A stretch of DNA of 37,382 nucleotides, from positions 1 to 37,382 of the forward strand of contig JAHLWZ010000964.1 in assembly GCA_020536535.1 (NCBI GenBank), written 5' to 3'. Each line of letters opens with the position of its first letter. Positions within the stretch are counted from its first letter, which is position 1. Shown here piece after piece: positions 1 through 37,382 of this stretch. This DNA comes from Pelomyxa schiedti (taxonomy: Eukaryota; Protista; Evosea). The position numbers and the translations under genes were made by a program. The notes under the pieces are model-generated. The model was not told where the DNA came from, did no database searches, and saw only the letters and a program-made list of their open reading frames with translations.

Positions 1-64
1 ATCCAATCCAATCCAATCCAATCCAATCCAATCCAATCCAATCCAATCCAATCCAATCCAATCC
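1..64. repeat. (ATCCA)n / (TGGAT)n tandem pentamer at the window start; candidate telomeric tract
   Basis: 12 perfect ATCCA units plus ATCC run from base 1. The C-rich strand is at the 5' end, as expected for a left telomere. Confidence 0.9.
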
Positions 65-250
65 CAGTCTCGCACAGCACAGTTGGCAGCCGCGCAAATT
101 CGCAGGGAAGCCAAAGGCTGTGGAAAACAATCAGTTGCCAGAACAAGAAAAAAAAAACCCGTACCGATGATGGAGGTGGGCCAGAGTAGTGATCAAAACA
201 AACAACACACACAGAGTTGGGGGTCAGTGGCGGAAGCGTACAGGTCACAT

Positions 251-700
251 GCTGAGATGACAGCCTGTCATCGCCACGGTAAATCCCCCTCTCCCTTTGT
301 ACACAGCCCATTTCCGGCACATTGATCAGTATTGCTGGTAGGTGGCTTCTTTTTTTCTTTCTCAGGCAGCCCACATATTATGCAGGTGGCGGACCTGCCT
401 ACAATCTATCACCAAGGTGCACCCCTTGCTCTTGCTCACCACCATAGCCTTCCCTGGTCCCACTAACATGCTGGCAGGCACCCGGAATGACCAAGCTTGG
501 AACAGTGAAGATGCCAATAGATGTTACCCGTTGTAGTCGGCTGTTGCCCACTCTGATATAGGCAAGTTGTCCTTTAACCCACGGTTCTCCTTCTCATCTC
601 ATCTACCCTTAGATCACCTCCAGTGGATGAGGTGGCAAGTAGGGAGAGCCTGCCACTGCTGAGTTGACAGCCTGTCACCAAGGTAAATCCCCCCCTTTGT
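251..700. repeat. Two copies (about 251-300 and 658-700) of a ~45-nt dispersed repeat with a palindromic core
   Basis: gctgagatgacagcctgtca..ggtaaatcccc..ctttgta matches gctgagttgacagcctgtca..ggtaaatcccccctttgta. The core TGACAG-C-CTGTCA is a perfect inverted repeat. Confidence 0.75.
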
Positions 701-1201
701 ATCATAACCCCACTCAACCATGATAGGTTGCGTTGGTACCCATGCTCCCAGCATTGCACACTACAGCACATTTCTGTATTTCTGGCACCTTGTGATACTG
801 GTAGGATGGCCTCTTTTCTCTTTTTCCGCATCTCACATACAATTTTTTTAGGTGGTGGACTTTTCACCTCACATCCACACCGGCCACAGAACCCGCTGCA
901 CGCCTGGGGCACAGTTGTCAACCCACAGGGAGTGTGTGAAGCTGCGCGGTGCATGGCACCCCTGGTGCCCGTGGTTACAGTAATAGATCAAGTTCTATTT
1001 ATTTTCTTCTGTTCTTTCAAACCCAACACCCTCTGCTGAACTTGAATTGTCAATATGTGTACTTTAGCAAGGACACCACAAAGCTAAAAACTTCTTTTTA
1101 TCAAGTCACTCACATCTTTCAGAGTGAAAAGCACAACCGGAGCATAGTCGTCAGTGTTTGGCTCCTGTATGAAAGCAATGAACAGAGAGCAAAGAGACAG
1201 A

Positions 1202-3810
1202 CTACATACTTAGAGCCTGCTCTCTGGCCGCTGTGGCAGCAGAATTTACATCACCACCCAGAACCCCTTCCAGGGTAGCAATCTCAGGGCAGCATGATAA
1301 TAGGTCGGGGCCGCTTATTACATGGTAGCCTTTGTTGAAAGAAATAGGCTGTGTGGGCAAGCAAGAAGTTATGGTATTCTGGGTAACGTGACTTTGCGAC
1401 AGGAAGAAATAGACACCTTGGAAGGATTTAGGTTGATACATGATTTGGGGGTACCATCTGTGGGTTCTTCTGATGCTATCTGGAAGAATAGCTTGAGCTC
1501 TTTTGTTATTACTGAAAGTGCACTTGACCGAAGCATTTTGAACTTCACTGTTATTTCAGAGTTGAGATGTGATATGAGGGGTGAGGCTTACAGTAAATGG
1601 CACAACACTGACCGTTGGGCACTTAAAGGAAGTTAGCAAATACCAGAACTGGCCAGTAGAGTACATTTGCGCTGAGCCTCAAACATATAATCAAAGAAGT
1701 GTCTGTTATAAGGTACATATATTCCAAGACCCAGAGTATGAGTAATACTAATGCTTTCCTGAGTCACTTCAGACACTGTAATGAAATTTGGGTGTAAATC
1801 TACAGAATATTGATCAGAAGCCTCAAACGTTTCCCACTACATACGTGGCACGCTATGACAATGGGCCATAGTGAGGCACTTAATCATTAGTGGACTTGAT
1901 GGTAAACTCAACTGCTCGAGATTTATGCCAATAAACGGTGAGTCTGCCTCCTCAACCATGAGACGGCATGTTGTTCGCTACATCTGGTAAATTAAACTTA
2001 CAACATAGGAACGTATTCACAAGAACGAATTGTTGCACTCGCGAAGGCAGATCCACTTGTAGCTGCAGCAAATTGTATGCATATGAAAAGGGCATGTAAA
2101 CATCAGCGCCATCTTTCTTTGGGATAATAAGTGCTAAATGGCTGGTGTTCAGTACGGTGCCAATGGCCATCAGATCAGTAAAATCTGGCTTTTCGTTATA
2201 CCATTCAATAATCTCAGTGGCTACCTTTTTTGTCAGCTTGAATGTGAACTTTTTCTCCAGAAATCCATGTCTTCTTCTTTGTGAGGAACAGCTTCCTTAG
2301 CTCAGATAGGGCTCCCCTCGTTGGAAAAAGAGGCCTGCAGTAAGGTGAATTATTAAACCAATAGAGTAACATACATATGCAACTCATTATACGTAATAAA
2401 TGCCCCTTTAGATGCTGTTTCTACGATATTTTCATGAGGGCCAGCTTTAATTCTGAGACAGTGAATGTGAACCCCACGAATGAAAAGAAAATCCAAACTT
2501 TGCGAGAAACTGTCTGAAGTACAGTGGGGATGCATAAAGTGCCACTGATACAAGATTAATATTGTGTTCTATTTCTAAGACGGAGGTGCCAAATAGACTC
2601 TCTACAGGATCAGTTTTAAAAAGGTAGCTTAGTAGCTCTATTGCAACAGGTGGTGTTATCATTGGGTTCTAGGAGTAAAGCTAAGGCAATTTATCAGGGA
2701 GTTTCGTTACCATAACGTTCAAGAAAGTCAGTGGCACGTTTTCTAATGTGCGAAGGATGGTTGGATCTTCACCGGTTACTAACAACATTTCCCCTTGACA
2801 CCTCATATCCGATATTTTTCTTGTTTGGTTTTTATAAGTGACAAAAGAAATGAGGAAAATACTCAAAGGTAGGAACAAATTTATCCAATATCCTTGCTTC
2901 GTGGACATGTAGTAGTACGTTTCTACAAGCACAGGCTTCGAAAATTGAGACACTTTCAAAGGGAGTTGTTTACCTTCTTCTATGAGGCTCATAGAGAAAA
3001 CATCTGCGAAGTCAACACGTCGGACTGCCCTTGCGGGATCCATTTGTCCCGCAATGTCCTCTGCGGCTTCGATACAATCATTGCCTGGACCTAGTTTTTC
3101 CGTGAAATCTGGATCAATTCAGGCGGTGATATACCCCAGACACAGGGTATAGCTCCAGTCTTCGACACAATGTCCGCGGCCGCAAGTTTATGCTCCAGGG
3201 TGATGATCCGTAAGTCTTCTGGATCAGGGCAAACTTTCCAGTATCTGACATCAAGCCTAACGCGGGCTGTGCATCAAAGTACTTGAATAACATGATACTG
3301 GCAAACTAGGTTGAATGGTTCTGTTGCGTTCCTTCTTGGACTAAACATTGGTGCTGGATGTAGTGGAGGCTCCAGTGGCTTTTCAGGTATTGGCTGTGCA
3401 TGTTGTACTTGTTGTTGGGGTGGAGGTGCTGGAGGTGGTGGAGGTTCGTTTACTTCAATGCGCGGTACCATCCGTCTGTAATACACGATCACCAGTAGAA
3501 GTTTGTACTGGTTGCTTTTGCCCTTCACTTTCTTTTTCATTTGGCTGCTCCATATGCTATCACCATCGAGCAAGGACTTCAAATAAGGGCCAATATCTGC
3601 ACTCCAATTCGCCACTTCAACTGCAACTTTTTCAGGTGTGCTTTCACCAGATTTTGGATTGGGCTGGATTTGAAGGGCCAATTCCTCCCCTTTACTCAGA
3701 AAAAGGTTCCACGTTTCGGAGCTAATGTCTTTGGGCTGTTCACCATCTATCTTTTGCACCAAAGCTTGATACTTTGGTTGTTTCACAGAGAAATAAGTAG
3801 TAAGCTGCAT
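1202..3810 (-). CDS. Multi-exon (about 14 exons) protein 'A': helical N-domain, Pro-rich linker, degenerate P-loop/STAND-like domain and REase-like C-terminus; paralog of 4031-7100
   Basis: Splices open with 13 canonical GT-AG introns. Motifs: YWKVCP, CVWGPG, CRNVLLHVHE, LLVTGEDP, LYASP, IGTVLN..IP..DG..VYMPF, IYVPYNRHFFDY, AIYLKFK, YHVISGPDLLSCCPE. Start codon uncertain; domain labels are inference. Confidence 0.75.
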
Positions 3811-4030
3811 GCTGAGTGAGAATAAGCATTACAACAAGAGCAGGCACAGCAACAAAAAAAACCCCAAACAATCAGTCTCAATGGAGGTTCATGCTAACTT
3901 GTCTTTTTCTTGTAATTGGTTTCAGCATCAAGCTATATGCTAAGATCAAATTAAATAAATAAAATCAGCATTTCGAAGAATTCTTTTTTCGTCGAAAGAT
4001 CAACGGCATGACAAATCAAAAACAAAAACA

Positions 4031-7000
4031 ATGGGTGATGTGGCCGACGTCGGCTCAGCTGCAGCGGTGCCACCGGCGAGTGCATCATCAAAGGTGGTTT
4101 CACCACCAATCAAAATCGAAATCGCGGCGTCGGCCGTCAGACCCAAGAAATTCAACGAGACGTTCATGGTTTCTAACCCAAATTTTGGCGTCATTCTGTC
4201 GTACGTCGACTGTGAAAGAGCTGTTCCAAATTGGTTTCTCTGGTTTTTAAACAAAGGGACATCCCTTGTTCCCACACTGAGCGCCAAAATGGCTTTGGAT
4301 GCTGCAATGGCTGTGGTCATTCCATCAGAACTGAACGGAGTTATTCAAGAAGAACAGGTTCTTCTAGAAGCCATCAATGACCCTGGCATTTGGCATGTTG
4401 AATCGCAGGGGACACGGTACACAGCACCAAATGTTCAGCCAGAGGTCAGACTACTGTTGAGCATTGCATATATTGCGCGTGTGCGGCAAACTCAAAATCA
4501 CATTCCCCAGACACCACCCCTTATGAGGAATTCCTTCTTCCCTCTTGGTAGCACCAAGTTCTGTGCAGTTCCTGACAAAGCCCTAGCATTCACCTCTTCG
4601 TCTCCGTTTTCACCAAAACTGCCACCACAACCTGAACTTGCAACAGCATCCTCATCTACTTCCTCCATCAATAACCTGCGGGAAAAAGTGCATCCAGTCA
4701 GACAGAGAGAAGCACTCGGAACAGATAACCCCCTTCTCTGTCAATCCCCAGATTCTATTCTCGAAATGTGGTGTACTGTTGCAAATAGATACCAGAGAGA
4801 ACATGAAGATGATAGTGACAGTGAAAATGAAGAGGCTGAGGATGGAGTCAAAACACATAAAAAACCAGCAGCACAAAGCTCTTCCATCCTCTCCCTTCTG
4901 TCATATTGGAAAGTAGTTCCTGAGAACTGTTTCAAAATCACTATAAAGACATATGAGTCCCGTCTTATTGCAGTAGAGATCCTGACAAAGAAACATGGAA
5001 ATTCAATAATATATGTTATTACAGGTGTGTCACCTCCTTGAATTCTTTCACTCACTTAAAAAAAGGAAAGAAAAAGCATTGCTCTTGCCAGATAGATATG
5101 TTGGTGGATGAATTGAACAAGGTGAAACAATTTTATAAGGCACGTTTGCCTTTTGAGTCTCTTATCAACACAGGTTACACTATTCGCTTCTCTTTTGTTT
5201 TCCCAAGTCCTCCTTCCTTTTGTAGGCAAAAATACCGATGATATACTAACTGACATGTTTTTACAAAATCCTGGCTGCACGTGTCAAAATATGTTGCTAC
5301 ATGTTTATGATGTTAAACATCCATCAACTGATAACTGTGGCCAATTGATAATAGATGCCTTCCAGTATAACTGATCCCTTTTTGTTTTGTACTAATTGTC
5401 TATAGAAAACTGAAGCAGATAATGCTAAGAGAAGTGTGTGTCATAATCTCCGGGAAAAATCCCCTTATCGAGGAAGAAGCTGGATTGCCCCTTTTGTATT
5501 ACAAGCCTATACTGGTTTTACACACTCTCACGGGGTTTGCTGATATAAATCTAGAATCCCATCATAACCTCCAGAATTGCCCATCAGATGATGTGGCATT
5601 TGTTTAAGGCTGTCAACAGTTCATCCCTTTGGGCTGATGAACCGGATAAAAGCAAAGAACAAATGAAAAAAACATCAGGGTCTCTTTATGCTCAGCCAGA
5701 TGTTATTCATCTTTTCCTGGAAATGTATGTAACAGGAAATGGAATTAAAAATAACAGTCAAAATAGGCTCAAGATATATTGTGGTGATGGACATGGAACA
5801 CCACCAGATATGAAGGCAATGATTGAAGCAGTGTGGAAAGAGAAGATGTAACTATAACTACTTTTCTCAGAGGCTTTTCTTAAGAATAACTGTCACACAG
5901 GATGAAAATAAAACCAGATCCCGTTATGGAGGGAAAGGAGATGATGGAACAACTAAGAGCTCAAATTCGTAGAGCGCCCATGGCAATAAGATATACCTCC
6001 ACTGCAGAAATTATAGAAATGCAAAAAAGTATCTTCATAAAATGAAAAAAAGTAACAAAAAACAGATGATGAGCTGATTCAGATTGGCAATGTTTTGAAT
6101 AATCTGGGTTTATCTTGTTTCATTCCATTGGAGGATGGCTATATTCGCATTTACCTTCCTTTTTGTTGGACAAGTACATTCTTCAGTGATAATGACGACA
6201 TCAAGGTTTTATTTCTGTCTGGATTTTTACAGTTTTTTAATCAAGTAAAAAGTCATCTCCTGATTCAAATTTTTGGCTAAGTACAAAACCCATAAATTTC
6301 TGGCTCTTCGAGAAGCGAATTAAACATGCTCTCACAATACCTGGATCATTTCTCTTGCATGTTTCTAACGCTAGAACTCCATTTCATTCACATTTCAGTG
6401 CGTAAAATCAAGTAGAGAACTTTAACCTAATGCCATTTAGATTTACGTGAAGGTTGCGTAACTTTTGACCTCTTAGAGACAATCCCTCCAGAGTGGATAT
6501 TGAGCAACCTCATTGGTTGCAAAAAAAATGACGTGATAAGTAGACAAAGCTCTGAGGCAACTGACTATGTTTCCATTATCCAAAAAAGTGTGTTTTACAA
6601 TGCCAAACCTTTTCTCAAATCCACTGTATATTGCCGATGCTTCAATACCTTCTTTTGCCTACCGTACAATATTACCAAATGAGACCCTGTGCTAACTTTA
6701 TTTTTAGATCAATATCAAGTCGCCGGATCATTGGATCTAGCTGCATTAGAGCAAAAGACTTTCAAATGGTGGGAAGCAGCCTTGCTTTGGCCTGAATCCT
6801 GTTGAGTTTCTTCTTTTCTTACCTCTTATTTATTATCTGATAGCAACATATACAATGATCGCCAGAAGTGAAATCCCTTTATCAACAAGGTTACGAGCTT
6901 TCTTGGAGGGAACTATCCGAGTCAAAAATTTGTACTGGAAACAATTCCAAATTCTTGCAGGCTCTGAGCTTTGGTGTTTTTGCCCGGAGGCTTTTATCCA

Positions 7001-7100
7001 ACTTGTAAGGCCAGCTGATAGACAACTACTATTCCGTACAATTTCTGTTCTTCATTTTAATCAATTTACGTTGCTTAGCACCGAACTCAAAAAGATGTAG
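4031..7100 (+). CDS. Multi-exon protein 'B', paralog of 1202-3810 with the same architecture
   Basis: Long first exon of about 331 codons, then short introns. Motifs: YWKVVP, YVITG, CQNMLLHVYD, VIISGKNP, LYAQP, IGNVLN..IP..DG..IYLPF, EATDY, AYHQYQ, FQILAGSELWCFCPE. One junction (about 6590-6629) lacks an AG acceptor. Confidence 0.75.
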
Positions 7101-7330
7101 GGTGGAACACCCTTGACACTACTGCTTGGCTCTTAACATTTTTGCGAAATAAAAAAAAGTGGAAAAAATCACTGGAAGAAAGTTTTTTTTTTTTTGATTG
7201 CCCGTAGGTGTGGATGAAGGGACTAAGACATTGCCCAATGCCTTTTAGGCGGATGACCTCGAAAGTCTCAGCGGTCTGGTGTTTAGTTTTTTTGTTTTAC
7301 CAGTTGCATAAACATCCCATCATCACAAAA

Positions 7331-7816
7331 ATGCTTAAGGGAGGGGAGAGGGCAGTGTGGGCGCGATGGCAGCTTGCCGCCTTGGCCCTTCCTGTATGCA
7401 GGTGCCAACGCCTCGTCACAGTGACATCGCTCTCTGTCTCGTCACAGCCTTCTTGTTCATCATCGTGTAAAAGACCAAGGATCGCAGCAACTGCAGCAAA
7501 AAGCACAGGGGCAACTATTCAAAGAAAGCCACTTACGCGCCCACAATTGCAAGTACAATCACCTGTGTTGGGAATGCCGCCTGTGAGTTTGCTGCCTTGG
7601 CCTGTATTGACTTGGATTGGACATGAGTGGGTCAATAACACTGCAAGGGTGGTGGCATTCAAGGTGCTAGTTGGTGAGGATAACAATAGGACTGAAGGGT
7701 GGGTTCAAGTGAGTGTATCACATACACTGGGGATCACTGTTCCATCAACTTCTATGACTCCCTCACCACATGTTTCATCTTCTCACGTTCCACCAAGGCA
7801 AAACACACAAGCATAG
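7331..7816 (+). pseudogene. Truncated member of a lineage-specific family (paralog of 16360-17543)
   Basis: Shares WARxQ, LP...IGxxW and VSHTLG motifs with 16360-17543, but stops shortly after VSHTLG where the paralog continues for about 290 aa. Confidence 0.55.
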
Positions 7817-7908
7817 ATTCCTTCCTGAAGTTGTAAACAAAAAAATTGTTCTGTTCCATCCATTCCACACCATTTGAGACAAAGAAAAGTAAGTAAAAGT
7901 TGTAAGTA

Positions 7909-9349
7909 TCAGGAGGTGTGTTCATGCTTAAGGTGATTGGAACCAGCTGTTGAAGGTACCTTGGGACACGCAGGGTGCTCTCTCCTGCAATGGTTAAAAT
8001 TTGATCAAATGAATTTGTTAGAAAGAAGTACCGCATGAAGGAGTATTCATAGGTCACAGCACCTAGGGAGGCACCTAAGAAGCTGCCAATTGTCCACACC
8101 CACGCATTGGAGAGGTCTCCCTGTGATTAGTGTCAGAATAACCCGCTTTTAGGTGATGGTTTACACACTTCCCAGATTGCCGGAGCAAGAGCCCTAAAGG
8201 GATTCATAGCTACACCGCCGGTTGCAACTCCAGCAAGAATATTGAGCATTGCAATGCAGGCGATAGCAATGGGGCCAAATACACCCCAGCCCCGGGGGTC
8301 AAAAGCAGTAGCAAAAGCGCCAAAGACAAGACCAAAGGTGCAATACCTGAAAAACGTTAGTATTACCCAGTGAAGAAAAGGTACACACATTTCAAAGAAG
8401 AACGCTCTTCCGGCTTGAAGGAATAAAGGGTGAGAACTGCAAGTTATAACAGCAATTAATTTACTTAGACAGACCGGATTGATCAGGCCCCAGTTTATTA
8501 TACTAATATCAGATATGAGAAAGAGTAAAAGAAAAATTGACCAACTGAGAGTGGTGCATCAATAGCCAACTTAATGAAACCCGCACCAGCAATAGCACCA
8601 AGAAACTGGCAAAAAACATAGGCACCAAATCTGACTAATGTTAGAGCAATCTCCCGGTAACCCAATAAAAGTATACCTCAAAAGGGTGATTCTTTTGCAT
8701 AACAGTGTCCCAAGGGACATTGCCGGGTTGAAATGTGCACCTGAAAAACAATAAGGTCGGTGCACAAAGCTAGTTGGGGTACTCCTACCACTTAGATGGG
8801 CCGTAGCATAAATAACAATAAGAATAAGTAATCCATGGTAGAGAACAATGACCAATGTGGCGGCCCCACCAGTAAGTATATCTTCAATTCCTTTTGTTCC
8901 GGCAAGGGAGAGAGCTTTGTTTTTTTAAGTACCAGCGGGGTATGAAAGTGGCAGATACCAACGCTAGGTTTTCAGATGAAAAGAGTATTGCTAAGAGAGG
9001 GACATACAAAAACTGAGTTGCCAGGAACTCAGCAAATAGTGCTCGATAAAAGTCAGGCTTGTACATCTCATCCAGGTTGAACAAGTTGTCCACATAGCAA
9101 CTTTCGTGCTTTTTCTCATCCTCTTCATGGTCCCTCTTTCTCCCTCCTCCTCGTCTCTCTCCCCTAGAGATGACAGTTAAAAAAAAAGAAGAAACCCAAC
9201 CAACCAACATGTTTTCATCACCCAAGAAAAAAAAAAAAGGCACGCAAACAGCTACAGTCAAAACTGAGCAACAACGACAACAACAACGGGTCAATTGTCT
9301 TGGGCTCCATCTCCACCACAGTTCCCCCTTCCTCTTCTGCCCTTGACAT
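7909..9349 (-). CDS. Aquaporin / MIP family channel
   Basis: RALFAEFLAT, HLSGAHFNPAMSL, QFLGAIAG, FEMYCTF, AMNPFRALAPAI, WVWTIGSFLGA; joined through canonical short introns. Confidence 0.95.
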
Positions 9350-9491
9350 GTCGTTGTTACACTTTCCTAGTATTTACAACCCCAACCGCCTTCGCAACTT
9401 CGTTTCGTTGTTGTATTGTGGTACAACAATCACTTTGGCTTGTTTTTTGTTGATTTCGCTTCGTTGTTATTACCGAGAAGAATATCTGCAG

Positions 9492-9728
9492 ATGAGGGTG
9501 GTTGTGCGGGGGATTGACGGGCCCAGCGTGGCGCTGGACAACATGCAGCCATCCGACACTGTCATGAGAGTGTTGCAAATGATGCAACGCAAGGACGGGA
9601 TACCGCCAGACCAGGTCAGGGTGGTGTTCAGGGGCGCCGAGTTAACTGATACTTCAATGACCTTGGCTCAATGCAACATCCATGACAACGACACTGTCCA
9701 TCTTGTATTAAGGTATACAAATTATTAA
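9492..9728 (+). CDS. Ubiquitin/NEDD8-like protein lacking the C-terminal Gly-Gly
   Basis: MRVVVRGIDG..PSDTV..KDGIPPDQVRVVFRGAEL..TL..NI..DTVHLVLR is a ubiquitin fold. The ORF ends LVLRYTNY. Confidence 0.85.
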   Translation: MRVVVRGIDGPSVALDNMQPSDTVMRVLQMMQRKDGIPPDQVRVVFRGAELTDTSMTLAQCNIHDNDTVHLVLRYTNY

Positions 9729-9926
9729 TTGTAGCCATTCAGGCAAGCGGCACTCAAAGTACTGTACAAACAGGGTGAGAAAAACAGAAGCTGATTGAGT
9801 GTGTGGTTGGGGTAAAGCTGGGGTATGTTGTGGAATTGATGGAACAGAAAAGCTGGCACACAACAGAGAGGGAGAACACAAGTCAATAAAGGAAAATTAC
9901 TTTTATCACCAAAACATAAGCCTTTT

Positions 9927-10742
9927 TCAGTCGTAGCCACTCATTGCTTTACGTAGGATACGTTTTTCCTCTTCCACGAAGTTCTTTGCTCTGGAGCATT
10001 GACCAAGGTCGCGCTTCCTCTTCTCTTTCTCATTGAACGTGAGTGGCTTTTTCTTCATCTTCTCCAGCTTCCTCTCTTTCTGCATTTCTGGCAATGACTT
10101 CTTCCTGGCACCACTAGAACTTTCTCCTGCTGATGTTGATGACGACTTGTCATCTTCCAGGTGCTGTGCTTCCCACACAAATTCTTGCTGCGAGGGAGCT
10201 GTGTTTGGGTGCAGGAACTTTGGCAATGGGGCCTTTGTGCCCACGTTGAGCAGGTCACACACAGGGGGTAAATCCACAGACACAACCCTAGGCCTCTTAG
10301 CCACAGGCCCTGTTACTTCCGCAGCAGCACTTTCCACAGCCGTTAAGGCTGATTGTGATTCTAATTGCGCGCCAGATAGTGAGAGTGGCTCTGCCGTGCC
10401 AGAATCTTGTATTTCTCCTGATTGTGATTCTGGCACCACCTGCGTGTGTATCCCCTCTGACCGTTCATAACCCAAATGTGTGTGAACTCCTTCAGCAGCC
10501 TCAACAACGGCTGTTTTGGTCGCGCCCGGGGTCACACTGGTTTGTCCACAATTGGTGCAATTGGTCCCATCACCACAGCCACTCAGTGTACGAGGGTCGT
10601 CGTGGGTTTCGTGGGTGTTTGTGATGTCGTCTGCTTTTTTGCCGGTGGCAGGTGGGGATGACGTTGATGTCATTGAGTCGCGTGTTTGAGTGCTGTATCC
10701 CCCGTTGTCCTCCTCGTCCGACGATTCGTAGTTGACAAGCAT
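9927..10742 (-). CDS. C1orf52 / UPF0690-like protein (intronless)
   Basis: N-terminal MLVNYESSDEE, internal LPPVCDLL..PKFLHP..FVW, and C-terminal KEKRKRDLGQCSRAKNFVEEEKRILR. These resemble C1orf52-family motifs as recalled, not searched. Confidence 0.6.
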   Translation of the reverse strand: MLVNYESSDEEDNGGYSTQTRDSMTSTSSPPATGKKADDITNTHETHDDPRTLSGCGDGTNCTNCGQTSVTPGATKTAVVEAAEGVHTHLGYERSEGIHTQVVPESQSGEIQDSGTAEPLSLSGAQLESQSALTAVESAAAEVTGPVAKRPRVVSVDLPPVCDLLNVGTKAPLPKFLHPNTAPSQQEFVWEAQHLEDDKSSSTSAGESSSGARKKSLPEMQKERKLEKMKKKPLTFNEKEKRKRDLGQCSRAKNFVEEEKRILRKAMSGYD

Positions 10743-10789
10743 TGGGATCACTGACCGAAAGGAACAATCTTTTTTCTTGTGTTTTGGAG

Positions 10790-11731
10790 ATGATGCTCCA
10801 CACGGTGGTGACGAAACGTAGCGGGGTCGGGATGGGGCTATCGTCGCCATCGCCATCGAAGCAGTCGCAATACGGGATGCCGCACCACGGCCCCAACGCC
10901 GGGCGCTCGCCAGCCCACGTCGTCGGCCGCGGCGGCGCGGGCGGGGGCGGCGGGGGTGGTGCCCTCGGCTCCGCGTCCTCGCCCCCAGGCGGCGGCGCCC
11001 AGATGAGCGACGAGCACGCGGCCGCGGTGGCCACGCTGAGGCACGCCCTGGATCTGCTGCGGTCCAGCGACCCAGCCTCCGAGCAGCAGCTCGCCGACCT
11101 GGTCGACCGCGAGCTCAGGCAGCAGCAGCACCAGCAGCAGCAGCAGCAGAAGGCGGAAGCCATTGGGGGCGCACAGCAGGCCTCCAGCACTACGACGGGG
11201 GGGCACCACCCCCTCCGTAGGCAGCAGGCCAAGGCACAGGCACAAGGGGGGGGCTGGGGCGTGGAGACCATCACACCCGCAAGGAAGCAGGGGCTGGGGG
11301 GGATAAAGAAGGAGGCTGCTGCATCGAAGCAGCAGGCTGCAGCGGACTCGGCAGTTTCCTCGGCGGCAACTGTGCAGTCAACAAACGAGAACGGCAGTGG
11401 GACAAAAATTGGAAAGAACGCTGTGGAGGACGAAGGTGATGACGATGGAGGTGGTGGTGGTGAGCCGCAGCAGCCGCAACCAAAGCACTACAAACCAAGC
11501 CCAACCACACACAAACCCAAGGCCAAAGCCAAGCCCGCAGCGACCTCGGCTTCTACATCACCACCAACAGTAGGCAGCAGTACTCCCCCTGTTTCGACAA
11601 CCACCATGACAACAAGAAGAAGCTCCAAGTCACGCCTCGCAGCAGCTGCGGCAGCAAACACAAGCACAGGCAGTGGAGCCACAGCTCCCACACCGCCTAA
11701 AACCAGTACACAAATGAATGAGAATATATGA
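10790..11731 (+). CDS. Hypothetical low-complexity G/Q/A/S/T-rich protein
   Basis: GC-rich open frame of more than 300 codons with polyG, polyQ and one helical segment (EHAAAVATLRHALDLLR..LADLVDREL). True start uncertain. Confidence 0.6.
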   Translation: MMLHTVVTKRSGVGMGLSSPSPSKQSQYGMPHHGPNAGRSPAHVVGRGGAGGGGGGGALGSASSPPGGGAQMSDEHAAAVATLRHALDLLRSSDPASEQQLADLVDRELRQQQHQQQQQQKAEAIGGAQQASSTTTGGHHPLRRQQAKAQAQGGGWGVETITPARKQGLGGIKKEAAASKQQAAADSAVSSAATVQSTNENGSGTKIGKNAVEDEGDDDGGGGGEPQQPQPKHYKPSPTTHKPKAKAKPAATSASTSPPTVGSSTPPVSTTTMTTRRSSKSRLAAAAAANTSTGSGATAPTPPKTSTQMNENI

Positions 11732-11822
11732 AAATATAATATCTTTTGTGTTGGATAGCAATCACTTGTTAATGGGGATGATTTTTTCACGTTTTTTTGC
11801 TTTCAGAAATGTAACAATTTCA

Positions 11823-12746
11823 TCAGCAGTTGCAACATGAGCTGCTTGACTCCTCTTGTGTGGTGTTAGAGACCAGTGCACTGGATTCTTTTTCAGATGG
11901 GTAGATTCAATTGGTAAATCACTGCCAGCAGGCCTTTTAAAGTGGCTTCAGTTCCCAAATTAACTTTTGCACTGCATAGTGACCTTTTAGTTGGTATGTG
12001 TTTTGAATTGAACTAGAGTTGGCTTTCCTTACCACCCACTGAAATTGTGTTCCTTTGAAAATGTCTCAAGTTCACAGTTTGATTTACAGTGGAATTGTTC
12101 ATCACACTTGTGTTGTGTGTTAATCAAAAAATAGAAAGATAATACCTTTTGAGCGGCAAGCCAGCATGGAATGGCTGGTTTATTTGGTTTGGTTGTTTCC
12201 ACATCAATGAGTTTCTTCCACTCCAGCACCCGATCAAAAGATCCAGGATTAGCAATGCCAAAACAAATAAGGGCTCCATTAGCCTGCTTCATGCACGACT
12301 AGTAAAAATAAATGTTCATTATTTTTGAATATTTAATAATATTATTTTTGTTGTGCATACTTTGGCAATGCAAAGGAATCGCTCAGACCCTGTGATAAGT
12401 ATGTTGATAAAGTGAATTTGCTTTTTACACACCCGCAATGTCAACCAGAATCACTCGCACATGGTTCCCCAGCAAATCGATTGTAATTTCCTCTCTGGCA
12501 CTACCCTAGTTTGTCACTAAATCAGCATTTACTTCAAATGGCTTGAACTGTCAGAAACCAGAGTTCCGTGGCTACGCTCTTCATAGGTATCATGCACAAT
12601 GCGACGAACAAGGCACGTCTTCCCACAGTGAACTTCCCCAACCACCACACCACCACTGTATACCACAACTTAGGAGACGATGTGTGTATACTGGCTGGTG
12701 GTGGCCCCTCCAAAAGCCGGTCTGTTTCAGATGGTTGGTCTAACAT
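11823..12746 (-). pseudogene. Rab-family GTPase (Rab32/38/7L1-like) with two apparent frameshifts
   Basis: G1 VGEVHCGKT, G3 DIAGSERF, G4 AQKCD, G5 CSAK and C-terminal CCNC*. Frame breaks occur at about 12643-12652 and about 11895-11902. Confidence 0.8.
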
Positions 12747-13162
12747 TTTGTTTTTTTGTGGTTTGATCACGAGGGAATGATTGGGGTGGTGTCATCGGGA
12801 CTGGAGAACACTGGAGGTCGGGTGCCCTGCTGAAAGCTGAGGAAGATTTTGGGAGAAAAACTGCGGCTGGTGCCAGTAATACATTTCAGGGGAGCGGGCA
12901 GGTGAGGGAACTCTGCTGGCAGTTGACCATTTCAGGGGAAATCAGATTTCAGCATCACTGGATTTGCATACGTTGAGAGCCAATTCTAGTCAAAGCTACT
13001 TTGCCGTAATCAGCAGAAGCAGGCTCAGAGTTTCAAGTGTCACTTGATGGATAACCAAAGTGCGAAGTCACTTTTTGGGAGGCAGACAGTCTGGGGGTAG
13101 AAGCACTGTTGCCGATGCCTTGTTTGAGTAAGATATTTGTTTTTTTCAAGGAAATCAGACCA

Positions 13163-13350
13163 GGAAAACTTTTCCCTCAGTGAAACCTTCACCACCAGGT
13201 GAACACTTTGGCTCACTCAGTAAGGTGTTTGTCTACCACCTGGATCTTTGTTCTTGTTGCTTGGAAGAGGTTGGTTACCCCTAAAACCTTCACCCCTGGG
13301 GCAAAGGTTTTGAGAGGAAAAAAGCTTCAAGCTTCACCCCATGGGTGAAG
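13163..13350. repeat. Cluster of related short inverted repeats just 3' of the kinase gene
   Basis: GGAAAA-C-TTTTCC (13163-13175), TTCACC-ACCA-GGTGAA (13188-13203), AAAACCTT..CCCC-T-GGGG..AAGGTTTT (13283-13311), CTTCACCC-CAT-GGGTGAAG (13332-13350). Confidence 0.7.
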
Positions 13351-13365
13351 AAAAAGGTTAATGGC

Positions 13366-16191
13366 TCAACAGAGTAAGGGCGTGAGCAATGTGATTGCAC
13401 AGGCGGCGGACATCCTGAGGTTCTTCTGTGGGTTCATCATGTCAATTAGCACGCTCACGAAAGCCTCCACTCGCGGGTCGGGTGGTTTGGTAGGAACAAA
13501 GGGAGGCGGCAGTGGGAACGAATCCACGAGGGCTTTGGTTGTGAACCGGCACATGTCACCATTGAGGCGGCTGCCGATGAACTTGTGGTTGGCCGGCAGC
13601 AGTGCGTTGTAGAAAGTGAGGGCGAGGCTGAACGAATCGCACTTTGAGAGCGGGAACAGCTGGGAACCGGCCCTGGGGTTGTTGATGAATGACATTATCT
13701 CTGGTGGGATGGTGCCGAGGTTGCCCCATGTGTTGCCGGTTGGTGTCAGCTGTGCAGCCATTTGGCCTTGTGTGTCTTTGATGCACTCCTGCGCCATCCC
13801 AAAGTCAATCAGAGTGAGTTTCTGTGTCGGTGGGTCGACGACGATGTTGTCCTCCTTGATGTCTCTGTGGATTGAGGTCAGAGGATTGTAAAAAGAAAAA
13901 AGAAAAATGGAGAACCTGTGAACAATTGCATTGGACTCAAGGTGGTTGATTGCGGAAAGAGCTTGGTGAAAAAGGTTCAGTGTGGCACCAACCATCTGCC
14001 GCGGGGGCAATGATGACAAAAGTGACTGTTTATACCCCGATAAAGGTATACCACCACAGGGCATGAAGAACACAAATGACCGATGGTCCTTGGCCCACTC
14101 TTCATAGGCTGGCTTGTCATGAAGCAGTTCAAGGAAGTCTTGTGGCAAGCTGAGTTGGAGTCAATTGAAGTCAAGGAGGACCCAAAAAACCTTGGGATGA
14201 CAAAAGCACCGAGAGGATGAATGACATTCTGGTGATGTGGGATCAATGCAAGCGTCTGAACCTCTGTCATGTATTTGTTCCTCAGCAGTGTTTGTGTGAC
14301 AATTTCATCCATATTAAACTGGAGCTTCATGACCATCATCTGCGGTTCCAGTGAAGCCTTGCTTCCCTGGAACTGGACTTTGAATGCTGCACCATAAGAT
14401 CCTGTTCCAAGGAGCTCTTTCACAGTGAACTGTGAGATTCCGGCTGGAATCAGTGATGTCATGGTGCTGATTGTTTTCTGTAGTGTTGAAAAAAATCCTC
14501 CCAATTGGTTATACCTTGTATTGTGCCAACTCTTCTTCCCACTTCTGCTGGGTAGCTTGGTGTTGAACTTTCAAATTGTTGTTGGTGGTCTCACACTCTG
14601 ACAACCGGGTTCGAAGAAGGGTGTTCTCATCCTGCAGCTAAAAAAAAATAAGATATTATTAATTGGAAAGAGAAGCAACCTTCCTCAAATATGTCTTCAC
14701 TGTTTCGACAATTATTTCAATTTCTTTCCCTTGGACAATCCCAGTTTTGGCGGGACTGTGTATTGTGAAAAGAGGGTAAGGAGAACAAAAAGAGCACATA
14801 AAACTTGCAAATTCATTCCTCAGCAGTGAAAGCACTTTGGTGATGCCTGTCAGCTAATGTAGTGACAATCTCAGAAGGAGGGAAAAATAAACAAGTATAC
14901 TTGAGGAGGTGTGGCAGGTAGACTTAGTGGATGTTCCTTTACTTCAACCAACGGACTGGCAACTGCAGTAGGCTCTTTTTTCTCTGGTACGACATTGGAG
15001 TTTGGTTCCAGAATTCCATTTACGCCACTACCAGTAGCTGCATTTAATTCTGCAGTGGAACCACCAACTCCACTTGGTGTGGCCTCTTCTGCAACAGGGA
15101 TTTTCTGATATGATTATTCATTAAAGACAGTTCTCAGGGTGTTGGTTGTTAGCACTTCCTTACTTCTTTTTCAGTTATTACTCTGACAAATTTGGCTGGA
15201 AACCAGCCAACATCCCCATCAAGTTCCCCCTCCCACCATCCACTGTCATCCTTGATTTTCGTTAGGTTACCAGGAGGAGGAACAAAGGCAACTGTTCGTA
15301 AGACAGCAATTATGTCACCCTTGTGAAAGCCAAGCTCATCTACCCCTTCCGCTTTAAACTGAAAGTCAGCAGTGGCCTTGTATTTTATTTTCTCCTTTTA
15401 TTGTGATGAGTAAGGCACACAAAGTTCGTTCTCCATACATCTGGCAGAAAAAAAATTTAGTGGTATTCATTGATGATGGAAATAACCCTCTGGTAGCCTC
15501 TCTGCAAAGTTGCTTGGAAAAAGACCGATGGCTCCATCCAACTCTCCCTTAAACCAGCCACTGGGATTGTCTTCTAACACATTGAAAATATCACCATCTT
15601 TGAAGGACAATTCAAAGGGATCCTAGAATTGGAATTACCGGGTGACACAAAGGAAAAAGAGAAACCTCAGCATCATAATCATGCCTTGCCCTCATCTATT
15701 CACGAAGTTATAAATCATAAAAAGTTTCAAAGGAGGTAAACCCTGAACAGTACGGGGGTTGGTTGTGGGGAACCCGGTGTTACTACAGGAAATAGAGATG
15801 GCCACTTGCCCCGTTGCTGTTTCACCAGAGTTATTATCGTGACTGTTCCACGGTTTCTGGAAACCTTATATTCCCACTTGCATTTGCCTGGTTTCACAGC
15901 AGCGTACAGCGTGCCCTAACAGTGTTGGTGTAACTAACAAAAAGAAAATGACGTCGCATTACGCCAAGAAGTACCTCACAAATCGGAGCAGCACCCTTGA
16001 ACCCAGCCCTCAATGTAGTAGCAGTGATCACAACGTCTATGTCTCCTTTATTTTTGTTCTGAGGGGGCCTGAACCTCACTGTAACGGTGCTGCCGCCCTG
16101 CAACCACCAAAATGTTGGTGGGACTTTTCGTGACTGAAAAAAACACATTACGAGTGTGTACAAATAGAATAAGGGTTCTCACTGTGGCCAT
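13366..16191 (-). CDS. CS(p23/NudC)-SH3-SH3-coiled-coil-Ser/Thr kinase
   Basis: CS domain: FWWLQGGSTVTVRF..GTLYAAVKP..KW..LVK..KWPSL. SH3 domains: ARHDYDAEDPFELSFKDGD..GWFKGE..GLFPSNF and DELGFHKGD..GWWEGE..GWFPAKFV. Kinase: GTGSYG, MK, HRDIKEDN, DFG, PPE. All join in frame through short introns. Confidence 0.88.
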
Positions 16192-16359
16192 AGAGACCGA
16201 ACAACGACAGGTTTTTCAAATTGTGATTGATTCTGGGAAGTATAAATGAAAATGGAAGAATGGTGATGAAAAGAGGTCTGTTGGATCACAACAAAAGGGA
16301 TGTGAAAGGCTCGCCCTGGGCCCAGGGTGCTGTGGTGGAAACATGGGATTGAGTGGTCA

Positions 16360-17543
16360 TCAGAATGGGAGGCACGAGAGAAAATTTTTGCTGTACACTT
16401 CCTGGCAGGGCAGGGGCAGAGGCTGGCACCACAAACAAAGGCCAGTTAGGGTGTCTACAACACTAATGTTATCACGCCCCTGTGTTACAATGAACCCATT
16501 GGCAATTCTTGACACTGTGCCCAGGAAGTCTTCAGGGATGATGCAACAGGGATGCTCAAAATCTTCTGTTGAGAACACATAGAAGGCCGGAACTGACTCC
16601 CCAGGGAAGAAATACCTTCCCTCAAAGAAGTGGAATGTATCCACTTTGATTGGCTTGGAGCTGCAGCGCCTCATCACTTTGTTTGTACACAGTTGCATCA
16701 AAACATGATCGTTATTCCCGCTCTGCGCATCGCAATACATCTGCCTCACAATGATTCCATGCTTGAAAGACAAATATACGCCCTTGCACACTGTGTCCAG
16801 CTTGAACTCCTGAGTGACTGAAAACACCCCCAGCTTGTGTGTCTTCTCCAAGTCAACAAGCCACAAGAAATTCCTCTCCTCACCCTTCTTCACAGACACA
16901 CATGCTTGGTTCCCGCTCATCAGGTCCATCCACACCAGCTTCTCCCCCTCCGTCATTGTCACCCTGCTGACAACTCTTTCGCCCTGCATAGGCAGTGGGA
17001 TTTGCCACAGCTCCACCGCCTGGTTCTTCAGTGCATACACCACCTGCCACTCATCATTCCTCAGGCACCTTGTCTTCCGTTGCAGATAAGGTTCCGCCAG
17101 CCGGGCCCTCACCCTCCCAGTTTCCGAATCCGCGATGTGCGGGCACTCGCCGGCTCTCCAACTCGAAGCCACGACGCAACCGCGGTCTACCCACCCAATC
17201 ACTTCCACCAGTGCCTGTCTCCTCTGCGAATGCCAAACTTTCAGCACCCCCAGTGTGTGCGACACACTCAGGAACCAGTACCCGACGCAATCCTCCCAGA
17301 TTCGCGCCTGGTTCGGAAAGTCGGTGCCGACGGCTATCCTGCGGCGGGCGCCCATTATCCACTTCCGGCCGATTTCGTCGGCGACCACGCTGCTGGGCAG
17401 CACGGCGAGTGGAGAGCGAGAGGCACACCAACAACGCAAAAGCAAACGAACTGGTGACGTGCCCATCTCACGTTCTCCGCCTCTGGGAACTTAACACGCC
17501 CGCTTATCAACTCACCCCCAACATCAATACACCCTTCACTCAT
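16360..17543 (-). pseudogene. Lineage-specific family protein (F-box-like start plus beta-rich body) with an apparent frameshift near codon 35
   Basis: Intronless 368-codon frame. The family N-terminal motif WARHQFV lies in a different frame (17355..17555 ORF) from SPLAVLPSSVVADEIGRKW..VSHTLG. Confidence 0.55.
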
Positions 17544-17704
17544 CTGCAACAACATTCATGTGAGTGAACTCAGGAGGGGGCTACTTCAGAAGTAGAGGCA
17601 GCCCAACTTGAGTTCTGAGAGTGCCCGCCCTCAGAGAAAATTGAAACCAGAATCACAGAAAAAGAATAAATAAAAAAAATAAAAAAACCGAAGAAACATC
17701 GTCG

Positions 17705-18779
17705 ATGTTACTCAATCGAGCGCGGCAACAACAGCAACAGCAACAACGAAGTGGCGGGGCGACCACGTCGAGCCCAACAAACCCAATGAAAGTATCCGTG
17801 AGATCCCTCACGGTACTAAGGGGTACGCTTCTTTCCCCGTTCAACGCGTAGTTATGGAATTACAATACCATAGTTATTACATATTATCTAATGGTATTAT
17901 ATTTTCGGACATCTGTGTGTTTTTTAACTTGTGGGTTTTTGTTTATTTAGAATTTGGAACCGCAGGGGAGAGGCTACAGATGCCTGATTCTTGTAAGATG
18001 GAATTCCCAGGTGATACCACGATTTTCCGGACGGTTATCTAACTTTTCTTTCAGATGCTCCTATGACACCTGAAACCACTGCCTCGGCCGGGAAATACAA
18101 ACGATTTATTGTATGTGTATTATTAGAGCAAATGAAACCACCTACTTACCACCTTAAAACCCAATTAGGTTCACTTTACACCTCCTGAAGGGGTATTCAG
18201 TCATAAGATTACATATTCTAGCCGCTAACACCTTTTGTAAAAGATTTATGTTGGCGGTACATTCAGAATCGAGTTTGATGTCACCCACGTTCCAGACTAC
18301 CCAATGCACCCCCCAAAAGTCAAGATGCTCACAAAGGTACTCAGAAAATTTATATGTGCTTTCGTAAATCTCATTGATAGATTTGGCACCCCAACATTGA
18401 CACCAATGGAGCCATTTGCCACAACTACCTGAAAACTGACCCTGCCTTCCACGGCGGTTGGACACCTGCTCTTAGGATGCAAGTCCTTGTACAAGCCATT
18501 CTTACCATGTTTGATGTGTGTATTCGGCTTCCTGCTTTTCTTTTCCTTTTTTTACCCCTCTTACCATAAAATAGGAAAAGAGTGATAGTTTCAATCCCGA
18601 GGATCCTCTAAATATCGGTACCTTCCAACCATCATTTCCAATTGGACTTAACCTAACACTCTACAGAGGCAACATCACAATTACTTGAAAATAGACCCGC
18701 ATTTGTTGCAAAGGCCAAGGAATGGGTACGGCTCCATGCCCAACCAGTGCCCATTAAACCCCACTGTGCCGCGTATTGA
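17705..18779 (+). CDS. Ubiquitin-like conjugating enzyme E2, Ubc12/UBE2M/UBE2F-like
   Basis: LQMPDSCKMEFPD, FTPPEGIYVGGTF, DYPMHPPKV, IWHPNIDTNGAICHNYL (catalytic Cys present), WTPAL, NPEDPLNIEA. Missed by the ORF track because the exons are short. Confidence 0.9.
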
Positions 18780-18949
18780 TTATAAAAACACTTCCCTCCA
18801 TCTTGTTCTATTCTCTTTCAGTTCATTTGTTTGCAAACAAAACGCAATACGATAAAAGGAAGGGATAAGAGCACAAGTTTTTAGGTTTCTTTTATTTTGT
18901 CAAAATGATACTTCGAGGATGTATATTTAATCGGTAAATGAAGGAACTT

Positions 18950-20085
18950 TCACAGCTTGTTGAAGGAGACAATGTCGACTGACTGGACAATGTCGTCGTG
19001 ATCAAGGATTGTCTCCTCGAGGTTGTCAGTTGAAACCTTCTCGTCCTCAATAATGGCGACAATTTGCAGCTTCTTGATGCCGTAGGCAATGGGTACGAGG
19101 GTTGCTGTGTTGAGTGTTAATGTTGTTATTTGATGATAGAAATATTGTTTGTTATTAATGGAAGAGTGTGCCGGGCTTGTAGATACAAAGAGAAAGGAAA
19201 CATACACGCTCCCCAAAGAAGGCCATCCATCTCGATTCCACGTACAACACCCTCGACTTCGGCCAAGTCAGTCTCATCATCGTAAGGCTTGACATCAAAG
19301 ACAACACGTGACTTGAGGATTTTCTTGGGCTTGGCTGCTTCCGCGGCACGTGCAGCTTCCGCGGCCGCTTTAGCACCCGCCTCCTCTTCCGTGAGGTCGC
19401 TGAAGAGATCGAAATCGTCCTGTGTGGAGTTGAGTGTTTGAATTACTTGGCTTCACTTTTAAATATATGTTGTATCTAGAGGATGCACATACGTCTTTCT
19501 TCTCCGCAGCTGGTTTCTCGGCTGCGGGCTCAGTTGTTTCGGTTGTCGCTGTGGTTTCGGTTGTTTCGGTTGTCTCTGTGGTCTCTGCTGCCTCTTCCGC
19601 GACCTCTTCTACGGCCTCCTCCTCTGCCTCTGCCTCTACTTCCTCTCCGAGCAAACTAATATCAAAGGACGTAAGGCAAAAAAAAAAAAAAAAAGAGAGA
19701 GAGAAGAAGAAAGAAATCAATTTAAGGTGCAAAGTGATGTACATCCAAAGTGTCCAGTGTAGTGTTTTACCCAGACATACAATTAATTTCTTTATTTACA
19801 ATTTCCTTATTTCCTATTATTTTAAAAAAAACGAAAGCAAGAAACAAAGAAATAAACAAGCAGCACATACGCGGCGACTTCGTGCTCCGAGTATGACTCG
19901 ATGTGCCTGTACCACCTCTGTGCGTTGGCGTATGTTTGTGCGGGCAGCTTCCCGATGATCCTGAACACCTCGATGTCGTCCTTGCTGGCAACCCACCCTG
20001 TGATGTAGCTCTTGTCCTCAAGGAATTTGTCGAGTGCCTTGAGTCCCGCTGCTGTGTCGAGGTCGCCAAATTGGTTCGCTGCCAT
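18950..20085 (-). CDS. EEF1B: Translation elongation factor 1-beta
   Basis: GLKALDKFLEDKSYITG, RWYRHI, DDFDLF, KSRVVFDVKPYDDETD, GLLWGA, PIAYGIKKLQI, VQSVDIVSFNKL; three GT-AG introns. Confidence 0.97.
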
Positions 20086-20653
20086 TTTTTTCGTATGTTG
20101 TAATGTTGTTCCCGGTGTGTTGGGGTTATGGGTTTGTTACTGTGACGAGAGTTAGTGGCTCCGGAGTATATAAAGTGGGGGGAGCATCGCGAGTGGGGCG
20201 AATATCGCGGGTAATTATTATGGGAGGTGTCGCACACGTACGCGCGACGGGCGTGTGACGAGCAATTGAAAAAGAATAAAAATGATGAATGTTTTTTATT
20301 TTTTGTTCATCGTGGTTTTGTGGCGTAATGTTATTTCTCAATTGTTATCTCATCTGGAGGTTCCATGATCAGATCTCAGTATTCCTAGCTTGATTAGCTT
20401 CTATGGTGCCCTATGGACCTAGTACAGGCCACATACTCATTCCCCCACTTCTCTTTGGAGATCGAGACCACTTGCACTGGGAATGGATCTTCCACGCACT
20501 CTGGGGATTACTGCATGTGTCATTTGTGTGCGGGGGTGTATGTGGACAAGATGTTGCTGTTCATCGGCACGTGCAAAACAAACCAAAATTAGCCGAAAAG
20601 TTTTTTCTTCTACTTCGGGGTTGCGGCACGAGGCGGCACAACAACGAAATCAA
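20086..20653. promoter_or_regulatory. Divergent promoter region between EF-1beta and RasGEF
   Basis: Intergenic. A TATATAAA element (20167-20174) lies about 80 nt upstream of the EF-1beta ATG, followed by a CpG-rich patch. Confidence 0.35.
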
Positions 20654-23600
20654 ATGTCGCAGGGTAACGTTTCGCTGTTTCGCGTCCCATAATGACCACA
20701 CACAACGCGCAGGGGCGGTGAATGAGCTCAAGGGGACACTGAGGGGTTTGCACCAGGCCACGTTGACGCTCCAGGCTGACTTCGACTCCTCATTCTCTGC
20801 CCTGTCGGTACGCCGTTTGATTTTGACCGATTGACTTTTTGGTTTTAAATGTGTCAAAATCAACCCACAATGACGACTGCGTGGGCTAACTTTGCTGGGA
20901 TACCAAGACAGGGGCCATGATGGGGCCACTTACAGAGGAGAGCCTGGTGCTGACGGCACGCAGCATGGTTGGCATCGTAACATCACTAATTCAGCAGTCG
21001 GCTCTGCTACCTCCAAGGTTCGTTGATTTCGCGGTTACAGATTTACATATTGGCCTTCCTTCGTTGATTTGATTCGCAGTATGGTCCAAGATGTCATGAA
21101 TAGTTGTACACAAACAAAGGAAGCTGTAATTCAGATGTTGACTGTCGCAAAAGTAAGTACTTGCAAGTTCACCCTTTTGGATTATGGGCCCCTCACACTC
21201 TGAAATTTAAAAAATTATTTTTTTAATCAACTAAAAAAAAAACCAAAGGTTGCTATCAAGACCAAATTTAGTCAACAATCGAGTGAAAATCTAGCTGCAA
21301 GCATTAATACAGTTCTGGATTGTGTCAAGAAAGTTACATCCCTCTTGGAATCCTCAGGACCACCTTCCAGCCCAGCACCTGTGCCAGGTTGTTTATCACC
21401 ACCTCCATCTACTTCTGCACCAATCCCACCTCCATCACACCCCCCGACAACCCCACCACAGTCACATGCCCCATCTACACCTCCACAATCACATGCACCC
21501 ACAGGGCCACCAACCGGCCCCGCTCCAAATGCTCCACACTATGCAAACGGCTTGGGTAAACCAGAATCTGAGGTACGCTTTCTTTCTTTCTATTTTTTTC
21601 ACTCACTTTTAAGACAGTTTGAAACTAAAATTGTTCAAATCTCTCGTAGCTTGTTGACAGGCAGTAATTCTTTGCAAATGTCAGCACAAGGCACAAATAC
21701 AGACATCTTTAACCAAGCATTATCTTCATTCACCTCAGCGTCATGTGATTTACAGAATCTTGCAACTTCCAGCACACTCACGGAGTCCCATGCTGACAGG
21801 TAAAGTCCTTTTTAAATACACTTAATGGTCAACTACAAGACCTCACTAATATTTATAGAATACGAGAAGCTTCTGGAAATGTTATTAATGCAGCCAAAAA
21901 TCTGTTTGGAGTCTGTTTCCAATTTTGGTTTTGGTCTTTTTTATGTATTGTAGAACAAGTCTGATGCTGTATTATCCGATCAACTTAAGCAAAGCACTGT
22001 GCGACTATCAGAACACATTCGCGCCATTGTACTTGCTTCCAAGTCCGTAAATCCCCAACAATCGCCCCTCAGAATCAGCTCTCTTCTAGCTATACCCAGT
22101 TCTACCGCCGCATCTCCTCCAACCCCTCCTAACATTCCTGCTCCTTCACTTCCCCCCTCTACTCCAGTTGAACAACCGCAACCGCAATCACACTCACAGC
22201 CACAGACACAAACCCAACCACCACAACAACCACCACCACAAAGAGGCCAATCTCAAAGGATTGTTCTCTCGGGATCGCGAAGCAGACTCTCAGAGCAAAC
22301 TCAACCAGTGGATATCACACCTCCACTACCACAAATGCCATCTACCGCTGCACCTCAGCCACCAGGTCTCAATGCACAGCAATCTCATTCAATTGTAGTT
22401 CTAGATATTCCTCCCCCATTGGAAGAAAAGGTTAGCGCCGAATTTTGTACTATACCCATGCCTCCTGTAGGTCTTAGAAAATCCATCAAAAGAAGATATT
22501 GAAAGGCAAATGATGGAGGTTATTTTTGGATTTCTTATTCTCCCGCTAAATGCCAAAAAGATGACGCAACTGCGGGACAAACTGCAAGTTGAACAAGAAA
22601 AACTCAACCAAGACAGAATACAATTTTTGGAACAGCACATTGATGCTGAAACAAGTGTGCGCACTCATCTCATCCTTCTTTTCCCTTCACTCTAATTTCC
22701 GTAGACAAAGGCATCCCTCATCCAGGAACGGATGCAATTAGAAGTAATGCGGACTTCCCTCATTCAACAAAAGTATGAAACTGCACTTAAATCCTCACAT
22801 ATTCATGCAAACAATCAGGCAGCAACAAGATAAACTCCAACAGGAGCTGGAAGCAATCAAATCCCGAGTGTCATCCCCAGCTTCAGAAGTAAGCATTTCA
22901 TACCTGAAATTCACCTTAATTCACTCGATTCCTTCAGATAAACGATATTTCTGCAAAGGTTTTCCTTCCTTTCCAAAATATTCTTTAATACTTTCAGGTA
23001 CTTGCTTTATTCGATGGCAATGTTGGTGCTCTGAGAGATTTGGTTGGTCCCACAGGAACCCCTAAAGTGGATGCTCTCAAACAATTGGCAGCACTTCTAA
23101 ATTCCGATTCTCGGAATGTAAAATCTCCTTTATACAAGGTATTAGTAATAAGGGAAACAGGATCCCGCTGCCACAGATTTAGGAAATGTGCAACTACCAA
23201 CTCACAGTGCTGGAACAAGTCTGACAGAGTTACAATCTGCTAAGTATCGTGACATCTAATTTGAAACGAGACCTTTGACTCGATACAGGGAGCTGAATGA
23301 CCTACTTTCCCTTCAGAGTAGCACCACCAGCAGTGCAATTTTTAGCAAGTTCCAGCAAGTCAGTATAAGGTGGAAATTCCACCAACTCCTTCAGCATAAC
23401 ATTTGCATAGAAATAAGTTAGGAAAACGGTTCACTGGAGTACGAAAACCTGCCAGGACAGGTATGACACTTTTTCTCTCCTCTCAAGTGAACTTCTGTAG
23501 TTGCCGTATCTGAACAAGAGAGACAACGTGTGGCAGAACGTGAAAGCGTAGTGGACTCGTTAATTAACGCCACTGGTAGGCCAGTTATGACTGTTGTTTC

Positions 23601-26070
23601 TTTGACATTGATTTCAGCTTCATTCGGGGATAGCATCCTTGTAATGCTTCTTCAAGCTGCGGCCTGTATGGTCGCACCACTTGCTGAAGGACTGGTCCCT
23701 GGTTTTAAATCTCAGGTTTCTTAGAGCCGAAATTGAGTCTTCTTACACCAAACAGATACAAGTGTGCCGAAAGAAGATGGCAGAACTACTTGAACTTTGT
23801 AAAGAGAAAACCTCCAGAGATGTAATGATCGATTCTGACAACCGTGATTATGTCACACTTTTGACTGTGTGTATCACATCCACAACCATTTTCTAAAAAA
23901 GATCAAGAATCAACTGAGAGAAACAATTGAACTTGTTACCAGCACCGACCTAGATGGCAAGGCTGACGCAATGCTTGTATCAATATCGAGTACGGATGTA
24001 TCAAAACGCATTGTTGAAGCTATGCTGGAGAGGGAGTGCGCAACTGTGTCCAAAGGGATCAGGTAGGAGCTTGTTAACGTTGAAAACCTTTGTTGACACT
24101 TCCTGAAGAGCATACCTTTGCCAGTTGTTGTCCGTTATTGGCGCCTTTGTGCATGTGGATATGACACCCGTTTTTATATTGGAACTCCTCACCACATCAC
24201 GTTCTATGCTGAGAAAACTGGAAAGCATAATTAACTGCATTGTTACAACCAAGCAAGTAAAGATGATAATAGAGCACCCAGCTACATGTTGCATTCCCCC
24301 TTCGGCACTTGTTCTCACTCTATAAAAGCAACACCAACGGGCAGCAATCCTTCCGATTTGGCTTTCTGGGATGAACTACTTCTCAATCCAAAACCTTCAT
24401 TGCAGCTCACCAGTGATAACAAAATACGATGTGCCACTCTGAACAGGTTGGTGGAAAAGGTAACCTCATCCGCAGGTATTTCTCACAAAAAATGGGTTTT
24501 CCCTCATGTGTTTCAGATCACGTATTGATGCAAACTTTTATCATAACAATGTGTTCTTTTGCAACACCACTCAAAGTGTTCGAAAAAGTGGTCCAGAGGC
24601 ACACCCTCTTTTTTCCTAAAATTATGTAACTACCGCTTAGGTACGACGTTCCTGACAAGTTACCTGATTCGACAAAGATACAAGTTCATATGAGGGTAAT
24701 TGTATTTTTAAAGAGATGGATTGAAACAGCTTACGACGAGTTTGATGACACTCTTATTGCAAAGTGGCCTCGTATCAATCCCTTGCCAAATTGGCTCATG
24801 AATTCTTAGAATAGACCACTTTGCAAGCAGTAAATTTGATGTGAAAACAAGAGATATCCTTAGAACCGAGATGGCCAGGCAAGCAAAACTCAGGGAGACA
24901 ATGAGGCAGTCTTTGCTTGTTCCCCAAATTGATATTTTGGTGCCCAAACAGCCCTCTTATCCATAAAAAAATCTCTGACTCCCTCTTCCCAACCAGGTAC
25001 CACAGGAAAGGATTTCCCCTCTGACATACTTCATGGAGGCCGATAATAAAGCAATTGCACAACAGCTCACTCTCATTGAATCCGAAGTATTCCAAGCAAT
25101 TGAGGTTTTATCTTTCCATATTTCTGCAGGACTAACATGCATTTCTAGCCACGTGAGTTGATGGACCAAGCGTGGCTGCAACCAAAACTACATTACCGTG
25201 CACCCCACGTCCGGCAAATGCTAAACCGCGCAAATGAGATCTCCTTTTGGGTGTCACAGCTCATTTTGTATTCGCCCAAATTTGAGGACCGTGCCGCCGT
25301 GGTAACCAAGATTATTGAAATAGCACTGGTAAAATCGATCACACACATTTGGTTTCACTATTGCTCATTATTCTGCATATTTAGTGCACCCGGGAGCTTC
25401 AGAACTACAACACGCTTATGGGGCTTCTTGCCGGGCTGAATGTATCCCCAATATCCCGGCTTAAGAACACGTTTGTGTTCTTAACAGACAAACACAAAGC
25501 GGACCTGCAAAACATGATGGATTTGATGTCACCATCAAGTGCATTCAAGAACTACAGAGCGGCAATCGACGCCAAATCACCCTCGGATCCAGGAATCCCT
25601 TACATGTATGCTTGTGTCTTAGCACTCAAAATCTAATTCTCTCCGCCTTCCTCAGTGGTGTCTATCTCGGCGACTTAGTGTATATTGATGAAGGCAACCC
25701 CAACAACATCGACGAGATGATCAACTTTGAGAAACGCGGTAAACCGCCGCCAATCACCCGTCCCCTAATACCCACAATTCACTCACACACAACAGGTCTG
25801 GTCCAGAAAGCCATGGAGAGGATCGAGCACTGGCAGAGCGAGCACTACAAATTCCCCGCGGTCGAGCCCCTTTACACTTTCCTTCTGGAGCTGCCGTCGC
25901 TCCCCGAGAAGGTGCAGTACGACCTCAGCCTGCTGCGGGAGCCCAGGGGCATGCCCCCCGTCACGCCCCCAGGGTCCCTCGGCGCCGTCAGCGGGTCCGG
26001 CGGCAGCGGAAGCCACGGCCAGCTCCAGCCAACAAAGTCAATGTTCCTAAAGCGAAAGGAAAACTCTTGA
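20654..26070 (+). CDS. Large RasGEF (REM + CDC25) with N-terminal helical bundles, Pro/Gln-rich linkers and a coiled coil
   Basis: IRCATLNRLVEKVT, TFIITMCSFATP, RVIVFLKRW, IAQQLTLIE, NYNTLMGLLAGL, FKNYR, IPYIGVYLGDLVYIDEGNPN, INFEK; more than 20 short introns. Confidence 0.92.
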
Positions 26071-26158
26071 GTTGTTTGATTGAACCGAACCTACTACTAA
26101 CAGTCCTAAAAGGAGGGAACACAAAATTGGAGCTCCGCATAGGGGGGGCATTGTATTT

Positions 26159-28501
<2,343 letters not shown>

Positions 28502-28771
28502 CTCGTCTGCTCGTAAGATCTTTTTTTCACGATTAATTTGCCCTTCTCTGCTTTTCGCCTTTTGATGAAGAATGCAATTGAACGCCTCTGTCCAGGTTGA
28601 GTTGTCAAACAAGAACACGATTCCTCGTCGGCACTCCCACATGGTCCTTTACTTCCCAGTTGTCTTTTTTTTCGACTGGGTGTTGTTTGGCACACTAAAT
28701 GCCCTGCTGATCGCTGTGAATCAAATTTTAATCTTTAACAACAATTATTTAAAACAAATCTGCGGTAACGT

Positions 28772-30806
28772 ATGAGCGGACATGGTGTTGAGATGTTGAC
28801 GTCCTTTCGGGAGTGTGTCGTGTTTCTGGAGCAGGCCATCAAGTCGTGCGTGTCGCGGGATGGGAATTCGCGTTGGACACACAGATATGAGGAGATCACA
28901 AAGGTCAACCATTTGCTTGACAACTGCGTGACTGACGGCCGACACCCACATTGACTTCTCTTTTCTCAACAGAGAAATGGTGGATCTCAACCGCACCCGA
29001 TGATATTGCTTGGTGACTACTTGGAGGCTCTGTCTGTGTCCCAGCAACATCTGTCCGACCTCCATGTGTGCACCTTATACTGTTCTTCAGGGCAACGGAA
29101 GTAACTGCGCGATACTTAGGTGATTCATGTAACAGGGACAAAGGGAAAGGGCTCTACTTGTGCTTTTGTCGAGTCTATTCTGCGCGCACACGGCTATAAA
29201 ACTGGGTTGTTCACCAGTCCTCATTTACTCTCTTTTACGGAGAGGTTTCGTATTGGAGGAACGCCTGTTTCAGAGGCAGGTTTAAAGTTAGTCTGCTTTT
29301 CTAATTATCATCAGGATGTCTTTGCAGCATACCTCCATCGTACAGTGCAGCTCTATGAGGCCGCAGGCCTCCCTCAGCCACCAACCTTCGCTCTTTTGTC
29401 CCTGATGTGTTGGTATATGTTTGTATCAGAAAAGGTGCACCTACTATATCTATATGTAACGCTCATGTTTAAAGGTCGATGTTGCAGTTATTGAAGTGGG
29501 CATAGGTGGAGACTTTGATTTCACCAATGTAGTAAATCTCCCTGCAGTTTGCGCGGTAATTTTTTATATATAATTAACCTTGCCCTAATGGTTGCCAGTT
29601 CTCCAGCATAGGCCATGACCACATGGACCTTCTTGGAGATACATTGCAGGTTAATCCACTAGAAAGGGGATATCTCCTAATCTTCTAGTCTATAGCATTT
29701 CATAAAGCAGGGATTATGCGCCCTCGTATCCCCGCATTTTCGACAGAGCAATTGCCTGAGGCAATGACTGCCTTGCAACATTACGCAGACACATTACCTG
29801 TAAAATTTTGATCTATCCTTCATCTTTTTGTATCTGAGTTATACTTTATTGAAAGCCAGACTCAACTTTCTGTGGTAAGAAAACTAGATATCGACACCAT
29901 TTCCACTTCCATGGGCCAGTCTTTTGTTCTTGGTATTCCCCACTATTCAACTTATGTCATTGAATCTTTTCAAAGGTTTGAGAGGTGACTTCCAGCTCCT
30001 CAACTCGGCCCTTGCAGTGGCAGTGTCCCGTGAGTGGTTACACCAACGTGGATGTACTGACTCAGCATGGTCACCTCAGATTACCAGGGCCTTAGCCACT
30101 TGTAAGTGGCCAGGTCGAGCTCAGCTCGTAAAGGTAATCACCTCTACAATGGCACTGACTCTGATTTCTGAAGTTTCCCCTCCAAAGTACATACTTTTAC
30201 ATTGATGGTGCCCATACTGAGGAAAGTGTACAAGTGTGCAAAACATGGTTTCTGGATGCCTTCAGGAACCAAGTGTAGTATCTTCCTCTTTGGAAATCTA
30301 AGAAAACTAATATGATCTACAGATCCCCTGTGATGCCGCACAATCTCGTACTTCTTTTTGCATGCAAGAGGACGAAAACCTTTGGCACCATGCTTCCGCA
30401 ACTTCTTGATATCCCCTTTTCTCACGTGATGTTCCCGGCACTCCTGCCAAAGGTTCCGGCAGAACCATCTGCTACCTCGCGTGGTAAATCTCCGTCTTAT
30501 TCAACGACCGTGTCTAACAAAAAGAAGACGCGGCGTTGTGCCAGCAAGATGTTTTCTCTGTGTGGCAGTCTCTGAGCAGGCAGATGGACATTGTACAGCC
30601 TTTGCCCCAATTACCCTGTGTGAGAGACGCTCTGGCTCAGGTTGCTCACCCCATCCCTGGTTTTCTTCTGATATCCACAGATATTTTCCCTTGCGAGTCC
30701 GACCAGAGAAACCCACGTTCTTGTTACCGGCTCACTATACTTGGTCTCGGCGGTATTTGAGACAATCGGCACTATCTACTCAGAGCCCACGGAACCCCTC
30801 ATGTAA
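28772..30806 (+). CDS. FPGS: Folylpolyglutamate synthase
   Basis: IHVTGTKGKGSTC, GLFTSPHL..ERFRI, EVGIGG, IGHDHMDLLG, KAGI, WPGR, IDGAHT, VLVTGSLYLV. Confidence 0.95.
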
Positions 30807-30888
30807 CTCACAACTAAATAACATCTATCTTCATGAAGCGATTGGGGATACTACATTTCTTTACAACACAATGGTTTATGGGACTACT

Positions 30889-33800
30889 TTATGTTCTCTT
30901 TGGTGCCGCAGGTGTAGGCTTTGTCACTACTGATCTTCGTATTGAAGCCAACTGCTGCTGGAGCTGCTCAGAGTCTGTATCAGTGTCTGCCATAAAAGAA
31001 TCACCAACAGGGTGCATTTCGCATCTCTGTTGCCGTGCATAGTACTCATTAAAGTCCAGCCTATATGAATGGTCAGGATTTATTTGGCCCTGTGCTGTTG
31101 TATTTGCGTTTATTTGAATACAATAATTCTACGCAATAATATAATACATACCTGAATAGAAGGAATTGGATGTTAGGGTCAGTGGAATGCTGCTTTAGGC
31201 AAGTCATTAACTTGGAAAGTAGTTGCTTATACTGTGCTGAACATTGAAATACAGCCTTGGGATCCTGCACATAATATGTGAGTTTAATACCAACGGGAAT
31301 GTGTATGAGTGTTACTTGTATTATTAACTCTGTTGCTTCTGTATCCATGCCCTCTTGATGAAGTTGCTACAAAAAATAAGTGAGGGTTAGGGCAGGTTAT
31401 GACAAGAAGGGGGTAATAATACCTGTGACCTGGCACTTGCATAGAGGGATTCTTGGCTTAGGCAAAGTGTGGTTATTTCTTGGAATAGTCTCTGAAGGTG
31501 CCACTGCGGTTGTTCATAATTCATTAGGGACTTTTCGACTATACCTATTTGTATTGTGTGTGGGGGAATTGATTGGTGGAAAACCGGGTACTTACTTTGC
31601 AAGTAGGCTTTGTGGGCATCAATCACTTCATCAAAGTTGGTGGCTTTTTTCATGTCCGAAACCAGGGTGGCCCAGGAACACTCCAGCACTTCAAACATGA
31701 TATAATACTGGAGGTTGTATATAAAGTGCATCATTTCATTCAAAAGCAACCGCACGCCGTGCAGCTGTTGCATAAGTTCCTGATTGATGTGGGAAACTTA
31801 TCAACATAGATAGAAACAAACCTTGGAGTTTCTGAGAAGATGAGCACAGCTTGTATGAGTGTGCCATGCTCCGGAGAGAGAATGTTCGACGCACTTGATC
31901 TTCCAAAGTAACTTGAATAACTTCAGATATGTTTGCATGACTGCGATGCATTATAAGGGCAAAAATAACGATTATAAACCTTCTGTTGTGAATATAGTGT
32001 TAATCGGGGAGTCCACATGATAATCCAAGCTGAATGCATCCCATCCAGTCTGTTGTAATGCATTTGCTGTTGTGCTTGTGGGCGGGGGGAGAGAGATATC
32101 TAACCTTAGAAATTGTTATTTGCCATTGGCAAACAGCGAGATAGGATACCTTGCCAGTATGTCCGGGTCATCAAACTGTGCATTCGACCCCCTTATTGCA
32201 AGCTCCAATGACGATGCGAGGTTGTGTTTGAAGATGCCGCAAAGAGGTTGTGAGAGGTCTTTGCTGTGGAAGGGTGAAAAAAAAGGATTGTAAAAACTTA
32301 GCATACCCAACTAAATCCGTCAGATATTGTATGAAATCTCCCTTTTTCAGAATTAGGCAAATCGGGAAGAGAGCTTTACCTGTCCCAGCAGCAAATATCT
32401 CTTCAAGGCAGAACAATGATTGGTAAGTTTATATTTTCCGAACATTGTGCTAAGGAGTCTTTGGCTAATCTTATCACTAATGCGATCAATGGTGGCAGGA
32501 AGTGTTTCCAGGTGCTCAAAGTCAAGAGCTGTTGTAAACGGTGTGAAAAGATGTATGGAGTACTCAGCAGAAAAAATACTTCTTTGTGCAGAAGTTAAAG
32601 TGAGCTCGTTGACGACATTCACATCATGGCAGCAGTATCTCAGAAAGTTAATGGATTTTCCCACAAGGAGAATCTAACAACATTGGTGCCTTCTCATAAG
32701 ACAACTTCATACCTTGCTTGCAGTTTCAACAGAAATAAATGAAGGAAGCATGTCTTCAGATAAGTGATACTTGTTGTGCCATATAGATTCTTCATCCTTT
32801 GCATTTGGATCGGCCACGATGAAGAATTCATCAGAGTTTGAATTCGCCTTTTCTGAATCTAGGAGCCTCCCTTCAAACACCCACAGCCTTATCATCATGA
32901 ATAGAGGTTTTGCAACCTGGCCATCATTAAGCACGGTGAAAATATCAGAGATTGAGTTACTTGGGATAGCATTTGATTGACTAATCGAGAAATCAATACA
33001 TCACCATGCTTGGAGAAGGAGTACACAGCTGAAGCAAGTGCACCGCCTTTTAGTCCTTCAGTAGGTTAGTGCGGAGGAAAGAAATCTCATCCTAACCTTT
33101 TACAGCATCTACCATGCAGGCCAACCACAATAGGCGGTGTTGTGGCTGATGGCACCATACATTTACACGTAGCAATGTAACTGCTTCTTCCTGATTTCTG
33201 ATTGGTGTTGTGAGTGCATTTACGACTTCGGGAAAAAAGGTTCCGACCTCTGTGAATCTAGTACAGCCAGGAATCTGTAATATTCCTTTATTTCACTCTG
33301 CAGAGCACCTGAAAATGCCTGAGCTCCGTTAGCGTTGCCCATTGTGAGAGAATGTAACCGAACCTGTGCCACAAGGCCGGTGTCGGACTGCTCAGCATCG
33401 GCATATGCCTTGATTTTGGTGAAAAGCCAGCCAGATTCCAACAAGAAATTTGCCAAATGTATTTGAGGCGGCGATAATCCAGGCTGCAACAGAATTAAAA
33501 AGGAACGGAGAGTAAAGAAAATACTGAGGGTTTGAGAAGCATATTCAGTGTTTTGGGGTCACATGTGATAGTGGAACCACAAACTCCTTGCATGGAGAGT
33601 AAAACATCACGTACCACTTGTGGTTCAGTGACCAGCTGCTCAGCCGACCTGGAAGATACTGTATTTTTTAGCATTAAGATTAGGAATACGAGAAGGGTGG
33701 TACCTACAGTCAACAGGGGAAGATGCAATGCGGACACTTACAGCAGGTACTGGAGGCATTGTGTAAGGAGCTGAGTATTTAGTAAGGAGGTTATTAATTA

Positions 33801-34542
33801 TTATAGTTTAATACTTGATGTTGAACGTTGCACGGAATTATCTGTTTGTGGAAGTGGATTCTGTGTTGCTTTTGGTGCTGTTCTGGCAATTTTCAACCTC
33901 TGTACTTCATTAAAGGTAGCCCCGATGAGAGCGAAAGCAGAGGTTCAGAAGTACCGGTGTCACAGAATTCTTATTGTTAGCAATGTACCGCAGCATCAAT
34001 AGAACAGAATGTGTGTGCGGAGGAAGAGACTCGTTGTCAGCAAGCTTGTTACTAACTCGCGTGATATCAGTTGCCAGCTTTTCCTGCCCAGACCACATCA
34101 CTTGTGTGTTTTCGTGTGGCAAGTTAGATTGAAGCAGTACAATAGCCAAACCTTACATACATTCTTTGCATATGAGCGCAGTAGCGTGCCGCACGAGACC
34201 AGCAGGGCTATTACTGCTACTATTATTACCCCCGGTGAGAGTGCGTTTCTGGCCAAACGATGACTGTGGCTGAGCACAAGGAGGTCCAATAAGCAACAGA
34301 GCCTGTCCTACAAGCCTCATCACTACCTCATTCCCAAGTGTCCCTCCCCTACATATCAATCATATAAGAAAGGGGGAAAAAAAAAAAAAAGTACACATAG
34401 GAGAAAACCAAAACAAACGAACGACCACTGAGGGAGGGCAAAATGTAACGTGAGTTTGGTGTTGTTACTTTTGACTGAGGGACAATCTAATCAATGTCTC
34501 GACCAATTGTGCCCCATTAACTCCTGATGTCGTTGATGTCAT
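30889..34542 (-). CDS. TUBGCP3: Gamma-tubulin complex component 3 (Spc98/GCP3)
   Basis: [97 protein letters not shown]. Confidence 0.93.
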
Positions 34543-34738
34543 TACACCCCAGTCCCCTTTGTTGTTGTTTTGGGCTCAGGCCCTTTGTTCCCCTAGTTCG
34601 CTTGGTTTTTTTTTTCCTAGAAAAATTATGAAGCAACGAATTACATGTGATGATGGGATGGATGGCTGAGGGCATTCACTGCAACCAACAGCAACCAATT
34701 CAATTGGGTGTGAATTTATTTGTGTTTGCATTGTGGGG

Positions 34739-36867
34739 TTAGTGTTGTTGTTCTTGCATGGGGGAGTTGAGTGATTTGGGCATCCTTATTGTGAGTAGCA
34801 GGGCAAGGGTTGGTATTGTTGCAACCACCAGGAATGAGAACCGGTAGTCCAGTGGGAATGGTAGTCCATTACCGAGTGTCCAGGCTGAATTCGCAATACA
34901 CATGTTACCGGATGTTAGTGGAAGGAATCAAGGGATTGTTTTACCATACCAAAGAGTACAGAGGAACCTACTGGGCCTATGCAACGGGATACAGAGACCA
35001 GCGTTTGTCCAATTCCGTTCAGTTTTCCGGATTTATCTTGGGGTATTATTAGATTGCTTTGTTTACATTCCGGTACCAGCTTAAAAGGCATTAACCTGCT
35101 CCAACACTGTTGGTGATCAGTGTGATAATAGGTGTGAAGGTCAACTGCATTCCGTACTGCTGGAAAATTGACAGAACAACCAGTAGCACCCACGCCAGGA
35201 TTGTCATATCGGCAACTCGGTTAACAGTAGGTTGCAACAACATCCCAGGTATAAGAAGAATACACCCAATACGGAATGTCCAAAGAAGCCTGTAAACTGT
35301 TAGCAACTTTAGAAGAGGACAAAAAGTAAAACCGCAATTTGGAAACAACGGGATTGTAGAATATCAGTTGAACAGGGATTACCTAAGCAAGAGTTAGACA
35401 GGGCAAGCTTGCTTCAGGGTTTGCTCACAATTGCAGCGAAAATGCTGGAAAATATTCCAACTTGGGTGGAGTCAAAACCCAAACCTCCTGCAGAAATATC
35501 CGACATTTGCCAGATCTTAGTATCGTAGTTATAGCAAGAAATTGTTGAAGCAATAGGAGGGCTTACTGGCACAACACTTCGGAAACAGGTAACTGTGAGA
35601 CCTATAACCCCATAAATGAGGCATAGAACGAAAGGTACAATCCAGTCTTTTCGCGTCCATTCCTTTTGTACACGTATCCCTTCACTTGTGGGAGTTGATC
35701 CAGAAAGAAATTCCCTGGACTCAGCTGTCAATTCCTCAGCCGAGCGGATATGGTCAATGATGATACTCTCAGGAACAATTTCAGCTGGGTCTTTCTCTGG
35801 TAAATGGTCTTCACTGTCAGAATTAGCTGGTTCTGGACTTGACAGAGGGACCATTTCAATTTTTGCTGGTTGCTTTGGCATATCTGTCAGATATTTCAGA
35901 GAAAACGATATGGCCCCAAGATATGCAACCACCAAGAAAAAGTTGGGAAGAAAATATGGGTAGTTGGCAAGGAAATGGTCCTCTCCCACAATGTTGGGAT
36001 ATCTTGAAAAACTGAGAAATAGAAAAGAAGAAGTAAAAAGTTACAGTATGGCCGGCCTTACAGTGTATCCTGCCAATAAGCTTCCAAGAATGCCTCCAAA
36101 AGCATTCACAAGGCAGAATCTTGAGTACGCTCGAACTCGGCTATCCTTTCCCGTTATATCCCCAAGATAGGCCTTCATAACTCCCATTTGCCTGTAAAAC
36201 ATGTTTGAAATAAAAGGACTGGGGGTAGTCGTACGGGCAAACAAAGCCATTGAACCCTCGGCAAATTACTATGTAAAGAAAATTGCAAGTAAAGCACATT
36301 ACAATAGCTGTCACAAAACTGCCGCAAGCCCCAATCAGCATTACTGGGCGGCGTCCCCATTTATCAGATAGATAACCAGCAATAAATACACTTAATACCT
36401 GACAGCATAAATAATTGGAGAATATAACATTATAATCCTAAATTGGAAAAGAAAAATGCACTTGAGCCACGTTCGTCACCATTGTGGGGAAGCCTGTGTA
36501 GAAACCAACCTTGTTTGGGTCCTGTGTTACATAATCTTGTACCTTTAAAAAAACAAAAGGTAATGTACATGAGCTCAAGAACATGACGGAAGAAGTCATA
36601 CCAAGAATCCAATATACACCTGAACACTGCTGATAAAGTATCCCTCACAAAATGCAAGCCACAACAAGCACGAAAGTCTTCCCCTGCATTCCAATTAATC
36701 CCTAATACCAAAAAAAAAAAAGTACGAACGCCAAGGCCAACAACAACAACAACGCACATGGGGACATCAGGTGGCATCCACCAATTGAGCAACGCCCTAC
36801 CAAGTCCACCAATTGTGCAACTGCAACGACTACGTGGCCTGTCACCCTCAGTCTCCGAGCCTGGCAT
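34739..36867 (-). CDS. Major facilitator superfamily transporter (ZIF/ZIFL, DHA1-like)
   Basis: GYLSDKWGRRPVML motif A, KAYLGDIT, NYPYFLP, GGLGF, GKLNGIGQTLVSVSRCIGP; many hydrophobic exons. Confidence 0.9.
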
Positions 36868-36932
36868 TGGTCTTATTCCACAGAATTCACCTTCGAAGAA
36901 GGGTTTTTTCCAAGAACAAAGTTTGTGATGAC

Positions 36933-37057
36933 ATAAAAAAAACAGACCGCCGATCCTGAGCGATAACGAAAATGACAGCTTTCCTGTCCGTTGATTATGT
37001 TATTCGGCTGAATAAAAAAAATCAGACCGCCGAGATCTGGTTTGTTTTTTTTTATTC
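36933..37057. repeat. Direct repeat plus ~19-bp hairpin upstream of the MFS gene
   Basis: ataaaaaaaa(t)cagaccgccga occurs at 36933-36953 and 37012-37033. Stem 37010-37028 pairs with 37039-37057 (one mismatch, one G-T). Confidence 0.55.
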
Positions 37058-37382
37058 CGCCATGTCTGATGTTTGGTTTTTCTTTCACTTCCCAGTTCTC
37101 TTTACATGTTTCCCCACAGTGTGGGGAGAAACTGATAGAATGCTATGCCTAAGGGTATTGCAAACAGTCCAAGCAACAGAAAATACTTCATCTATTTTCA
37201 TATTAAAGACACTACTGGGCATGAGTTTTGATACCAATAACTTAAGGTGTTGAGTGTGCAGCTCTGGGGGTCTGTGCTCTGCTGTGTTTAAAAGATATCT
37301 CGCAACATCAACATTCCTCTCATTCCTTGCAAGTGACTCGATTGTGTATCTGGGTGGGACTTAAATGTAGGGTCAGGAGGAA

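Follow-up and report, generated by a model that had tools for sequence, protein, structure and literature searches.

Organization of the locus

The window, that is, the whole stretch of 37,382 nucleotides analysed here, corresponds to contig C964 of Pelomyxa schiedti. Close to its start, two genes, A and B, are arranged head to head (Table 1). Their reading frames are uninterrupted over canonical introns of 37-53 nt. In gene A, both ends of intron 1 are uncertain within a margin of a few codons, and the public model has a late start and one exon in another frame. A frameshift suspected near position 2290 was dropped because an intron at the family position (2224-2185) restores the open frame. 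In gene B, the mini-exon is preceded by CAA instead of an AG acceptor; the public model omits it, with the frame preserved.

The preliminary description of this DNA placed the pair beside a candidate chromosome end. This proposal fails, as positions 1-121 match C968:35958-36078 at 100%, with about 36 kb of sequence upstream. In this assembly, the longest k-mer used by SPAdes was 121 (PMC8887013). Because the overlap has exactly this length, the pentamer array most probably represents an internal microsatellite lying at a contig break, and the start of the window is probably not a telomere. Several paralogs are, moreover, found inside long contigs (C630, C666, C267), which speaks against a subtelomeric array.

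Table 1 Features of the A/B locus (positions in the window)
Feature	Position	Strand	Remarks
Pentamer microsatellite (1-64) plus flank	1-121		121-nt overlap with contig C968
Dispersed non-coding repeat	250-966		also present close to family genes on C666 and within the spacer of the C642 pair
Gene A (Pelo_14820)	3810->1202	-	14 exons, 684 aa
Gene A exons	3810-3299, 3256-3135, 3090-2974, 2935-2863, 2819-2711, 2668-2499, 2452-2375, 2334-2225, 2184-2027, 1977-1845, 1799-1665, 1621-1592, 1547-1455, 1416-1202	-	
A header	3466-3807	-	~110 aa, family-specific, probably helical; Pro-rich linker follows
A pseudo-AAA+ domain	2335-3256	-	from motifs; fold by homology to B
A winged-helix-like segment	2184-2027	-	precedes the REase-like region
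A winged-helix-like and REase-like region	1202-2184	-	REase-like part without helix Glu and strand-2 Asp
Spacer between start codons	3811-4030		220 bp; candidate bidirectional promoter
Gene B (Pelo_14821)	4031->7100	+	13 exons; 851 aa with the 45-nt mini-exon included
Gene B exons	4031-5024, 5066-5173, 5226-5364, 5406-5514, 5555-5724, 5767-5847, 5901-6028, 6066-6205, 6253-6397, 6441-6587, (6619-6663), 6708-6800, 6844-7100	+	mini-exon in brackets
B mini-exon	6619-6663	+	45 nt; kept in B-type paralogs
B header	4148-4486	+	homologous to A header; low-complexity and acidic linker follows, to ~4900
B pseudo-AAA+/STAND-like domain with lid	4904-5900	+	Walker A and Walker B degenerate
B winged-helix-like segment	6066-6205	+	helix and beta-hairpin wing, pLDDT ~80 in model
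B REase-like region	6253-7100	+	helix Glu, strand-2 Asp and strand-3 Gln kept

A and B are ancient paralogs

The paralogy of A and B is real and far above chance expectation. Exon-by-exon alignment gave a summed z of 15.8 against 500 shuffles, with 129 identities over 538 positions (24%), and blastp between the two public models gave E=8e-10. Twelve introns are shared in order and phase (1,1,2,0,2,2,1,0,1,1,1,1), the second being offset by ~10-17 codons, and three exons have the same length in both genes (109, 170 and 93 nt). At the nucleotide level, no similarity between the two genes is left. The old inverted duplication proposed earlier is supported, and the spliced proteins do align significantly; intron sharing is also confirmed, with 12 introns in place of the ~9 originally counted.

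Domain architecture

The N-terminal header (~110 residues) is common to 12 family members. It is not Ubl-like and, judged by eye, it is helical and has no signal peptide; in A, the region carries a basic KKK patch. No match was found for it in protein databases, in a PDB sequence search or in Pfam. Such a header, Ubl or helical and without signal peptide, is what is expected of Crinkler-RHS (CR) proteins.

The following region is likely to be an AAA+/STAND-like domain with dead Walker motifs. In A, it consists of a strand-Gly without GK[ST], a Walker B without the DE pair, a sensor-1 strand and lid helices. Neither an intact Walker A (GxxxxGK[ST]) nor an intact Walker B (hhhhDE) motif is present, both being degenerate in 14 of the 14 members in which the region is readable. 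The motif order fits the AAA+/STAND type, to which a model of low confidence (pLDDT 58) also points. The top 30 hits of the VIA structural search were all AAA+, mostly over the lid, with Z<=7; Cdc6/Orc1 was among the matches aligned over the greatest length (220 residues, Z 5.4). Structural matches in the Atlas were to NB-ARC (TM 0.33/0.55) and AAA-lid, and Foldseek returned no match at E<=0.001. These scores are weak yet consistent, and the weakness of the AlphaFold models is explained by the poor input alignments obtained from multi-exon genes.

For the C-terminal half, we infer a winged helix and an REase-like region mainly from motifs. In B, a helix and a two-strand wing are modelled, and no wHTH structural match was found for the segment. 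This half was modelled too poorly for use (pLDDT 49). No REase match appeared in any sequence, domain or structure search, and Pfam matched neither the public models nor 140 exon pieces; searching PDB sequences likewise yielded nothing. The paired B genes and several outgroup members conserve Glu, Asp and Gln in the order typical of an REase, and the A types lack them; most non-A members retain the three residues despite 25-30% identity. The REase-like region is thus predicted to be active in B and dead in A.

Both proteins had been assigned to Crinkler/RHS-class NTPase plus REase proteins. The NTPase part of this assignment holds as an AAA+/STAND-like domain with degenerate Walker motifs, at weak scores, while the REase fold is a prediction and membership of the class is likely. 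The CR family profiles PF20147 and PF07999 gave no match, PF07999 being silent in controls too. Atlas neighbours, to be taken as leads only (0.87-0.90), include Crinkler (0.87) and archaeal-ATPase clusters.

Recurring A+B pairs in a lineage-specific family

The family was surveyed in one genome, that of P. schiedti, apart from contigs C948, C1477, C1505, C912, C2731 and C968. It comprises ~20 loci, seen in this genome only: in protein databases only the window's own models matched, and metagenomes gave no result. Head-to-head pairs occur at three loci, C964, C642 and C630, with spacers of 220 bp, ~1400 bp and 495 bp, respectively; each consists of one A-type and one B-type gene. No conserved sequence was found in the spacers, and kilobase-scale segmental duplications are present at the pair loci. 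Contig C2806, which has a unique insert of ~550 bp inside the spacer, matches the window junction at 95-98% identity and was therefore taken as a variant of the window locus and not as a fourth pair. Likewise, C2991 was regarded as a C642 variant. At the start of C1451, a minus-strand ORF was considered as a partner header; it had no match to a leave-one-out profile and was not counted.

Six of the 16 modelled family genes are in pairs and 10 are outside. The three A-type genes with upstream sequence are all paired, have open frames and show 16-24% identity to B; no intact A gene without partner was found among the members examined. The B proteins of the three paired lineages are only 25-33% identical, with dN/dS values of 0.24-0.37 for the B types. 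On the other hand, C1301 carries an intact-looking B-type gene with no A upstream, and the members on C1451, C156, C267 and C666, some of which retain the REase residues, are unpaired, tandem or too close to a contig end to judge. C564 is a duplicate of the C642 locus from which A has been deleted; its remaining B lacks the 5' end and the Asp.

In phylogenies, the B types form a clade (support 97/96 and 98/97). The A types group together outside this clade, on long branches and with weak support (73/85, 66/93), and diverge faster than the B types. A local origin of the partner was rejected for C642 (p-AU 0.0009) and C630 (p-AU 0.0006); for the window, a sister relationship of A and B was not (p-AU 0.13). 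The expected separation into two clades therefore holds for B and is only weakly supported for A. Similarly, the earlier idea of a paired system gains from the recurrence of head-to-head pairs and is weakened by the proportion of unpaired genes and by the lone B of C1301.

A candidate live-plus-dead nuclease pair

Our best explanation is a lineage-specific Crinkler/RHS-like family whose members would combine the helical header, a dead AAA+/STAND-like domain, a winged helix and an REase-like domain. A single ancient inverted duplication would have given the A/B pair, later copied as a unit. The short common spacer would drive transcription of both genes, and the dead AAA+ modules would serve as assembly surfaces. 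B would be a nuclear DNase, and A, its dead paralog, would assemble with B and keep it in check. Toxin and antidote would thus derive from one ancestor and act against invading DNA or endosymbionts, or constitute a selfish element. That A acts within a hetero-oligomer to restrain or regulate B, with both expressed from a shared promoter, is a tentative reading, to which we give somewhat less than an even chance. It is possible, yet doubtful, that the pair amounts to a eukaryotic cassette of two genes, toxin and antidote (or helper and regulator): a Crinkler-like nuclease and a dead paralog of it, fixed head to head with one promoter and assembling through pseudo-AAA+ domains, would spread as a unit in a free-living amoeba and be convergent on paired NLRs, though with a nuclease output.

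The three A+B pairs, the B clade and the local origin of the partner rejected at C642 and C630 support the pair explanation, and the retention of Glu, Asp and Gln in paired B genes with their loss in A types supports the live/dead one. The open frames of the paired A genes, the B-type dN/dS values, the AAA+, NB-ARC and AAA-lid structural matches and the precedent of a live/dead CRN heterodimer, PsCRN63/PsCRN115 (PMC4886637), also count in favour. The decay of the leftover B at C564 counts for the best explanation too, but is explained by the deletion alone. The weak A group with its long branches, the sisterhood of the window's A and B, which was not rejected, and the mini-exon without canonical acceptor also count against the best explanation. 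Moreover, the intact lone B and the other unpaired members speak against strict dependence: in a toxin-antidote system the toxin is never expected intact without its antidote in cis, although protection in trans may operate for C1301.

The same pairing and asymmetry would be produced by an obligate asymmetric enzyme, in which A is not an inhibitor but a structural or specificity subunit needed by B, comparable to the dead REase domains of CifB that aid DNA binding or to an ORC hetero-oligomer. CifB joins REase domains of both kinds, active and inactive (PMC11342252), the Cdc6/Orc1 match has one of the longest structural alignments, and faster divergence of A types is expected of specificity subunits. 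Nevertheless, we consider this quite unlikely, as the lone B and the unpaired outgroup members with Glu, Asp and Gln suggest that the nuclease form can work without an adjacent A. Linkage without interaction is a further, rather unlikely explanation, under which breakpoints would be rare in a spacer of 0.2-1.4 kb holding a shared promoter, and A would be a non-catalytic DNA binder independent of B. The excess of unpaired genes, the segmental duplications at pair loci, the lack of conserved spacer sequence and the compact genome, where divergent neighbours are common, all fit this view. What it explains poorly is that A was kept beside B in three lineages with such divergent B proteins, and that no intact unpaired A was found. 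Finally, both proteins could be catalytically dead, or their C-terminal half not an REase, and serve as a domesticated chromatin or replication scaffold with no conflict role. Dead Walker motifs throughout, the absence of an REase match from every search and a window B that may skip its mini-exon are consistent with such a scaffold. We find it improbable given the REase-ordered residues of most non-A members, the birth-and-death turnover and truncated copies that fit conflict genes, and the Crinkler and archaeal-ATPase clusters among the Atlas neighbours.

CR proteins are predicted nucleases acting in the nucleus. Under the preferred reading, in which A restrains B, a recurring live-plus-dead paralog pair would be a concrete candidate answer to how owners of CR proteins avoid self-damage, and the three natural cognate pairs make this idea testable. 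If linkage is passive, what remains is a lineage-specific expansion of degenerate CR-like genes and no more.

Comparison with known systems

Cdc6/Orc1 and archaeal MJ-type STAND ATPases, both among the structural or Atlas matches, have an AAA+ domain with lid followed by a winged helix, with or without an REase, as is predicted for A and B; in contrast, the A/B family lacks intact Walker motifs and adds a header and a nuclease-like tail. A close architecture is that of CR NTPase + HTH + REase proteins (Zhang et al. 2016, via PMC5289972 and PMC11342252). As far as these accounts describe them, they share with A and B the predicted order header, P-loop NTPase, HTH and REase-like domain, a header that is helical and specific to the lineage, many broken copies and an expansion in a eukaryote living free. 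Compared with these accounts, the A/B family differs by Walker motifs dead throughout, the lack of a Ubl header, 12 conserved introns and recurring divergent A+B pairs; at the sequence level it also matches no Crinkler or RHSP profile. No description of recurring divergent A+B pairs of CR-like genes was found in the literature searched.

In Phytophthora sojae, the live and dead paralogs PsCRN63 and PsCRN115 heterodimerise, and the dead partner suppresses cell death induced by its live counterpart (PMC4886637). A live plus a dead paralog is also predicted for B and A. However, PsCRN63 and PsCRN115 are four residues apart in the functional region and host-delivered (PMC4886637), whereas A and B are ~24% identical, come from two old groups and form a fixed head-to-head pair. 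Wolbachia CifA/CifB and Tribolium Medea1 provide CR-related REase toxins in selfish systems, and Cif is in addition an adjacent two-gene unit with active and inactive REase domains, united in CifB, acting together (PMC11342252). Yet CifA and CifB are unrelated proteins encoded in tandem, while Medea1 is a single gene (PMC11342252). In the A/B pair, the candidate antidote would be a full-length paralog.

Plant paired NLRs such as RPS4/RRS1 and RGA4/RGA5 are STAND paralogs arranged head to head; their roles are unequal, with one partner restraining the other. The sensor/helper analogy drawn in the preliminary description finds no specific support: domain searches of A and B revealed no TIR/CC, LRR, NB-ARC or integrated decoy, both partners share the same architecture and both NTPases are dead. 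The output, too, would be a nuclease. The likeness lies in the head-to-head layout of STAND-like paralogs and in partners from distinct groups at three A+B pairs, the A group being weak. If our explanation is true, the head-to-head logic of plant NLR pairs would have arisen independently in an amoebozoan STAND-like family.

Gene models of the head-to-head pair

Genes A (Pelo_14820) and B (Pelo_14821) of contig C964, all of which the window spans, have open frames by coordinate bookkeeping, with introns of 37-53 nt. Twelve introns correspond in order and have equal phases, and three exons are identical in length. Exon-by-exon alignment gave 24% identity, the z scores over shuffled sequences summing to 15.8, and the public models match each other by blastp (E 8e-10). 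The paralogy along the length of both proteins, put forward in the preliminary description, is thus confirmed. The shared introns and phases that it reported also stand; their number is 12 rather than about nine.

The public model of A begins downstream of the N-terminal header and has one exon in a different frame, and the family alignment favours a start at 3810. A 45-nt mini-exon present in the B paralogs was located at 6619-6663 in B, where its AG acceptor is missing; the public B model omits it with the frame preserved.

Coordinates of genes, repeats and variants (contigs other than C964: positions within the stretch extracted for that locus)
Feature	Location	Strand	Remarks
Gene A	C964:3810-1202	-	14 exons, 684 aa
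Gene B	C964:4031-7100	+	13 exons
Aquaporin (MIP)	C964:~7750-9294	-	convergent with B
Ubiquitin-like gene	C964:9300-9728	+	neighbour
Protein kinase	C964:13366-14504	-	neighbour
Intronless ORF	C964:16360-17466	-	368 aa, no Pfam match
Similar-looking intronless ORF	C1301:7213-8184		upstream of the C1301 family gene
Dispersed non-coding repeat	C964:250-966; C666:277-1341; C642:5392-5798		70-88% identity; contains 52-bp duplication
A/B junction insert	C2806:~336-888		~550 bp, at C964 ~3888
C2991 bubble variant	C642:3947-5130		C642 B gene
3' flanks, C1451 gene and C630 A gene	C1451:3800-6152; C630:237-2322		82-86% identity, ~1.5 kb
Repeat at C798 start	C798:1-125		≥40 copies, located at contig ends

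The neighbours of the pair (aquaporin, ubiquitin-like gene and kinase) are ordinary, and the two intronless ORFs probably belong to an expanded family specific to Pelomyxa. The dispersed repeat adjoins three family loci. In C2806, a variant of the A/B junction, the insert is flanked by an apparent 5-bp duplication, occurs once in the assembly and would stretch the shared spacer from 220 to ~780 bp.

The contig start had been taken for a candidate chromosome end, a view that we abandon. Positions 1-121 of the window are identical to C968:35958-36078, where the pentamer repeat of the window start has ~36 kb upstream, and 121 is also the largest k-mer of the assembly (PMC8887013). On this sequence evidence, the repeat most likely marks a contig break.

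A family with recurring pairs

P. schiedti is an anaerobic, free-living, non-pathogenic amoeba, and its assembly comprises 5337 contigs (52,367,397 bases). Further copies exist: an exon-profile search of the genome identified about 20 family loci, a lower bound. Protein database and metagenome searches, queried like the fold searches with exons or public models of A and B, found no homologs outside this genome. Sixteen family genes were modelled, and intron positions are common to most of them.

Head-to-head pairs do recur, at C964, C642 and C630 (spacers of 220, ~1400 and 495 bp, respectively); these spacers have no conserved sequence. Locus C564, a segmental duplicate of C642, has lost by deletion the spacer, the B 5' end and all of A except an 80-bp remnant; its remaining B lacks the strand-2 Asp. 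At its far end (18533-18999), contig C642 carries the spacer end and the start of A once more (96%), possibly another duplicated pair cut by assembly. The C642 B copy differs from C2991, whose header frame is open, by five small gaps with frameshifts, reflecting either an allele or an assembly error.

Among the other loci, C1301 carries a B type that looks intact and is partnerless (74% nucleotide identity to C630 B, dN/dS 0.24), and C1314 a B type without the Walker region. C798 is an A type truncated at its 5' end where a multicopy repeat, a collapsed high-copy element, occupies the contig edge. C666 (two genes), C156 and C267 hold single or tandem genes, and C867 and C1451 have <1 kb of sequence upstream of the family gene. 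The 3' flank shared by C1451 and C630 represents a common mobile element or an old segmental duplication. More family matches, at C948:11375, C1477:3930, C1505:1921, C912:907 and C2731:525, may include additional pairs.

In trees built, like the paralog alignment, on joined predicted exons, B types form a clade (support 97/96 under a mixture model, 98/97 under LG+G4). The four A types group weakly (73/85, 66/93) on long branches and have a peculiar motif, Phe...Glu-Gln-Leu..Pro, in the first REase-like helix. Of the separate A and B clades expected, the B clade is hence firm and the A clade weak. A local separate origin of the partner was rejected at C642 (p-AU 0.0009) and C630 (p-AU 0.0006); at C964 there was no rejection (p-AU 0.13). 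B proteins of the pairs share 25-33% identity. The simplest history is a single inverted duplication, after which the pair was copied as a unit and retained while B diverged.

Domain organization

Both types begin with (i) a header of ~110 aa, for which database and profile searches found no known match, followed by (ii) a low-complexity linker. In several B types a basic RKR patch precedes the header, a sequence feature that suggests nuclear import. Domain (iii) comprises, in order, a strand-Gly, a Walker B-like strand, a sensor-1 strand and a lid; none of the 14 members in which the region could be read retains an intact Walker A or Walker B. AlphaFold modelled this domain with low confidence (pLDDT 58; ~80 in the lid). 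The 30 best structural matches of this weak model are all AAA+ proteins, Cdc6/Orc1 among them, with middling Z up to 7; its Atlas clusters are AAA-lid, NB-ARC and MalT-type, and Foldseek gave no significant match. Domain (iv) is a helix plus wing (pLDDT ~80).

The C-terminal domain (v) has a Glu in a helix, an Asp where a strand starts and, in the strand that follows, Gln or Lys. In Crinkler-RHS (CR) REases, Gln occurs at the Lys position. The arrangement in domain (v) follows the REase residue order E...D...ExK (PMC11342252). The paired B genes keep these residues, as do C1301, C1314, C1451, C156 and C267; A types lack the Glu and Asp, in a region where their alignment is less certain. AlphaFold gave no usable model for the C-terminal half holding this domain. 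Language-model neighbours of the B core at 0.87-0.90 (Mucoromycota hypothetical, archaeal-ATPase and Crinkler clusters) are leads only.

Possible working of the pair

A and B are asymmetric and paired, their probable NTPase domains are dead, and B types are under purifying selection. We tentatively favour, at somewhat less than even chances, a working in which A and B would be transcribed jointly from the spacer and co-assembled via their pseudo-AAA+ domains, B being a putative DNase that A would restrain. A strict toxin-antidote version meets its chief counter-evidence in the intact-looking, solo B of C1301, unless an A protects it in trans.

Linkage of A and B may instead be passive, which we consider rather unlikely. 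It is unlikely, too, that A is a co-subunit that B requires; such a role would also involve an asymmetric pair. That the whole family is a non-catalytic scaffold seems quite improbable.

Comparison with known systems

The preliminary likeness to paired NLRs is withdrawn: the C964 genes are not an NLR pair. A and B would work like the CR NTPase+HTH+REase proteins, which make up about one quarter of CR C-termini (PMC5289972). CR membership is not established, because no CR profile match was obtained for the family and the Walker motifs fail. The kind of protein is probably known already. The head-to-head arrangement is real and recurring, and apparently not yet described; a literature survey turned up no account of CR genes paired head to head, Zhang et al. 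2016 being known only through later papers. Selfish genes derived from Crinklers (CRN) are reported in free-living eukaryotes (PMC12957317). PsCRN63 and PsCRN115, one live and one dead, are CRN paralogs known to form dimers (PMC4886637), and CifB mixes active and inactive REase domains (PMC11342252).
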